Made by a program: the position numbers and the translations under genes. A stretch of DNA of 64,000 nucleotides. It comes from an uncultured delta proteobacterium. Its GTDB lineage: Bacteria > Desulfobacterota > Binatia > UBA9968. Below the pieces are notes generated by a model. The model was not told the origin of the DNA and did no database searches. It saw only the letters and a list, made by a program, of their open reading frames with translations. This document shows positions 1 through 64,000 of this stretch, piece after piece; position 1 is the first letter of the stretch; each line of letters begins with the position of its first letter. Where the stretch lies: assembly GCA_963728565.1 (NCBI GenBank), contig CAVSLC010000013.1:128001-192000 (forward strand). Direction: 5' to 3'.

Positions 1-63
1 GTAAATCATAATGAAGGCCCAAACAATGCCATATGCTAGAAAGACAAATCCCCAAGAGCCCAC
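1..63 (-). CDS. ccmD: Heme exporter protein D (runs off the left edge of the window)
   Basis: GTG at 63..61 overlaps the ccmC stop. It reads MGSWGFVFLAYGIVWAFIMIY..., the hydrophobic 'FVxxAYG' N-terminus of CcmD, in the canonical position after ccmC. Not in the ORF track. Confidence 0.8.
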   Translation of the reverse strand, partial: MGSWGFVFLAYGIVWAFIMIY

Positions 64-770
64 TAATAGGCTCCTTGGTTAAGCCGGCGAGCCTTGATTT
101 CGCTGCGAACTTCACCGAGGCGCAGACGAAGCGAAAGAAGATAAAAATAGAGCAGAAGGAATCCGACAAAATTGATCGCTAGCGCAGTCAGCATTGCCGG
201 ATGAACATTCTCCCATGGAAGCTTATCAGGACGGAGGATCGAAGGCGGCTGATGCAGGGTGCGCCACCAGTACACCGACATATGGATCAATGGAATGTCG
301 AGAAAACCGATGATGCCAAGAATGGCGGCGGATAAAGCGGCCCGATCTTCATCGTCGATCAGAGAGCGAAGCATCAAATATCCGCTATAAATCAAGAGTA
401 GAATGGCCGTTAACGTCAAGCGGGCATCCCAGGTCCACCAGACGCCCCAGGTCGGCTTGCCCCAGATTGAGCCCTCGATGATAGTCAATGCGGTGAAAAG
501 AACGCCGAGTTCAGCGGCCGAATGAGCTAGATTATCATCGCGCTTTTCACGTTTCCATAAGTATAGGCAGCTACCAATAAAAACCAGGAAGAAGGAAAGG
601 TAGGCGGTAAGAATGCTCGGCAAATGAAGATACATGATGCGCTGGACATCGCCCTGAAGGGCATCACGCGGCGCTTGTACAAGCGCCCAGTAGAGCCCAA
701 GCGCAATCATGATCAGCGCTAAAGCGCCGAGGAGCCCCGCGCCGCGTTTTTGTGACTGCTCTTTTTTCAT
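63..770 (-). CDS. ccmC: Heme exporter protein C
   Basis: WWD motif WGKPTWGVWWTWDARLT, conserved His in YLHLP and TLHQP, several TM helices. Confidence 0.95.
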   Translation of the reverse strand: MKKEQSQKRGAGLLGALALIMIALGLYWALVQAPRDALQGDVQRIMYLHLPSILTAYLSFFLVFIGSCLYLWKREKRDDNLAHSAAELGVLFTALTIIEGSIWGKPTWGVWWTWDARLTLTAILLLIYSGYLMLRSLIDDEDRAALSAAILGIIGFLDIPLIHMSVYWWRTLHQPPSILRPDKLPWENVHPAMLTALAINFVGFLLLYFYLLSLRLRLGEVRSEIKARRLNQGAY

Positions 771-1447
771 CAGATTTCGATCACCCAGTCGAATACCAGC
801 ACTCCCAAGGTCAGAAATATCACATCAAATCCGATAAGAAGACGCAACCACGGAAGCGCGTCGCCGATCTCGCCGGCCCGAAGCACAGCTCCCAAGCACT
901 GGATGGTTGCCAGAATGACCGGAATCATCAGCGGAAAAAGCACCAACGGCAGCAGCAGCTCGCGAGCCCGGGCGCGTAAGGTCAACGCCGACATGACGGT
1001 GCCCAGCACGCAAAAACCTACGGTTCCCAATAAGGCGATCAAGACAACCTGCGGCACTAAACCCCATGTTTGCAGATTAAATAGTATCCAGAACAGCGGG
1101 ATGATGACGAGCTCGACAAGCAGCATCAATATAAAGTTCAAACAGACTTTGGCCAGAAAGAGCGCGCCGCGGTCGAGAGGCGAAAGCAACAACGCATCGA
1201 GACATTGATTCTCCCGCTCGGCGCCAAACAGTTGGGCGAGTCCTAAGGTTCCGGTGAACAGAAATGCGAGCCACAGGAGACCAGGGGCCATTTCCGAAAC
1301 TCTATCCGGCACCAGATCGAAGGAGAGATGAAAAACGAAGAGCAGGAGGGTGCCAAAGAAAAACATAGTCAGCAGGCTGTCGCGGCGGCGCAATTGCAAA
1401 ACCAGGTCTTTGCGCAGGACGAGATAGGTTTCTCGAAGCAGCTTCAT
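770..1447 (-). CDS. ccmB: Heme exporter protein B
   Basis: Hydrophobic 225 aa protein with PGLLW and LLPLVLFPLMIPVIL motifs, between ccmA and ccmC. Confidence 0.93.
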   Translation of the reverse strand: MKLLRETYLVLRKDLVLQLRRRDSLLTMFFFGTLLLFVFHLSFDLVPDRVSEMAPGLLWLAFLFTGTLGLAQLFGAERENQCLDALLLSPLDRGALFLAKVCLNFILMLLVELVIIPLFWILFNLQTWGLVPQVVLIALLGTVGFCVLGTVMSALTLRARARELLLPLVLFPLMIPVILATIQCLGAVLRAGEIGDALPWLRLLIGFDVIFLTLGVLVFDWVIEI

Positions 1448-2151
1448 GCTTCTCCATGCGGCAAAAATTCCCGGAAAGCCTGGTCGAAATCGGGCCAGGG
1501 TTGTTGGCGCGGCGCGTTGAAAGTCATTCGCCCCTGGTGGAGGATGATCGCGCGACTACAGATCTTCAGTACGCGCGAAACATGATGCGATGCCAGAATC
1601 ACAAGATTGCCTTTCCGGCAATGGGCCTTGAGAAATTCTTCGAGCAGATCAACGCCGCTGCCATCGAGCACGCCATAAGGTTCGTCGAGCAACAGCAGTC
1701 CCGGTTTGAGCAAATCCCATTTGGCTATCGAGAGGCGGCACTTCATCCCGCTCGATAGTGTCGATACGAATTCGTCGGCTCGGTCGCTGAGATCCACCGA
1801 TAAGAGCGCCGATCTGATATTAGCGGCATCGTGTTTCCGTCCATACAACGAGGTGAAAAACTCCAGGTTTTCACTCACGGTAAGATCTTCATAAAGATGG
1901 GCAGCCGGCGCAAGTAGGCCGATCTGAGCTCGCAACGATCCATTGGCGCGTGACAATGGCATACAGTCAAGCTCAATCTTTCCAAGGCTCGGCGGGGTCA
2001 GGCCGGCGATTAGTTTTAGTAGGGTGGTCTTACCGGCACCGTTGGGTCCGAGTAGAGCGACGAGTTCGCCTGGCACGAGATCCAAGTTCAGGTCCCGTAG
2101 CGCCCAGAAAAAACCGTAAGCCTTGGACAACTTCTTAACCGTCAAACGCAA
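1444..2151 (-). CDS. ccmA: Heme ABC exporter ATP-binding protein
   Basis: Walker A GPNGAGKT, signature LSSGM, Walker B LLLLDEP; first gene of the ccm operon. Confidence 0.92.
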   Translation of the reverse strand: MRLTVKKLSKAYGFFWALRDLNLDLVPGELVALLGPNGAGKTTLLKLIAGLTPPSLGKIELDCMPLSRANGSLRAQIGLLAPAAHLYEDLTVSENLEFFTSLYGRKHDAANIRSALLSVDLSDRADEFVSTLSSGMKCRLSIAKWDLLKPGLLLLDEPYGVLDGSGVDLLEEFLKAHCRKGNLVILASHHVSRVLKICSRAIILHQGRMTFNAPRQQPWPDFDQAFREFLPHGEA

Positions 2152-2329
2152 CGGAGTACCTGAAAGGAGTGCCGCGAATTCATTGGAGTTGATCGAATAT
2201 AGTGATCGCCGATCAAGGATTCAAGACTGTTTCGGACTGCGTCTGTCGTGGAGAAGTCGATTGACGATTTTCACCGATGTCGCCTATGTGTTAGAGTCGC
2301 GCGAATTCGAGCGACAATGAGGAGGAGTT

Positions 2330-3025
2330 ATGAACCCCGTGGTTACCGTGACCGGCGCCTGGAACGCCTTTGCGACTAAGATCGCTGCATTCCTGCCTGA
2401 TCTTATCGCAGCCATTTTCATCGTCGTATTTGGTTGGATTCTCTGTAACATCATCAAACGCATTGTCATTCGTGTTCTTCGCCTGGTTCATTTTGACACC
2501 GTCGCTGAACGCGCCGGCATAAAGCAAATTCTCGAACGCGGTGGAATTCAGCAGAGCCCCTCCGAAATTCTCGGCCTACTATTCTTCTGGTTCCTCTTTC
2601 TGATCGTGATCGTGGCGACCTTGGAAACGCTCAATCTTAGCGGCGCCACCGATACACTCAACGCTATCTATCTGTATCTCCCGAAGATTGCGGCGGCAAT
2701 CGTCATGTTGATTCTTGGCCTTTATTTCGCAAATTTTCTAGAAACCGTCACTCGAACTTCCTGCGCTAACGCCGGGTTGGAGCAGGCTGGCTCCATCGGG
2801 CGCGCCGCTTACGTCATTACAACAATATTTGTCGTTGCCGGCATTTTTGAAATCCTCGATATCGCCTCCGAGATTGTTATTTGGGCCTTTATTCTAGTCT
2901 TCGGCGCGGTTTGCCTGGCCTTGGCTTTAGCCTTCGGTTTGGGCGGTAGAGAGGTTGCCGGCCGTTACCTGGAAAAATGGTTGGAACAGAAAGATAACGA
3001 TAAGACGAAATTGATGCAGCCATGA
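2330..3025 (+). CDS. Small-conductance mechanosensitive channel-like membrane protein (TM_helix/CmpX type)
   Basis: Repeated 'FLPxLIAA' / 'YLPKIAAA' TM_helix motifs and C-terminal ALAFGLGGRE; RBS AGGAGG. Confidence 0.8.
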   Translation: MNPVVTVTGAWNAFATKIAAFLPDLIAAIFIVVFGWILCNIIKRIVIRVLRLVHFDTVAERAGIKQILERGGIQQSPSEILGLLFFWFLFLIVIVATLETLNLSGATDTLNAIYLYLPKIAAAIVMLILGLYFANFLETVTRTSCANAGLEQAGSIGRAAYVITTIFVVAGIFEILDIASEIVIWAFILVFGAVCLALALAFGLGGREVAGRYLEKWLEQKDNDKTKLMQP

Positions 3026-3197
3026 GATTCAAGTCGCGCGGCAATTCTCTCACTGTGGCCGGGCGCATGACCGTCTGGGTTCTGTAGGTTGGTTATTTGC
3101 GAATAACGAGTCTGAAAACTACTATCCGCAATCCTCAGAGTATTGATCGCCGCCCGGCTTTTGGGATTGACGCTTGCGTGGTTTGGTAGCCAATTCC

Positions 3198-3226
3198 TTG
3201 ACTCCCTCAATCCAATCAGATAACTT
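3198..3226 (+). promoter_or_regulatory. Putative sigma70 promoter of the icd operon
   Basis: TTGACT-N17-TAACTT about 80 nt upstream of the icd start. Confidence 0.45.
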
Positions 3227-3250
3227 CCAACCATTCAAAATTTTTCGAAC

Positions 3251-3287
3251 AATGCCTAAGGGTTAGATTAAGCTCTTAGGCATTTTT
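3251..3287 (+). promoter_or_regulatory. 14-bp hairpin plus short T-tract in the icd leader
   Basis: AATGCCTAAGGGTT / AGCTCTTAGGCATT stem (2 G-U pairs), loop AGATTA, followed by TTT. Confidence 0.5.
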
Positions 3288-3304
3288 ACAGGTCGAGGGA
3301 GGCT

Positions 3305-4711
3305 ATGGCGGAATACAGAGTGGTAAAAGTCCCGAAGGACGGCGCGAAGATCACCATGGGAGCCAACAAGCAGCTTCAGGTTCCCGACAATCCGATCATT
3401 CCATTCATCGAAGGCGACGGCACCGGCCGCGATATCTGGCGCGCTTCCGTGCGCGTCTTTGATACAGCGGTGGAAAAGGCTTACCAGGGCAAGAAGAAAA
3501 TCCGTTGGATGGAAGTTTACGCCGGAGAAAAATCCTTTAAGCAGTACAATAGCTGGTTGCATGAGGAGACCGTGCCGGCGTTTTCCGAGTTTCTCGTTGG
3601 CATCAAGGGGCCGCTGACGACTCCCATTGGCGGCGGTATGACTTCGCTAAACGTCGGACTGCGCAAGCTTCTCGATCTTTACGTCTGTCAGCGTCCGGTG
3701 CGTTATTTCAATGGTGTGCCTTCGCCGCTCAAGCATCCTGAATATGTCGATATGGTCGTGTTCCGTGAAAACACGGAGGATATCTACACCGGCATCGAGT
3801 TCCCCAACGGCACAGAAGCCAATGCCAAATTCAAATCGCTTCTCAAAGAGGCCTTTCCTAAAGAATTTGCCAAGATTCGCTTTCCCAATACCGCAGCGAT
3901 CGGCTTGAAGCCGGTATCGGTCGAAGGGACAGAGCGACTGGTGCGCGCAGCGATCCAATGGGCGCTCAAGAATAAGCGTAAGAACATCAATTTCGTCCAC
4001 AAGGGCAACATCATGAAATACACCGAAGGCGCTTTCGCGGAGTGGGGTTATGCGCTGGCCAAGCGTGAATTTCGCAATGATGTCGTGACCGAGCGCGAGT
4101 CGTGGATTCTGGGTAACAAGGAAGCCGATGCGAATGTCAGCGTGGAAAACAACGCCAAAATGATTGATCCGGGTTTCGACATGATGTCGCCGGCGCAGCA
4201 AAATGATATCAAGAAAGAAGTCGAAGAGGCGCTCAAACTTTGGCCGACCCATGGCGGCGGCAAGTGGAAATCGAAGCTCATGCTAAAAGACTCCATCGCC
4301 GACGTGACCCTGCAGTTCGTGCTGATCCGGCCCAAGGATTACGATGTGATTGCGACGATGAACTTGAACGGTGATTACCTCTCCGACGCGTTGGCAGCGC
4401 AAGTGGGCGGCATTGGCATCGCCCCAGGGGCGAATATCAATTATGACAGCGGCCATGCCGTGTTCGAAGCGACCCACGGAACGGCGCCAAAATACGCCGA
4501 TCTCGACAAAGTAAATCCAGGATCGGTCATTCTGTCCGGCGAGATGATGCTGCGTTACATGGGCTGGACGCAAGCCGCCGATCTGATCATTAAAGGCATC
4601 GAGGGTGCGGTTAACGCCAAAACAGTGACTTACGACTTTGAACGGCTGATGCCGGGCTCCAAGCTTGTGAGTTGCTCGGGGTTCGGCGACGCGATCATCG
4701 CCAATATGTGA
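3305..4711 (+). CDS. icd: NADP-dependent isocitrate dehydrogenase
   Basis: [34 protein letters not shown] and [10 protein letters not shown] motifs. Confidence 0.97.
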
Positions 4712-4761
4712 GCGGCCAGGCAGGGCGAGTGCGAATCTGATCGAACCAATTTGAGGATTTT

Positions 4762-5706
4762 ATGGCTAGGAAGAAGATAGCGCTGATCGGTGCCGGAAAC
4801 ATCGGCGGTTCGATGGCCCACCTTTGTTTGCTCAAGGGTTTAGGTGATGTGGTTCTTTTCGATGTTGTAGAGGGATTGCCCCAGGGCAAGGCGCTCGACT
4901 TATCTCATGCCGGACCCGTCGAAGGCTTTGACGGCAACGTCCTTGGCACCAATACCTATGAAGATATTGCCGGCGCTGACGTTTGTATTGTCACGGCAGG
5001 AATTGCCCGGAAACCCGGCATGAGCCGCGATGATCTTCTCGGAACCAACGCCAAAATCCTTACGTCGGTTGCCGACGGAATAAAAAAACACGCCCCGAAT
5101 TCGCTGGTCATTGTTGTTACCAATCCGTTGGACGCGATGGTCACATTGATGAAGAGGGCCACCGGTTTTCCCAAAAACCGAGTTGTCGGGCAGTCCGGAA
5201 TCCTGGACTCCTCCCGTTACCGATCGTTCATTGCCCGTGAACTCAACATTTCAGTAAATAGCGTCGCCGCCATGGTATTAGGCGGTCACGGAGACGACAT
5301 GGTTCCGGTTCGCAGCACCTGTATTATCGGCGGCGTGCCAGTTGAAAAGCTGATTCCAAGCAAGCGACTCGAAGAGATCGAAGCCAGGGTGCGCAATGCC
5401 GGTGGCGAGGTGGTCGCATTGTTGAAGACCGGATCGGCTTATTTCTCACCGGCATCGGCTGCCATTCGCATGGCCGAAGCTTACCTGTTTGATAAAAAGG
5501 AAATTCTACCTTGCGCGGCGTTGCTCGATGGCGAGTACGGCGTCAACGGCTATTACTTCTGTGTTCCGGTGATCCTTGGCGCCGGCGGCGTCGAAAAGAT
5601 CATCGAAATCGATTTGCACGCGGCGGATAGAAAAGCATTCGACGAGTCGCTGAATCACGTTAAAGATATTGTTCAAGCAATGGACCGTGTGTTGGGCACT
5701 GCTTGA
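4762..5706 (+). CDS. mdh: Malate dehydrogenase
   Basis: GAGNIG Rossmann motif, [10 protein letters not shown] loop, GGHGD. Confidence 0.97.
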
Positions 5707-5732
5707 TCGTTGTTTGCGAGTCAAACGACAAG

Positions 5733-5775
5733 GAGGCCCTGAGACTCATAAATAGTCTTGGGGTCTCGTTTTGTT
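5733..5775 (+). terminator. Intergenic hairpin between mdh and sucC (terminator, processing or stabiliser element)
   Basis: GAGGCCCTGAGACT / AGTCTTGGGGTCTC 14-bp stem with G-U pairs, followed by GTTTTGTT. Confidence 0.4.
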
Positions 5776-5788
5776 GCGGGCTTTGCCT

Positions 5789-6955
5789 ATGAATATTCAC
5801 GAATATCAAGCCAAAGAGATTCTCAAGGGGTACGGCGTTGCGGTTCCCCGGGGCCAAGTTGCCGAAACGCCGGAAGAGGCCAAAGCGGCGGCAATTAGGC
5901 TTGGCGGTGGCACCTGTGTCGTTAAAGCTCAGATTCATGCCGGCGGGCGCGGCAAAGCGGGCGGCGTGAAGCTGGCGCGCAACCCTGAAGAGGCCGAACA
6001 AAAAGCTCGTGAAATGATCGGCAGAAATCTCGTCACCCATCAAACGGGACCAGAAGGCCGTCAGGTTAGGCGCGTGCTGATCGAAGAGGGGTTGAACATT
6101 GACCGTGAGCTCTACCTCGCTCTGGTTCTCGATCGCGCCGAGTCGCGAGTTTCGATGATCTGCTCTTCCGAAGGCGGCGTCGAGATCGAAGAGGTCGCCG
6201 AAAAACATCCCGAAAAGATCTTGAAAGAGACCATCGATCCGGTGATCGGCCTGGCGGGTTTTCAATGCCGGCGGCTTGCCTATGGTCTCAACATACCGGG
6301 TGAGCTGGTCGGCAAAATGACCGCTGTCATGCAAGCCCTGTATCGCGCCTTTGACGACGCCGATTGTTCGATCGCTGAGATAAACCCTCTAATCATAACT
6401 AAAGAGGGTCAGGTCATGGCATTGGACGCTAAGATGAACTTCGATAGCAATGCGCTCTATCGGCATAAGGATATCGTCGCGCTGCGTGATCTGAACGAGG
6501 AGGACCCGCGCGAAATCGAAGCAAGCAAGTTTGAGCTCTCCTATATCTCCTTGGATGGTAATATCGCTTGCATGGTTAACGGCGCCGGCCTCGCGATGGC
6601 GACCATGGATATCATCAAGCTGTGCGGTGGCGAGCCGGCGAATTTTTTGGATGTGGGCGGCGGCGCTTCCAAAGAAAAAGTTGCACAGGCCTTTAAGATT
6701 CTCCTTGCCGATCCTCGAGTGCGCGGCGTTCTGATCAATATTTTCGGTGGCATCATGCGCTGCGATGTGCTGGCTCAGGGTATCGTCGATGCGGCTCATG
6801 AGATGAACATTCAAGTGCCTCTGGTGGTGCGGATGGAGGGCACCAATGTCGCTCAGGGCAAGAAGATTCTCGCCGATTCAGGTATGGCGATCATCCCTGC
6901 CGAAACGATGGCGCAAGCGGCCGTAAAAATCGTTGCCGCTGTGGAGAAGCGATAG
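5789..6955 (+). CDS. sucC: Succinyl-CoA ligase beta subunit
   Basis: Starts MNIHEYQAK; [26 protein letters not shown] and NIFGGI motifs. Confidence 0.97.
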
Positions 6956-6974
6956 TCTCTCAGGTAATCGTTAA

Positions 6975-7850
6975 ATGGCGATTCTGGTAAACAAGCAGAC
7001 CCGAGTATTGACCCAGGGGATCACCGGCGCCACCGGCCAATTTCATACCACAGCATGCAAAGAATACGGCACTCAGATGGTCGGCGGCGTGACCCCCGGC
7101 AAAGGCGGCACCAGCTATGACGGGATACCCATATTCGATACAGTTGCCCAGGCGGTAGCCGAGACGGCAGCGAATGCCACGGTCATCTATGTGCCGCCGC
7201 CGTTTGCCGCCGATGCGATTCTCGAGGCTGCTGATTCCGGCATCCCGTTGATCATCTGTATCACCGAAGGCGTGCCCGTGCGCGACATGGTACGAGTCAA
7301 ACGGTACCTGACCGGTAAGAGCTCGCAGCTATTAGGACCCAATTGTCCCGGCGTGATTACACCCGGCGAGTGTAAGATCGGCATCATGCCCGGGCATATT
7401 CATCGACAGGGGAGCATCGGTGTGGTTTCGCGCAGCGGCACCCTGACTTATGAGGCTGTCGATCAGTTGACCCGTCTAGGCCTGGGACAATCGACCTGTG
7501 TAGGAATTGGCGGTGATCCTGTGCATGGTTTTGAATTCGTCGATGTGCTGGACCTGTTTAATCGCGATCCGGGCACTGAAGCCGTCGTCATGATCGGCGA
7601 GATCGGCGGCAGCGCGGAAGAAGAAGCTGCCGCGTGGATCAAAGCCAACATGAAAAAACCAGTGATCGGCTTTATCGCCGGTCAAACTGCGCCGCCGGGC
7701 AAGAGAATGGGACACGCCGGGGCAATTATCTCCGGAGGCAAGGGTACCGCCCGCGAAAAGATTGAGGCGATGAAAGCGGCAGGGATCAGAATCTCGGACT
7801 CGCCGGCAACCATCGGCCAAACAATGCAGGAGGCTCTAACGAAATCATGA
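6975..7850 (+). CDS. sucD: Succinyl-CoA ligase alpha subunit
   Basis: [20 protein letters not shown], phospho-His motif RMGHAGA. Confidence 0.97.
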
Positions 7851-8275
7851 CTGAAGTAACGCTGTCGATTATCAAACCCGACGCGGTGCAGCGAAATCTC
7901 ATTGGCGAGATTCTCCGACGCTTTGAATCGGCCGGCTTGAAAGTGGTGGCGGGAAAGTTGCTCCGGCTCTCGCCGGAGCGCGCGCAGGCGTTCTATGCGG
8001 TGCACAAGGAGCGACCATTTTTTGCCGGCTTGTGCACGTACATGTCTTCCGGTCCAATTTTCGTCTCGGTACTCGAGGGCGAGGGCGCCATCGCCAAAAA
8101 CCGCGAGATCATGGGCGCCACCGACCCAGCTAAAGCCGCTCCAGGCACGATTCGCAAAGATTGCGGTACCGACGTCGAAGCCAATGCAGTGCACGGTTCC
8201 GATGGTCCGGAAACAGCCGCCGCTGAGATCGCTTTCTTTTTCAAACCGGAAGAGGTCTTTCGATCTTCGAAGTAA
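7847..8275 (+). CDS. ndk: Nucleoside diphosphate kinase
   Basis: IIKPDAV, GTIR, NAVHGSD. Confidence 0.97.
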
Positions 8276-8301
8276 GCAATCTGCCGATTCACGAGCGCTC
8301 C

Positions 8302-9363
8302 GTGGTGAAGCCAAATATCAAGGATTTGAGCTTCAACGATTTTGAAGCCTATCTGCTCGAGCGCAAGCAGCCGGCTTACCGCGCGCGCCAGGTATGGCAG
8401 TGGCTGTACCAGAAACGCGCTGCTTCGTTCGCCGAAATGACCAATGTCTCGGGAGTTTTCCGCGAACAGCTAGCGGCAGATTTCAGCATTAGCCGGCTGG
8501 CAGTCGAGCGCAGGGCGGATTCCGCCGATGGCACGGTGAAGTTTCTGTTCCGATTGGCTGACGATCGCAGCATTGAGAGTGTTTTGATTCCGGAGACGAA
8601 CCGACTGACGCTTTGCATTTCAACTCAGGTCGGTTGCGCTTTTGGTTGCGCGTTTTGTGCTACTGCGCTTCTGGGCCTGAAGCGGAATCTTCGGGCCAGC
8701 GAAATTATCGATCAGATCCTGGAAGCCAGCCGGACTCTGACGGAAGACCGGCGGATTACAAATGTCGTGTTGATGGGCATGGGAGAACCGCTGGCGAATT
8801 ACGCGCAAACCGTCAAGGCCCTCAGAGTGATGACCGACAACAGCTGGGGCATCGGCATCTCGCCGCGACGAATCACCTTATCGACCGTTGGACTGGTGCC
8901 GCAGATACGCAAATTGATGGATGAAACCAACGTGAGTTTGGCCATTTCGCTGCATGCCGCCACTGACGAGTTGCGCGGCCAGTTGATGCCGGTAAATCGC
9001 AAATACTCACTACGGCAGTTGATGGATTGCTGCAGGGCCCTACCGATTCCGCGGCGCAAACGTATCACGTTCGAGTACGTGCTCTTGCGCGGCGTCAACG
9101 ATTCGGCCGCGGACGCTCATAGTTTGGTAGAACTTCTGCGCGGTGTCCGCTGTAAGATAAACTTGATCCCCTTCAATCCGCATCAGGGCAGTCATTATCA
9201 ACGGCCGGAAACCGAGAACGTCGAGGACTTCCAGCAGATTCTTTCCTCTAATGGGCTGCAGGTCAATGTTCGCCGTCCGAGAGGCGATGACATTGCGGCT
9301 GCCTGCGGTCAGTTGCAAGGTGAAACAATCAAGGAGATAGAAGGCGCGGCCGGTCACTGCTGA
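8302..9363 (+). CDS. rlmN: Dual-specificity RNA methyltransferase RlmN (radical SAM)
   Basis: CISTQVGCAFGCAFC, MGMGEP, SLHA, DIAAACGQL. Confidence 0.95.
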   Translation: MVKPNIKDLSFNDFEAYLLERKQPAYRARQVWQWLYQKRAASFAEMTNVSGVFREQLAADFSISRLAVERRADSADGTVKFLFRLADDRSIESVLIPETNRLTLCISTQVGCAFGCAFCATALLGLKRNLRASEIIDQILEASRTLTEDRRITNVVLMGMGEPLANYAQTVKALRVMTDNSWGIGISPRRITLSTVGLVPQIRKLMDETNVSLAISLHAATDELRGQLMPVNRKYSLRQLMDCCRALPIPRRKRITFEYVLLRGVNDSAADAHSLVELLRGVRCKINLIPFNPHQGSHYQRPETENVEDFQQILSSNGLQVNVRRPRGDDIAAACGQLQGETIKEIEGAAGHC

Positions 9364-9378
9364 AATCATCGAAACAAC

Positions 9379-10239
9379 ATGAACAAACAAGTCGTCGGTG
9401 TGATCGGCGGCAGCGGCCTTTACCAAATCGAAGGCTTGCAGCACGTCCGGGAACTTGATGTCAGCACTCCTTTCGGAAAACCTTCGGATAAATTCATTCA
9501 AGGGTTGCTGGGTGAGACGGAATTGCTGTTCCTGCCACGCCATGGCAGAGGGCATCGCTGGTTACCCACCGAGATAAATTTTCGCGCCAATATCTTCGGC
9601 ATGAAAAAGCTCGGGGTTGAGAGGATAATCTCGGTGAGCGCGGTGGGCAGCCTGCAGGAAAAGATCGCGCCCGGTCACGTGGTCATACCTAATCAATTCA
9701 TCGATCGCACGACACAACGCCCGAGCACCTTTTTTGGCAAGGGTGTAGTCGCTCATGTCAGTTTGGCCGACCCGTTCTGTAAAGAACTCTCGACTGAGTT
9801 GGCCAATGCGGCGAACGCAGCGGGGGCTACGATTCACCAAAGCGGCACCTACCTTTGTATGGAGGGGCCGCAGTTCTCAACTCGCGCCGAATCGCATCTT
9901 TATCGCAATTGGGGCGCCGACATCATAGGCATGACCAACCTGCAGGAAGCCAAATTGGCCCGGGAAGCAGAGATCTGTTTCGCCACGTTGGCGTTGGCTA
10001 CCGATTATGATTGCTGGAATGAATCGGCTGGTGATGTGGAAATCGATCACGTGCTGGCGGTGTTACAGCAGAACGTCGATTTGGCGAAAAGGACCATCCG
10101 GGAGGCGATTAAAAATATCAGCGATGCACGCACCTGTGGCTGCGCCTCCGCCTTGAAAACCGCGATCATCACCGAGAAATCCAAAATCCCCAAGAAAGTA
10201 CGGCGTGATCTGCGCCCGATCATTGGCAAATATCTATGA
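9379..10239 (+). CDS. mtnP: S-methyl-5'-thioadenosine phosphorylase
   Basis: GVIGGSG, PRHG, MEGPQFSTRAES, GMT, TDYDCW. Confidence 0.93.
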   Translation: MNKQVVGVIGGSGLYQIEGLQHVRELDVSTPFGKPSDKFIQGLLGETELLFLPRHGRGHRWLPTEINFRANIFGMKKLGVERIISVSAVGSLQEKIAPGHVVIPNQFIDRTTQRPSTFFGKGVVAHVSLADPFCKELSTELANAANAAGATIHQSGTYLCMEGPQFSTRAESHLYRNWGADIIGMTNLQEAKLAREAEICFATLALATDYDCWNESAGDVEIDHVLAVLQQNVDLAKRTIREAIKNISDARTCGCASALKTAIITEKSKIPKKVRRDLRPIIGKYL

Positions 10240-11141
10240 GCATCTTAGTTGTTGGAACAGTCGCTTTCGATTCAATTGAGACTCCGTTCGGATCCGCTGA
10301 GCGGATTCTCGGCGGTTCGGCATCCTACTTTGCGTTGGGCGCCAGTTTTTTCGCTCCGGTAAGGATCGTTGGCGTAATCGGTCAGGACTTTCCGCAAGAA
10401 TATTTGGATCTGTTTCGCCAACGGCAAATCGATCTCGAGGGCATCCAAAAAGCGAGCGGCGATACCTTTCACTGGCGCGGCAGATATCACGAAGATATCA
10501 ACGTGCGCGATACGCTGGAGCTTCATCTTAATGTTTTGTCCGGTTTTGTGCCCGATCTTCCGGAGCAGTATCGTGACGCCGAGTATGTCTTTCTCGGCAA
10601 CATCGACCCGTTGATGCAGCTCGAAGTGCTCAATCAGATTCGCCGCATGCGCCTGGTGGTCTGTGACACGATGGATCACTGGATACGCGAAAGCCTGGAC
10701 GGTTTACGCCAGGTGCTAAAGCGCATCGAAATGCTGGTAGTCAACGATTCCGAAGCACGGTTGCTGAGCGGTGAGAGCAATATCGTGCGCGCGGCGCGCG
10801 CGATACTTAAAATGGGCCCCAAGGTCGTACTCGTCAAGCGCGGCGAATACGGTGTGCTGCAGTTCTCCGATTCATCGATTTTTGCTACCCCGGCTTATCC
10901 ATTGGAAGAAGTGTTCGATCCTACCGGCGCCGGCGATTCATTTGCCGGAGGCTTTCTCGGGCAATTGGCTCGCTCCGGGGATCTGACTCAGCAGGGAATC
11001 CGTCGCGCGATCGTCTATGGCACCGTCGTAGCCTCCTTTACCGTGGAAGATTTCGGTGTCAAACGGCTGGCGAGCATCGCGCTGCAGGATATCGAAGAAC
11101 GCTACCGAAGCTTCGCACAGCTCACTGATTTTCACACCTGA
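10236..11141 (+). CDS. PfkB-family carbohydrate/nucleoside kinase
   Basis: GGSASY and DPTGAGDSFAGG signature. Confidence 0.9.
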   Translation: MSILVVGTVAFDSIETPFGSAERILGGSASYFALGASFFAPVRIVGVIGQDFPQEYLDLFRQRQIDLEGIQKASGDTFHWRGRYHEDINVRDTLELHLNVLSGFVPDLPEQYRDAEYVFLGNIDPLMQLEVLNQIRRMRLVVCDTMDHWIRESLDGLRQVLKRIEMLVVNDSEARLLSGESNIVRAARAILKMGPKVVLVKRGEYGVLQFSDSSIFATPAYPLEEVFDPTGAGDSFAGGFLGQLARSGDLTQQGIRRAIVYGTVVASFTVEDFGVKRLASIALQDIEERYRSFAQLTDFHT

Positions 11142-11145
11142 TCTG

Positions 11146-12166
11146 ATGGACCTGTCGATCGTCATCCCGGTTTTCAATGAAGAGGAAAATCTCAAGCCGC
11201 TCATCTCCGAAATCGAGGCCGCGCTAAACTCTCTGAGCAAGCGTTATGAAATAGTCATTATCGACGACGGCAGCCGGGACAGTACTTTCCAAATTCTCGC
11301 AGAGATTTACGAGATTGACCCCCATCTTCGGGTTATCAAACTCAAGCGAAACTTCGGACAAACCGCCGCATTGGCGGCTGGGCTTGCGCATGCCACGGGT
11401 GAAGTAGTGGTAATGTTGGATGGCGATGGCCAGAATGATCCGGCGGATATTCCAGCCCTTTTGGTAAAACTGGAGGAGGGCAATGATATTGTCTGTGGCT
11501 GGAGGTACCGTCGCCAAGACCCATTTCTCAGACGCCGCCTGCCATCAATGATCGCCAATTCGCTGATATCCTGGACGACTCAGGTCAAACTCCACGATTA
11601 CGGCTGCACGTTGAAGGCGATGCGCAAAGAAATCGCCAAGAATCTGAAGCTTTACGGCGAAATGCATCGCTTTATCCCCGCGATTGCGTATGAGCGCGGC
11701 GCAAAGATTGCCGAGCTGAAAGTCAATCATCGGCCCCGATTACGCGGCAAATCGAAGTACGGCATTACCCGAACGGTACGGGTGATTTTAGATCTCATGA
11801 CGGTCAAGTTTCTCATGAGCTACTCGACCCGGCCCTCGCATATTTTCGGAATCATCGGTATCGGCAGCGGTGGCATAGGATTTCTGCTTGGTATTTATCT
11901 CACGGTTCAAAAGTTGATGTATAATATTCGAAATCGGCGGCAGGCCTCTTTTATTACTGGCGGTCATGCTAATCTTTGTCGGCTTCCAATTCGTCACCAT
12001 GGGGCTGCTGGGAGAAATGTTGTCGCGGACTTATCATGAGTCGCAGGACAAAGCGGTATTTGTTGTCGGTGAAATTCTTGGCGATAGGAGCTGTTATGAA
12101 ACTTGCGGTTATCGGAACCGGGTATGTTGGATTGGTAGCGGGAACTTGTTTTTCGGAAACCGGTAA
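11146..12166 (+). CDS. Glycosyltransferase family 2 (polyprenol-phosphate sugar transferase, ArnC-like); frameshifted near 11925
   Basis: [28 protein letters not shown]. The conserved C-terminal [20 protein letters not shown] continues in a shifted frame. 3' end uncertain. Confidence 0.85.
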
Positions 12167-13402
12167 TGAGGTTATCTGTGTCGACATAGACGAGGCCAAA
12201 ATCGCAACCCTTCAGCAGGGGAAAATTCCCGATTTACGAGCCTGGGCTGGAAGAGATGGTGCGGCGTAATGCTGAGGAGCAACGTTTGCTGTTTACAACA
12301 GATGTCGAATTCAGCGGTGCGAAACTCGTCGATCATTTTCATCGCCGTCGGCACGCCGCAAGGCCTCAACGGTCATGCCAATCTGGAATATGTCCGTAAC
12401 ACGTCCAAAAGTATCGCCAAAGCCATGGACGGCTTCAAAATCATCGTCACCAAGAGCACTGTCCCGGTCGGCACCGCGGATCAAATTCGGCAGTGGATGT
12501 CCGAGGAAACCTCCCAGCCATTTGCCGTGCTCTCCAATCCCGAATTCATGAAGGAAGGCGCTGCGGTCGAAGACTTCATGAAACCGGACCGGGTCGTTCT
12601 CGGCGGCGATGACGCCGAAGCTTTGGAGATCGTCAAAGAGCTCTACGAACCGTTCCTGCGCACCGGCAATCAGATACTGGTGATGGATAGCCGTAGCGCT
12701 GAGATGAGCAAGTATGCCGCCAATGCCATGCTTGCGACCAAAATTTCGTTCATCAACGAAGTTTCTCGCTTATGCGAGTACATGGGCGCCGACATCAACG
12801 ATGTGCGCCGGGCAATCGCATTGGACCGGCGTATCGGCCAACATTTCATCTTCCCCGGAGTAGGTTATGGCGGTTCCTGCTTTCCCAAAGATATCCGAGC
12901 GATTATCAGCATGGGCGGCGACCAAGAAGAGATGTCTCTGATGAAGGCGGTGGAACAAGTCAACGAGCGCCAAAAAAAAGTTTTGGTCGAAAAGGTCAAA
13001 CGCCGTTTCGGCGCAAAGCTCTCAGGCAAGATCTTTGCGGTTTGGGGGCTAGCGTTTAAGCCGCGCACCGACGATATGCGCGACGCCCCGGCCATTGTGG
13101 TGATTGAAGCGCTATTGCAAATGGGCGCTCGAATCCAGGCGTTCGATCCCGAGGCAACGGCGGAAGCCAGGAAAATATTCGGCGACCGAATCGTCTATGC
13201 CGCGCGAAATTACGATGCGTTGGACGGCGCCAGCGCTCTGCTGGTGCTTACCGAGTGGAACGAGTTTCGCCGGCCGGATTTCGAGCGCATTAAGGAACTG
13301 CTCAAAGAGCCGATTATCTTTGATGGGCGCAACATCTATGATCCCGGGGAGCTAAAAAAACTTGGCTTCGATTACTACTCGATAGGACGGAAACATGGCT
13401 AG
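12096..13402 (+). CDS. ugd: UDP-glucose 6-dehydrogenase; two apparent 1-nt insertions (about 12230 and 12310)
   Basis: [12 protein letters not shown], then IYEPGLEE in another frame, then [14 protein letters not shown] and FKPRTDDMR. Confidence 0.92.
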
Positions 13403-14342
13403 ATACCTGATCACCGGCGGCGCCGGGTTTATTGGCTCTCATCTCTGTGAGACCTTTCTCAATCAGGGACACGACGTGATCTGCATGGACAACTATTCGA
13501 CGGGAGCGCAGCAGAATATCGCCGGGTTCGCGACCAATCGCCGGTTCACCTTCATGGATCATAACGTCAGCCGCTATATCGAGGTACATCAGCCGTTGGA
13601 CTTTGTTCTCCATTTTGCGTCGCCCGCAAGTCCTGTGGATTATCTGGAGCTCCCCATCCCGACCCTGAAGGTCGGCTCTCTCGGCACTCATAATGCCCTG
13701 GGCTTGGCCAAGGCCAAAAATGCGGTGTTTTTGCTGGCTTCGACTTCGGAAGTGTACGGTGATCCGCTGGTTCGTCCCCAGCATGAAGAATACTGGGGCA
13801 ACGTTAATCCGGTGGGTCCGCGCGGGGTGTACGATGAAGCGAAACGGTTTGCCGAAGCCATGACCATGGCGTACCACCGCTATCACGGGCTCGATACCCG
13901 CATTGTCCGGATCTTCAACACCTACGGACCGCGCATGCGCATGCAGGACGGCCGGGTTGTGCCGAACTTTATTCTCCAAGCTCTCAAAGGCGAGCCGCTT
14001 ACGGTTTACGGCCAGGGCGAGCAAACCCGGAGCTTTCAATATGTCGATGATCTGGTAGCGGGGATCGGCCGCTTGCTTGAATCCGCCGAGCACTACCCGG
14101 TGAATATCGGCAACCCGCACGAGATGACGGTCTTGCAGTTTGCCAAGAAAATTCTCGAACTCACGGGATCAAAGAGCGAAATTGCTTACCGGCCATTGCC
14201 GCAAGATGATCCGCAGGTGCGCCAGCCTGATATTACCAAAGCCAGAACACTGCTGCAGTGGGAGCCTAAGGTGGAGTTGGACGAGGGATTGATAAAAACT
14301 ATCGACTACTTTCGGGCGCGGTTGAAAGCTCAACTACCATGA
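13395..14342 (+). CDS. UDP-glucuronate decarboxylase (UDP-xylose synthase-like)
   Basis: [40 protein letters not shown]. Confidence 0.92.
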
Positions 14343-15265
14343 AGATCGTTGTAACCGGGGGCGCGGGTTTTATCGCATCGCACATAGTCGATGCTTACCT
14401 AAAGCAAGGTCACGAGGTCCATGTCATCGATGATTTTTCCACGGGGAGTAAGCTCAATCTCAACTCCGGTGCGGTGCTTCACAACTGCAACGTCGCCGAT
14501 GCCGAAGCCGCCAACGTAATTCTCACGGTCAAACCCGACCTGCTAAATCATCATGCAGCGCAGATGGATGTGCGTCATTCGGTGGAAGATCCCCTGTTCG
14601 ATGCCGGCGTGAATATCCTCGGTTTTCTCAATTTGCTCGAGGCGTGCAAAAAAGCCGGCACCGCTCGAGTCATTTTTGCTTCGTCGGGCGGCGCCATTTA
14701 CGGCGATGAGGAGCCGATCCCGGCTGATGAAGATCACGCCAAGAAGCCGATGAGCCCTTATGGTGTGAGTAAGATGACCGGCGAATTATATCTGGCATAC
14801 TATCATATGGCTTTCGGCATACGTTACGTCGCGTTGCGTTATGCCAATGTTTACGGGCCGCGCCAATCGACCAAAGGCGAGGCCGGCGTGGTGGCAATTT
14901 TCATTTCCCAGCTGCTTGCCGGAAAGCCTCCCATCATCAACGGCGATGGCAAGCAGACGCGCGATTATGTTTTTGTCGGTAATGTTGTCAAGGCCAATGT
15001 CGCCGCTCTGGAAACCAGTCATGTTGGTGGCATCAACATCGGCACCGGCCGTGAGACCGATGTCGTGACGCTTTGCGCGATGTTGCAGCAGCGGGCCGGT
15101 AGCAAGGTTGAACCGCTTTATGGGCCGGCGAAAACCGGCGAGCAGATGCGCAGCTGCCTCGACATTGCCTTGGCCGGCGACGTCCTGGGTTGGCGGCCCG
15201 AGATCGGCCTTGAGGAAGGGCTGATGCAGACGATAGCTTATTACCGCGAAAAAGAGCTGTCATGA
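14339..15265 (+). CDS. NAD-dependent epimerase (UDP-glucose 4-epimerase-like)
   Basis: [31 protein letters not shown]. Confidence 0.9.
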
Positions 15266-17055
15266 GTCTTGAGCATATCCGAAATTTTTCAATCATCGCG
15301 CATATTGATCATGGTAAATCGACATTGGCGGATCGCCTGCTTGAGTTCACCGGCGCGGTGAGCGCCAGGGAGAAGACCGATCAGATACTAGACAGCATGG
15401 ACTTGGAGCGGGAGCGCGGGATCACGATCAAAGCCAGTCCGGTTTGCCTGCGTTACCAGGCTAAGGACGGCAAAGATTACAAGCTTAACCTCATCGATAC
15501 CCCGGGCCACGTCGATTTCACTTACGAGGTGTCGCGTAGCTTGGCGGCCTGTGAGGGGGCATTACTGATCGTTGACGCCGCGCAGGGCGTTGAGGCTCAG
15601 ACGGTGGCCAACGTTCATATGGCGCTGGACCACAATCTTGAAATTCTTCCTGTCATAAACAAAATCGATCTTCCTAGCGCTGATCCCGAACGAGTGCGCA
15701 AAGAGATCGAGGACGTAATTGGCCTCGATGCCTCCAATGCGATCCTGGCCAGCGCTAAAGAGGGCGTTGGCACTGAAGAAATTCTCGAAGGCATCGTTCA
15801 GCGTTTTCCTCATCCTAAAGGAAGCCTCGATGATCCGCTGCGGGCGTTGATTATCGACTCGTGGTTTGATCCTTATCATGGCGCAGTGGTGATGATGCGC
15901 GTATTCGATGGCAAGGTCGCCAAAGGCTGTCGGATTCGCATGATGTTTAGCGGCCGCGCTTTTGAAGTGACCCGCCTCGGTGTGTTTGCGCCCGCGCCAA
16001 TCGAAGTCGACGAATTGCGCGCCGGAGAGGTCGGTTTTTTGATGGCGGCGATCAAAGAAGTAGCCGAGACTCGAATCGGCGACACGGTCACACTCGACGA
16101 TCGCCCAGCCGGGGAGCCGTTGGCCGGGTTCAAACCGATGAAGCCAATGGTCTTCAGCGGCCTCTATCCGACCGACGCCAATCAATACCAAAATTTGCGC
16201 GAAGCACTGGATAAGTTACGGTTAAACGATTCATCGTTCACCTTCGAGCCGGAAACATCTCAAGCCCTGGGTTTTGGATTCCGCTGTGGCTTTCTCGGCC
16301 TGCTCCACATGGACATCATCCGGGAGCGTCTCGAACGCGAATTCGCTTTGAGCCTCATCACCACGGCCGCCACGGTGGTCTATCGGGTCGTTAAAACGAG
16401 CGGCGAAGTCCTGCAAATCGATAACCCGGTGCGATTGCCGCCGGAGGGCGACATCGAGCAGATCGAAGAGCCGATCATTCAAGCGACAATTCATTTGCCC
16501 CAGGAGTTCCTCGGAGGAGTGCTCGGGCTTTGTGAAGAAAAACGCGGCACGCAGAAGGAGATCCGCTATCTCGGGCCCAAGCGAGTGATGATCGTTTACG
16601 AGCTGCCGTTGAATGAAATCGTCGTTGATTTTTACGATCGCTTGAAGTCGGTCAGCCGGGGCTATGCTTCCATGGAATACGAGCTAGCTGGCTATCGCGT
16701 CGCGGATCTGGTTAAACTAGACGTGCGAATTAACGGCGATGTGGTGGACGCCATGTCGATGATTGTGCATCGCGATAAGGCGTATTATCGAGGCCGCGAC
16801 CTTGTGCAAAAAATGCGCGAGCTCATCCCGCGACAGATGTTCGAAGTCGTTATCCAAGCCGCCATTGGCAGCCGAATCATATCTCGAGAAGCGGTAAAAG
16901 CGTTGCGCAAGAATGTCACGGCCAAGTGCTACGGCGGTGATATCACCCGCAAAAGAAAATTGCTGGAGCGGCAAAAAGAAGGAAAAAAGCGCATGAAACA
17001 GGTGGGCAAAGTAGAGATCCCTCAGGAAGCGTTCCTCGCTGCTCTCAAGGTTTAG
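15262..17055 (+). CDS. lepA: Translation elongation factor 4
   Basis: [36 protein letters not shown]. Confidence 0.98.
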
Positions 17056-17066
17056 ATCGGAGTTCT

Positions 17067-17718
17067 ATGTCAGCCGGAAAAGTTACCAAGGCGGAGGGTC
17101 AATCATTGGCAAAAAGCAAATCGACCTTCCGCGAATACGCCGAAGCGATCGGGATGGCGCTACTCTTGGCGCTTTTCATCCGGACCTTCATTGTTCAAGC
17201 GTTCAAAATACCATCTGGGTCGATGATCCCGACTTTGCAGATCGGCGATCACATTCTCGTCAATAAGCTCAGCTTACGGCATTCGGGTGCCGTTTCTAGA
17301 AGATTACGTGGTTGACTTCTCGAAACCAAAACGAGGCGACGTAGTCGTGTTTATCTTTCCTGAAGACCGCAGCAAGGATTTCATCAAGCGCGTGATCGGT
17401 GTGGCGGGGGATGAGGTTCAGATTCGCGGCAAAAAGGTTTTGATCAACGGAAAAGAAATCGACGATCCCCAGGCGCATTTCGAAGGCGATGATCCACAAA
17501 CCGCGGGCCTTTCGAACCGCGATGATTACGGTCCGCGCACCGTGCCGGAGAATCATATTTTCGTCATGGGCGATAACCGCGATCGGAGTTACGATAGTCG
17601 ATTTTGGGGTTACGTCAACTTAGACGAGGTGCGCGGCAAGGCATTTTTGATCTACTGGTCCTGGGATGGCGCCGATCGTTGGGTGCGCTGGGAGCGTCTC
17701 GGCAGCCTGATCCGTTAG
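17067..17718 (+). CDS. lepB: Signal peptidase I; apparent 1-nt insertion near 17271
   Basis: IPSGSMIPTL (catalytic Ser) in frame 1; FIKRVIG (Lys) and GDNRDRSYDSR in the next frame; follows lepA. Confidence 0.93.
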
Positions 17719-17777
17719 CAGCGGGGCCGAACCCGATTCAAAGAAAACTATGCGGTGATTCCGAATCGATTCGAATC

Positions 17778-18068
17778 ATGAAAAAAGGGAAAATCGTCTT
17801 AACCGGACTAGCGGTGTTGGTGTTGTTATTGGTGATCGTCAATATTTTATTGATGGCCGGTAACCAGTCACTGCAGCTCAGCGTCAACGAGCGGCAACAG
17901 TACATCGCTGAAACTATCCAACTGGAAGCGCTGAACCGGCAGGTGATAGGGGTGCTGGCGGAAATGGCGCTGAAAACCAACGATGGACAACTGAAGGAAC
18001 TTCTCGCCGGAGTCGGCATCAACCTGTCACCGGCGCCAGCGCAACCTTCCGGCGCTAAGTCAAAGTAA
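17778..18068 (+). CDS. Hypothetical single-pass membrane protein with coiled-coil
   Basis: MKKGK, hydrophobic helix, Gln/Leu-rich helix; collinear with lepB. Confidence 0.65.
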   Translation: MKKGKIVLTGLAVLVLLLVIVNILLMAGNQSLQLSVNERQQYIAETIQLEALNRQVIGVLAEMALKTNDGQLKELLAGVGINLSPAPAQPSGAKSK

Positions 18069-18080
18069 GGTATTTTGATC

Positions 18081-18422
18081 ATGGATGAAGCGCCGAACGA
18101 AATCGAAGAACGTGAGCCCGTCGCGCCGCCGGTGGAACGAGGCGCCAATCTGCCGCTGACGATCTTGCTGATCGCCTTGGTGCTCTGGTTTGGTTTCCAA
18201 ACACTACAGCTCGCTACCGAGCGCGCAAATCTCGGCGAGGCGCGGGGTCACCAGGAAGCGGCCATGCAGGAAGCGCAAAAACTTCGCACGCAATTCGAGT
18301 CTTTGATCGGCAAAACCAGTGAATTGGCCAACAAAGGCCATGCCGGCGCTAAGCTCGTGATGGAGGAGCTGCAGAAGCGTGGAATGGCGGCTCAGCCGGA
18401 AGCGATCATTCCGCAGAAGTAA
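18081..18422 (+). CDS. Hypothetical single-pass membrane protein with coiled-coil
   Basis: One TM segment (LTILLIALVLWFGF) followed by a heptad-rich helix. Confidence 0.65.
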   Translation: MDEAPNEIEEREPVAPPVERGANLPLTILLIALVLWFGFQTLQLATERANLGEARGHQEAAMQEAQKLRTQFESLIGKTSELANKGHAGAKLVMEELQKRGMAAQPEAIIPQK

Positions 18423-18504
18423 TCTTATAAGCACCATTCTGTTGAACCTGCCATAGTTTCCTCTTAAGCTTGTTTCTTCTGCCTCGACGCCTACAGGAGA
18501 ACAT

Positions 18505-21500
18505 TTGGACGCCTTTCATACACTTATACAGCGTTGGTTCCTCGAGCGATTCGAAAGTCCGACGCCGCCCCAACAGGAGGGTTGGTTATCGATCGTCCGG
18601 GGCCAGCCGACGCTTATCGCGGCTCCCACCGGATCGGGTAAAACGCTGGCTGCTTTCTTATGGTCTATCGATCGGCTGTTCAAGCGGGCAATCTCAGGGG
18701 AGTTGCGCGATCAGACCAGCGTGGTTTACGTGTCACCGCTGAAGGCTCTCGGCAACGACATCGCTAAAAACTTGCAACAGCCGCTCGATGAAATCTTTCA
18801 TCTTGCTTACAGCGAAGGAATCATGTTGCCGGAGATTCGCACAGCGGTGCGCTCGGGAGACACGCCGGCCCGTGAACGTCAATTGATGGTGCGCCGGCCG
18901 CCGCACATTCTCATCACGACACCGGAATCACTGTACATCCTGCTGACATCACCGCGCAGTCGCGAATTTCTAAGAAATGCCGAGACCGTTATCATCGACG
19001 AAATTCATGCCATTGCAGCGGACAAGCGCGGGGCCCATCTGGCGCTTTCGCTTGAGCGACTCAATCAATTGGCAGAGCGGCCTTTGCAACGGATCGGCTT
19101 GAGCGCGACGCAAAAACCCATTGAGGAAATAGCACGGCTGCTGGTCGGCTCCCGGGGAGTGCGAGAGGACGGCAGCCCCGACTGCGTGATTGTCGATGGC
19201 GGTCACAAACGCGATCTAGAGCTTCGCATCGAGGTTCCCGATGAGGAGTTGGGGCCGATCATCCGCCAGGATATTTGGTCGGCGGTCTACGATAAAATCG
19301 TTGAACAAATCAAAAACCATCGGACGACATTGGTGTTCGTAAACACGCGGCGTCTGGTGGAGCGAGTGGCGCACCAACTGACCGAGCGCTTGGGCGAGGG
19401 CAAGGTGGGTGCCCACCACGGCAGCTTGTCGAGAAAAACTCGTCTGGACGTCGAACAAAAATTGAAAACGGGTCAATACCCGGTCGTGGTCGCCACCGCA
19501 TCTTTGGAGCTGGGTATCGATATCGGCCATGTCGATCTCGTCTGTCATATCGGCGCGCCGCGCACATTGGCGGTTTTGCTCCAACGGGTCGGCCGTTCTG
19601 GGCACTGGTTGGGAGCAATTCCCAAAGGGATTTTTTATCCGTTAACCCGGGACGATCTGATGCAGTGCGCCGCTGCGATTCGTAGCGTGCGCCAAGGCGA
19701 GTTGGACAAAATTGCGGTGATCGAAAAACCGCTCGATATCCTGGCGCAGCAAATGGTAGCCACGGTCGCCAGCATGACGCCGGCGGTCAAAGCGGACGTT
19801 CCCGCGAGCAAATCTCAAGCCGACGGCGGCATCAGTGAGGAAACCTTATGGCGCATGGTTGGCGGCGCTTATCCGTATCGCAACCTGTCGCGGATCGAAT
19901 ACGAACAGGTGCTGCAGATGCTCAGCGAGGGAGTCGAAACCCGAAGGAGCCGGCGCGGCGCCTACATTCATCGGGATCGGGTCCATGGCATGTTGCGCGC
20001 GCGGCGCGGCGCCCGATTAACGGCGATCACTAACGGCGGAGCAATTCCCGATACTGCCGATTACGACGTGGTCGAGTTTCCCAGTGAAACGACCGTCGGC
20101 AAAGTCAATGAGGATTTTGCCATCGAGAGTCTCACCGGAGATATTTTCTTGTTGGGGAATCGATCCTGGCGTATCCGTCGGGTCGGCTCAGGCAAGGTTT
20201 GGGTTGAAGATGCGCAAGGGCTGCCGCCGAGTATCCCGTTCTGGCTCGGCGAGTCGCCGGGGCGCACCATAGAATTATCCAAAGCGGTATCGGATTTGCG
20301 CCGCGACGTTGCCGACCGGATTTCAGATCGAAGGAAAGCCCAAGACTGGCTGGTCAGTGAAATCAAGATTCCGGAAGCGGCCGCAGAACAGATTGTAAAT
20401 TACGTAGCCGAAACACAGAGCGTGCTTGGAACAGTGCCGGGGCAGCAATCTATTGTCGCCGAGCGGTTTTTTGACGAGGGCGGCGGCATGCAATTGGTGA
20501 TTCACTCGCCCTGGGGCGCGCGTATCAACCGCGCCTGGGGCCTGGCGCTTAGAAAGCGCTTCTGCGTCAGCTTCGACCGGGAGTTGCAAGCGGCCGCCAC
20601 CGATGACGGCATCGTCATCTCTCTGGTCGAGCAACACTCTTTTCCCTTGAGCGACGTATTTCAAATGCTGCGGCCGACAATGATTGAGCCGAGCCTGATC
20701 CAGGCGGCATTGGCATCGCCGATGTTTACCAATCGCTGGCGCTGGAACTCTACCCGAGCCCTGGCTGTGATGCGTCACAGCGGCGGCAGAAAGGTGCCGG
20801 TAGCGCTCCAGCGGATGCGCGCCGAGGATTTGCTGGCGGCGGTTTTTCCCGAGCAGATGGTTTGCGGGGACAACCGCACCGGTCCGGTCGAGTTGCCGGA
20901 CCATCCATTGGTCAACGAAACAATCGGCGATTGCCTGCACGAGGCTATGGATCTCGACGGTCTCAAGAAAATCATCGCGGCCATCGAGAGTGGTGCAATC
21001 AGTACCCTGGCGGTCGATACGCCTGCGCCGTCGCCCATGGCGCATGAAATCCTCAATGCCAATCCCTACGCCTTCCTGGACGATGCACCATTGGAAGAAC
21101 GGCGCGCGCGGGCGGTTTCTCTAAGACGGACAGATCTACGGTTGGAACGTGAATTCGGTCAGCTTGACCAAGCGGCAATCGATGAGGTCCGCCGTCAGGC
21201 ATGGCCCGAAATCCGCGATGGCGACGAGCTCCATGACTTTTTGCTTGGGGTTGGAATCTTATCGGCGGGGGAGCGCCCCGATTGGCGGCGCATCGCTCAA
21301 GAATTGATAGAAAACCGCCGCGTCACAGAAGCGACTTGGCTGCCTCGTGGCTCTCAAACCGCAATGACCGCCTATGTTGCGGCCGAAAGGGTTGAGTTGG
21401 TTCGTACCTGCATGCCGGAAGTAACCTTCGCTCCAGCTGTAGCATTGCCGTCGGATTTTCCAGCGCAACCGGTATCGGAAGAAGAAGCGCTCAGAAGAAT

Positions 21501-22876
21501 AGTTCAGGGCTGGACGGAAGCGATCGGACCGACAACCGTCACCGCTTTGTCGAACCGGCTGGGTATTGAAGCGCCCAGAATAGAGTCGGCATTGTTGTCC
21601 CTTGAAGGAGTCGGGATGGTTTTGCGCGGCCGGTTCACTCCATCGACCGTTTCGGCCGGAGAAACTGAATGGTGCGATCGGGTGCTGCTGGCGCGCATCC
21701 ATCGTCTCACTCTCGGGCGCATGCGCAGAGAAATCGAGCCGGTTTCGCCGGTGGAGTTTATGAGCTTTTTGTTGTCTTGGCAGCACGTCGGAGTTAATCG
21801 CCAACTCGAGGGACGTGACGGAGTCCTGCGCGTGATTCAACAGCTGCAGGGACTGGAACTGCCGGCGCCGGCCTGGGAACAGTCGGTTCTGCCGGCGCGC
21901 GTGCGGAACTATTCTCCGGCGGATCTGGAACATCTCTGCCTCGCCGGTGTTGTGGCTTGGGGCAGATTGCGGGCCGAGCAAAGTTCCAATGATAATCTTT
22001 CAGGGGAAACTTCCCGCCAGGCGGCGCCGCAAGCGCTTGGCAGCTCCGGCGCGAAACGCCCCGATCGCTTTTTTGCTGCGCGAAGATTGTGATTACTTCT
22101 TGGGCAATCGCTCGGCGCGTTGGGCCGACGTGCCCACGCTTTCGAGCAGCGCGCGCGACGTGGCGCGTTATCTGGAACAGCGCGGCGCGTCTTTTGTCAG
22201 CGACATCGCCCGTGGCGCCGGGCTGCTGAAAACCAAAGTCGAGGAAGCGCTCTGGGAACTGGTGGCCCATGGTCTGGCTACAGGCGACGGCATTGCGGGT
22301 CTGCGAGTGCTGTTGCTGCCTGAGCACAAGCGCCAGGGAAAGCGCCACAATCTTAGGGTGATTAGCGGCGGAAGAAGCACGGCACGGATGATGCCCGTGG
22401 GCAGGTGGTCGCTCTGGAGTAATCAGAACGGCGATGCTGACGTGAACGGCGAACAAATCGTCGAACGGCAGGCGCGGCAACTACTCGAAAGATATGGGGT
22501 GGTTTTTCGTGATCTTCTCGCCCGGGAGGCAAATCTGCCGCCATGGCGGACTTTGCTCGCCACCTATCGCCGCCTGGAAGCACGCGGCGAGATTCGCGGA
22601 GGCCGCTTTGTTAACGGTTTCGTCGGCGAACAGTTTGCCTTGCCTGTTGCAATTGAGAAACTTCGAGCCGAACGCCGCGCCGATGAGAAACAGCAACCGT
22701 TTATCGTATCAGCCGCTGACCCCCTGAACCTGGTGGGAATACTTACGCCCGGCACACGGGTTTCTGCCTATTCGAGTCAGGTGATCGCCTACCACAAAGG
22801 TCTGCCGATTCAGGTCGGGCCCCTCGGTAGCGTCCTCAGTAGCTTACAACTACATCACGCAGGCGAGAAGCCGTGA
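18505..22876 (+). CDS. lhr: Large Lhr-family ATP-dependent helicase; apparent 1-nt insertion near 22010
   Basis: APTGSGKT, DEIH, SAT, HHGSLS, LELGIDIG, QRVGRSGH. The C-terminal region (RGEIRGGRFV..GEQFA, SAADPLNL) continues in ORF 21947-22876. Confidence 0.9.
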
Positions 22877-23179
22877 ACCGGTAACGGTTCCGGCGGCTAA
22901 CTGTTCAGACAAAAACTCCATACGCGATTATGACTTTGATAGGAGCGGTAGTCCGTCCCCTCGGGCAGACTCTACAACCCGTCTCTCAACTGTCGACCTC
23001 ATGCAGGTTCTGCTCTGTGCTCGCGCTTAGTGTTGACTTCAATGTAGCGGTCAACTTATTCTTCACGGGGATAGCGATCCAGACTATATGGCGCAGCAGG
23101 AATCGAACGTAATCAAATCGTCACCTAACCGTCGATCTTTCAATTAATAGCAAGCAAGGAAAATCGCTGAGGGTTGCTT

Positions 23180-25409
23180 ATGACCGATCTGTGGAGTGTG
23201 GGCATCCCTAGCCCGCGGGTTGAAAGCGAACAAAAAGTCGCCGGCAAGGCGGTTTACGCCGCCGATGTAGTTCTCCCCGGCATGCTTTGGGTGAAAGTAT
23301 TAAGAAGCCCGGTTGCTCACGCGCGCATCAAAAAAATTGATACGTCGCGGGCCCTCGGTGTACCGGGGGTTAAAACCATAGTCACGGGAGATGATTTTGG
23401 CGGCGCGAGGATCGGTAAGAAGATTATAGATATGCCGATCCTTGCGGATGGTATCGTCCGTTACGTGGGAGAAAAAGTTGTTGCCGTGGCGGCTGAATCT
23501 GAATCACAGGCGGAAGCGGCGCTCGATTTGATCGATGTCGACTATGAGGAGTTGCCGGCGGTCCTCGATCCGCTTCAAGCCTTGGAACCTTCAGCACCCC
23601 TGCTTCATCCGGATTTAGCAGGGTATAAGGGCCTGCTGCACACGATCGAGTCGCCGAGCAATCTTTTCGTGCATCTCACTTGGAAGAAGGGGGAAGTGGA
23701 GGAAGGTTTCCGGCAGTCCGACATCACCGTCGAGAACACTTATTCGGTTCCGGCGGTACATCAGGCCTACATCGAGCCTCATTGTTGTCTGGCAAGGGTG
23801 AATACCGACGGTAGCGCAGAAATTTGGGCTTCGACCAAGAGCCCTTTCAATTTGCGCGAGCAAGTCGGCAACGCGTTGCAGGTCCTTCCCGCAAGTCTGA
23901 TCGTGCATCCATGCTACGTCGGCGGGGATTTCGGTGGCAAGGGAGACGCCAATGAAGTCGCGCTTTGTTATGAATTGGCAAAAAGATCTGGGCGGCCGGT
24001 CAAGCTGCTGATCGACTATAGCGAGGAGTTGGTCGCCGGAAATCCTCGCCACGGCGCGGTGATAAGAGTTAAGACAGGCGTCAAGAAGAACGGCATGATG
24101 ATCGCTCAGCGCATAGAATTCGTCTTCGACAGCGGCGCCTACGGCTCTTATCGCCCCCAGGGTTATCTGGTTGGCGCTCATGATGCGGCAGGACCTTATC
24201 GCGTGGCCAATTGTTTTATCGAGGAAAAATACGTTTACACCAATAAGATGCCATGCGGTTACATGCGCGCTCCAGGACATCTGCAAGCGTTTTTCGCCAC
24301 CGAAAGCCATGCCGACTTGGTTGCCAAGCGTCTGGAAATGGATCCTGCGGAGTATCGCCGGATTAATTTCATGCGCGACGGTGATAAGTCACCCTTGGGT
24401 GAAGTAATGCCCCACGTCAAGCCCGGCGATACCTTGATCAAAGCGGTGGAGATATCCGGTTACAGCAATCCCAAGCCCAAAAATGTTGGCCGCGGCTGCG
24501 CGATTGCCAATTGGGTTTCAAAAGGCGGCGAGTCCTACGCTTTCGTCAAGATCGATAAAGACGGGATCATAACGCTCTCCTCGGCGGTGACCGATACCGG
24601 TCCTGGCGCGTTTACAATCATGCGTCAAATCGTCGGCCAGGAACTCAAAGTCTCCCCTGAGTCGATTCGAGTCGAGATGCTGGATACGACCCAAGTGATC
24701 AAAGATACCGGGGTGCGCGGCAGTAGTAGCACCCGAGTGCATGGCGGGTCCGCGTATGAGGCCGCCAATAAAGCGCGTGAACAGATTCTAAAAATTGCCG
24801 CCCAGGCGATGAATGCGATGCCGGAAGAACTGATTCTTTACGATGGCGGGGTCACTCATCGCCGCGCTGAACGGCGGATGAGCTTTGCCGAGATTGCCGA
24901 AGCTAATCAGGGCTCGATAGTAGGAGAGGGGCACTACGCCAACATGGCGGACGGGCCGGAGACATCGATTGTCGCTCAGGTAGCTGAGGTGGAGGTGGAT
25001 ACTCAAACCGGGGAGGTGCAAGTTAGAAAGCTTACTACGGCTCACAATACCGGAGCCATTCTTAACCCGTTAACGCACCAGGGGCAAATCGATGGCGGGG
25101 TGATTATGGGAATGGGTTACGGCATCATGGAGGATCTCGCTGTCGATGAAAGCGGAAAAGTTCTGACGAACAATCTAGGAGAATACAAAATTCCCAATAT
25201 CAAAGACGTGCCCGGTACTCAAAACTGCTATCATCCAGTCGGCAACTGGCAGCGGACCGTATAATAGTATGAGCATCGGCGAGACCGCGTTGATACCCAC
25301 GGCTGCCGCCATTGCCAACGCCGTGGAAGACGCGGTCGGCGTGCGGATCACGTCTCTGCCGATCACCGCTGAGAAAGTGCTCAACGCGATCAGACGCCGC
25401 TCAGATTAG
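23180..25409 (+). CDS. Xanthine dehydrogenase-family molybdopterin-binding subunit; apparent 1-nt insertion near 25213
   Basis: KVAGKAVY, RSPVAHA, HQAYIEPH, GGDFGGK, RAPG, GQIDGG. The C-terminal SIGE..PTAAAIANAVEDAVGVRI..LPITAEKV is in the shifted frame, with TAG at 25407-25409. Confidence 0.88.
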
Positions 25410-25492
25410 CGGAATTCGCTTAAAAACAATCTCTAAGTCGGCATAGGGCCCGCCGCGCCTGTCGTTGTGCCAGCCAAGGCTCAGCGATGCTG

Positions 25493-25975
25493 TCATTTGT
25501 CTTTGCGCTTACCGTGTAGCGCGACGAACAAGTTGTAAAATGAGGCGATCGATCTTTCTTCCATGTTGGGATGGCCGTTTTCATTCTGGTATAAGAGAGT
25601 CACGCTAAGCGGGCTTTTGTGCAGTTCGAGCAGTTCGGCGTTCTTGGTATCCAGGTAAGATCCCACGGTTCTTAAAGTATTCGGCAAGCTATAGAAGTCA
25701 GGCAGGCGGTCACGCTTTTTTCGATTCAAACGGCCCTCGTTCTCGAGGCGCTCGATCTCCGCCGTTCCATAGGCAAGCGATGTTTCCTTCGATGCTCCCT
25801 GCATTCGGTTCCGCCAGTCGCGCAATCTCGCTAATAAGCGTGAATCCTTTTCCGGAACTCCGCGCACTACATAGCGCTCGGCATCCGCTTTGAGTTCGAA
25901 GGCCGTTATTCGCTTGTTGTCGAGCGATTGTCCAATCGCACGAAGATGTTGATCATAAGCATTTCCAGATCGCAT
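25493..25975 (-). CDS. Hypothetical protein with two internal 'LRxxGxxLD' repeats
   Basis: LRAIGQSLD and LRTVGSYLD; purine-rich RBS-like sequence before the ATG at 25975. Confidence 0.7.
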   Translation of the reverse strand: MRSGNAYDQHLRAIGQSLDNKRITAFELKADAERYVVRGVPEKDSRLLARLRDWRNRMQGASKETSLAYGTAEIERLENEGRLNRKKRDRLPDFYSLPNTLRTVGSYLDTKNAELLELHKSPLSVTLLYQNENGHPNMEERSIASFYNLFVALHGKRKDK

Positions 25976-26086
25976 CAAACCCTCACTTTCCAAGCAGGCC
26001 GCTTTATCGCCAACTACCATAGGCAGAGACGCTCCGCGTCATATCATCGGCAAAATCCGGAAACAAGGGCTAAGCGCCTGACTTCC

Positions 26087-26115
26087 TTGACAACAAGGAG
26101 AGCCAAACGTATGGT
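26087..26115 (+). promoter_or_regulatory. Putative sigma70 promoter of the ubiD-like gene
   Basis: TTGACA-N17-TATGGT about 60 nt upstream of AGGAGG-ATG. Confidence 0.6.
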
Positions 26116-26173
26116 TTGTTGTGCTCCCCGATGCATCGGCACCACTGCACTTAGCAAACAATTAGGAGGATCA

Positions 26174-27652
26174 ATGGCACGTCCAGAAAGAGTTGGAACA
26201 ACCCAAAGCACGGTTTCCTATCATGGTTTGCGCGATTGGCTGGACCAGGTCGAAAAATTGGGCGAGCTGCAGAAAGTCAACGGCGCACACTGGGATCGGG
26301 AGATGGGGGCAATCACTCAGATGCTCACTGAAACGGGCAAAGGTAAGGCGCCAGCGATCCTTTTTGATGAAGTTCCCGGATACCCAAAAGGTTACCGGAC
26401 GCTGTACGGGCAGTTCTCAACCATTAAGCGGGTGGCGTTGACTTTGGGCCTACCGCTCGAATACGAGCACAAAGCCGATATCGTCAAAGCCTACCATCAT
26501 CGCATGGAGGACATGAAGCTGCTCAAGCCCAAGATCGTCAGGACCGGGCCGATATTTGACAATGTACTGGAAGGCGACAAAGTGGATGTGCTCAAGTTGC
26601 CCGTGCCGATTCATCATCAACAAGATACGCACCGCTACATTGGCACCGCGGATATGTGCATCACCAAGGATCCGGACGCAGAGTGGTATAATTTCGGCGC
26701 CTATCGTTGTGAAGTTTACGATGAAAAAACTATCGGCTGTCAGATCACCGAAGGTAAACACGGGCGCATTCACCGCGACAAGTATTTCGAGCGCGGGCAG
26801 AGCGCTAAGTTTGCGATTGTGTGCGGCCAAGATCCGCTTCTTTATTTGCTTTCCGCCAGTCCGTTGCCAAGCGGAGTTTCTGAATACGATTTCGCTGGCG
26901 GGATTCGCGGCGAGCCCGTCGAGGTCGTTAAAGGCCCATTTACCGGTTTTCCGATTCCGGCGGACGCAGAGATCGTCATCGAAGGGGAGGCGGTTCCGGG
27001 GCAGGTCAGACCAGAGGGGCCGTTCGGCGAATGGATGGGCTATTATTCCGACGATGTCGTGCCGCGTCCCTACTTGAATGTGAAAACCGTCCTGTATCGC
27101 AATAATCCGATTCTCACATGCGCGCCGCAGCACAAGCCGGTGGACGAAACCGGCTTGCTCAAAGGCATTGCCGGCGCGGCGGAAATCTGGAAAGCTTTGG
27201 AAGCTTGCGGGTTGCCCGAAATATTGGGCGTCTGGAATCACGAAGGGGCGCCGGCAACTCGCTTCACCGCCATTCAGATCCGGCAACGCTATCCGGGGCA
27301 TGCTCGCAACGTGCTTCACGTCGCAGCTAACTGTATGGCCGGCGCGTACAACGGCAAATGGACGGTGGTTGTCGATGACGATGTCGATTGTTCGGACATG
27401 GATCAGGTTCTATGGGCGATGGGCACTCGGTTCGACCCGATGACCGATATCGATTTGATTCAGAAAGCCTGGTCTTCGGGCCGCGATCCGATGTTTCTGC
27501 CGGGAAATTTCAACAATCGCATTTTGATCGACGCATGCGTTCCTTACAACCGCAAGCTGAAAGGGGAATTCCCGAAGGTGGTGGAAGTTCCTAATGACGT
27601 GCGCGCGCAGCTGAAGGCCAAGTTTCCGCAGTTATTCAAGTCACCAGGATAG
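26174..27652 (+). CDS. UbiD-family (prenylated-FMN-dependent) decarboxylase
   Basis: PAILFDEVPGY, NFGAYR, EIVIEG, EGPFGEWMGYY, VVDDDVD..VLWAM.TR; RBS AGGAGG. Confidence 0.92.
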   Translation: MARPERVGTTQSTVSYHGLRDWLDQVEKLGELQKVNGAHWDREMGAITQMLTETGKGKAPAILFDEVPGYPKGYRTLYGQFSTIKRVALTLGLPLEYEHKADIVKAYHHRMEDMKLLKPKIVRTGPIFDNVLEGDKVDVLKLPVPIHHQQDTHRYIGTADMCITKDPDAEWYNFGAYRCEVYDEKTIGCQITEGKHGRIHRDKYFERGQSAKFAIVCGQDPLLYLLSASPLPSGVSEYDFAGGIRGEPVEVVKGPFTGFPIPADAEIVIEGEAVPGQVRPEGPFGEWMGYYSDDVVPRPYLNVKTVLYRNNPILTCAPQHKPVDETGLLKGIAGAAEIWKALEACGLPEILGVWNHEGAPATRFTAIQIRQRYPGHARNVLHVAANCMAGAYNGKWTVVVDDDVDCSDMDQVLWAMGTRFDPMTDIDLIQKAWSSGRDPMFLPGNFNNRILIDACVPYNRKLKGEFPKVVEVPNDVRAQLKAKFPQLFKSPG

Positions 27653-27664
27653 CGAGGATCCGGG

Positions 27665-28390
27665 ATGGTTTTTACAAGCTGGCGCGGCGTTGTCGGTGTC
27701 GTGAAGCCCACACACCGTCCCGGATCGCTTGAAGAGTTCATCCGTTTGCTACCCGAGGGGATCGGGGTGCTGCCGGTTTATTTGAACTTCAAGCGAGGAA
27801 CAGTGGATGAATTCCGGGCGGCCCTCGATGCAGTCGAAGACAAGGTTGCCGAGCTGGCCAACGAAGGCGTCGATCTGATACATCCTGAAGGCGCGCCGCC
27901 TTTCATGGTGCACGGCTATAAAGGCGAAGAAAAGATCATTGAAGATTGGCAACGCAAATATAAGGTCCCCATCGTCACGGCGGCGCAAACCCAAGTGGAC
28001 GCGTTACGCGCTTTGAACGTGAAAAAAATTCTTGGTGTCACTTATTTCGTCGGCAGCGTAAACGATATTACAACCAGTTATTTTCGCGATGCCGGCTTCG
28101 ATGTGCTGGCCATGGAAGGGATGTCGGTTGCCTTTGAAGATGTCGGCCGGCTCGCCTCGCAGGAAATCTACGCGCATACGCGACGAGCCTTTTTAAAACA
28201 TCCCGGTGCCGAAGCGATTTATATGCTAGGGACAGGTTGGCGCTGCCTGGACATCATTCGCTTGCTGGAAGACGATTTGCAGGTTCCGGTAATCCATCCG
28301 GTGCCCGCCCGAGTCTGGGCAGTGCAAAAACGGCTGCATGTGAGGCAACCTGTGCAGGGCTTCGGCCGATTGCTTCTAGAGATGCCCTGA
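27665..28390 (+). CDS. Asp/Glu racemase / maleate isomerase / arylmalonate decarboxylase-fold protein lacking the canonical Cys residues
   Basis: ALRALNVKKI..TYF, GFDV, EAIYMLG, LEDDLQVPVI and GFGRLL match the family pattern. Confidence 0.8.
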   Translation: MVFTSWRGVVGVVKPTHRPGSLEEFIRLLPEGIGVLPVYLNFKRGTVDEFRAALDAVEDKVAELANEGVDLIHPEGAPPFMVHGYKGEEKIIEDWQRKYKVPIVTAAQTQVDALRALNVKKILGVTYFVGSVNDITTSYFRDAGFDVLAMEGMSVAFEDVGRLASQEIYAHTRRAFLKHPGAEAIYMLGTGWRCLDIIRLLEDDLQVPVIHPVPARVWAVQKRLHVRQPVQGFGRLLLEMP

Positions 28391-28567
28391 ACTTCGCGAA
28401 CCGGCATCCAAGGGCCGGTGATATTCTCTCCGGCCCTGACCGGATACCTCACGGTTAGCCAAGCGCGGCTTTGAACCGTGAGGATTGCCGAGCCCCCAAT
28501 TTGAAGAGCCTCCGACCCTCGAAATCGACGAGCCATTCAAGTTTGTTGTTCTGCATCCGTTAAGGTT

Positions 28568-29389
28568 ATGACAAACGAAGTTGAAGCGTTTCGCATCTTT
28601 GAACATGCGGGATGGGAAGCTATTCCCGAACAGTATCATCAGGCGTTCGGTAGGCTGACCACCCAGACGATCGGACCTCTGTTGGATGCGGTTCAAATGA
28701 AGAGCGGCACGAAGCTCCTCGACATCGCGACGGGTCCGGGCTACGTCGCCGCCGCCGCCGCAAAGCGCGGCGCGACTGTGCTCGGGATCGATTTCTCAGC
28801 GAGGATGATAGAACAAGCTCGACAGCTTCATCCTGGCATCGAGTTCCGACCAGGTGACGCAGAGCGGCTACCACTAGGCAACGGACTATTCGATTCGGCA
28901 GTAATCAATTTTGGTATTCTTCATTTCGGGCAGCCGGAGCTTGCGTTGGAGGAGGCCGCGCGGGTTATTCGGGCTGGCGGTTACTTCGCGTTCACCGCCT
29001 GGGCTCGACCTGAGGACACGATCGGGTTCAATATTGTGCTGCGATCAGTGGAAGCTTACGGCGAGCCAAGAATCAAACTCCCGGAAGGTCCACCTTTCTT
29101 TCGGTTTAGCGATCCTGCCGAATGCGTCAGGGGACTGATCGGCGCTGGCTTCGAGAATCCGACGGTGGTGAAGGTTCCTCAGCTGTGGCGCTTGTCCAGC
29201 GGAGAGGCTCTCTTTGATGTTATGCGAAATAGCACGGTTCGCACAGCCGGACTGCTCCAGAGTCAGAAACCAGTGGTGTTGCAGAAGATTCGTGCAGCGA
29301 TCTGCGCTGACGCGGAGCAATACCGAGTCGGTGATGTTATTGAACTACCGATGCCGGCGCTCATCGCCGCGGGAAAAAAACCGAAGTAA
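28568..29389 (+). CDS. Class I SAM-dependent methyltransferase
   Basis: LLDIATGPG, GIDFS, GDAERLP..FD. Confidence 0.9.
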   Translation: MTNEVEAFRIFEHAGWEAIPEQYHQAFGRLTTQTIGPLLDAVQMKSGTKLLDIATGPGYVAAAAAKRGATVLGIDFSARMIEQARQLHPGIEFRPGDAERLPLGNGLFDSAVINFGILHFGQPELALEEAARVIRAGGYFAFTAWARPEDTIGFNIVLRSVEAYGEPRIKLPEGPPFFRFSDPAECVRGLIGAGFENPTVVKVPQLWRLSSGEALFDVMRNSTVRTAGLLQSQKPVVLQKIRAAICADAEQYRVGDVIELPMPALIAAGKKPK

Positions 29390-29477
29390 TACCGCTTGAT
29401 GACGGCGGCGACTCTAGGGCGCGCTGCGCGTCATAGCTCAACCGTTAAACGCGCCGGCTGAATGACGATCGAGGCAC

Positions 29478-29687
29478 TCAGTCATCAAGCCGGAAGCCAA
29501 GCTTTATGATTACTTGCCAGTAATCAATTTTATTGTTCTCGATATAACCTCTGGTCTCGATGACCTGAAACCAGTGGATGTTGTGCAGCGTCTGGCCGGC
29601 TTTCGTAATTGCATTCTGTACCGCATCTTCGACGCTGGTTTTAGAGGTGCCGGTCAGCTCGATTTGTTTGTAGATGTGCTCGCTCAT
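29478..29687 (-). CDS. Dodecin (flavin-binding)
   Basis: YKQIELTGTS..SVEDAVQNAI, WFQV, QVIIKLGFRL; 69 aa. Confidence 0.93.
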   Translation of the reverse strand: MSEHIYKQIELTGTSKTSVEDAVQNAITKAGQTLHNIHWFQVIETRGYIENNKIDYWQVIIKLGFRLDD

Positions 29688-29852
29688 ATTTCACCTCGAG
29701 GTCTGGTGGTTTGGGCCTAGAAAAAGCAATAAAGGTGCCCGCTTTGAAATGTTAATTCTCAAAGGATTCTCTTGGATGATTGTCCCAGGGATGTCACACG
29801 GGAGATTCCGAAGCGCGCACAATAACCATGGGCGGTTACTTTCGAGTTTATA

Positions 29853-31460
29853 TTATGGGCCGTGATGCGTTGCCAAGGGGCTTGTCTCGGCTAGTTGCAT
29901 CATCTTACGTGCGAGTCTCTCGGTCAGTTCCTTACGATTTCCACAGGCGTCCGAGACATCCCAGAGATTGTTCAACTCGTCTGGATCGTTGACGAGATCA
30001 TACAATTCGCCCCATTCCACCCCTTCATACAAGGTAAGTCGCTGTTTTTCCGTAATCAGACTTCGTGCTCGAAAATTATTCTCCAAACCCATGTAGCCGC
30101 GTCGCTGATGTTCTTCGATCAGGAGAGAGTCGTAGCCGGTAGCGCCTCCTTCCAGCGCGGGAAGCAGACTTCGTCCCTGTATTCCGTTGTATGCCGCCAA
30201 ACCGGCACGATCCAAGACAGTGGTAGCTATGTCGAGCGTGCCGCATAGGCCAGAATTTACAATGTTCTTTTTGACGGCGCCCGGATCACGCCAGATAAAT
30301 GGCACCCGAACCAGCCCACGATAGTGCAGCGCGCCCTTCAGAAGTAGCTGGTGATCGCCCATAAAGTCACCATGATCGGTAGTGAACACAATCACGGTAT
30401 TTGACTCCAGTCCCAGCGCGACGAGCCGCGCCATTATTTTGCCGATCGCATCATCGATCATCGTGATCATGCCGTAAGTAAGCGCGATTGCCTCACGTGC
30501 CTCGCGCTCGCTGATCGCAAAAGTCCGCTGTCCATCTCGATTGCTCTTGTTCAACTCTCGCTCCTCATAGAGTTTCTGCAGGTGCGGCGGGATTGGTCGT
30601 TCCCCTGAATTGAATGATGACGGCAATGAGATTGATTGAGGATCATACATTTCCCAATATTTGCCCGGCGGTGTGAATGGATGATGCGGATCGGGAAATG
30701 AACACTGAATGAAAAATGGCTGCCTCTGATTTGAGCGCGAATATGTCTCCAAGTAATCGATGGTGCGTTCCGCGACAAAAGTGGTTGGATAAAGTTCTTC
30801 CGGCATTCTCGTGCGCCAAGACTGCGGTGCAATATAACCGTTTCCGGGAAGCTGATTCTTGGCTCCGCGCAAGGATTCGGAATGCGAATGACGTGCTTTA
30901 AGCCATCGTTCATAATGGCCGACGGCTTTATCGCCATGCCCGATGGCCAATTCCACATGGTTGAAACCATAATAGGGACGGACCGGTTCAAACTCAGGAT
31001 CTCGCTCCCAGGTCGATGGAAGTTCCTGATCATAGCGGTCTCGTTCATTGATCGACTTCGCGGCTTCGCGCAGGTGTTCCGGTGGCGCAATGCGGCTTGA
31101 GTTGGATTGAGGCATGCCGATGACGGGAGGAGTGCCGTTTATGCTCTGGAGATGACACTTTCCAACGAGAACCGTATCGTATCCAGCAGCGCTGAGAACG
31201 TCGACAAAAGTGGTGGCCGTCAGTGAAAGTGGAACGCCATTCTGACGCGCACCGTGCAACGACGGCATGCGACCGGTCATGAGCGTAGCGCGATTCGGCA
31301 TGCAAATCGGCGTTGCCACGTAAAACCGATCGAAACGCGTGCCCGCCGCCGCCAGCCCATCGATGTGGGGAGTCTGAACCACGGTATTGCCATAACAACC
31401 GAGATGATCGGCTCGTTGCTGGTCAGTGATGATCAAGAGAAAATTGGGATGCTTACTCAT
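29853..31460 (-). CDS. Formylglycine-dependent sulfatase
   Basis: PNFLLIITDQQR, CMPNRATLMTG (CxPxR), GKCH, PHHP, TDHGD. Confidence 0.93.
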   Translation of the reverse strand: MSKHPNFLLIITDQQRADHLGCYGNTVVQTPHIDGLAAAGTRFDRFYVATPICMPNRATLMTGRMPSLHGARQNGVPLSLTATTFVDVLSAAGYDTVLVGKCHLQSINGTPPVIGMPQSNSSRIAPPEHLREAAKSINERDRYDQELPSTWERDPEFEPVRPYYGFNHVELAIGHGDKAVGHYERWLKARHSHSESLRGAKNQLPGNGYIAPQSWRTRMPEELYPTTFVAERTIDYLETYSRSNQRQPFFIQCSFPDPHHPFTPPGKYWEMYDPQSISLPSSFNSGERPIPPHLQKLYEERELNKSNRDGQRTFAISEREAREAIALTYGMITMIDDAIGKIMARLVALGLESNTVIVFTTDHGDFMGDHQLLLKGALHYRGLVRVPFIWRDPGAVKKNIVNSGLCGTLDIATTVLDRAGLAAYNGIQGRSLLPALEGGATGYDSLLIEEHQRRGYMGLENNFRARSLITEKQRLTLYEGVEWGELYDLVNDPDELNNLWDVSDACGNRKELTERLARKMMQLAETSPLATHHGP

Positions 31461-32626
31461 CGGCATTACCATCCTTTGGTATCTAACTATCACACGAGCA
31501 ACCGGCTAGGAATCTCTTCCATGACGATTGCAGGCTAAGTGGAAGAATATAGGTAAAACCCGAGGTAGCTATTTCAAAGACCTGGCGAATGTGCGGATTA
31601 TTCGAAGGCCAGAGGATGGACGGTCGAAGACATCAAGGAGCACGGCATCTTTGAGTCAATCGGAAAGAGAAAATATCTCGTTAACGTTGGACACGGTTTT
31701 TGTGCAGAGCGAGAGCGCTCCATTTTTCTTAGACCCCGGCGCCATAAGCAATCGAGCGAAAGCGCACGTCGTGCGGGAGTGGTGAAGTAGCTTAGAAGAC
31801 AAGCCACAGCAGCAGTGTCGACGTTATTCCGACAATGCTCGCAATCATTATGAGTGAGTCTTCTACCATGTTGTACCTCGATGTTGATTGAACGGTGTGA
31901 GTGAAAAATGTCGAGCAATGAGGCCATGTCTCAGGAAGATGACCAACATGGCAAGGACCACTAACACATCTAGACTGTAACTGGACCAGAAGCCTTGTAA
32001 CTTACGCATAGCACCAAATTCTTACCGCAATAATGAGACCGGACCAAATTGTTTCGATACTTCCTTTGAAGTGCATTTGTGAGCATCTTTGACGACGGCT
32101 ATCATCAGGCAATTTTGGACGTGACACACCAACCGATAGACAAACCGCCCGCTGGATTCATGGAAGTCTTTAGCCCGGCGATGACACCACCGGCAAGAAG
32201 ACTTGAGCATCAGCGAGGGCAGAACAACGAAACACAGCAGCGTTACGCATCATTCACTTGAAACCGCAAATCGCCGTCATCCTGCCCCGATCAAAACGCG
32301 GCACGCCAAAGAAGACTGGCCGTTGTTTGTGAATAATCTCGGCGAGAGGATCGAGCAAATCAGTTTCGAAAGAAACAATGGCACCGAGCCCTGACCGGTC
32401 TGAAGATACGCCCATGGGACTGCTACTCAACCAAAGACCGTCATCTCGCTCGATATTACTGCCCGTGAGAACACTACAAAGCTGGCGCAAGAAGCTGACA
32501 GCTCAAGGAGCACTCTAGAGCGCTTACGCCACATTTCTCGATCAAGAGATCCAGGAAAAAAGTGCAAGGGGAAGTGCGACAGATCAGCCGAAAAACACAA
32601 AGCGGTAATGGTCCAGAGACGTGTCA

Positions 32627-32704
<78 letters not shown>

Positions 32705-32708
32705 GTAC

Positions 32709-32784
32709 TGGTGAGCCGTGCTGGATTCGAACCAGCGACCCTCTGCTTAAAAGGCAGATGCTCTACCGCCTGAGCTAACGGCTC
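32709..32784 (-). tRNA. tRNA-Lys (TTT)
   Basis: Reverse complement GAGCCGTTAGCTCAG...TCTGC CTTTTAA GCAGA...GGTTCGAATCC...ACGGCTCACCA. Confidence 0.97.
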
Positions 32785-32805
32785 GCTGGCGGGCAAACTC
32801 GTTAC

Positions 32806-32834
32806 TTCATAGCGATATTACCTCACTAAGTCAA
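32806..32834 (-). promoter_or_regulatory. Putative sigma70 promoter of the tRNA-Lys/tRNA-Glu pair
   Basis: TTGACT-N17-TATGAA on the minus strand, about 20 nt upstream of tRNA-Lys. Confidence 0.55.
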
Positions 32835-32924
32835 TGAACTCTGAGGAAGCGAACAACTTTTGCGGATTCGAAAAGAGAAGAAGTCGAAGATTGCCCGCCG
32901 CAGGCACAACGAAACCGATCTGCT

Positions 32925-33212
32925 CTAGCGCGGTGCTTGTTCCGTAGTAGCCGGTGTGCTTTTAGCAGCAGAGGACGGCGGAACAAACGAGTCGTTGACA
33001 CGAACAAATCCATGAGCTTCAAGTTGTCTTGCGCAGCTTTCTACGATGCCCGCGAGCATCTGAGTATCTTTAGCAACTGATTCACGAGCGACGCACTTAC
33101 GCATGGTGTTTGTCTTAGGATGATAGAGGCTGATCGATAGTGGATTAGTTGCCCCACATCCGGAAAGAGATTCGATGCTGATCAGAAGCCCAACGATTGA
33201 TATTGTTCGCAT
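32925..33212 (-). CDS. Small putative lipoprotein
   Basis: MRTISIVGLLI...LSGC lipobox and two further Cys; the longer ORF in the track overlaps tRNA-Arg, so it was trimmed. Confidence 0.6.
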   Translation of the reverse strand: MRTISIVGLLISIESLSGCGATNPLSISLYHPKTNTMRKCVARESVAKDTQMLAGIVESCARQLEAHGFVRVNDSFVPPSSAAKSTPATTEQAPR

Positions 33213-33269
33213 AAGCTGGTTGAAAATGATAACAGAACGGAAGGCAAATAGGTAAAAATACTCCGTTAC

Positions 33270-33343
33270 GCCCCCGTAGCTCAGTAGGATAGAGCACAGG
33301 ATTCCTAATCCTGGGGCCGTGAGTTCGAATCTCGCCGGGGGCA
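33270..33343 (+). tRNA. tRNA-Arg (CCT), CCA not encoded
   Basis: GCCCCCGTAGCTCAGTAGGATAGAGCA CAGGA TTCCTAA TCCTG...GTTCGAATC...CGGGGGCA. Confidence 0.95.
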
Positions 33344-34122
33344 TTCCAATCAATTAATAGCACCCGAACTCATCCAACTTCTCTTTCAAAGTCGCCGGAG
33401 TTGGCACGCCGCTTACTTCTTCTGTTGTTGTTCGCCACAGTGAATTATTATGATCTTACGCGCGCGTTAAGCCAGCTTGAGTGAGACGGAAAACTTTCTG
33501 CCTAACCGTAGCCCGAGCCGAACCAAGATCCAGGACAGCCGCCCGCAGCGGAACGAACCGGAGGTTCGTTCCTCGAGCCGCTCAAAACTCGATCAGGTTA
33601 GTACATTCCGACGTCTACGTAGCTTCATTTCAGATTCGCGTAACTGGAAGATAGTTTGCCCGCCAGCAACCTATCTATTCTCCCGTAAGAGAGATGGCAG
33701 GAGACTCACGTTCGCTCGATGTGATAAATTCTAGCCCAGTGTCAGACCCATAGTGCTTACCTGTAGGAGATTTGAATGGTCAGTGTACTGGGCATGGACA
33801 CCTTCGGGGAACGTGATCGCCATACCTTTGTTCAGCATAATCCCGGCGCAGCACGCTGTGGGAACATTTGTCCGCCCGCAAGCCTCAGATTTTGAATTCT
33901 TAGGCCTCTGTCGGCATCCACTGACAGTGAGTTGGTAAGCTAAATTAACACAAGCTTAAATACGCCAAGAGATTTGCTGATTAGCCTCGTAACTGCTAAG
34001 TAAAAACAAATAGGCGATAAACTAAAAGAATAGATGGTGGGATTTTTCATCCTCGGGAGGCAAGTTTCAATCTCGCTGAGGCTTACTGCGAAATTCGAAC
34101 TGATTGACGGGAGAATAGGCTA

Positions 34123-34881
34123 ATGACAGTTTCTAGCGCAGAGTTCGTCAAAGAAATTCAGCAGATGGTGCGTAAAAAACATTCAAAGGATCACCCCATC
34201 ATCGGCATGATCGAGGAAGGCAAATTAGATCACGAGCAGCTCAAAGGGTTTGTTGGTCAGTTCTATTTGTTTTTTCCAAAGCCTTTTCCCAAGCCTATAG
34301 CCGCAATGCTCAGCCGCTGTCCAGACGACCCGGAACTCGAAAAAATGTGGATCGAAAACGTTGTCGAAGAAGGGACGGGGGAGATCACCGGTACGGACAG
34401 TCACAAGGGCCTCTTCATTCAATTTGCCCAATCGTGCGGCTTTACCAAAGAAGAGTTAGACAAGGTAGAGCCGCTCCCGGAAAGCCAAGCCTTCCTAGAT
34501 TGGCGCGAGCTTTTGATGTATCAGCGCAGCTGGCTCGAGTTGTATGCGTGCCAGGGGTTTTGCCTCGAAGGTACGGCAAACGAGCGTATGACAAAGATTG
34601 TCAATGGGCTTACCAAGCATTATGGATTCAAGCGGGATTCTGAAAGTATTCGGTACTGGACCCTCCATATGGGTGTTGATGAAGAACATATGAAAGTCGG
34701 GCCATTGGCTGTGGAGAGATACGCGATTACTGAACCTCAGCAGGCCCAAGTGCGGAGCTCAGTGCAAAAGACCCTGGATCAATTCTGGCTTGCTTTTGAT
34801 GGAATCAAACGAGCGTTCGTCGATAAAGATGACATTTACGCCAAGTGGAGAAATTCAGACAGCAAATCAACTTCAAAATAG
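34123..34881 (+). CDS. Heme-oxygenase-like dimetal oxidase (PqqC/TenA/CADD superfamily)
   Basis: Metal-ligand pattern ENVVEEG...SH, LEG, YWTLHMGVDEEH. Confidence 0.85.
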   Translation: MTVSSAEFVKEIQQMVRKKHSKDHPIIGMIEEGKLDHEQLKGFVGQFYLFFPKPFPKPIAAMLSRCPDDPELEKMWIENVVEEGTGEITGTDSHKGLFIQFAQSCGFTKEELDKVEPLPESQAFLDWRELLMYQRSWLELYACQGFCLEGTANERMTKIVNGLTKHYGFKRDSESIRYWTLHMGVDEEHMKVGPLAVERYAITEPQQAQVRSSVQKTLDQFWLAFDGIKRAFVDKDDIYAKWRNSDSKSTSK

Positions 34882-34894
34882 AAGGGGATGATTC

Positions 34895-35548
34895 ATGGAG
34901 ATGGTTGATCTTTCGCGAATTATTTACGACGGTATGCCCAAAATCCCGGCTCTGCCGGACGTTCATGTGCAGAAGTTTTTTAGTCTCGAAAAGGGCCACC
35001 CTTTGAACGTGACGGAGCTGTCGTTGCCATGTCACGCCGGCACTCACGTCGATGCGCCCATTCACATAGTGCCAAACGGCAAGTCAATAGAAGAACTTCC
35101 GCTGGATTCATTTGTCGGCAACGGAGCCATCATCGCTGTACGAAAAAACGGCGGAGAAGAAGTGACAGCGGAGGATCTTCAGGCATCGGGGGTTGAGGTG
35201 AAGAAGGGCGATATCCTGATGCTCTATACCGGCTGGGACGAAAAGTTCGATAGTCCTGATTATAACCTTCATCCGTATTTGTCCGTAGATGCCGCCGAAT
35301 GGATGGTTGATAAGGGGATAAAGATGTTTGGTATCGACTGCATCACCGTCGATTTGCCGACGCCGCTTAGACCCAAGGGATTTGATTTCCCCGTGCACAA
35401 AACTCTTCTAAGCAACAACATTTTAATTGCAGAGAACGTGACAAATCTTGGACCTGTCGTTGGCAAGAGCTGCCGGATCCTGGCCTTTCCTCTCCGGATC
35501 AAAGGCAGCGATGCGGGACATGCTCGAATTGTCGCCGAACTCAATTGA
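34895..35548 (+). CDS. Cyclase-family metallohydrolase (kynurenine formamidase-like)
   Basis: HAGTHVDAPIH, GDILMLYTG, GID, VH..LL...ENV, GSDAGHARIVA. Confidence 0.9.
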   Translation: MEMVDLSRIIYDGMPKIPALPDVHVQKFFSLEKGHPLNVTELSLPCHAGTHVDAPIHIVPNGKSIEELPLDSFVGNGAIIAVRKNGGEEVTAEDLQASGVEVKKGDILMLYTGWDEKFDSPDYNLHPYLSVDAAEWMVDKGIKMFGIDCITVDLPTPLRPKGFDFPVHKTLLSNNILIAENVTNLGPVVGKSCRILAFPLRIKGSDAGHARIVAELN

Positions 35549-35564
35549 GCTTAGGTTGAAATAT

Positions 35565-36534
35565 ATGGCTTCAACGAAAACCATCAAAGGGTATTATCGG
35601 CGCTTGTTTAACGCCGTTCGACGATAGCGACCATATAGATTATCCGGCCTTAGAGAAGGAAATGGATTTTCTTCTTGCCGATTGTGACGCGGTAACAATT
35701 GCCGCTGTGGAAGCCGCCGAGTACACCATGCTCAGCCGCGAAGAGCGAAAAGAGCTTTTAAAAGTCGGCACGCAGATGGTCGACAAGCGCGTTCCGGTAA
35801 TCATTGGTTGTTCCAGTCCGTCGCCTCGCGAAGTAATTGACCTGGCCGAGTACGCAGCCACGATTGGCGGAGACTTTGTCCAAGTGCTGATGCCGCTCCG
35901 CCCATGGGGAGGTCAACCGACCATAGCGGAGTTGATGGAATTTTATACACAAGTCGCGTCGGCAAGTCCCTTGCCGGTGGTTTGTTATCATAATCCTGGG
36001 CCGGGCGCCGATCCGCCACAGGATGCTTTCGTCAAGATAAGCGAAATTGACAACATCCGATATTTCAAGGAAAGCTCAAGAGATATCACGAAGATCTCCA
36101 GGTTAATTGAACAGATCGAACTTGCCGGGCGGGGTCATTACTTCACCACCATGCAGCCACTGCTAGTCACTTTGATGCTCGGCGGCTCCGGCGCCACTAT
36201 GCCTCCGCCCGGAACCCGCATCGGGGCGCAAATTGTGAAAGCATTTCGAGCAAACGATCTTGAAAGCGCCCGGTTTTGGGCGCGCTGCTACGCATTATTT
36301 CCCGGAAAATGGGCCGCTTACGGTTTGCCGCCGGTAATGAAATCTGCGATGAAACACTTCGGCGTGGATATCGGCAATCCTTCGCGGCCCTATGCCCCCG
36401 TAAGCCCCCGCGATCATGCTCAAATCGGCCAGTTTCTCCGCCAGGTTGGGTTAATTGGTGAAGCCCCACCTAATCCGAAAGCTTTGATAGACGCCGCTAA
36501 TTTCCTTGCTCAGGAAGATACCTTTCTCCGTTAG
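35565..36534 (+). CDS. DapA/NanA-family aldolase/lyase; apparent 1-nt insertion near 35590
   Basis: MASTKTIK, then GIIGACLTPFDD..IDY in the shifted frame that joins ORF 35662; CYHNP and Schiff-base Lys in YFKESS. Confidence 0.85.
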
Positions 36535-36603
36535 CTTGACGATGGATACTCGCTAGGAGCAATCGTCTCGCAAATATTCGCGCATAATCTTATTGGAGCT
36601 GTG

Positions 36604-36792
36604 ATGGAATGGATTAAAGATCTTTCCGATAAACTGGTTATTTGGTTTCTCCGCAAAACTTCCTCGTTCGGCAAAGAGCTTACCGGCGCAGGTCGAGCAG
36701 AGCAGCTCCTGTGGCGAGAGCAGCGCTTGCGGAATCTAAAGGGTCTCGCAATGAGCTACCAGCAACGCCACGGTAAAAAAACTTCAGAATAG
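36604..36792 (+). CDS. Small basic hypothetical protein (62 aa)
   Basis: GGAG RBS, fills the gap in a collinear cluster, stops 12 nt before the SQR-like gene. Confidence 0.55.
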   Translation: MEWIKDLSDKLVIWFLRKTSSFGKELTGAGRAEQLLWREQRLRNLKGLAMSYQQRHGKKTSE

Positions 36793-36804
36793 GTTTCCGA
36801 TCTA

Positions 36805-37962
36805 ATGCGTCGATTCAATGGGCGAAAACAAATTGTGATATTGGGCGGCGGGTGTGGCGGCGTGGTTGCCGCGAGTCAGCTGGGCAGGAAATTGGGCGCC
36901 GACCACGATGTTATTCTCATCGACCGCCGCGCGGATCACGTCTTTATGCCCGCGTTTCTATTCCTGATGACCGGTGACCGACAGCCGCGAGAGATTTGTC
37001 GCAGCCTGAGTGCGCTGAAGAAGCGCAACGTTAAAGTGATTCAATCCGAAATTCTCGACATCGATCCTATGGCTCAAGAGGTCAGCCTTGCCAAAGAAAA
37101 GATCAGTTATGACTATCTCATTGTTTCTTTAGGCTTGCAGACGAGACCGGACTTGGTAAGCGGCTTTAATGAAGCCTCGCTTCATCCTTGGGAGATGGAA
37201 TCGGCTCTCAGGTTGCGGCATGCACTGTCTGAGTTTCGCGGTGGAAGGGTTGTCGTCGGCGTGCCTTTGGGACCCTACCGCTGCCCGCCAGCGCCCTATG
37301 AGGCACAGTGGATGTTGGACGGCTTTTTTAGGCAGCGCGGTATTCGTGATCGTGTACAGATAGACTACTTTACCCGGGATCCTGAACCGACCGGCGAAGC
37401 CCACGATCCGATAGTTTGGATGGACGCCGAGAGCAGAAGGCGCAAAATTGATATCCACTACGAATTTGTCGTGCGCTCTATCGATCCGGTCAAAAAACAA
37501 ATTGATGGACTCTATAACTATAGTTTGCCCTACGATCTTCTGGTGATGGTTCCGCCGCATCGTCCAGCGCAAGTTCTCCTCGACTGTGGATTGGCAGAGG
37601 CTGAAACCGGCATACGAGTAGACTATGACACGCTGCAAACGAAATGGAAAAACGTCTTCGCGATCGGCGATTGTGCCGATATGCCGGCTTCTAAAGCGGG
37701 AGGTGTTGCCCACCAAGAAGCTGACGTTCTGGCTAACAATTTAGCTGTAGAAATCACTGGAAAGGGAAGACCGGTAGATCTTTGGCTGCATACAATATGA
37801 CTACTTGCTTTCGGCGCTGGACGCGCCGCTGCTAATAGAACAACTTACCCCACCGGATGGCCGCCTTACGGAGTCACCGATCCCCGGACATGGGGACCCA
37901 ATCGACTGATCTATTGGGCTAAGATTGGCTTTGAAAAATGGTGGTTGTGGCGGTATTTCTAG
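36805..37962 (+). CDS. Sulfide:quinone oxidoreductase-like FAD oxidoreductase, probable selenoprotein (385 aa, Sec332)
   Basis: GGGCGG FAD motif, YDYLIVSLG, YRCPPAPYE (Cys160), FAIGD, KAG. The in-frame TGA at 37798 is followed by LLAFGAG...YWAKIGFEKWWLWRYF-TAG. Confidence 0.85.
37812..37828 (+). promoter_or_regulatory. Candidate bacterial SECIS element
   Basis: CGGCGC-TGGAC-GCGCCG: 6-bp all-GC stem starting 11 nt after the TGA; the loop starts 17 nt after it, with G at loop position 2. Confidence 0.7.
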
Positions 37963-38127
37963 AGCCTAGACTTTAATTCAGAGTAAGCTTTATCGAGGCG
38001 GAGCAAATCATCTCATCCAACTTACTTCTTTGGCGTAACTTGAGGCATTCGATTGCCGGGGCCGATTCATGGTTGGATTAGAGTAGCAGGGGTAGGGGCG
38101 CAGCAAATAAGTGGAGGCGTATACAAA

Positions 38128-38155
38128 AGTTTACATAATATATCTTATCAGACGT
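38128..38155 (-). other. dif: dif site (XerC/XerD chromosome dimer resolution)
   Basis: Minus strand reads ACGTCTGATAA GATATA TTATGTAAACT (11-6-11), compared with E. coli GGTGCGCATAA TGTATA TTATGTTAAAT. It is intergenic between convergent genes. Confidence 0.9.
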
Positions 38156-38219
38156 TAGATTATGAGGAAGGCTAGATCAAGGAGTTGACGAACTGTAGTC
38201 ACTACTCGATGGATCGTCA

Positions 38220-38915
38220 CTATTTAACGGCTGACTCCGGCTCAGCCTTGGCTTGCAGTTCAGCAACTTGCAGCATGAGACGCGCGGCAATCGGTGAGTT
38301 AGGGTTTTCTTTGATGTACTGCTGATATGCAACAATCGCCGATTTGTTGTCACCGACGACCGTATAACACCGTGCCTTTCCGAGCACGGCGGATTCCTTC
38401 AGCGCTCCGGTAATTCGTTCCGCTTCGGTATAGTGCTGAATTGCGCCGGCGCATTGGTTTTTCACTTCTTGTATGTGCCCAAGCGTCATCAAACCTATCT
38501 GTCGATAAACGGAGTTCTGATCTGTGGAAGCGATGAAGCGCTGGGCCGCCGCGGCCGCTTTGTCCAGATCGTTTGTAGCTAGATGACTGTTGGCCTCGTA
38601 GAGATGCGCCAGAGCGGCATAATGAGACCAGCGATACTCTTCGACTTTTTCAAATTCCGGAATCGCTTCGTTGTGCTTATTGGCGCGAAAAAGCGCGATC
38701 GCCCTTTCGAAGTGCTGGGCTGCTTCCTGGTTTTGGCGGCTCTTATAAACCTGCCAAAGCGAAATCCCGATGATCACAGCCATGATCAAAGCACCAGCCA
38801 GAATAAAAAGTCGACGCTTTTGTTGAACGAAACTCAAGGCCTGCTGAGTGAATAGCACGAAGTTGTCGGGTTGCCGGAGTTCCTTACGTGACAAGTGCTT
38901 AGCGCTGGTCGCCAT
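38220..38915 (-). CDS. Membrane-anchored TPR protein (YfgM-like)
   Basis: RKELRQPD.F N-terminus, one TM helix, TPR helices. Confidence 0.8.
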   Translation of the reverse strand: MATSAKHLSRKELRQPDNFVLFTQQALSFVQQKRRLFILAGALIMAVIIGISLWQVYKSRQNQEAAQHFERAIALFRANKHNEAIPEFEKVEEYRWSHYAALAHLYEANSHLATNDLDKAAAAAQRFIASTDQNSVYRQIGLMTLGHIQEVKNQCAGAIQHYTEAERITGALKESAVLGKARCYTVVGDNKSAIVAYQQYIKENPNSPIAARLMLQVAELQAKAEPESAVK

Positions 38916-38972
38916 AACTTCTGATTTGCGTTGATGCGAAAGGATTGACTCTCAAAAGCAGGTTAAGAACTG

Positions 38973-39500
38973 CTACATCTTGTATTTGAAATCATCGGGC
39001 GTCATCTTCTCTAAGATCTCTGCCCACTTTTCTTGGGAAACATTTGAGACGTTTTCGACCGGAGGTTCTTTCCCTTCTTCGTTCTGTTGAAGAATGCTGG
39101 AGGCTTCGAGAACCGCCTTGGCGACGAAAATCGGGCTTTTGGTGCGCAGAGCTAACGCGATCGCATCGCTGGGACGGGAGTCGATAACCACCTGACGGCC
39201 TGAAATGTTTAGATACACCAGCGCAAAGTAGGTATTTTCCTTAAGGTCAGTGATTTCGATAGAGTCAACGGCGCAACCGACTTCGCCGAGAATATTTTTG
39301 ATCAGGTCATGAGTCATTGGCCGAGCCATTTTAATTCCTTCGATTTCCGTCGCCATGGCGGTGGCCTCTAGTAAACCGATCCAGATGGGCAGATTCAGTT
39401 TGTTATCGGTGTCTTTCAAAATGACAATGGGAGTTTTGGTCACTGGGTCGAGTGTTAGCCCACCCACGGACATCTGAATTGCGTCATCCCGTTTTGTCAT
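38973..39500 (-). CDS. Bifunctional nuclease family (DUF151)
   Basis: LPIWIGLLEA, RPMTHDL, DSRPSDAIALALR. Confidence 0.92.
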   Translation of the reverse strand: MTKRDDAIQMSVGGLTLDPVTKTPIVILKDTDNKLNLPIWIGLLEATAMATEIEGIKMARPMTHDLIKNILGEVGCAVDSIEITDLKENTYFALVYLNISGRQVVIDSRPSDAIALALRTKSPIFVAKAVLEASSILQQNEEGKEPPVENVSNVSQEKWAEILEKMTPDDFKYKM

Positions 39501-40858
39501 ACCATTTCCCCCTGCGCTTGGATTTCTGAAGCTGTTTCTTCAATGGTGAGTTCTCCGACCAGGGAGTTAACTGTTGCAGCGATGATCCGTGCGTTTATCA
39601 TCTCCCCGATCAGATTCCCACGCCCCACAATATTAACGATTCGATTGCTTCGCGTGCGCCCCATTACTTGCGCTCTATTGCGCGAATGGCCGTCAATCAA
39701 TACTTCTTCGATCGCCCCGATTTTTTCCTTGTTTTTTCTTAGGGAAATTTCCTGCTGAACATTCTGCACTTGCTTCAGCCGCTCTTTCTTCTTTTCTTCT
39801 AGGACGTCGTCGTTGTAGAGCTTTGCCGATACAGTATGGATGCGCGGCGAGTACATGAACGAGTAAATTTCATCATACTCCACTTGACTCAGCAATTCTA
39901 GGGTTCTTTCAAACTCGTCATCGGTTTCGCCCGGAAATCCGACAATGATGTCCGTGCTCAAGGCAACTTCAGGGCAACGTTGTCGCAAGCGATCAATACG
40001 ACCGAAATACTCGCTGCGCGTATAACCGCGACGCATTCTCACGAGCACGCTATCGGAACCGGACTGAACAGGCAAATGAAGGTGTTCGCAAACTTTATCC
40101 AGAGTAGCGTAGGCCTCGATCAGGTCCTCGGACAGATCTTGCGGGTGAGAAGTTGTAAACCGAATCCGTGAAAGTCCTTCAACTGCATCAACGCGCTGAA
40201 GAAGTTCCGCAAAGGAGATTTCGCCGGCAGATGTCTTGCCGTAAGAGTTTACGTTCTGACCAAGCAACATCACTTCTTTAACGCCCTGAGTAGTCAGTGA
40301 TTTAATTTCGGCGATAATTTTTTCGCTCGGCCGGCTCACTTCGCGACCACGAACGTGCGGAACGATGCAGAAGCTGCAAACCTTATTGCAACCCTGCATG
40401 ATGGTGACGAATGCTTTTGCGCCCTGTACGTGGGTCCTGCCGTCGGGATCTTCCATGTAGGAAGCATCCCGGTAGAAAGCGATTTCGACTGGACGGGCGT
40501 GAGCCGACTCTACCTGTTCGATCATATCGGGGAGCTTGTGGATATTGTGGGTGCCGAAAACGAGATCTAAATGAGCAATGCGCTTGAGAAGCCGGTCTCC
40601 TTCTTGTTGCGCAACGCAACCTCCGACTCCTATAATGACACCTGATTTCTGCTGTTTGATTTCACGCCAGCTCCCGAGGGCGCTGTAAACCTTTTGCTCC
40701 GCCTTATCGCGCACGCTGCAGGTATTTAATAGAAGCAAGTCGGCATTTGCGGGTTCGTCGGTCAGCGTGTAATTTGCCCGGCCCATGACCTGCGCGATCC
40801 GTTCTGAATCATATTGATTCATCTGGCAACCGTAGGTCTGGATATACATCTTCTTCAT
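39497..40858 (-). CDS. miaB: tRNA methylthiotransferase MiaB
   Basis: TYGCQMN, NTCSVR, GCVAQ, GCNKVCSFCIVP, C-terminal TRAM domain. Confidence 0.96.
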   Translation of the reverse strand: MKKMYIQTYGCQMNQYDSERIAQVMGRANYTLTDEPANADLLLLNTCSVRDKAEQKVYSALGSWREIKQQKSGVIIGVGGCVAQQEGDRLLKRIAHLDLVFGTHNIHKLPDMIEQVESAHARPVEIAFYRDASYMEDPDGRTHVQGAKAFVTIMQGCNKVCSFCIVPHVRGREVSRPSEKIIAEIKSLTTQGVKEVMLLGQNVNSYGKTSAGEISFAELLQRVDAVEGLSRIRFTTSHPQDLSEDLIEAYATLDKVCEHLHLPVQSGSDSVLVRMRRGYTRSEYFGRIDRLRQRCPEVALSTDIIVGFPGETDDEFERTLELLSQVEYDEIYSFMYSPRIHTVSAKLYNDDVLEEKKKERLKQVQNVQQEISLRKNKEKIGAIEEVLIDGHSRNRAQVMGRTRSNRIVNIVGRGNLIGEMINARIIAATVNSLVGELTIEETASEIQAQGEMV

Positions 40859-42261
40859 GGCGCGATGGCTTCAATGAGGTTGTAAAGTTGGCCGATGTTG
40901 CGGCACTCCTCCGCAACCTTACAGTAAGGAGCGTAACGTGGCATTTCGCTGTCGCCCACTCCCCAGGTCATCCTACTTTCAGGATTGAGCCAAATCAGTT
41001 GCTTGGCCTTTTGCTGGATTTCTCGCAACACCCATTCGGCCGGACGATTATAATTGTTTCGGCCATCGCCGATGATCAAAACCGTGGTCTTATTGGTGAC
41101 GGCCGAAAAATATTCTTTGTAGAACAGCTCAAAGGCACGGCCGAAGTTGGAGTGCGAGTAAACATCGATGACATTTCCCGTGAGAGCCATTTCGATGGCC
41201 TTATGGATATCGTGTTCTTCGAAGAGCTGAGTCACCTCTCCAATATCGCTGACGAAAACAAAACTTCGCACCTTTGAATAGAGATCCTGAATAGAATAAA
41301 CAAATTGCAGCATAAAGCGTGACGCATTCAAGACAGAATCCGAAATGTCGCACAAGACCACGACCTGAGGCTTGGTTTTCGTTCGGCGGTCCAATTGGAT
41401 ATGGAAAGGCACTCCACCGAACTGAAGATTTTTGCGCAGCGTTTCGTTTAAGTCGAATCGCCCGCGAGCAGCATTCTTACGCCGGACAGAGAGCCTATTC
41501 TTAAATCGCTGAGCCAGTCGTGTAACCGCCTCGTTCATCCGTTGAATGTCGTCTTCGCTATAGAAGCTGAAGCTCTTCTCCGCCAGTGTCACCAATCGAC
41601 TTCGATCCGAACCGTCCATTCCGCGCTTTCGCTGTTCCTGCTGGATGATCTCGCGGAGCATTCCGTACAAGTTCTTGAGGCGCTGATCAAGGTAGCGAAT
41701 AACCAATTCCGAGCTTTCGCCGCTTTGCGCCAGCATCTGTAAATGGCTCTTAAGCCGTTCGATTTCATCCTGAAGCTTGTCGAGCTCAAGGTTGGATGCG
41801 ATCTTAGTAAACGGTGTGAAGCGAAAACTCTGATTGAACCCTCGTTCCGCTTCGGCGGCAGCTGCCTGCCGCAACAAGCGCTCCAGCTCTCCCTTGTTGC
41901 CGCTAAGCAGAGCCCGGGTGAGATCGGACAGCTCCCCTTCCATTTGCTTGAGGAATCTATCGATGCGATCGAGCAGCTCTTGAAACTCCTGAGGTGACAA
42001 ACCGAGCTGCTCCATCAACTGTTGGTCCGCTTGATTAAGGGATCGACCGATACCCAAAAAGAACAAGTCAAATAGTTCATCAAACGGCCGTAAATCAATC
42101 GCGCGTTTTACCAGCGTGGTTCGGAGGGCGGCGCGAAACTGTGACGGATCTTCAATGCCCAGCAAATCGATGGCGCGAAATGCGTCGATATTCTCCGACA
42201 ACGACACGCGCACGCCATTGCGCCTGAGGACGTTGGTAAATTCGATGATCTGGTCCTGCAT
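40855..42261 (-). CDS. VWA-domain CoxE-like protein
   Basis: LCDISDSV MIDAS-like motif, IIGDGRNNY, WLNPE..WGVGDSEM. Confidence 0.88.
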   Translation of the reverse strand: MQDQIIEFTNVLRRNGVRVSLSENIDAFRAIDLLGIEDPSQFRAALRTTLVKRAIDLRPFDELFDLFFLGIGRSLNQADQQLMEQLGLSPQEFQELLDRIDRFLKQMEGELSDLTRALLSGNKGELERLLRQAAAAEAERGFNQSFRFTPFTKIASNLELDKLQDEIERLKSHLQMLAQSGESSELVIRYLDQRLKNLYGMLREIIQQEQRKRGMDGSDRSRLVTLAEKSFSFYSEDDIQRMNEAVTRLAQRFKNRLSVRRKNAARGRFDLNETLRKNLQFGGVPFHIQLDRRTKTKPQVVVLCDISDSVLNASRFMLQFVYSIQDLYSKVRSFVFVSDIGEVTQLFEEHDIHKAIEMALTGNVIDVYSHSNFGRAFELFYKEYFSAVTNKTTVLIIGDGRNNYNRPAEWVLREIQQKAKQLIWLNPESRMTWGVGDSEMPRYAPYCKVAEECRNIGQLYNLIEAIAP

Positions 42262-42276
42262 TGAGAAACCTAGTAT

Positions 42277-43236
42277 CTAATGCAGATGATCCTTGTCATC
42301 TTGGGGCTTGACGCCCGGAATAGCGCGGCGCTCCGCCAAGTAGCTTTGTAATTCTTGCTGCGCCTTCCGAATATCGGCTTCATATTTTACGAGAGTCGAT
42401 AGCGTTGCGTTCACCAGTTCGTCATCCAGCGATCTAACGTTCAGTAAAGTTAGAGCTTTGACCCAGTCGAGAGTTTCGCTGATACTCGGGGTTTTTTTCA
42501 GGTCGAGCTTGCGAATACGTTGGATCAGCTGAATTACGTTCTGCGTCAATTTGTAATCGATTCCAGGAACTTTGAGGTTGACGATCTCGGCTTCGCGTTG
42601 GGCGTCGGGAAAGTCGATATGAAGATGCAGACAACGGCGTTTAAGAGCGTCGGACATCTCACGGCTGCTGTTACTGGTGAGCACGACCAGCGGAATGTGT
42701 TTGGCCTTCAGAGTGCCGATCTCGGGCACACTGATCTGGAAATCGCTCAAAACCTCGAGCAAGAATGCCTCAAATTCAGCGTCCGACTTATCCACTTCGT
42801 CGATCAGTAAAACGCTTCGTTTATCGGATAAAATCGCGCGCAGCAACGGACGTGGCAGCAAAAACCGATCAGAAAAGAAGACACCGTCCTGGCTGGCAAT
42901 GCGATCAACCGCCTGTTGCAAAGTTTTAGCTTCCTGCAAGACTTCGCCGATCTTGTCCTTGAGAATCTGGGTGTAGAGTAACTGCTTTGCGTATTCCCAT
43001 TCGTAGAGCGCTTTCGCTTCATCCAAGCCTTCGTAGCATTGCAATCGGATGAGCTCTAAACCCAATGAGCCCGCCAAAACTTTACCAAGCTCGGTCTTAC
43101 CGACACCGGCTGGACCTTCGACCAGAATCGGTTTCTGCAGGCAGATACCAAGATACACGACGGTGGCTAAATTCTTGTTACAGATATAGTTTTGAGCCCC
43201 AAAACCAGCGATGACCTGATCCACAGAATGAAACAT
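42277..43236 (-). CDS. MoxR/CoxD-family AAA+ ATPase
   Basis: EGPAGVGKT, RLQCYEG, LLIDEVDK, SDALKRRC. Confidence 0.92.
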   Translation of the reverse strand: MFHSVDQVIAGFGAQNYICNKNLATVVYLGICLQKPILVEGPAGVGKTELGKVLAGSLGLELIRLQCYEGLDEAKALYEWEYAKQLLYTQILKDKIGEVLQEAKTLQQAVDRIASQDGVFFSDRFLLPRPLLRAILSDKRSVLLIDEVDKSDAEFEAFLLEVLSDFQISVPEIGTLKAKHIPLVVLTSNSSREMSDALKRRCLHLHIDFPDAQREAEIVNLKVPGIDYKLTQNVIQLIQRIRKLDLKKTPSISETLDWVKALTLLNVRSLDDELVNATLSTLVKYEADIRKAQQELQSYLAERRAIPGVKPQDDKDHLH

Positions 43237-43341
43237 GAAGACCTCTCAATCCTGAGAACGCTAACACAAATGTAATATGACAACAAATCTCGCGGTTTGA
43301 AGTTTCGTGTTAGATTTCTTACCCTTCTGTGAATTACCACC

Positions 43342-44107
43342 ATGTGCACTTTAGCGCTCTATTTCAAAGTGTTTCCGGGGTACTCAGTGGTTGTCGCCGC
43401 CAACCGGGACGAGCACTATGACCGGCCGTCGGCACCGCCGTCGATCATCGGCGGATCACCAATGATCGTCGCCGGCCGCGATTTGCGGGCCGGCGGCACC
43501 TGGCTAGGAATCAATGAATATGGGTTGCTCGTCGGCATTCTCAACCGCCGGCAGCAGCCGGGTCCGGTTGTACCCGCTGCATATCGGTCGCGCGGTTTGT
43601 TGTGTCTCGAGCTTCTTCGTCTCAGACAAGTCGCTGAGCTCGATCAAGTTTTTCTAGATCTGGCACCAGGCGATTATCAGCCCTTCACAGTAGTCTGTGC
43701 CGATACGAATCGCGCGTGCGTTGCTTACAACACCAATAAAACTATTGAGCGGATCGAGCTTTCTGATGGGCTTCACGTTTTCAGCAACAGCTTCGAATTT
43801 GGTGCTCCCTCTGAAAAAGTTGATCGGGTCTACCAGCTTTTTCTCAAGCTGTCGGAAGACTATGATCGCCAATTTAGCGCTGGAGCTTATCTCCATGGTG
43901 CAGCTAACGCGCTCGGCGACCATGCCCTTAGCGATAACTTAAATGACCCCAGGGATGCCGTTTGTGTTCACGGCGATATCTCCGGGACTGTTTCTTCCAG
44001 CATCATCCTTTTTTCGGATGCCGAGCGGCAGTTCCAAATGCATTACTGCGCCGGCGCCCCTTGTCAAAATCGTTTCAAGCCTATACTCGACTGTGGACGT
44101 GCGGTGA
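43342..44107 (+). CDS. NRDE/TANGO2-family protein (in frame with the downstream Nudix domain in this assembly)
   Basis: MCT start, AANRDE, GRDLRAGGTWLGIN, GTVSSS. Confidence 0.85.
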
Positions 44108-44829
44108 TCGAAACAGCTCAAGCAAAACAGGCTGGAACGGTGATCCTATTGCGGCCCGGACAGTCCGGAGGGATGGAAGTGCTGTTGACACGCCGACCTG
44201 ACCAGATGGCCTTTCTTGGCGGGATGTACTGCTTTCCCGGCGGCACGCTACAAAAGGAGGACTTCTCCAACCGAATCCTCCGCCGCTGTCACGGCCTCTC
44301 TCCCGCCGCCGCCCGCAAGATCATCGGTGCTCACTTCAGTCCGCGAGAAGCGCTGGGGCTATGGATCGCGGCGATCCGAGAATTATTCGAAGAGATCGGA
44401 GTTTTGCTTGCTATTAAGGCAGATGGGACAATTGCGGTGATGGATCACGACCTGAGCCGCTCGCTTGTGGAAAACCACAGGGCTCTGCTCAGCCGACGCT
44501 TGAGCTTCGTCGCCTTGCTTGAAGCCGGGAACTTGCGCTGTGATACAACCCAATTAGCCTATTTTTCACACTGGCGGACGCCGTCACAGTTTCAGATGCG
44601 TTTCGACACGCGATTTTTCCTCGCCGCCGTGCCAGCGGAACATTCGCCTCTGGCGTCTTCGCCTGAAGTTGCCGATAGTCTTTGGCTTACCCCCGATGCC
44701 GCTCTACAACGATTTAGCCAAGGCACTTTGCCGATGATCTTTCCGACATTTGCCTCGTTACGAACCCTAGCGGATTTCGATTCTTTGGAGAGCCTGTTTG
44801 CAGAATTCACGCGGGCAAAGAGTGGCTAA
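44104..44829 (+). CDS. Nudix hydrolase (NUDT19-like)
   Basis: FPGG...AAIRELFEEIG, W.TP..RFDTRFF, MIFPT; likely its own GTG start at 44104. Confidence 0.85.
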   Translation: MIETAQAKQAGTVILLRPGQSGGMEVLLTRRPDQMAFLGGMYCFPGGTLQKEDFSNRILRRCHGLSPAAARKIIGAHFSPREALGLWIAAIRELFEEIGVLLAIKADGTIAVMDHDLSRSLVENHRALLSRRLSFVALLEAGNLRCDTTQLAYFSHWRTPSQFQMRFDTRFFLAAVPAEHSPLASSPEVADSLWLTPDAALQRFSQGTLPMIFPTFASLRTLADFDSLESLFAEFTRAKSG

Positions 44830-44880
44830 GCGTCGTGCTCATCAGCCAGCCTCACAGGAACTTTCGCATCGTGATAGACA

Positions 44881-46029
44881 TTATTTGTCGCCAAGCCGTT
44901 CGCGAGCGTGTAGAACGCGCTCCACGGCTACATCTGCACTGGACGCTAAAGCAGTTAAATGGCCCATCTTTCTGCCGGGACGAACTTGGTCCTTGCCATA
45001 CAAATGCAATTTGACATCCGGACAACCCGCCGCGGCGGCCCAATTGGGCTCTCCGTCTCGCCAGAGATCACCCAAGAGATTTGCCATCGCCGACGCCGCT
45101 AGAAAATCCGTCGCTCCTAGAGGCAAGCCGCACACCGCGCGCAGCTGCTGCTCAAATTGGCTGGTCAGAGCCGCGTTGATGGTTAAATGCCCTGAGTTGT
45201 GCGGGCGTGGCGCAAGCTCGTTAATGAAAATTCTTTGATCGCGACGAAGAAAGAATTCGATGCAGAGGACCCCTACCACATCGAGTGCCTCGAGCAGGCT
45301 TCTGGCAATTTCCACAGCCTCAACGCTTGTCGCTTGAGGCACACGTGCCGGTGCAAATGATAAATCCAAAATATGATTCCGGTGGGTGTTCTCGATCAGC
45401 CCCCAGTGTGAAAAAGTGCCGTCATGACCGCGGGCGGCGACAATCGAAAATTCCAATTCAAAATCTACGAAGGCCTCCAGGATCTTTTCCTGACTGCCGG
45501 TTGCGGCGTAAGCCGCTTCGGCATCGGTTGGGCTCGTTAGTCTTACCTGTCCCTTGCCGTCGTATCCGGACACTGCGGTTTTCAAAATCGCCGGACAGCC
45601 GATTTGCTCGAGAGCCGAGCGCAGCTCATCGAGCGATTTCACCGGCCTGAAAGGAGCGACCGGGAAGCCGTTTCGTTCCAGAAAAGATTTCTCGCGCACG
45701 CGATGCTGTGCAATGTTCAGTACTGAGCCCGATGGTCGTACCGGAGCGAAAAGCGCCGCAGCCTCGACCGCAAGCGCAGGAACGTTCTCAAACTCGAATG
45801 TCAGCACGTGAACGTTTTTAGCAAAGTCTCTGATGGCATCGAGATCGTGATAAGGCGCGGTGATTTCAACGTCGGCAACCTGACCGGTGGGAGTATCCGT
45901 TTCCGGAGAAAACGTGTGCACCCGGTAGCCCATCTGCCGCGCGGCGATGGCAAACATCCGGCCCAATTGACCGCTACCGAGGACGCCGACGACGGCGCCC
46001 GGCAGGATCGGCGCCAATGAATCTCTCAC
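44881..46029 (-). CDS. purK: N5-CAIR synthase
   Basis: [38 protein letters not shown]. Confidence 0.96.
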
Positions 46030-46520
46030 GGCAGTTTTTGCTGGCGAACGTTATCAGTTTGGTTTTTACGAAATTGCCGGAGTTTCTCGCGCAGCTCCGG
46101 ACGTGAGTTACCGAGAATAGCAAGCGCTAGTAAGGCCGCGTTTATGGCGCCGGCTTTGCCGATCGCCAATGTTCCCACTGGAATACCTCCCGGCATCTGC
46201 ACAATCGAAAGCAGTGAATCTATTCCTTTGAGGGCCGCGCTCTCCACCGGCACGCCGAGAACGGGAACGACGGTCTGCGCGGCGGCCATGCCCGGAAGGT
46301 GCGCGGCGCCGCCCGCGCCGGCGATAATTACGTCAATACCTCGTGCTTCAGCCGTGCCGGCGAATTCTGCGAGCCAAGCCGGAGTGCGGTGTGCCGATAC
46401 GATCAAGTTTTCGTGTGGCACAGCAAAATCTTTCAATGTCGAAGACGCATGCTGCATCGTCTCCCAATCGGACTGGCTGCCCATAATAATACTCACCAGC
46501 GGGTTGTTTGCCTCAGACAT
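46026..46520 (-). CDS. purE: N5-CAIR mutase
   Basis: [31 protein letters not shown]. Confidence 0.97.
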
Positions 46521-46724
46521 TTAGTTTCTCCAGCACTGCGGCCGTTAGTTGGCCACTCTTGCATATGGTGAAATCCGTCGCAACCACGTACTAGGCTCGG
46601 ATCCGCCGCGAAATCGGGCGGTCTCGGATGATCAGCCTTTGCCGTTTCGCCAGTTTGGACATGTATTCAACCAGTGCAAGTTATATTGAAAGAATACGGA
46701 GCCGGGAGTGAGACCGCGCAGCTT

Positions 46725-47318
46725 TCAATACCCATCAAGAATTTCCCGCCGGCGTCGGCAGGTTAAAACATGATCGTTGACCATTCCGGTAGCTTGCATA
46801 TGCGCATAGCAGATGGTCGAGCCGACGAACTTGAAGCCGCGCTGCTTTAAATCCTTGCTAAGCGCATCAGACTCGCGGCTTGTCGCCGGATAGTCCTTCA
46901 GTGCTCGCAGCGTGTTCACGATTGGCTTACCGTCGACAAACCGCCAGACGTAGGAATCGAAAGTGCCGAACTCTTCCTGAACTGCCAGAAACCGTTTTGC
47001 GTTGGTGATCGCAGCCGCCAGTTTTTGTCGATTGCGTATGATGCCGTCATCCTGGATTAAGCGATCGAGCTGCCGTTTGCTATAGCGCGCGACCTTTTCA
47101 GGATCGAAATCGGCAAAGGCTCGTTTGTAGGCGGCGCGTTTTCTCAACACAGTGTACCAACTGAGGCCTGCCTGTGCTCCTTCAAGTATCAGGAACTCGA
47201 AGATAGTACGGTCGTCGTGTACCGGCACACCCCACTCACGGTCATGATAAGCGACGTAGTCCGCTTTTGTCAGATCGACCCAGGGACAACGGTCGGGCAA
47301 GGAATTCTTCATTGTCAT
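46725..47318 (-). CDS. tag: DNA-3-methyladenine glycosylase I
   Basis: RCPW, YHDREWG, EGAQAGLSW, IIRNR, GMVNDH..C. Confidence 0.95.
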   Translation of the reverse strand: MTMKNSLPDRCPWVDLTKADYVAYHDREWGVPVHDDRTIFEFLILEGAQAGLSWYTVLRKRAAYKRAFADFDPEKVARYSKRQLDRLIQDDGIIRNRQKLAAAITNAKRFLAVQEEFGTFDSYVWRFVDGKPIVNTLRALKDYPATSRESDALSKDLKQRGFKFVGSTICYAHMQATGMVNDHVLTCRRRREILDGY

Positions 47319-47358
47319 TTTCTCTAGGAAAGTAAGCCTGAGATCCTAAGAATGCTTA

Positions 47359-47895
47359 TCAGGATTTCGGAAAGCGCCGATAGAGAGCCAACACCCACAA
47401 TCCTAGAGCCAACACAAAACCCAAGACTATCGCGATAAACCAGGACTGCGGCAATGCGGCGGGCTCGGCTCGATTCGCAACCAGCACCACATAGTGTAGC
47501 CCGGTCATGAGTACGATGACCAGACGGCCGAGCCGGTGGCCATGTGCAGCGAGGAAATCCAGAGAATCATTCAAGCGCGGCGGTGCCAGCCAATAGTCAC
47601 GGTTCGGTAGATTGATCAAATGAGAGAATTTCTTCGAGAGAATGCTGATACCGCCGCTGAGAGCGCTCGGAATGCTAATAAGAAGAGTCAAAATCATCAA
47701 CAAATAAGCATTGCGCGTCATCCAACCGTCGGGCTGATTGTCAATGTTAAAATGTGTGGCGACGCGACTGGGAAGATAATATGAGGTGTAAATCACAAAA
47801 GTAACCGAAAACACCATCAGGCAAATCAAACTCACTAAAGAGCGCGCCCGCTGGCTACTATGAACTTGGATCTGTTTATTGGAATTAAGCATCAA
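47359..47895 (-). CDS. DUF1648-type membrane protein
   Basis: LPSRVATHF..PDGW, INLPNRDYWL; 4 TM helices. Confidence 0.75.
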   Translation of the reverse strand: MMLNSNKQIQVHSSQRARSLVSLICLMVFSVTFVIYTSYYLPSRVATHFNIDNQPDGWMTRNAYLLMILTLLISIPSALSGGISILSKKFSHLINLPNRDYWLAPPRLNDSLDFLAAHGHRLGRLVIVLMTGLHYVVLVANRAEPAALPQSWFIAIVLGFVLALGLWVLALYRRFPKS

Positions 47896-48127
47896 GCGTT
47901 CTTGTCAGAACGATCGGGAAGCTACGCGTTGGCACGGATGATTTTAACAGTACCGCTGGCACAAACGATCGACAAACTCGCGTTTAGCTCCGCGCTCGGT
48001 ATCAATGACCCCTGGCGCTTCACTGAGAACAACCGGCCAATTAGGGTGAGCTTTGAATAAACCTTTGGCATAACAGCGCTGTCTGGTATCATGTCACGAC
48101 TTTTTTCTCTTCCGAATGAGGTGATCT

Positions 48128-48709
48128 TTGAACCCGACTCTGTGCCGCTACTTTCGAGAGCTGAGACCGTTTCTATTCACGACCGTGCTGCTCTTCGCCT
48201 TGGGCAGTATCGCGGGCAGCCTGTTGGCTGGTCACGCGACTTTTGCCGGGCTTAAGATCAACGAATCGCTCGGCGGCTTCGCCCAAATGTTTATAAGTCT
48301 TCCTAAGCCGATCCTTGCTTTGATGATTTTTGCCAACAATGCTGTAAAAACTTTCTTAGTGATTGTGCTCGGGATTGCGTTTGCAATTGTTCCGCTGGTT
48401 TTTGTCCTTGTCAACGGCGTTGCCATCGGCGTCGTCCTGCATCTAGCCACGCAATCCAAGGGCGTCGCCTATTCGATACTCGCTATTGTCCCCCATGGTG
48501 TCTTTGAACTTCCGGGAGTCCTGTGCGGCGCCGCCATCGGTCTGATGTTGGGAAATAAAGCAATCAGGCGTTTATTTCGGAAATCTGAATTCAAGGTTGG
48601 TTCTGAACTAAGCCGCGCGTTGAAGATCTTTGCAACCACCATCGCCCCGCTCCTTCTGATCGGAGCGATCACGGAAGCTTATTTGACGGCCGCGCTTCTC
48701 GGAAAATAA
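48128..48709 (+). CDS. SpoIIM/DUF95-family membrane protein
   Basis: IFANNA, NG..IG, PHGVFELP, AITEAYLT. Confidence 0.85.
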   Translation: MNPTLCRYFRELRPFLFTTVLLFALGSIAGSLLAGHATFAGLKINESLGGFAQMFISLPKPILALMIFANNAVKTFLVIVLGIAFAIVPLVFVLVNGVAIGVVLHLATQSKGVAYSILAIVPHGVFELPGVLCGAAIGLMLGNKAIRRLFRKSEFKVGSELSRALKIFATTIAPLLLIGAITEAYLTAALLGK

Positions 48710-48747
48710 CGCAACAGTGTATGATGCGGTTGTCATATTCGTGAGCA

Positions 48748-49575
48748 TCAAACAATCAGACGACTGCCAATCGCGAAAGCATCGCAGAAGCGCTCCAGGC
48801 CATGAACTCCGCCGTTCACCAGCCTTCGCGCCGATCTGAGATCATTGTCAAGCAGAGCCTCCTTGATTGCACGTTCCTTAGCCTTCAAGAAACTGGCAAG
48901 TAGTCTCCCCGCTATATCACGATCGTTGGCCAGTTCCGGGGTTTGAACCAGGCGATCGCCTAATCCGATAGCTCTGCCATGAACTTCGTAGTTACGTCGA
49001 CCGGTCAGCTGAATGAAGCCGCGGCCCTTGTAGCGGTCCCCATCTCCGCGCTGATGATTGCCCAGATCCGTTCTGAAGTCATACAGGTCATAAGGATGGC
49101 CGCCGGGAGAAGTGTTGTATTTTGATTTTTCCTCACAAATAGGCTCAAAACATTCCGCTTCCGCGCGAATAGTCGCCAGCGCCATCAGCACCAACGGCTT
49201 ATCGCCAACTCCTTCCGTACGCAAAGCATCGAGCACGTAGGGTAGATTCAAACGGATGTTATCGACCGGAGTAAAAGGAAAGATTTTTGATACCAACGTC
49301 ACAGTCGCGGCCGGCAGCGCTGACGGCAACGCATCACTCTTAGCCAATTTCAAAGCCGTCAGCGTGCGCGGGCCGGCAATGCCGTCGGCCAAGAGCCCGC
49401 GGCTTCTCTGAAACGCGATGACCGCCGCTTTGGTCGCCGGGCCGAAGTCACCATCGATTCTGCCCGGATTGAAGCCGTGTTTCTTCAACTGTTTTTGCAG
49501 TCTGATGACGGCTGGGCCCTTGGAATCTTCTTTTAGAACCATCGTTGCCTCACCTACCCGCCGGCGGGACCTCAT
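48748..49575 (-). CDS. Peptidoglycan-binding domain plus GH19 (chitinase/endolysin-like) protein
   Basis: LQKQL..GF..IDGDFGPAT..FQ..GL.ADGIAGP; YKGRGFIQLTGRRNY; VNGG. The start may be 49542. Confidence 0.88.
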   Translation of the reverse strand: MRSRRRVGEATMVLKEDSKGPAVIRLQKQLKKHGFNPGRIDGDFGPATKAAVIAFQRSRGLLADGIAGPRTLTALKLAKSDALPSALPAATVTLVSKIFPFTPVDNIRLNLPYVLDALRTEGVGDKPLVLMALATIRAEAECFEPICEEKSKYNTSPGGHPYDLYDFRTDLGNHQRGDGDRYKGRGFIQLTGRRNYEVHGRAIGLGDRLVQTPELANDRDIAGRLLASFLKAKERAIKEALLDNDLRSARRLVNGGVHGLERFCDAFAIGSRLIV

Positions 49576-49611
49576 GCGTTCGACCTTGATCCGACTTCGC
49601 GCCGCCGCGGG

Positions 49612-50034
49612 TTAAAAGGTCTTGAGCGAATGATTTTGCGCCAACGTCGCGGCAAGAATGGCAATCCGCGCGGAGGAATAACCAGCCGCGTCTACAAGAT
49701 TGCCCCAGACTGGCGCCGGCCAACACGGATCAGTGGCGCGCCTGCCCACCACATGCAGATGAAGTTGCGGCACGACGTTGCCGATAGCGGCAAAGTTGAT
49801 TTTACTGACGGCAAACTCAGTCTTTAGAAAACGCGCAACGAGTGCTGCTTCGTCCATCGCCATATTCCTCACCTGGCCGGGTAAGTCGAGCAAATCACCT
49901 GTTAACGCGGTTTCGGGAACCAGGATTAACCATGGCACCGCTGCATTCTTGTGCAGCAGAACATGACATAGCCGAAGTTGGCCCAGTCGATGGCAATCGT
50001 GGAGCAATTGGGGGTGAATTTCGAAACGCGACAT
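49612..50034 (-). CDS. HIT-family protein
   Basis: KINFAAIGNVVPQLHLHVVGR..DPCWPAPVW. Confidence 0.9.
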   Translation of the reverse strand: MSRFEIHPQLLHDCHRLGQLRLCHVLLHKNAAVPWLILVPETALTGDLLDLPGQVRNMAMDEAALVARFLKTEFAVSKINFAAIGNVVPQLHLHVVGRRATDPCWPAPVWGNLVDAAGYSSARIAILAATLAQNHSLKTF

Positions 50035-50087
50035 GTGACTGCCGAAATTATATCAGTTCCGTGGGACTGTCCCGGCGCCGCAACTCA

Positions 50088-50699
50088 TCAAGTTTGTCTG
50101 GCCATGGTTTTAAAATCAATATCGGTTGAAGCCCGTGTATCGGCTTTTAAAACTTTCGCCATATACGCAAGCGCGTGTTGATTATCCGCCTCGGTTTCAG
50201 AAGCTATACAGTCCTGGGGAACCAGCAGATTAAAATCGCGCATGTAAGCATCGCTGGCAGTGAAAAGCACGCAAATGTTTCCGGCGATGCCGGTCAATAT
50301 CAATGTGTTGGCCTTAAGATAGCGCAACAGCAGGTCAAGACTGGTTGAGTAGAATGCCGAATGCTTGGGCTTCAAAACAAAATAGTCTCGCTCGTCCGGC
50401 CTCAGTAATCGCGCAATCGGCGTTCCCTTAACATTATCCTCTAGACAATGGTCGACAAGCTTTCTGAAATCAGACTGCCACTTGCCAAAGTTGTCATTGA
50501 CATAGATTACTGGGATTCCGGCTGCTTTCGCGTTCTTCTTTAGTTGGGCAATTGTCTGAGCAATGGCGAGAGTGTTCTTAAACATCGGATCTGCGCCAGC
50601 GAACTCAAAATCGTTGATTAAGTCGATCAGTATCAATACTACAGAGGAATCGTCCGGAACGTTGCCGTGCAAATCTTGATTATTAGTTGGGCTTACCAC
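50088..50699 (-). CDS. Isochorismatase-family cysteine hydrolase
   Basis: LIDLINDF, KPKHSAF, GIAGNICV; GGAGG RBS before the GTG at 50699. Confidence 0.9.
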   Translation of the reverse strand: MVSPTNNQDLHGNVPDDSSVVLILIDLINDFEFAGADPMFKNTLAIAQTIAQLKKNAKAAGIPVIYVNDNFGKWQSDFRKLVDHCLEDNVKGTPIARLLRPDERDYFVLKPKHSAFYSTSLDLLLRYLKANTLILTGIAGNICVLFTASDAYMRDFNLLVPQDCIASETEADNQHALAYMAKVLKADTRASTDIDFKTMARQT

Positions 50700-50794
50700 A
50701 AGAATCCTCCGTCTGAGCGCCAGGGCTATTTGAGAGTAGCATATGAATAGGGATCTTTGGCACCCATGAATGCTCCCGCGGCATTTAAGGGTGA

Positions 50795-53700
50795 TTAATG
50801 AAAATCCCGGCTTGACGATTTGGCGGGCTGGGTGCTTACTTTGGGTTGCCAAAGTTTCTCCGCGACCAGGTGAACGATATTGTCTTCGACCTGGAGGATG
50901 CCGCTGATTCCTAGAAAATTGACCGTCTTTGCCAAAGCCGAGTAACGCTGGAAAACATTTTCCCAGACCACAACATTGACGAATCCGGTTTCATCTTCCA
51001 AAGTCATGAAGACGATCCCGCCGGCGGTTCCTGGACGTTGACGACAAATCACTAAACCGGCGTAGTGAACCTTTTCGCCGTTTCGTTTAGCGGCGATTGA
51101 ACGGGCATCCGGCAATCCCTGAGCAGCAAGCATACCGCGAAAAGGTTGCAGCGGATGGCGCCGAACGCTGTGCGAGCTCGTCCGATAGTCCCAGCTCACT
51201 TCCTCGAACTCATTCAATGGCTCAAATTTTGGGTCGGCTTCCTGGGTCGGTAAGCGCAGCGAATGGCCTCTTAACTGTACCCATCGCCGGCCATTCCACA
51301 ATGCTGTACGGCGATCGATTCCCAGGTTCTCGAATGCGCCGGCTTCCGCTAACAAAGCGAGACTGCTTTCACTGAGATCTGTGCGCCGGACAAAATCTTC
51401 CAGCGATTCAAATGAACGCGCCTGCCGTGCGTGTGAGATCCTATCCCAGTCGCGCTCTGCTAAACCTTTGATGTATCGCAGGCCCATGCGCACCGCGAAG
51501 CCTCCGGCACTGTCAACGCAATTCTCCAACGTGCAGTCCCAATCACTGGCTTGCGCATCGATCGGCCGGACCAACAGCCCATGACGCTTGGCATCTTCGA
51601 CAATCGTCGCCGGCAGGTAAAAGCCCATCGGCTGAGCATTTAACAGAGAACAGGTAAATTCCGCCGGATAATGGCATCGTAGCCATGCCGTGGCATAGGC
51701 AATCAAGGCAAAACTGGCGGCATGGCTTTCAGGAAAACCGTATTCTCCGAAGCCGCGGATCTGCTCGAAAACTCTTTCGGCGAATTCCAACGCGATCCCT
51801 TTGGCTTGCATCCGTGTGATCAACCGCTCGCGATGACGTTCCATCCGGCCGCTACGGTGCCAAGCGGCCATATCCCGTCGCAATTGATCCGCCTCTCCCG
51901 GGGTATAATCGGCGGCAACCACGGCCAAGCGCATGACCTGTTCCTGAAAAAGCGGCACGCCGAGTGTTTTTTCCAACACCGGAACTAAACTCTCATGCGG
52001 AAATTCAACCGGCTCTTTCCCCTGTCGCCGGCGCAAATAAGGATGAACCATACCGCCGGTGATCGGCCCTGGGCGGACGATGCTGATTTGAATCACCAGA
52101 TCGTAAAAAGTTTTTGGCCGAAGCCGGGGCAACATCGCCATCTGGGCGCGGCTTTCAATCTGAAAAACACCCACGGTCTCGCTACGGCAGATCATCTCAA
52201 AGGTCGCTCCATCCTTGCCCGGAATGGTCGCCATAGATAGCTCTTCGCGGCGATGCTCGCGCAACAGCTTAAAACAGAGATTGAGCTGAGTTAAGCTGCC
52301 AAGCCCGAGCAGATCCACCTTGAATAAGCCAAGATCTTCGAGATCATTTTTATCCCACTGAATCACGGTGCGTCCGGCCATGCTGCCGTTCTCAATCGGA
52401 ACGATGTCATGCACTGGTTCGTGACCCAGAAGAAAGCCGCCGGGGTGGATCGACAGATGACGTGGACAGTCTAAAATCTCGTTACTCAGTTGGAGCAGCT
52501 GGCTGTGCAGGCCCACCGTCGGATCAATGCCCGTCTGTTGCAGCATTTCAGGCCGAATATGCTCATAAGGTGATAGAAATTTGGCGGCGCGATCGAGAGA
52601 AGTCTCGGATAGCCCCAAAGCCTTACCGACATCCCGCAACGCCGAGCGCGATCGGTAGCGTACAATGTTGGCTGCCATGGCGGCGCGCTCGCGGCCGTAT
52701 TTTTCGTAGACGTGCCGGATCACTTCTTCGCGCCGGTTATGCTCGATATCGAGATCGATATCCGGCGGCTCGGCGCGTTCTTTGGAGATAAACCGTTCAA
52801 ACAACAAGCCGATGCGCGCCGGATCGACGGCAGTAACGCCCAGGCAATAACAAACGGCGGAATTTGCCGCTGAGCCGCGCCCCTGGCAGAGGATGCCGTT
52901 GGCGCGGCAGAACTCGACGATCTCCCACATCGTCAAAAAATAGCCCGGGTAGTCGAGGCTCTCGATCACCTCCAGCTCTTTTTCTAATTGCTCGACAATG
53001 TCACCCGGAATCTCTTCACCATAACGCCAGTGCGCTCCTTTAAACGTAAGCTGGCGCAGCCACTGCGCCGATGTGGTGCCGTCGGGCAGTCGTTCCGATG
53101 GATAGCGATAACGGATTTCATCCAGTGAAAACCGACAACGTTCGGCGACTTCGAGAGTGCGGGCGACGGCGGCTGGATCATCAGCAAAGAGGCGGGCAAA
53201 TGCGTAAGGCGATTTTAACCCGTATTCGGCATTGGATTTTAACCTGCGGCCGCAGGAAGCCACCGGTATGCCATGACGTATCGCGGTCAACACATCCTGC
53301 AGCGGCCGGCGCGCGGAGCTATGGTAGAGAATTTCATTGGCCGCGACTAAAGGGAAGACATATCGCCGGGCTCGCTCTCGCAACCGGGCTTCCTGGCGGA
53401 TCTCTTCTTCACGCCTGTGGCGAGCGATCATACCGTACAGCCGATCGCCGAACGCATCGCGCACCGCATCGATGACACCAGCCGGTTCCTGCTCACCAAT
53501 GAGCAGGCTCGAATCGCCGCCCCAGAGGGCAATCAGGTCGGGTGCATGCTGGCAAACCTCGTTCCAGGAAACGCTGCTTTCCCCTTTCTCCGATCGCAGC
53601 CGGCCGCCGGTCAGGAGGCGGCAGAGATTGGCGTAACCGGCGCGATTCTGCGCCAGCAGAACAATCGACGAACCATCGTCGATGGAGATCTGCGAGCCAA

Positions 53701-53890
53701 AAATCAATCTGAACCCAAACTCCCGCGCTTTAACGTGCGCGCGCACGATGCCATAAACACCATCCCTATCGGTCACCGCGAGAGCCGGCAGCCCGAACCG
53801 GTATGATTCCTCGACCAACTCGTCGGGATGGCTGGCGCCCTCGAGAAAAGAGAAATTAGTTTTGCACCAAAGCGGAACGTAGGAAGACAT
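50795..53890 (-). CDS. dnaE2: Error-prone DNA polymerase DnaE2 (ImuC)
   Basis: [13 protein letters not shown] domain, [30 protein letters not shown]-terminal SRDFH motif typical of DnaE2. Confidence 0.96.
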
Positions 53891-53976
53891 GTTGGGTTAT
53901 TCAGATTTATGCTAACGCATGATCGGGCCGCGTGCCGATATTTTTCGATAAGCAGCGGAAGCCGTTCCCTGATAAG

Positions 53977-54005
53977 AGAATATTCGTGGGCATCCGCATC
54001 GTCAA
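53977..54005 (-). promoter_or_regulatory. Putative sigma70 promoter of dnaE2
   Basis: TTGACG-N17-TATTCT on the minus strand, about 87 nt upstream of the start. Confidence 0.55.
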
Positions 54006-54084
54006 TCGTACCTTGGTTGTCGGTTGGGGCTTCAGCGACGGATCGACGAGCTTGAACGTTCAATCTCCAGCCCCGGGAGCTGCC

Positions 54085-54984
54085 TTAATCAGACAATCGA
54101 ACCCGGGCAGCCTCTGAAATTGCAACCACCGCCGGATGCTTAAGCTTGCGATCCAGAGAAATAGCATAAAACCGCTCGCGAATATTTCCCACCCGCCCGA
54201 GGGCTTTTACATCGTATTCCCGTTGCATCTCGGCGCTGATAATCGAAGGGGCGACGAAGAGACCAAGACCTCGCGCTCCGAACACCTTCAAGAGCGCGCT
54301 GTCCTCAAATTCCGCAATGATCATCGGCCGGATCTTCTCGGAATCGAACCATTGATCCAAGGAGCGGCGCACGGTGGTATTATGAGTAGGCAACAAAAAG
54401 GGCGCGCCGTCGAGGGACTGCGGAAAGCCACGGCGATAGGCATTGACCAATTTCTGTGTTGCGAACAGGATTAAACCGCACTCTCCCAGTAAATGATTGA
54501 ATGCCTTGACGTTGACCGCAGGATCTATCGGAGCATCAGTCAGGACGACGTCGAGATCATGGACGGCTAGCGATGACAGCAGGTCACCGTTGCCACCCTC
54601 CCGGCAAATGATTCGATATGATTCTTTAAATGCCAGGGCAGGTTCGATCAACTTGTACGCTACTAACTTAGGCAATACATCCGCAACGCCGACAGTCAAC
54701 CGGGCGACACGTCCCCCGGCACGGCCTTTGAGAGCGCCGGTCAACTCCCGCCCTAAAGAAAAGATCTCCTCGGCATAACGAAAAACGACCTTGCCCATAT
54801 CCGTCAGAGTCAGATGCCTCCCGCTCTTGCGGAAAAGCTTCTCGCCAATGGCCAACTCCAACGATTTGACTTGGGCGCTGACCGTGGCTTGAGTCAAGCG
54901 GAGTTCCTCGCCGGCGCGCGAAACACTGCCGCAACGAGCGACGTTCCAAAAATAAAAAAGATGATGATAGTTGAGCCATTCCAT
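54085..54984 (-). CDS. nhaR: LysR-family transcriptional activator, NhaR-like
   Basis: LNYHHLFYFW N-terminus, EFEDSALLKVFG, KHPAVVAI. Confidence 0.88.
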   Translation of the reverse strand: MEWLNYHHLFYFWNVARCGSVSRAGEELRLTQATVSAQVKSLELAIGEKLFRKSGRHLTLTDMGKVVFRYAEEIFSLGRELTGALKGRAGGRVARLTVGVADVLPKLVAYKLIEPALAFKESYRIICREGGNGDLLSSLAVHDLDVVLTDAPIDPAVNVKAFNHLLGECGLILFATQKLVNAYRRGFPQSLDGAPFLLPTHNTTVRRSLDQWFDSEKIRPMIIAEFEDSALLKVFGARGLGLFVAPSIISAEMQREYDVKALGRVGNIRERFYAISLDRKLKHPAVVAISEAARVRLSD

Positions 54985-55104
54985 AGGGCCTGGATGATAG
55001 TTCGATTTTTTCTATGGATCAATAAGAAATTATTAATTTGTCGAATGATTGCGCCGGTCTTATGGTTGGACAGAATCTGTGTGTCGCGAAAGGAAAGCAA
55101 TGCC

Positions 55105-55533
55105 ATGTCAGCGATTCGCAACTTGTTTTCTTCAGAAGATAGCGGACGGCTTTTCGAACCCGATACTGTTCTCAGCGCGCAATACTACGCATCTCATAAA
55201 GTTAGTCCGTATAAGCAGCCGGAGCTCCGCTTGATGGCTGCGGTACTCGAGGATGCGATCTCCTGCTTGTCGCTAAAAACACGTTCCGCTACAGCCCGAC
55301 AACGAAAACAAATTGACAACGCCTGGGAGTGGTTCGCAGCAGAGGATGATAGCGAATGGATTTTCTCATTCAAGAACATCTGTGAGGCTTTAGGGATCGA
55401 TCCAGCATACTTGCGCCGCGGCTTGATTCGATGGAACGGCGGAACGGAATCAGCTTCCGCCGGGGCCCGGCCAAGTGCTAGAGCCGCATCCTCAGCGCGG
55501 CCGACAAAAATCAGACTGCGCGCCGGCTCATGA
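55105..55533 (+). CDS. Conserved-looking hypothetical protein
   Basis: AAGGA RBS; RLMAAVLEDAI...WIFSFKNICEALGIDPAYLRRGL; divergent from nhaR. Confidence 0.7.
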   Translation: MSAIRNLFSSEDSGRLFEPDTVLSAQYYASHKVSPYKQPELRLMAAVLEDAISCLSLKTRSATARQRKQIDNAWEWFAAEDDSEWIFSFKNICEALGIDPAYLRRGLIRWNGGTESASAGARPSARAASSARPTKIRLRAGS

Positions 55534-55918
55534 CCGCCCGGAATAGACTGCGCGAAATTCGACCGTAAACGCGAGTGATTCAATTCACCGAGAAGCTGGA
55601 CAACTCCGGCAAGTATAGCCGTCGTCCATCCGATTCATCTGCAAGCGCCATTTCGAATACATCGGACAGATTGGCGGCTGTACTCGGTACGCAAGATACT
55701 CCCTTGGCGCTGTGGGTATTGTTTTGGAGATCCTGCCCGGGTTCATTTGCCTCAAGCTGCGCTTATCGTCCGTCGCGTCTAAATTCAGCGCTCTAGATCA
55801 TTCCAGCTACACGTTTCAAGCCGGCGATAAAAAGACGCCGCGATTGTCTTGACATCGGGCGAAGCAGAACGATAGAACGAGCCTGTCATCGCTAAATGAC
55901 TGGCCAAAGGAGACCGTT

Positions 55919-57451
55919 ATGTCGCCAATGTTTCGAAAATTCTGCCTGCTGATGTCGTTGACGTCGATCATCCTCATCGCTGGCGTGGAGCGACCGTCAG
56001 CTCAAACCCGGGTTTCAATCGGCGTCACGGAAACCATTGAGACAGTCAATCCATACGGCGACAGCGTCTCGCTCCTGTACGGTATTTGGAGCGAAATCAC
56101 CGGACCGTTTTGCACCTACAATTATGACAAAGGAGATTTCGAAGGGCGCCTCGCCGAGCGTTGGAAGGTGGAGAACCCGAACACCTGGGTTTTCTATCTG
56201 AACAAAAGCTATCGCTTCAACGACGGTTCCGAAGTGACCGCCGACGACGTTGTCCATTCGATGATGAATCGGGTCATCAAGGATCCGCAATCCAAGCAGA
56301 AAGCATCGGTGGCGGGCCCCATCGTCAAAGCAGAGGCTGTCGATAAGCACACTGTAAGATTTACCACTGATAAACCTTCGGCGCCGCTGCTCGGCTTTGT
56401 TTGTGACCGGCTAATCGTGACGAGCAAGGCGATATTCGATAAATTTGGCCGCGATGTCGCCGACAAGGAGCATATGCTTGGCGCAGGCCCATACCGGCTC
56501 AAGGAACTTATTCCCGGCCAGCGTATGGTCATCGTCAAGCGCTCGGATCATCCAGAGGCGAAAAAACGTCCGAACGCTCCGGATGAAATCGTTTATCGCG
56601 TCATGCGCGAGACCGAACAACGGGTCACCGCATTGCTCAACGGGGAAATTCAGATCGCTCAATTCATCCCACCGCACTTGCGCCAGCGTGTCGAGAAATC
56701 GCCCAACTTAAAGATTATCCCCACCGACTCAGTCGAGATCATGTTTCTCGCCATGCAACCCAAGCCTCCCTTCGATAAAAAAGAAGTGCGCCAGGCGGTT
56801 TGTCATGCAATCAACCGCGACCAGATCATCAGTACCCTGCTGGAAGGATTCGCCAGCCGTCTCGACGGACCCATCGGTCCCGGACAGTATGGTTACGATC
56901 CTAATTTGAAACCGAAGTTGGATTACGATCCGGAACGATCGAAGAAACTCTTGGCGCAAGCAGGCTATCCTAACGGCGTCGATGTAGAGCTCCAGACTCC
57001 CGTAGGACGTTATACCTTGGACAAACAACTGACCGAAGCGATGATCCCCATGCTAAATGCCGCTGGATTCCGCGCCAAACTCTCGACTCCCGAGTGGCCG
57101 ACACTTTGGGCCAATGTTCAAAAGGGAACCGTGCCTTTTTATTACATGGGCCGTGGTTCGGTTCAGGATCCCAGCGCCGCGCTGCACCAGTACTTTCATT
57201 CCAAAGAGACGCCGCGGATCGGCTATTCTAATTCCAAGCTCGATGAACTCTTGGACAAGGAACAGGCCGAGTTCGATCCAAAAAAACGCCGGCAATACCT
57301 GTCCGAGGCGATGAGTCTCATCACCGAGGAAGCGCCGGCCTGTTTTATGTGGCGCCACAAACTTCTCTGGGGCATGAACAATCGTATCGACTACAAACCG
57401 CTGCCGGATGCGCGGATCTTCGGCATGGATATCAAAGTGGTAAAAAAGTAG
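55919..57451 (+). CDS. ABC transporter substrate-binding protein, family 5 (Dpp/Opp type)
   Basis: Signal peptide; LAERW, FNDGSEVTADDV, GAGPY, VRQAVCHAINR. Confidence 0.93.
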   Translation: MSPMFRKFCLLMSLTSIILIAGVERPSAQTRVSIGVTETIETVNPYGDSVSLLYGIWSEITGPFCTYNYDKGDFEGRLAERWKVENPNTWVFYLNKSYRFNDGSEVTADDVVHSMMNRVIKDPQSKQKASVAGPIVKAEAVDKHTVRFTTDKPSAPLLGFVCDRLIVTSKAIFDKFGRDVADKEHMLGAGPYRLKELIPGQRMVIVKRSDHPEAKKRPNAPDEIVYRVMRETEQRVTALLNGEIQIAQFIPPHLRQRVEKSPNLKIIPTDSVEIMFLAMQPKPPFDKKEVRQAVCHAINRDQIISTLLEGFASRLDGPIGPGQYGYDPNLKPKLDYDPERSKKLLAQAGYPNGVDVELQTPVGRYTLDKQLTEAMIPMLNAAGFRAKLSTPEWPTLWANVQKGTVPFYYMGRGSVQDPSAALHQYFHSKETPRIGYSNSKLDELLDKEQAEFDPKKRRQYLSEAMSLITEEAPACFMWRHKLLWGMNNRIDYKPLPDARIFGMDIKVVKK

Positions 57452-57507
57452 CGGCTGCCATTGTAGTGGGTGAACCAGGATTATAAATCTGGACCAAAGG
57501 CGCACGG

Positions 57508-58386
57508 ATGACCGGAGAAAAATTCGTCGACGTAGACGGCATAAGAACACGCTATTTCGACAAAGGCGACGGACCGGTCGTCGTATTGTTTCACGGCGGC
57601 CATTTTGGTTCCAACGACGCGGCCGATTGCGCTGAAGACTGGGGCCTGAACTTTGACGGACTGGCTAAGTGGTTCCACGTTTATGCGGTAGACAAGATCG
57701 GTCAAGGCCATACCGACAATCCTAAAACGGATGACGATTACACCATGTCGACCGTGGTTCGGCACGCTTACGGTTTTCTTAAAGCTCTCAATCTGCGCAA
57801 CGTCCATCCCGTGGGGCATTCCCGGGGCGCGTATTTGGTAGCGCGACTGACCTTGGAACATCCCGAGCTCTTTCGATCGTGTATTTTGGCGGACACGAAT
57901 ACTCTGGCGCCCGGCATCAGTAAAAACGAGACGGTCATGGCAAACCCGCCGCTGCCACGGCTGAGCCGAGAGAGCCAACGGTGGGTGCTGCAGCGGTACT
58001 CCTTCGCCTTCGAGCACATCACCGAGGAATGGCTCGAGGCGATGATGCGGATTGCGGCGCTGCAGAAATACCAGGAAGCAGTGACCAAGATGGAAAACGC
58101 GGGTCTCAGAACAATCCGCTTTCTACCCCATCTGGCTAGGCAGAAGGACGAAACGCTAGGATGGATCCGGGAGCGCGGCTTGGCCAAGCCGACCTTACTG
58201 GTTTGGGGTTACAACGATCCCACGGCGACGTTGGATCAAGGTCAGGCTTTGTTCGACCTGCTTGCGCGTAGTACGCCGGATTCGCGGATGCAGGTTTTCA
58301 ATCGGGCCGGTCATTTTACCTATCGGGAGCACCCGGTCGAATTCAATGAGTTGCTGCGATCGTTTATCCAGCGAAACAGCGGGTAA
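57508..58386 (+). CDS. Alpha/beta hydrolase (resembles meta-cleavage-product hydrolases)
   Basis: HGG, nucleophile elbow GHSRGA, WGYND, AGHF. Confidence 0.88.
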   Translation: MTGEKFVDVDGIRTRYFDKGDGPVVVLFHGGHFGSNDAADCAEDWGLNFDGLAKWFHVYAVDKIGQGHTDNPKTDDDYTMSTVVRHAYGFLKALNLRNVHPVGHSRGAYLVARLTLEHPELFRSCILADTNTLAPGISKNETVMANPPLPRLSRESQRWVLQRYSFAFEHITEEWLEAMMRIAALQKYQEAVTKMENAGLRTIRFLPHLARQKDETLGWIRERGLAKPTLLVWGYNDPTATLDQGQALFDLLARSTPDSRMQVFNRAGHFTYREHPVEFNELLRSFIQRNSG

Positions 58387-58435
58387 ACGCGAACAGATGG
58401 CGAGAAATTCGTAAACGTTTGAAAGATTCGATAAG

Positions 58436-59437
58436 GTGGCAAGTTATCTCCTTCATCGACTCGCTGGCACGATTCCAGTTCTTCTTCTCATTAGTCTGCT
58501 TGTTTTCCTGCTCATTCATGCGGCGCCGGGCGATCCAACGCTGCTCCTCCTGGGGGAAGAAACCAATGCGGCGGAAGTCGCTAGGGCCAAGGAGCGTTGG
58601 GGATTGGATCGGCCGTTGTACGTTCAGTATCTCAAATTTCTCAACTCGGCGGTTGCCGGAGATTTCGGCAAGTCTTTTAAATACGGCGAGGCGGTGACTA
58701 GTGTCATCAAATCGCGACTGCCTGCGACTATAGAGCTGGCGGTTTTCTCTATCATTATCGCAACTTGTCTGGCCATTCCATTAGGGGTATGGGCTGGCTC
58801 GCGACCCAATTCATGGCTCGACAATTTCGGAACGACGTTCGGCCTTTTCGGGATCAGCATGCCCAGCTTCTGGCTTGCCATCATGCTGATTCTGCTTATG
58901 GCCGGGATCCTCAATCTCCTGCCGACCTCCGGGCGCAGTACCTACGGTGTCGCTGGACCCGAACAGACCGGTTTCTACATACTGGATAGTCTTCTGCAGC
59001 AAAACTGGCCGGCGGCTTGGGATGCGCTCAGACACATTTTGTTGCCGGCCTTGGCCCTCGGCGTCAATATGCTGGGAATCTTAATGCGCGTTACACGGTC
59101 GTCAATTCTTGAGGTGATGAACGAAGAGTACGTCACCACCGCCCGCGCAAAGGGATTGGCGGAACGTAGAGTCGTCTGGCGCCACGTCATTAGCAACGCT
59201 CTGATCCCGGTGATTACAGTGGTGGGCCTGGAGCTTGGGACTCTGCTAAGCGGCTCGATCATCGTAGAAACCGTGTTCGCATGGCCAGGCAGTGGCAGTC
59301 TGCTGATTACCGCTCTTAATTCGCGCGACTATCCTCTGGTCACGGGTCTGGTGATGAGCTATACCGTGGCATTTGTCATCATTAATCTAATTATCGATGG
59401 ATTATATGCGGTCATTGACCCTCGAATCCGCTTCTGA
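58436..59437 (+). CDS. ABC transporter permease (DppB-like)
   Basis: PGDP, GLDRP..QY, EAA motif TARAKGL, IDPRIR. Confidence 0.93.
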   Translation: MASYLLHRLAGTIPVLLLISLLVFLLIHAAPGDPTLLLLGEETNAAEVARAKERWGLDRPLYVQYLKFLNSAVAGDFGKSFKYGEAVTSVIKSRLPATIELAVFSIIIATCLAIPLGVWAGSRPNSWLDNFGTTFGLFGISMPSFWLAIMLILLMAGILNLLPTSGRSTYGVAGPEQTGFYILDSLLQQNWPAAWDALRHILLPALALGVNMLGILMRVTRSSILEVMNEEYVTTARAKGLAERRVVWRHVISNALIPVITVVGLELGTLLSGSIIVETVFAWPGSGSLLITALNSRDYPLVTGLVMSYTVAFVIINLIIDGLYAVIDPRIRF

Positions 59438-60302
59438 AAAGACTCCCGGCGCAGTCTCGAGCGCGTTAGGACGGCTTCATGCAAAAGCATTCAGCGGCGG
59501 TTCAATCGTCGTGATTTTTATCCTCCTCGGAATCTTCGGTCCGTCGCTCGCGCCCTACGATCCAAACAAGCAGGAACTCACGGCAATGATGAAGCCGCCA
59601 CAAGGGATGGGCGGCGCGCACGTGCTTGGCACAGACAATTTGGGACGTGACATTTTGAGCCGCATTGTTTATGGCGCGCGGGTTTCGCTCCTTGTGGCAT
59701 TTGCGGTGGTTTTCGTTTCCGGCCTCATTGGTGTCCTCCTGGGCGCAATATCCGGATATATCGGTGGCAAAGCCGACTTCCTCATTCAAAAATTGGTGGA
59801 GGTCGTCTGGGCGTTTCCGCCGCTTTTGCTCGGCATCACCATCATGGCCTTCCTTGGTCAGGGTCTAACCAACCTGATCTTCGCCTTGGTTGCGCAGCGC
59901 TGGATTCCTTACTGCCGAGTGGTGCGCGGACAAACTCTCTCCCTGCGCGAGCGCGACTTTGTTATGGCGGCTCGCTGTCTTGGCGCGACCAAAAGCCAGA
60001 TTATCGGGCGCCACATTCTTCCCAATCTGATTCAAACATCGATGGTAATCGGCACCTTTGCGATGGCATCGTCAATTATCGCTGAAGCCAGCTTGAGTTT
60101 TCTCGGTGTCGGTGTGCCGCCGGACATTCCCACGTGGGGTACCATGCTTGCGGATGCGCGCATCTACATCAGCACTTCATGGTGGATGCCGCTGTTTCCC
60201 GGCCTGTGTATCTTCATAACGGTTTTGGGCATAAACCTGCTCGGCGATGCCCTGCGCGACATTCTCGACCCGCGGCTAAAAAGAACCGGCTCCGGCGTTT
60301 AA
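59397..60302 (+). CDS. ABC transporter permease (DppC-like)
   Basis: LGTDNLGRD, AARCLGA, HILPN, NLLGDALRD; exact start uncertain. Confidence 0.92.
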   Translation: MDYMRSLTLESASEKTPGAVSSALGRLHAKAFSGGSIVVIFILLGIFGPSLAPYDPNKQELTAMMKPPQGMGGAHVLGTDNLGRDILSRIVYGARVSLLVAFAVVFVSGLIGVLLGAISGYIGGKADFLIQKLVEVVWAFPPLLLGITIMAFLGQGLTNLIFALVAQRWIPYCRVVRGQTLSLRERDFVMAARCLGATKSQIIGRHILPNLIQTSMVIGTFAMASSIIAEASLSFLGVGVPPDIPTWGTMLADARIYISTSWWMPLFPGLCIFITVLGINLLGDALRDILDPRLKRTGSGV

Positions 60303-60426
60303 GGTCGCATCAGCAATTCGGTTAATGCCGCCTTTCCGGATAAAATTCCGTTAGTAGCTAAAGCCTAACCCCACCTCAAGCTGCGCTTTCATTGATTCTC
60401 TTAACAACACATGTAATTTTAATAAA

Positions 60427-61830
60427 ATGCGTAGAACCAAGATCGTTTGCACCATCGGTCCGGCCAGTGCCTCAAGCAAAGTTCTTAAAGGCCTCATTCA
60501 AGCCGGCATGAACGTGGCGCGCCTGAACTTTAGCCACGGCGACTACTCTTTTCACAAACAGGTGATTCAAAACATCCGTCAAATCGCCCGCCGGCTCGAC
60601 AAACCTGTGGCGATCTTGCAGGATTTGGCCGGACCCAAGCTTCGTCTCGGACCGGTGGCTGCCGACCGGGTACGCTTGACGACGCGGCGCCCTTTCGTCC
60701 TGACTACCCGGCAGATTCTCGGTTCTGAGCTGGCGGTTTCGGTCAACTACAAAGGTTTGACCCGCGCGGTAAAGAAAGGCGATCCGATTTTGCTCGGAGA
60801 TGGCGAGATCGAGCTCGAAGCGGTCAAAGTCGGCCCCACTGAAGTGACCTGCAAGATTATCTTCGGAGGCATTCTGGGGTCGCACAAAGGTATTCACTTT
60901 CCGCGCAGCAGTTTGGATGTGCGCTCGCTCACTGCTCGCGATAAGCAGGATCTTGCGTTCGGCATCGAGCAGAAAGTAGATCTGGTTGCTCTGTCTTTTG
61001 TGCGTAACAGCGAAGACATCGTCTATGCGCGGCGCGAGATGAAGTACCGCGGCGCCTCGATCCCGATCATTGCAAAAATCGAGAAACATGAAGCGCTCGA
61101 CCATATTGACGCCATCCTCGAGAAAGTCGACGGCATTATGGTGGCGCGCGGCGATCTAGGTTTAGAGATCGCGCCGGAGAGAATTCCGGCGATGCAAAAG
61201 ATGATGATCCGCAAGGCCAATGCTCTTGGCAAGCCGGTCATCACTGCAACTCAGATGCTACGCTCCATGGTTCAGAACCCGCGCCCGACCCGCGCCGAGG
61301 TCGCAGATATCGCCAATGCTGTGCTGGACGGCACCGATGCGCTGATGCTGTCTGAAGAGTCGGCGGCCGGTGACTACCCGGTCGAGTCGGTGCGAACAAT
61401 GGCCCGAGTCGCGGAAGAGACCGAGCAGATTCTCGAGCCACGTTATCAATTCGCCGGCCGCAGGCAGAGCGTTCCCGAAGCGATCAGTTTTGCAGCGATT
61501 TCCCTGGCGCGAGACTTGAACGTCAAAGCGTTTCTAATTCCTACTTCTTCCGGCAGCACCGCTCGAATGATTTCGCGTTACCGCCCGCCTCATCCGATCA
61601 TTGCAATCAGTCCGGAACCCCAAGCCGTAAAAATGCTTTGTCTGGTTTGGGGCGTCTATCCAGTGCAGGTGCCTGGGTTTCAGAGCACCGATGTGATGTT
61701 GAAAGTCGCGCAGCAAAAATCAGTCAAACTCGGCTTCGTCAAACGCGGCGATCTTGTCGCCATCACCGCCGGCCTTCCGCTGCATCAGGCGGGTACGACT
61801 AACATGATTACCGTCAAAGTTGTCGAGTGA
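60427..61830 (+). CDS. pyk: Pyruvate kinase
   Basis: TKIVCTIGPAS, RLNFSHG, AKIE, MVARGDLG, ATQML.SM, PTRAE. Confidence 0.97.
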   Translation: MRRTKIVCTIGPASASSKVLKGLIQAGMNVARLNFSHGDYSFHKQVIQNIRQIARRLDKPVAILQDLAGPKLRLGPVAADRVRLTTRRPFVLTTRQILGSELAVSVNYKGLTRAVKKGDPILLGDGEIELEAVKVGPTEVTCKIIFGGILGSHKGIHFPRSSLDVRSLTARDKQDLAFGIEQKVDLVALSFVRNSEDIVYARREMKYRGASIPIIAKIEKHEALDHIDAILEKVDGIMVARGDLGLEIAPERIPAMQKMMIRKANALGKPVITATQMLRSMVQNPRPTRAEVADIANAVLDGTDALMLSEESAAGDYPVESVRTMARVAEETEQILEPRYQFAGRRQSVPEAISFAAISLARDLNVKAFLIPTSSGSTARMISRYRPPHPIIAISPEPQAVKMLCLVWGVYPVQVPGFQSTDVMLKVAQQKSVKLGFVKRGDLVAITAGLPLHQAGTTNMITVKVVE

Positions 61831-62119
61831 TTGTTGCCGCCGCGGGCAATTTCCATCTGAGAACTCTTGGATCCGGCGATGGTTTTGGCCATGCCATAAA
61901 TTATAGGGCGGGTTGGCACCTGCCCTATCGGCAACTGGCAATGCTAACGCACCGACTTGCGCGTCCCTTCATCTTCATTCCTTCATAGCGCATCGATTTT
62001 TTCATTTAACGGCACCGTTAGCTTCCCGTTCTGTTTCTCTGGACTATCGAAGTCACGCCTTGCAAGCGTGACTCAAAGTGGGCTAGAACCACAATCAATC
62101 ACCATGGAGGTAACGAGCC

Positions 62120-63130
62120 ATGTCCGAGCTACTCAAAGCGTTCGAGGATGAACTTCAGAGCAAAAACTTCAAAGGCTATTGGCAAAATATTCAAGGGGAT
62201 GTTCATCGAGAACCGGTTCCGTCGTATGAACCTTGTCACTGGAGGGGCAAAGATCTCTTTGCCGCCATCGAGAAAGCCGGCGAGGTTGTCGGGCTTGATC
62301 TGTCGTTTCGGCGGGTGATTCAACTCTGGAATCCATCGCTAAAGAACGGCACGACCCGGACTTTAGTATTGAACCTGCAGATGCTGAAGTCCGGCGAGGA
62401 AGCTCTTAGCCATCGTCACATCGCCGGTGCGGTCCGTTTTGTTGTTAAAGGGAGCGGCGCCCGGCTGATCGTCGAAGGGGAGTCTTTCGAAATCGGCGAA
62501 GGAGACTTTGCAACGACGCCGAGTTGGACCTGGCATGATCACGAAAATAACGCAGGTCAAACGATGCTCTGGCTAGATGGCTTGGATTCGCCGCTAGTCC
62601 GGCTGCTCGAAACCGACTTTCACGAACCAGATCCGCGCAAGAAGCAAACCGTAAACAAGCCCGAAGGTTATTCGGCATCAACGCTCGGAGCATTGCGGCC
62701 GTCATGGATGCGGGCGCACGGCATTCAACCTCCGGCATTTGCCTACAAGTGGTCCGACACTGAAAAGACCCTGAACAAAGTCGGCGAGCAACCTGGCGAC
62801 CCCTACGATGGCATCGTCTTGGACTATGCCAATCCGCTCACCGGCGGCCCCACTCTACCGACCATGTCTTGCCAGATCCACATGCTCCGCTCGGGCGAGA
62901 AGACCAAAAGCCATCGTCACACGAGTTCAACGATCTATTATGTTCATCGCGGCAGCGGCGTAAGCACCATCGGTGATAAACGCTACGAATGGGAACAAGG
63001 CGACTCGTTCGTTGTGCCCCTCTGGTACCATCATCATCATGAGAACACCGCCAAAGATCCGGCTATTTTTTTCGTCATGTCCGACAAGCCCCTTATGGAT
63101 GCGATCGGCCATTATCGCGAACAGGCTTAG
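62120..63130 (+). CDS. Bicupin dioxygenase, gentisate 1,2-dioxygenase-like
   Basis: HRH..A.RF, TPSWTWHDH, WLDGLD.P, NPLTGG..PT, HRHTSS. Confidence 0.88.
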   Translation: MSELLKAFEDELQSKNFKGYWQNIQGDVHREPVPSYEPCHWRGKDLFAAIEKAGEVVGLDLSFRRVIQLWNPSLKNGTTRTLVLNLQMLKSGEEALSHRHIAGAVRFVVKGSGARLIVEGESFEIGEGDFATTPSWTWHDHENNAGQTMLWLDGLDSPLVRLLETDFHEPDPRKKQTVNKPEGYSASTLGALRPSWMRAHGIQPPAFAYKWSDTEKTLNKVGEQPGDPYDGIVLDYANPLTGGPTLPTMSCQIHMLRSGEKTKSHRHTSSTIYYVHRGSGVSTIGDKRYEWEQGDSFVVPLWYHHHHENTAKDPAIFFVMSDKPLMDAIGHYREQA

Positions 63131-63189
63131 GTGTATCTTGCCGGCCGTTTTAGAAAGATCGAGATACCATAGCCAGAGGGAGCAACGAG

Positions 63190-63936
63190 ATGTTCAATCT
63201 AACTGACCGACTAAGCCCCGACGAGTTCATCGATACCTTTTTCGAAGCTAATAAACGCGACCACCAACGCCCGCCGCACCCGTGGGACGCATTGTTTCGC
63301 GCTGGCCGGTGTACCAAGGAGCAGCTCCAGGGTTGGGCCAAGGAACGTTACTACTTCACCAAGCAGGTGCCCATCAAGGAATACTCAATTCTATACAATT
63401 GCCCCTTTCCGGAAGTGCGCCGATCCTGGCTGCCGAAGGCGATCGAAGAGGAAGGTGAAGATCTTATCGGCAAGCCGGGCAAGCCGCATCCTGAATACTG
63501 GTTGGACGTGTGTGAGGGTCTCGGTCTGGATCGCGAATTTGCCAAGAACTCAGAACCGCTTTATGGCGTAAAGTTCGCCGTCGACAGCTTCGCCACCGCC
63601 GCGTTCAAAGAGTCTTGGCTGATGGGGGTTGCGGTCTCCGAAGGAGACGATACCGCCAAGGCCATGATCCGTGACTTGGAGGTTTTCCGCAAACACTATA
63701 CCTGGGTTCCGGACGATGCGTTAGAATTTTATAAGTTGCATGCCGGCGTCGACGTGGAGCATGGCATTCTCCGGAAAGAGATATTGAAAAAATATGCGAC
63801 TACAAAGGAACTGCAGGAACAGTGCATCAACGCCCAGCTGATGAAAAACAATATGCGCCGCGTCATGGCGGATTGCATCTACATGGCGTATGTCGTTCAA
63901 GGCATGACTTGCGAGTCGACTAGCGCCGCGGCCTAG
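63190..63936 (+). CDS. Heme-oxygenase-like dimetal oxidase (PqqC/TenA/CADD superfamily)
   Basis: HPW, WAKERYY, EEEG...HPEYW..C.GLG, SEG, FYKLHAGVDVEH. Confidence 0.85.
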   Translation: MFNLTDRLSPDEFIDTFFEANKRDHQRPPHPWDALFRAGRCTKEQLQGWAKERYYFTKQVPIKEYSILYNCPFPEVRRSWLPKAIEEEGEDLIGKPGKPHPEYWLDVCEGLGLDREFAKNSEPLYGVKFAVDSFATAAFKESWLMGVAVSEGDDTAKAMIRDLEVFRKHYTWVPDDALEFYKLHAGVDVEHGILRKEILKKYATTKELQEQCINAQLMKNNMRRVMADCIYMAYVVQGMTCESTSAAA

Positions 63937-64000
63937 CGTGAACGCGAGAAATCGCCCGCCCGATGCTTGCGCTGTCGCCCATCACGTCTCATTTTTGGCC

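Follow-up and report, generated by a model that had tools for sequence, protein, structure and literature searches.

Between a tRNA-Arg gene and a dif-like site in the genome of an uncultured member of the Binatia lie five collinear genes, predicted to encode a heme-oxygenase-like dimetal oxidase (HDO), a cyclase-family hydrolase, a DapA-like enzyme, a 62-aa protein and an SQR-like flavoprotein with an in-frame TGA. The question raised by this locus is whether the five genes serve one pathway and, if so, on what kind of compound it acts. The window analysed here is a stretch of 64,000 nucleotides (positions 128,001 to 192,000 of contig CAVSLC010000013.1, assembly GCA_963728565.1), and the features relevant to this question are, in window coordinates:

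33270..33343, + strand, tRNA-Arg (CCT), upstream boundary (ARAGORN; Rfam tRNA 70.4 bits)
33344..34122, no strand, 779-nt spacer between tRNA-Arg and the HDO gene
34123..34881, + strand, HDO gene (ORF list and sequence)
34895..35548, + strand, cyclase gene, 13 nt after the HDO gene
35565..36534, + strand, DapA-like gene, ATG at 35565, 16 nt after the cyclase gene, stop at 36534
36604..36792, + strand, gene of the 62-aa protein, ATG at 36604, 69 nt after the DapA-like gene (alternative start GTG at 36601)
36805..37962, + strand, SQR-like gene, 12 nt after the small ORF
37798..37800, + strand, UGA selenocysteine codon of an HTIU motif, an in-frame TGA at codon 332 of the SQR-like gene
37812..37828, + strand, SECIS-type hairpin (CGGCGC stem, UGGAC loop, GCGCCG stem)
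38128..38155, no strand, dif-like Xer site, downstream boundary, a 28-mer 165 nt past the SQR stop

ORFs and sequence agree with the preliminary description of five collinear genes with gaps of 13, 16, about 69 and 12 nt, and likewise with its statement that the cluster ends 165 nt before dif, since the dif-like 28-mer begins at 38128. The same description placed about 780 nt of AT-richer non-coding DNA after tRNA-Arg; these 779 nt are indeed without a family match, but the AT excess is only mild (GC 0.45-0.51 in the spacer vs about 0.46-0.55 in the operon).

Conservation and co-inheritance of the cluster

The five-gene arrangement is beyond chance, since all five genes recur in the same order and on the same strand in 73 of 107 distinct related regions, another 25 being truncated by contig ends. 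The pairwise distances of the four enzymes are correlated (Mantel r 0.77-0.86, 64 clusters). Scattered homologs or unrelated phylogenies, which the preliminary description named as signs against a common cluster, were thus not what these regions contained. The cluster was detected only in three families of one Binatia order. These three have both the HDO and the DapA-like gene (11 of 13, 10 of 11 and 2 of 2 genomes), and neither gene occurs in the 174 genomes from the other 17 families of the class. Nearly every genome of the order carries the cluster, with a mean protein p-distance of 0.17-0.25 across the three families. Because selB is found class-wide (151 of 201 genomes), this restriction is not explained by the availability of Sec. 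The operon is conserved and probably vertically kept in one order of Candidatus Binatia, a group of uncultured soil bacteria.

Contigs from two RNA libraries span the HDO-cyclase, cyclase-DapA and small-SQR junctions, but they give a weak hint of expression, since they belong to relatives of about 90-95% identity and may derive from DNA. The DapA-small junction is not bridged among the RNA contigs listed; its gap of 69 nt here ranges from 33 to 190 nt in relatives.

The SQR-like protein as a selenoprotein

The last gene encodes an FAD flavoprotein of 385 aa with the FAD motif GGGCGG, Cys160 and, at the in-frame TGA, Sec332. Its best family match is NCBIfam NF049943, 'type III SQR, selenoprotein subtype', which aligns almost over its full length (residues 8-374, model positions 1-378 of 406) with a score of 250 bits (E 3.8e-74) that is less than half the curated cut-off of 525. 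The HTIU at residues 329-332 is an HxxU motif whose Sec occupies the C-terminal redox position; a table in PMC13188914 gives this motif for NF049943.

The selenocysteine reading already proposed for this gene gained strong support from three sides. First, all 134 locus rows have TGA at this codon of the alignment (that of L147 was settled as TGA separately), corresponding to 92 of 92 distinct relatives among which no Cys form occurs; the 53 residues past the TGA are highly conserved, largely invariant, and both Cys160 and Sec332 are invariant. Second, in the minimum free energy fold a hairpin with a 6-bp stem and an NGGNC loop begins 11 nt past the UGA; models of bSECIS elements set a spacing rule for such hairpins. 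Judged by its energy alone the fold lacks significance (z -0.38), but synonymous sites of the stem are frozen (GGC in 90/92, CGC in 90/92, GCC in 88/93), each stem change retains a G-U pair, and codons of the loop and beyond the stem are free to vary. Third, the genome carries the Sec machinery, with selB (395.7 bits), selA (607.5 bits) and selD (382.3 bits, its gene containing one TGA itself) and a tRNA-Sec on another contig (C25). The predicted product is thus, with strong support, a true selenoprotein that belongs to the type III SQR lineage.

With the members of NF049943 it shares the HxxU motif, Sec in place of the C-terminal redox Cys and the presence of Sec machinery in the genome. It differs from them in its score, in the lack of a Cys form among the 92 relatives, in its taxa (Binatia and Acidobacteriota), in a dedicated 62-aa partner that is fused to it in some lineages, and in a DHDPS-like gene that always precedes it. 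In wider comparisons, SQRs and flavocytochrome c sulfide dehydrogenases are by far the best matches. Human SQOR aligns with E 2e-33, and the FAD fold is common to SQOR, bacterial SQR and flavocytochrome c sulfide dehydrogenase (6oi5, 3hyv, 1fcd); the redox-Cys columns 'VKCAGAP' and 'YTSCP' align to Cys160 and Sec332. The identity to known SQRs is, however, only about 25-30%, and selenocysteine replaces the second Cys. Its conserved, aromatic-rich C-terminus (IYWAK..FEKWWLWRYF) may be a membrane tail, and known SQRs likewise possess a hydrophobic aromatic tail at this end. Selenide is also oxidised by SQOR, as stated in the abstract of a bioRxiv preprint (10.1101/2023.04.13.535674).

The three upstream enzymes

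Comparisons with Pfam, NCBIfam and PDB uphold, at superfamily level, the families proposed earlier for all four enzymes. Each of the four scores below the curated NCBIfam cut-offs of its nearest named families, so that any reaction given for them is putative.

The HDO (252 aa) is a CADD-like member of PF14518 (81.5 bits, gathering threshold 28.9), its best PDB matches being CADD / 4-aminobenzoate synthase (E 1e-15). It has the fold family in common with CADD (Chlamydia CT610), BesC and PqqC, together with six metal-ligand columns E, H, E, H, D, H that are retained, by comparison with CADD (1rcw), within invariant stretches; 117 of 245 columns are invariant in 64 relatives. The subfamily is small: a search of 1.84 billion cluster representatives gave 20 at E<=1e-30. 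CADD uses up its own Tyr27 and Lys152. The HDO, in contrast, has Ile at both columns, and as a CADD-type 4-aminobenzoate synthase (TIGR04305) it was rejected, reaching 85.1 bits where 200 are required.

The product of the second gene (217 aa) is a kynurenine-formamidase-like metal amidohydrolase (PF04199, 124 bits) whose PDB matches are metal-dependent hydrolases, KynB (E 5e-17) and isatin hydrolase (E 5e-6) among them, and it retains the His-rich metal motif CHAGTHVDAPIH. Unlike KynB, it falls under the cut-off of the kynurenine formamidase/arylformamidase equivalog (TIGR03035; 91.7 bits vs 223), an assignment that was therefore rejected, and no tryptophan-pathway genes adjoin it.

The DapA-like protein, of 322 aa in intact relatives, is a Schiff-base enzyme of the DHDPS/N-acetylneuraminate-lyase superfamily (PF00701, 98.6 bits). 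It shares with DapA, YagE, HOGA and KdgD the TIM-barrel and the pair of Lys (YFKESS) and Tyr (YHNP), aligned with K161 and Y133 of DHDPS, but scores under all equivalog cut-offs. In the numbering of E. coli DHDPS, to which Thr44, Tyr107, Tyr133 and Arg138 refer, Thr44 is replaced by Glu, Tyr107 by Gly, and Arg138 is absent. The candidate identity as 4-hydroxy-tetrahydrodipicolinate synthase DapA (TIGR00674; 88.5 bits vs 206) was discarded, and aldolase chemistry is only assumed, since these three residues of true DHDPS are missing. The protein represents a separate, highly conserved subfamily confined to this operon, with 151 of 315 columns invariant.

Interruption of the DapA-like frame

Read from the ATG at 35565, the DapA-like gene ends at a TAG (35625-35627) after 20 codons; its body lies in another frame. 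The body itself (35587-36534) is open from 35560, yet it offers no ATG, GTG or TTG ahead of 35662. This mismatch is due to a single extra T at 35592, located after a GGG run. The T is absent from 91 of 91 distinct relatives, each with a start codon (ATG or GTG) in frame 18-33 nt upstream, and it is absent as well from the contigs that cover the site, one from a DNA run and two from RNA runs, whose sources are relatives of roughly 90% identity. Both observations are counted in favour of a decaying operon, in which the frameshift would be real and the pathway non-functional in this genome. We consider such decay very improbable: the remaining DapA-like protein is 100% identical to that of a relative (L008), none of the other four genes is damaged, the T comes after the GGG run, and the source assembly is a MAG of 80.6% completeness and 5.8% contamination. 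In addition, the near-identical contigs of run X1 do not extend over 35592, so that the contigs at this site do not represent the source strain itself. Most likely the extra T is an error of assembly or else a very recent lesion.

A portable core with variable neighbours

In Acidobacteriota (six regions) the cluster consists of the genes for the DapA-like enzyme, the small protein and the SQR-like protein only, with neither HDO nor cyclase. These three genes are a portable core, next to which oxygenase, hydrolase and decarboxylase genes vary, and the division into 'first three' and 'last two' genes named in the preliminary description does not match it. The core can do without HDO and cyclase: both are missing in Acidobacteria, and there are two exceptions among the Binatia, one without the cyclase (L080) and one without the HDO (L150).

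The conserved, helical 62-aa protein lies between the DapA-like and SQR-like proteins in every complete cluster and has no Pfam, NCBIfam or Atlas match. Some homologs have an N-terminal hydrophobic helix. Since the protein is fused in frame to the SQR-like protein in other lineages (Acidobacteriota L135, L137 and L149, Binatia L045 and the database protein P0001), it is probably a partner or anchor of the flavoprotein, judging from these fusions. It has no conserved Cys and is therefore not a sulfur carrier.

Around the core, a LigW-like Amidohydro_2 gene adjoins in six of six acidobacterial loci and an aldehyde dehydrogenase gene in three of six; a UbiD-family gene follows the SQR-like gene in three of eight loci, and a PtmU3-like Amidohydro_2 gene lies directly 5' of the HDO gene in 23 Binatia regions. 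Some of these adjacencies may be due to chance, since UbiD and Amidohydro_2 paralogs are abundant in the genome (tens of tblastn alignments each, spread over at least about 20 separate places). In the Binatia operon no gene other than that of the SQR-like enzyme is sulfur-specific. Further hints of sulfur come only from genes next to the core at a few acidobacterial loci, with a rhodanese and a SelD-related protein in one of six and TauE in two of six. The related regions show no transporter or regulator that is conserved alongside the cluster.

The modularity of the locus bears on whether two independent units are merely neighbours here, a sulfide-detoxifying or respiratory set (DapA-like, small protein, SQR) and an unrelated HDO-cyclase pair, held together by synteny between tRNA-Arg and dif. 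Besides the acidobacterial cores and the two incomplete Binatia clusters, this explanation can draw on four Chloroflexota loci with an HDO homolog (51-54% identity) and none of the other four genes, and on the largest gap of the operon, DapA-small, being the junction unbridged among the RNA contigs listed. That gap does not fall where the split is predicted, however: HDO, cyclase and DapA-like genes are joined by gaps of 13 and 16 nt, so that the DapA-like gene is bound no less tightly to the upstream pair than to the core. Moreover, 73 regions agree in gene order and strand, the enzyme distances are correlated and RNA-library contigs span the cyclase-DapA junction. We therefore regard two independent units as unlikely.

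Proposed pathway

We hypothesize, giving it even credence, that the operon encodes an O2-dependent, membrane-quinone-linked route for the breakdown or salvage of a small N-containing metabolite that probably also contains S or Se. The most likely substrate class is an aromatic or heteroaromatic acid derivative, and a heterocycle containing S or Se, as proposed in the preliminary description, is plausible. In such a route the dimetal HDO would oxidise or cleave the substrate, with a PtmU3/AibH-like oxygenase added in one Binatia family, and the KynB-like hydrolase would then take off a formyl group or open an amide. The DHDPS-like enzyme could bind the 2-oxo acid so formed as a lysine Schiff base, followed by retro-aldol cleavage or elimination, and the Cys/Sec flavoprotein with its anchor would oxidise the freed sulfide (or selenide) and pass the electrons to quinone. 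A more specific version, which we consider quite unlikely, is that the invariant trio of DapA-like enzyme, 62-aa anchor and obligate-Sec SQR acts as a membrane-bound lyase-oxidase couple of a new kind, in which the Schiff-base enzyme eliminates HS- or HSe- from a 2-oxo acid that stems from an oxidatively opened S or Se heterocycle, and the Cys-Sec flavoprotein oxidises it directly to the quinone pool; if true, this would be a dedicated pathway of organosulfur or organoselenium mineralisation, possibly with a selenide:quinone oxidoreductase.

The opposite direction, a biosynthetic operon in which an enzyme-bound persulfide or selenopersulfide, formed by the flavoprotein from sulfide or selenide, is transferred to a carbon acceptor that the DHDPS-like enzyme synthesises, yielding an S- or Se-containing small molecule or cofactor, would account for a conservation that is unusually strong for a catabolic cluster, for the presence of the cluster in nearly every genome of the order and for its fixed chromosomal position (see below). 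It would also suit the heavy investment in selenium (Sec machinery, a selD with its own TGA) and the SelD-related protein beside one acidobacterial core. We judge it quite improbable, given that the genes conserved with the cluster in the related regions include neither a ligase nor a carrier protein, methyltransferase or exporter, that the variable partners (decarboxylases, aldehyde dehydrogenase, oxygenases) are typical of degradation, and that the small protein, having no conserved Cys, is no sulfur carrier.

The role of the flavoprotein could be another one. The hydroxyproline route uses a flavoprotein dehydrogenase, a DHDPS-family deaminase and an aldehyde dehydrogenase, and by analogy the SQR-like protein would be a quinone-linked dehydrogenase of an intermediate (a cyclic amino acid or a thiol), rather than a sulfide oxidase, whose product is processed by the DHDPS-like enzyme. 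The DHDPS-family gene stands immediately ahead of the flavoprotein gene in every relative, the aldehyde dehydrogenase adjoins half of the acidobacterial cores, and the score lies far under the SQR-subtype cut-off, all of which agrees with this role. Nevertheless, Cys160 and Sec332, the residues of SQR sulfide chemistry, are invariant, the best matches are sulfide-oxidising enzymes (SQRs and flavocytochrome c sulfide dehydrogenases), and no member of this fold family is known to oxidise a carbon substrate, which makes a dehydrogenase very unlikely.

Chromosomal position

Of the 72 related regions with at least 1 kb of sequence ahead of the HDO gene, 9 have the same tRNA gene no more than 200 nt upstream of it. 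The spacer seen here has no Rfam match, and its two ORFs have no Pfam family. Only its 3' portion of about 540 nt is common to the three closest relatives (L008, L009 and L047, 84-91%), and in other relatives the tRNA gene stands 32-77 nt from the HDO gene; the spacer looks like a lineage-specific insertion. On the other side, the dif-like motif, a single copy in the 4.53-Mb assembly, has two inverted 11-nt arms around a 6-nt centre and presumably matches the published dif consensus. The sign of the GC skew changes in the 36-40 kb bin. A dif-like motif occurs within 4 kb downstream of the SQR-like gene in 41 of 53 regions, and in five of five complete relatives the operon lies at 47-55% of the chromosome from dnaA; in most relatives the operon thus adjoins a putative dif at the predicted replication terminus.

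Gene organization and enzyme families

The preliminary description placed five genes between tRNA-Arg and dif, and the ORF listing, read together with the sequence, matched its coordinates exactly and returned intergenic gaps of 13, 16, 69 and 12 nt.

Features of the operon and its surroundings (window positions; the five genes from the ORF listing and sequence)
26228-27637: UbiD homolog, within the window
29853-31493, minus strand: sulfatase-family gene (PF00884), upstream of tRNA-Arg
32627-32784, minus strand: tRNA-Glu / tRNA-Lys pair, upstream of tRNA-Arg
end at 33343: tRNA-Arg(CCT), upstream of the operon
34123-34881: gene 1, heme-oxygenase-like dimetal oxidase (HDO; PF14518, 81.5 bits); nearest named protein CADD, 85 bits against a cut-off of 200
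34895-35548: gene 2, cyclase-family metal hydrolase (PF04199, 124 bits); nearest to kynurenine formamidase, under the equivalog cut-off
ATG 35565, stop 36534: gene 3, DapA-like, DHDPS/NAL superfamily (PF00701, 98.6 bits); dapA equivalog 88.5 bits against 206
36604-36792: gene 4, small protein, no family
36805-37962, in-frame TGA at 37798-37800: gene 5, SQR-type flavoprotein (NCBIfam NF049943, 'type III SQR, selenoprotein subtype', 250 bits against a cut-off of 525)
38128-38155: dif-like 28-mer, starting 165 nt past the SQR stop

The HDO retains six of six metal-ligand columns and carries Ile at the columns of Tyr27 and Lys152 of CADD, an enzyme that consumes these two residues of its own. In the DapA-like protein the columns of the Schiff-base Lys and Tyr133 are retained, Thr44 is replaced by Glu and Tyr107 by Gly, and Arg138 is absent. 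Cut-offs and key residues led us to set aside CADD-type pABA synthesis for the HDO and a true DapA role, as well as KynB and PqqC roles. Homologs of the DapA-like protein bore only automatic 'DapA' names and gave no functional lead, and the genome and metagenome collections yielded no locus for two more distant HDO relatives (P0128 and P0133). The HDO also gives a weak TENA/THI-4 match, and one Chloroflexota HDO homolog adjoins an NMT1/THI5-like protein. Thiamine-pyrimidine salvage is carried out by TenA with a deformylase; since TenA is not known to have the full metal site that the HDO possesses, this parallel is taken as a lead only.

The spacer of 779 nt between tRNA-Arg and the HDO gene had no Rfam or Pfam match and, described earlier as AT-richer, is so only mildly. 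Its length differs among the closest relatives, which suggests that it acts as an insertion hot spot; one related locus, L009, has an insertion of about 1.2 kb relative to window positions 33667-33725. An Rfam scan of 32500-38500 (E<=1) returned three tRNAs only, with no riboswitch and no leader, and a promoter/terminator consensus scan found fewer sites than in shuffles, an uninformative outcome. Past dif, the minus strand encodes a TPR_21 protein, a bifunctional-nuclease-domain protein, a MiaB-like radical-SAM enzyme and a CoxE-like VWA protein.

A frameshift in the assembled DapA-like gene

The coordinates of the DapA-like gene were right in the preliminary description; its ATG at 35565, though, is out of frame with the body of the gene because of one extra T at 35592. 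This T, which follows GGG, is missing from all 91 relatives, and in 91/91 distinct relatives an in-frame start leads into M-x5-6-(K/S)GIIGACLTPF, giving a protein of 322 aa. It is also missing from 3/3 contigs covering the site (one from a DNA run, two from RNA runs), which come from relatives about 90% identical, the near-identical contigs of sequencing run X1 ending before the site. The search of sequencing runs returned no run matching more than 43% of words, and the source assembly is a MAG of 80.6% completeness. We take the extra T for either an assembly error or a lesion that arose very recently.

Conservation and co-inheritance

Scans with the HDO (best 80 of 96 loci) and the SQR-like protein (best 80 of 106) gave 153 loci in 107 distinct regions. 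The expected co-location of HDO and SQR homologs was borne out, since among the matches listed all five genes are colinear on one strand, within 2.9-4.1 kb, in 73/107 regions; 25 of the 34 incomplete regions among those matches end at contig edges. Real exceptions in Binatia are three, namely L080, without the cyclase, and L150 and L157, without the HDO and with only a cyclase fragment. Six acidobacterial regions contain only the DapA-like, small-protein and SQR genes. Across 64 distinct complete clusters the four enzymes have correlated pairwise protein distances (Mantel r 0.77-0.86, p 0.001), a result that indicates co-inheritance and not interaction, because relatedness alone yields the same.

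Among 201 genomes sampled evenly across the class, the HDO and the DapA-like protein were each found in 11/13 genomes of the source genome's own family, in 10/11 and 2/2 of two further families of the same order, and each in 0/174 genomes of the other 17 families. Since selB is present in 151/201 of these genomes, the availability of selenocysteine (Sec) does not account for this restriction. In the literature no paper joined Binatia with selenocysteine and nothing was found on this operon, in searches that did not reach one possibly relevant 2025 paper; none combined three of the terms heme oxygenase-like, diiron, cyclase family and dihydrodipicolinate synthase.

Contigs of two metatranscriptome libraries, from relatives 90-95% identical, span most of the operon. 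They cross the HDO-cyclase, cyclase-DapA and small-SQR junctions, one runs through the TGA to the true stop, and none among the matches listed bridges the DapA-small gap. A contig is no proof of a single transcript, and DNA may be present in RNA libraries, so this is a weak hint of expression.

Evidence for selenocysteine

Judged by comparison with its relatives, the SQR-like protein is a real selenoprotein. TGA occupies the aligned codon in 134/134 locus rows and 92/92 distinct relatives, none of which has Cys there, and the 53 codons past it rank with the best-conserved parts of the protein. A 6-bp hairpin (CGGCGC, loop NGGNC, GCGCCG) begins 11 nt past the UGA. As the fold energy of this SECIS stretch by itself is not significant (z -0.38), the case for it was built on a comparison of codons among the relatives: those of the stem hardly vary (Gly GGC in 90/92, Arg CGC in 90/92, Ala GCC in 88/93), while synonyms vary freely in the Ala and Gly codons of the loop, in an Ala codon immediately beyond the stem and in an Arg codon further downstream, which serve as internal control. 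Where the stem does change, a G-U pair is kept. A selA-selB-selD operon (source assembly G000, contig C28:34981-39495) and tRNA-Sec are present in the genome; the selD match has one in-frame TGA, so that SelD here is probably a selenoprotein itself. In one Binatia relative (L051:6661-7815) an additional in-frame TAG stands at codon 92 of the SQR-like gene, which is either a pseudogene or the product of a sequencing error.

In the alignment with human SQOR, Cys160 and Sec332 of the SQR-like protein fall on the two redox cysteines of that enzyme. Sec-containing type III SQR-like oxidoreductases were first reported in 2025 (PMC12013277), and a table in a 2026 review lists them with the motif HxxU (PMC13188914), for which the protein here has HTIU. 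The protein very probably acts on sulfide or selenide at the membrane.

The small protein lies between the DapA-like and SQR genes in every complete cluster. It shares an open frame with the SQR in three acidobacterial loci (L135, L137, L149) and one of Binatia (L045), and a 318-aa database protein joins it to Pyr_redox_2 and FCSD_central domains; the search for such longer forms returned two proteins only. These gene fusions argue that the small protein binds the flavoprotein, and it is probably a subunit or membrane anchor of it. Several Binatia homologs have an additional N-terminal hydrophobic helix, no cysteine is conserved in the small protein, and an ESM Atlas search (best score 0.79) returned only 'hypothetical' clusters and no lead.

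A portable core with exchangeable partners

The DapA-like, small-protein and SQR genes form a portable core whose neighbours differ by lineage. In the source family the core stands beside the HDO and the cyclase, and in 23 regions of the clade at about 68-70% SQR identity the HDO is immediately preceded, on its own strand, by an Amidohydro_2 gene whose closest kin are the dimetal oxygenases PtmU3, AibH and DitZ. A different Amidohydro_2, nearest to LigW and the gamma-resorcylate and ACMS decarboxylases, is divergent from the DapA-like gene in 6/6 acidobacterial loci; an aldehyde dehydrogenase follows in 3/6, and a UbiD-family decarboxylase abuts the SQR in 3/8. The Chloroflexota HDO homolog (51-54% identity) occurs without the other four genes and is preceded by a UbiD decarboxylase in 2/4 loci. 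Decarboxylases, oxygenases and an amide hydrolase together point to the degradation of an aromatic or heteroaromatic acid. Amidohydro_2 and UbiD-family paralogs are greatly expanded in the source assembly, with tens of tblastn alignments each in at least about 20 separate places, so some of these adjacencies may be due to chance.

TauE occurs in two acidobacterial loci. In one of them, L137 (8248-12048), the fused small-SQR gene has a TauE-family gene upstream of it and, immediately downstream, genes for a 3-MST-like rhodanese and for a 'SelD-related putative sulfur metabolism protein' (NF038049, 565 bits), a pair found in this one acidobacterial locus.

Apart from the frameshift the earlier observation is confirmed, and its interpretation is partly supported: the operon is conserved and undescribed, and its final enzyme very probably acts on sulfide or selenide, while the substrate and order of steps are matters of inference. 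To our knowledge, no Sec-containing SQR-type enzyme has a known physiological context. The operon supplies one with fixed partners, a fused or adjacent probable anchor protein and a private DHDPS-like enzyme, along with swappable oxygenase, hydrolase or decarboxylase modules, and through the fixed set the question of why an SQR should contain Sec becomes testable. It also points to a still uncharacterised route of oxidation in Binatia, a soil lineage that is abundant but uncultured. If the enzyme handles selenide, respiratory quinone reduction would be tied to soil selenium turnover.

Chromosomal position

A single copy of the dif-like motif is present in the 4.53-Mb assembly, at the GC-skew switch: as far as 40 kb each of the ten 4-kb bins has positive skew, and 5/6 of those beyond have negative skew. 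By coordinate arithmetic, the operon lies 47-55% of the chromosome away from dnaA in 5/5 complete relatives. Downstream of the SQR gene the motif is found within 500 nt in 43/86 regions, within 2 kb in 57/75 and within 4 kb in 41/53, in the same orientation in 71/72 cases; 12 regions, five of them acidobacterial, are without it. In 9/72 regions a tRNA-Arg precedes the HDO by no more than 200 nt. The GC content of the cluster, checked as the preliminary description had proposed, equals that of its flanks and gives no sign of recent transfer. Together with the dif and tRNA counts, this argues for a long-standing, conserved position between tRNA-Arg and dif, as opposed to a recently formed island. 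The linkage of the operon to dif is unusually stable across three families, holding in most relatives, and a metabolic operon so tightly linked to dif is an unusual genome architecture. In two related loci, L018 and L106, a 19-nt partial dif-like copy (one arm and part of the centre) lies about 2,063 nt past the SQR gene and 2 kb past the full site, and could be the trace of an Xer-dependent insertion.

Follow-up and report, generated by a model that had tools for sequence, protein, structure and literature searches.

A probable selenocysteine-containing flavoprotein of the SQR/FCSD fold encoded across an in-frame TGA in an uncultured Binatia lineage

The window, the whole 64,000-nucleotide stretch of DNA analysed here, contains a gene that we read as encoding a 385-residue FAD flavoprotein of the SQR/FCSD fold, in which an apparent stop codon is decoded as selenocysteine (Sec) and Sec332 forms a redox pair with Cys160. 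We consider this reading as a whole likely. Taken by its parts, it is very probable that the TGA encodes selenocysteine and close to certain that the product is an SQR/FCSD-family flavoprotein, and we lean towards its being a true sulfide:quinone reductase. An earlier note on this DNA had proposed such an enzyme, and its coordinates, the 53-codon open frame, the TAG end, the hairpin 11 nt past the TGA and Cys160 were all reproduced. The Cys160/Sec332 enzyme remains the best reading, since the column in which the TGA falls, the TGA and hairpin shared with relatives, the selenocysteine genes and a DNA contig bridging the site all agree with it. We infer that the enzyme incorporates selenium, acts on sulfide, reduces a quinone, binds to the membrane and works through Se-S chemistry.

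The gene starts with the ATG at 36805 and its annotated ORF closes in ...WLHTI-TGA at 37798-37800. Past the TGA, the frame continues through 53 sense codons (LLAFGAGRAAANRTTYPTGWPPYGVTDPRTWGPNRLIYWAKIGFEKWWLWRYF) to the TAG at 37960-37962. The features discussed below are as follows.

36604-36792, + strand: ORF of 62 residues that matches no known family, its end lying 12 nt upstream of the start codon of the SQR-like gene
36805-37962, + strand: SQR-like selenoprotein gene, 385 residues, with the TGA at 37798-37800 taken as Sec332
37282-37284, + strand: Cys160 (codon TGC), first of the two redox positions, within the motif GPYRCPPAPYE and aligned with human SQOR Cys201
37798-37800, + strand: in-frame TGA taken as Sec332, motif H-T-I-U, present as TGA in 186 of 186 readable related loci
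37801-37959, + strand: tail of 53 codons, made only with TGA decoding, conserved as protein with variable third positions
37812-37828, + strand: candidate bacterial SECIS upper stem-loop, CGGCGC-TGGAC-GCGCCG, with a 6-bp stem and the loop UGGAC
37960-37962, + strand: true stop TAG, at the place where orthologues stop with TAA, TAG or TGA

Catalytic positions and predicted fold

The product matches the Pfam families Pyr_redox_2 (69 bits) and FCSD_central (30.2 bits against a cut-off of 27). Cys160 aligns with residue 161 of the human SQOR chain, which is Cys201, and is invariant in an alignment of 18 sequences of the clade and at least 90% conserved in an alignment of 103 family sequences. The proposal that the TGA falls on the C-terminal redox cysteine was borne out by its alignment with residue 339 of the human chain, which with the offset of 40 corresponds to Cys379. 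Of 133 representatives of the family with 300-600 residues, 110 have Cys in this column, and the glutamate of the CxxAPxE motif is retained together with both catalytic positions.

An AF2 model built on the 103-sequence alignment (pLDDT 95, pTM 0.93) superseded a first model made from 18 close sequences, in which pLDDT was 72.6 and fell below 50 over residues 328-366. The final model gave TM-scores of 0.85 against the SQRs of Aquifex aeolicus and Acidithiobacillus ferrooxidans, 0.82 against human SQOR and 0.73 against NDH-2. It places Sec332 in the predicted first β-strand of the C-terminal domain (strand 328-337), between the apolar residues Ile331 and Leu333; in solved SQRs, the conserved quinone-site Cys is placed likewise. 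The tail is predicted to supply two more β-strands of this domain and one terminal helix rich in Trp and Tyr (residues 367-384, nt 37903-37956); two C-terminal helices have been described for most SQRs. A search of the PDB with the C-terminal fragment gave no match past residue 341. The terminal helix had been called amphipathic, a description that its hydrophobic moment does not support, as 1631 of 2000 shuffled sequences reach the same value.

Relation to known sulfide:quinone reductases and possible reaction

The best sequence match in the PDB is human SQOR, a type II enzyme (PDB 6OI5 and others; E 2e-33). Like the query, it is of the two-cysteine type and has no third, flavin-linking Cys, but it is a mitochondrial enzyme of only about 23% identity, with Cys instead of Sec and a longer C-terminus. 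According to PMC11039317, human SQOR contains a Cys201-S-S-S-Cys379 trisulfide, and it is Cys379 that bears the outgoing persulfide and resolves the adduct with the flavin. A reaction for the Binatia protein may be drawn up by analogy with this mechanism. The UGA at codon 332 would be decoded as selenocysteine by SelB and tRNA-Sec under the guidance of the hairpin, and Sec332 would stand in for the C-terminal catalytic cysteine, paired with Cys160 beside the flavin. As in human SQOR, HS- would open a Cys160-S(-S)-Se-Sec332 bridge, and the residue at the Sec position would bear the outgoing sulfane sulfur as a selenopersulfide and then attack the Cys160-flavin adduct, leaving FADH2, by which a membrane quinone could be reduced.

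The type I SQRs of A. aeolicus (3HYV) and A. ferrooxidans (3T31) are the best structural matches (TM 0.85), and their conserved C-terminal Cys also lies in the first β-strand between apolar neighbours (V-C-F and I-C-I, compared with I-U-L in the query). They are, however, 20-26% identical, have two C-terminal helices where one is predicted in the query, and contain a third Cys (Cys128 in A. ferrooxidans, according to the titles of the structure entries) that is absent in the query. FccB (1FCD, 3VRD, 5N1T) shares the FCSD_central match, TM-scores of 0.81-0.85 and the same two redox Cys positions. The query differs from it in having no adjacent cytochrome c gene and in its C-terminal aromatic helix; in addition, FccB is exported, whereas in the query the Rossmann strand begins as early as residue 9 and leaves no room for an N-terminal signal peptide. 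The functional reference for the NCBIfam type III branch is provided by the Cys type III SQRs of Caldivirga maquilingensis and Methylacidiphilum fumariolicum (MFUM_v2_0219). PMC10205796 describes sulfide-to-quinone activity and, for a methanotroph, a role in detoxifying sulfide. The query clade is placed in 'type III' by its NCBIfam name only, and its gene, unlike the M. fumariolicum SQR gene, does not adjoin genes for TusA and DsrE2.

The best NCBIfam match of the query is NF049943, the selenoprotein subtype of type III SQR, at 250 bits where the curated cut-off is 525. With deep-Sep, a type III SQR containing Sec has been predicted in Desulfosediminicola ganghwensis and D. flagellatus (Xiao and Zhang, 2025, PMC12013277), and Zhang et al., 2026 (PMC13188914) list it as well. 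The earlier note knew of no characterised Sec-SQR, and none emerged from the literature searched, these two papers included, but the kind itself is already catalogued. We regard the gene as a new member of this known kind in a separate clade. The BSepDB database and the supplementary tables of deep-Sep may list it; the main text of BSepDB contains none of the terms 'sulfide', 'quinone' and 'Binat'.

Both the query and the NF049943 Sec-SQRs are known as computational predictions only. They share superfamily and fold class, the Sec that replaces the C-terminal catalytic Cys in the same column, and an HxxU motif (H329-T-I-U332 in the query), the truncated member P0194 ending in ...DGHAT. In contrast to these likenesses, the query is only about 33% identical to P0173 (627 bits) and P0168 (534 bits), true members scoring 525-627 bits, and it has 385 residues and one terminal helix compared with about 406-420 residues. 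NF049943 Sec-SQRs occur in Desulfobulbales and the query clade in Binatia and in Acidobacteriota MAGs, and Sec is near-universal in the query clade whereas the genes scoring with NF049943 here are mostly Cys forms. In a quick FastTree tree, calculated without bootstraps, P0173, P0194 and P0168 group in one clade, and the query, P0006 and P0123 in another of their own (support 100, branch 0.63).

It is possible, though we think it the less probable assignment, that the protein is a selenoprotein of the SQR fold that is not a sulfide:quinone reductase and uses another chalcogen or thiol substrate or a non-quinone acceptor. Persulfide, polysulfide, selenide or an organic thiol might then be the substrate, and the enzyme might act in the same pathway as the conserved genes upstream of it. 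The query's identity of 30-38% to other family members, its long separate branch and its score below the NF049943 cut-off would suit such a function, as would the residues that begin at the Sec position, ULLAFGAG instead of the family consensus CF(L/I)E(T/V)GxG. Human SQOR is itself described as promiscuous and able to use selenide. The neighbourhood points the same way, as no sulfur-metabolism genes were found among the neighbours of the gene, and conserved upstream genes encode a CADD/PqqC-like di-iron enzyme (in 58 of 62 eligible loci), an arylformamidase-like cyclase (58 of 65) and a DapA-like aldolase (72 of 72). In 73 of 75 eligible loci the 62-residue ORF, likewise part of this synteny, has the same position and orientation; it is conserved as protein, has no match in Pfam or NCBIfam and, at 0.78, found nothing usable in the protein atlas. 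It may be co-transcribed with the SQR gene or encode a partner protein. Synteny among kin is, however, shared by descent, a gap of 270 nt separates the SQR gene from the DapA-like gene, and its co-transcription with the upstream trio is only putative. A scan of 36400-38300 for promoters and terminators returned none of either. A true sulfide:quinone reductase is favoured by the retention of both catalytic positions and of the CxxAPxE glutamate, by the SQRs that are the top structural matches and by the apolar flanks of Sec332, which are those of known quinone sites.

Decoding of the in-frame TGA

That relatives share the TGA was confirmed in genomes and metagenomes alike. At the identical codon, all 107 readable genome loci have TGA (of 110 fetched, 3 are cut before the site), as do all 79 readable metagenome contigs (of 80 fetched, 1 is cut); together they hold 122 distinct 48-nt segments downstream of the TGA. 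A survey of the order covered 61 genomes, G000 among them, of which 55 hold a total of 56 copies covering residue 332. Down to 67% identity, each of these copies shows a single in-frame TGA, and a sense codon at that site occurs in none. The 53 residues of the tail are kept across loci while third positions outside the stem vary by 0.78-1.99 bits. Among the database matches listed, 119 of 120 relatives are called at 327-334 residues, the length at which a gene caller halting at the TGA would end. One relative, P0006, has 385 residues, is 70% identical without gaps and carries Cys at position 332; at the hairpin its peptide is EPGKA, in place of GAGRA in the TGA forms, and from this we infer that the hairpin has been lost. 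DNA of a Cys form was not found in a metagenome scan with P0006, which returned 80 loci at 70-76% identity, all 79 readable ones with TGA.

The hairpin, too, is shared by relatives. It starts 11 nt past the UGA, with a spacing of 17 nt between UGA and loop, has a fold energy of -14.4 kcal/mol and could be extended by a 2-bp lower stem (37807-08 with 37831-32). The published bSECIS model comprises a loop of 3-9 nt, a stem of 4-16 bp, a G in the first two loop positions, a distance of 16-37 nt from the UGA and a minimum free energy of -7.5 or lower, and the hairpin falls within every one of these limits. The minimal SECIS of E. coli is a 17-nt upper stem-loop 11 nt from the UGA. The fdhF-type element of E. 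coli thus has the same geometry, lying directly 3' of the UGA with a G opening the apical loop, but no sequence similarity to the window hairpin. In the same genome, the hairpin of selD differs in sequence and is placed about 36 nt away from the selD UGA.

The energy by itself is not distinctive (z = -0.82; 40 of 200 shuffled sequences fold as well), and an Rfam scan of 37700-38000 gave no match at E values up to 10. Covariation was uninformative, as the 122 segments contain no two-sided pair change and the observed value is attained in every one of 500 shuffles. Since the GAGRA peptide is itself conserved, constraints on protein and RNA are partly confounded, and it is the synonymous sites that separate the two. 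When 60 conserved four-fold codons were ranked by third-position entropy in 82 unique sequences, the minima (0.10-0.17 bits) were exactly the stem codons +5, +8 and +9, compared with 1.74 and 1.61 bits at the loop codons +6 and +7 and at least 0.78 at every other non-stem codon. At the three four-fold sites of the stem the base is always C or U, and either can pair with G. Of the upper-stem cells in the 122 distinct sequences, 99.7% are paired, and each of the 15 changes on one side alone leads to a G.U or U.G pair.

The genome search found selA, selB, selD and a tRNA-Sec(tca), all above curated cut-offs; the three genes are clustered on one contig, C28, and the tRNA lies on C25, and selD itself contains a TGA. 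Among the 61 relatives, selA was detected in 58, and the sole 100%-complete genome without selA is also without the orthologue. The Acidobacteriota-labelled carriers have selA in 3 of 3 cases.

It is very unlikely that the TGA is read as a standard amino acid, whether by near-cognate insertion of Trp, Cys or Gly or through a change of code, even though read-through alone would also account for a translated tail. As the earlier note had held, the code of the window is not altered: TGA ends 18 of its 38 ORFs of at least 250 residues, is otherwise its commonest stop and also terminates many orthologues of the SQR gene. Complete Sec machinery that co-occurs with the gene, a hairpin with SECIS geometry under synonymous-site constraint and a site that falls in the catalytic Cys column, as in the classic Sec/Cys pair, argue instead for selenocysteine.

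Still less probable is a true stop at the TGA, with a 331-residue product and a separate small gene or RNA element behind the downstream conservation. Gene callers all give 331-residue products, and the hairpin might, in principle, act as an attenuator or stability element. At every locus, however, the tail stays in frame, is substituted in the manner of a protein and closes at a stop whose position is conserved; in P0006 the two parts are linked by a Cys codon, and full-length Cys homologues align up to residue 385. The truncated product would also lack the second catalytic residue and, judging from the model, the whole C-terminal domain.

A mistake in sequencing or assembly is refuted, as is a recent nonsense mutation (pseudogene), by the 186 of 186 readable loci with TGA, from many assemblies, and by a DNA contig of an independent run that spans the site with the TGA intact. 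A contig from an RNA library spans the TGA too, which is not proof of transcription. Cover in the RNA run X15 stops at about 37842, and the contigs are uninformative on transcript ends and expression level.

A possible second recruitment of selenocysteine and its consequences

It is tempting to speculate that the clade represents a second, independent recruitment of Sec to the same SQR column, one in which Sec has become effectively obligatory; we hold this only tentatively. A single Cys form, known as protein only, stands against 186 TGA loci. A search of 101 genomes (the phylum of G061) with NF049943 gave 14 matches and no new Sec form; the only in-frame TGA there besides that of the centre genome G146 was rejected as the normal terminal stop of a Cys form.

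On other branches of the family, P0177, P0267 and P0160 end exactly at the Sec column, a hint that the switch to Sec has happened several times.

The listed database relatives are, in 119 of 120 cases, entered as fragments of about 331 residues without the second catalytic residue or the C-terminal domain. With such entries, and with NF049943 not reaching the clade, metabolic reconstructions of Binatia carry a broken SQR. Sec at the position of human Cys379, together with the natural Sec/Cys pair formed by the query and P0006, offers a test of the benefit of selenium in persulfide chemistry. If Sec is indeed obligatory in the clade, the site may call for chemistry beyond that of a thiol, for example an Se-S(-S) bridge that would speed the persulfide hand-off at very low sulfide, or alternatively for activity on selenide, and the handling of sulfide in an abundant soil lineage would hinge on the supply of selenium. 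The gene is near-universal in the sampled order (55 of 61 genomes) and present in many soil metagenomes. If its function is the one proposed here, it would link the availability of selenium to the detoxification or oxidation of sulfide in a widespread uncultured soil lineage.

In-frame TGA at codon 332

The gene at 36805-37962 (+), for a sulfide:quinone oxidoreductase (SQR)-like flavoprotein, shows every sequence feature that the earlier note had claimed for it. The reading frame from the ATG at 36805 closes as ...WLHTI-TGA at 37798-37800, a further 53 sense codons continue in frame to a TAG stop at 37960-37962, a GC hairpin lies within this extension, and Cys160 (TGC, 37282-37284) sits within YRCPPAPYE. 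The observation of an in-frame TGA with an open frame beyond it is confirmed. As had been proposed, TGA otherwise serves as an ordinary stop in the source organism; it ends 18 of the 38 window ORFs of at least 250 aa. Contigs assembled from sequencing runs list no difference at 37798-37800: a DNA contig (X3 record 32, covering 37695-37962) spans the site with TGA unchanged, its sole differing letter being a listed change at 37866, and an RNA-library contig (X16 record 24, 37719-37911) bridges the TGA, such a contig being no proof of transcription.

Searching 61 genomes from the same order in six frames, source genome G000 included, gave 56 copies that extend across residue 332. They come from 55 genomes, each copy has one in-frame TGA, and identity to the query falls as low as 67%. 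Read directly, the codon was TGA in all 107 readable genome loci (110 fetched; L077, L114 and L128 end short of the site, and L109 was inspected manually) and in every one of the 79 readable metagenome contigs (80 fetched; L134 was cut). The two genome sets overlap, and all loci together give 122 different sequences for the 48 nt from the TGA on; counts that include G012 and G018, two genomes flagged as unpublished, do not hinge on them. Among 120 listed protein-database relatives, 119 are 327-334 aa long, which indicates that their gene calls ended at the TGA of codon 332. After the TGA, amino acids are conserved across orthologues, third positions of four-fold-degenerate codons not in the hairpin stem have entropies of 0.78-1.99 bits, and all tails stop at the same codon position, via TAA, TAG or TGA. 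Judged from sequence, the 53-codon tail is evidently protein-coding. P0006, a 385-aa relative that aligns without gaps at 70% identity, has Cys at 332 and reads EPGKA in place of GAGRA, the peptide that the hairpin encodes in the TGA forms.

Some loci deserve separate mention. G002, of the same genus, has two gene copies (contigs C259 and C324, at 84% and 78% identity to the query), both with the in-frame TGA. L117 contains a one-base frame shift 5' of the Sec codon, which reflects misassembly or else a broken copy, and L129 a run of masked N; both keep HTI-TGA-LLAFGAGR.

A search of the source genome for selenocysteine genes gave these hits:

G000 contig C28, 34981-39495, outside the window: selA/selB/selD cluster (607, 396 and 382 bits; loci L001, L003 and L010)
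G000 contig C25: tRNA-Sec, anticodon tca

The selD product is a selenoprotein itself, with its own in-frame TGA (...KAAG-U-AAKLGP...). selA is present in 58 of 61 relatives and in all three Acidobacteriota-labelled carriers; G015, the single 100%-complete genome without selA, is among the six genomes without a site-covering orthologue. Altogether, we regard the interpretation of the gene as encoding a selenoprotein as very well supported.

A candidate bacterial SECIS hairpin

The hairpin CGGCGC-TGGAC-GCGCCG (37812-37828) begins 11 nt 3' of the TGA and has a 6-bp stem, the loop UGGAC and 17 nt from UGA to loop; its MFE is -14.4 kcal/mol. It agrees with each of the four criteria that section 5 of PMC13188914 sets out for the consensus bSECIS model, in line with the earlier proposal of a bacterial SECIS element. 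Its folding energy is not distinctive against shuffles (z = -0.82), and Rfam gave no match to it. The stem varies too little for covariation. In its upper part, 99.7% of cells over the 122 distinct sequences are paired, and the 15 one-sided stem changes are all C-to-U, yielding G.U or U.G pairs; in the same set no pair changed on both sides, and a shuffle control for covariation was uninformative.

The informative test came from synonymous sites, for which 82 unique sequences were compared over a 164-codon segment with 60 conserved four-fold-degenerate codons. Third-position entropy is lowest at exactly the three stem codons (+5 GGC, 0.17; +8 CGC, 0.10; +9 GCC, 0.17 bits), the lowest non-stem site reaching 0.78 bits and the loop codons 1.74 (+6) and 1.61 bits (+7). 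Relatedness does not explain this ranking, because all sites share the same tree. The organism's own selD hairpin differs, with an apical loop that starts G-U about 36 nt after the selD UGA, which fits SelB recognising a structural class of hairpins rather than one fixed sequence.

Catalytic position and proposed activity

The assignment to the SQR/FCSD family of flavoproteins is firm. Pfam matches are Pyr_redox_2 (69 bits) and FCSD_central (30.2 bits), and the top PDB sequence matches are human SQOR (E 2e-33), Acidianus SQR, FCSD flavoproteins and Aquifex SQR. Counted along the alignment, C160 and codon 332 pair with human SQOR chain residues 161 and 339, respectively; adding a constant offset of 40 gives Cys201 and Cys379, the two residues of the catalytic trisulfide (PMC11039317). 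Codon 332 thus falls on a conserved redox Cys, as had been predicted. An AlphaFold model (mean pLDDT 95, pTM 0.93) was built from a deep alignment (A3, 103 rows) whose family rows were picked for Cys at column 332, invariance of that column being by construction. The best Foldseek PDB matches are SQRs (A. aeolicus, TM 0.85; A. ferrooxidans, 0.85; human, 0.82), followed by FCSD (0.81-0.85) and NDH-2 (about 0.73). The model places Sec332 in beta-strand 328-337, the first of the C-terminal domain, flanked by Ile331 and Leu333, the same strand position as the conserved C-terminal Cys of the solved SQRs described in PMC9666304, where apolar quinone-site residues stand on either side. Most SQRs are described there with two C-terminal helices, whereas the model has one only (367-384), which is rich in Trp and Tyr and, by hydrophobic moment, not amphipathic.

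In human SQOR, as described in PMC11039317, HS- opens the Cys201-S-S-S-Cys379 trisulfide, Cys379 carries a persulfide that an acceptor takes away, and the Cys379 thiolate attacks the Cys201-flavin adduct, leading to FADH2 and quinone reduction. Sec at the Cys379-equivalent would be both a stronger nucleophile and a better leaving group in the hand-off of sulfur and in the resolving step, and we therefore propose that a mixed Se-S(-S) bridge may link Sec332 and Cys160. We infer the substrate, electron acceptor and membrane binding of the Sec enzyme; no sulfur genes occur among the neighbouring genes at the locus, and the predicted sulfide:quinone activity is reasonably likely.

Among the orthologues of closed Binatia genomes (L092-L127), residue 336 is Cys in one lineage (U-L-L-S/A/T-C-G) and Phe or Tyr in others, and the third base of its codon doubles as the first base of the hairpin stem. 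This UxxxC arrangement could provide an extra selenenylsulfide partner for Sec.

Neighbourhood, distribution and clade placement

Four same-strand features precede the gene, the first three lying together at 34123-36534 (+):

Upstream (+): CADD/PqqC/BesC-like di-iron enzyme, haem-oxygenase-like (58/62 eligible loci)
Upstream (+): arylformamidase-like cyclase (58/65 eligible loci)
Upstream (+): DapA-family aldolase (72/72 eligible loci)
36604-36792 (+): 62-aa ORF of no known family (73/75 eligible loci)

NCBIfam scores of the three enzymes are all far under cut-offs. The 62-aa ORF (consensus MEWIKDLSDKL.IWFLR.TS.FG.ELT..G..EQ..WREQRLRNL.GL) ends 12 nt 5' of the SQR start codon and received no assignment from Pfam, NCBIfam or the protein atlas. 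Since kin share synteny by descent, this conservation is a lead to a functional link with the Sec-SQR gene, not evidence of one.

Record titles label related loci mostly as Candidatus Binatia, 'delta proteobacterium', Thermodesulfobacteriota or Syntrophobacter-type; Acidobacteriota MAGs hold more divergent copies (62-65% identity), and single records carry the labels Chloroflexota, Verrucomicrobiia and Candidatus Udaeobacter. Near-identical sequence occurs in soil metagenomes and soil metatranscriptome libraries. Of 101 genomes sampled from the phylum to which one Acidobacteriota carrier belongs, 14 had SQR-like matches, with no Sec form among these apart from the centre genome; the three matches passing the cut-off of NF049943 (NCBIfam, type III SQR, selenoprotein subtype) carry Cys. 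The TGA of G146 was rejected as a Sec codon, being a terminal stop.

Among 1.84 billion representatives searched, the clade stands isolated: apart from one cluster at 55% identity (P0123), likewise ending at 331, the nearest relatives do not exceed 38% identity, and these are full-length and Cys-bearing. True NF049943 members (P0173, 627 bits; P0168, 534 bits; truncated P0194, 525 bits, ending ...DGHAT) are about 33% identical to the studied protein and, in a quick FastTree tree that gives the studied clade support of 100, group in a different clade. By these comparisons the studied clade lies outside NF049943 coverage and is annotated as truncated. Representatives from other family branches (P0177, P0267, P0160, P0128 and P0194) end exactly one column before the catalytic Cys and may be further TGA/Sec forms; only P0194 is tied to the known Sec family.

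The claim that no characterised Sec-SQR is known held for experimental work: literature searches returned no paper describing the clade, nor any experimental Sec-SQR. At the level of prediction, a 2026 review (PMC13188914) lists an NF049943-type Sec family with the motif HxxU, credited to deep-Sep (PMC12013277). The BSepDB main text mentions neither SQR nor Binatia; its database and supplements may list the clade. An SQR-like flavoprotein with Sec in place of its C-terminal catalytic Cys, in an HxxU motif, is already known as a prediction, and the gene is apparently an uncatalogued further case of this recently predicted kind of protein rather than the first Sec-SQR.
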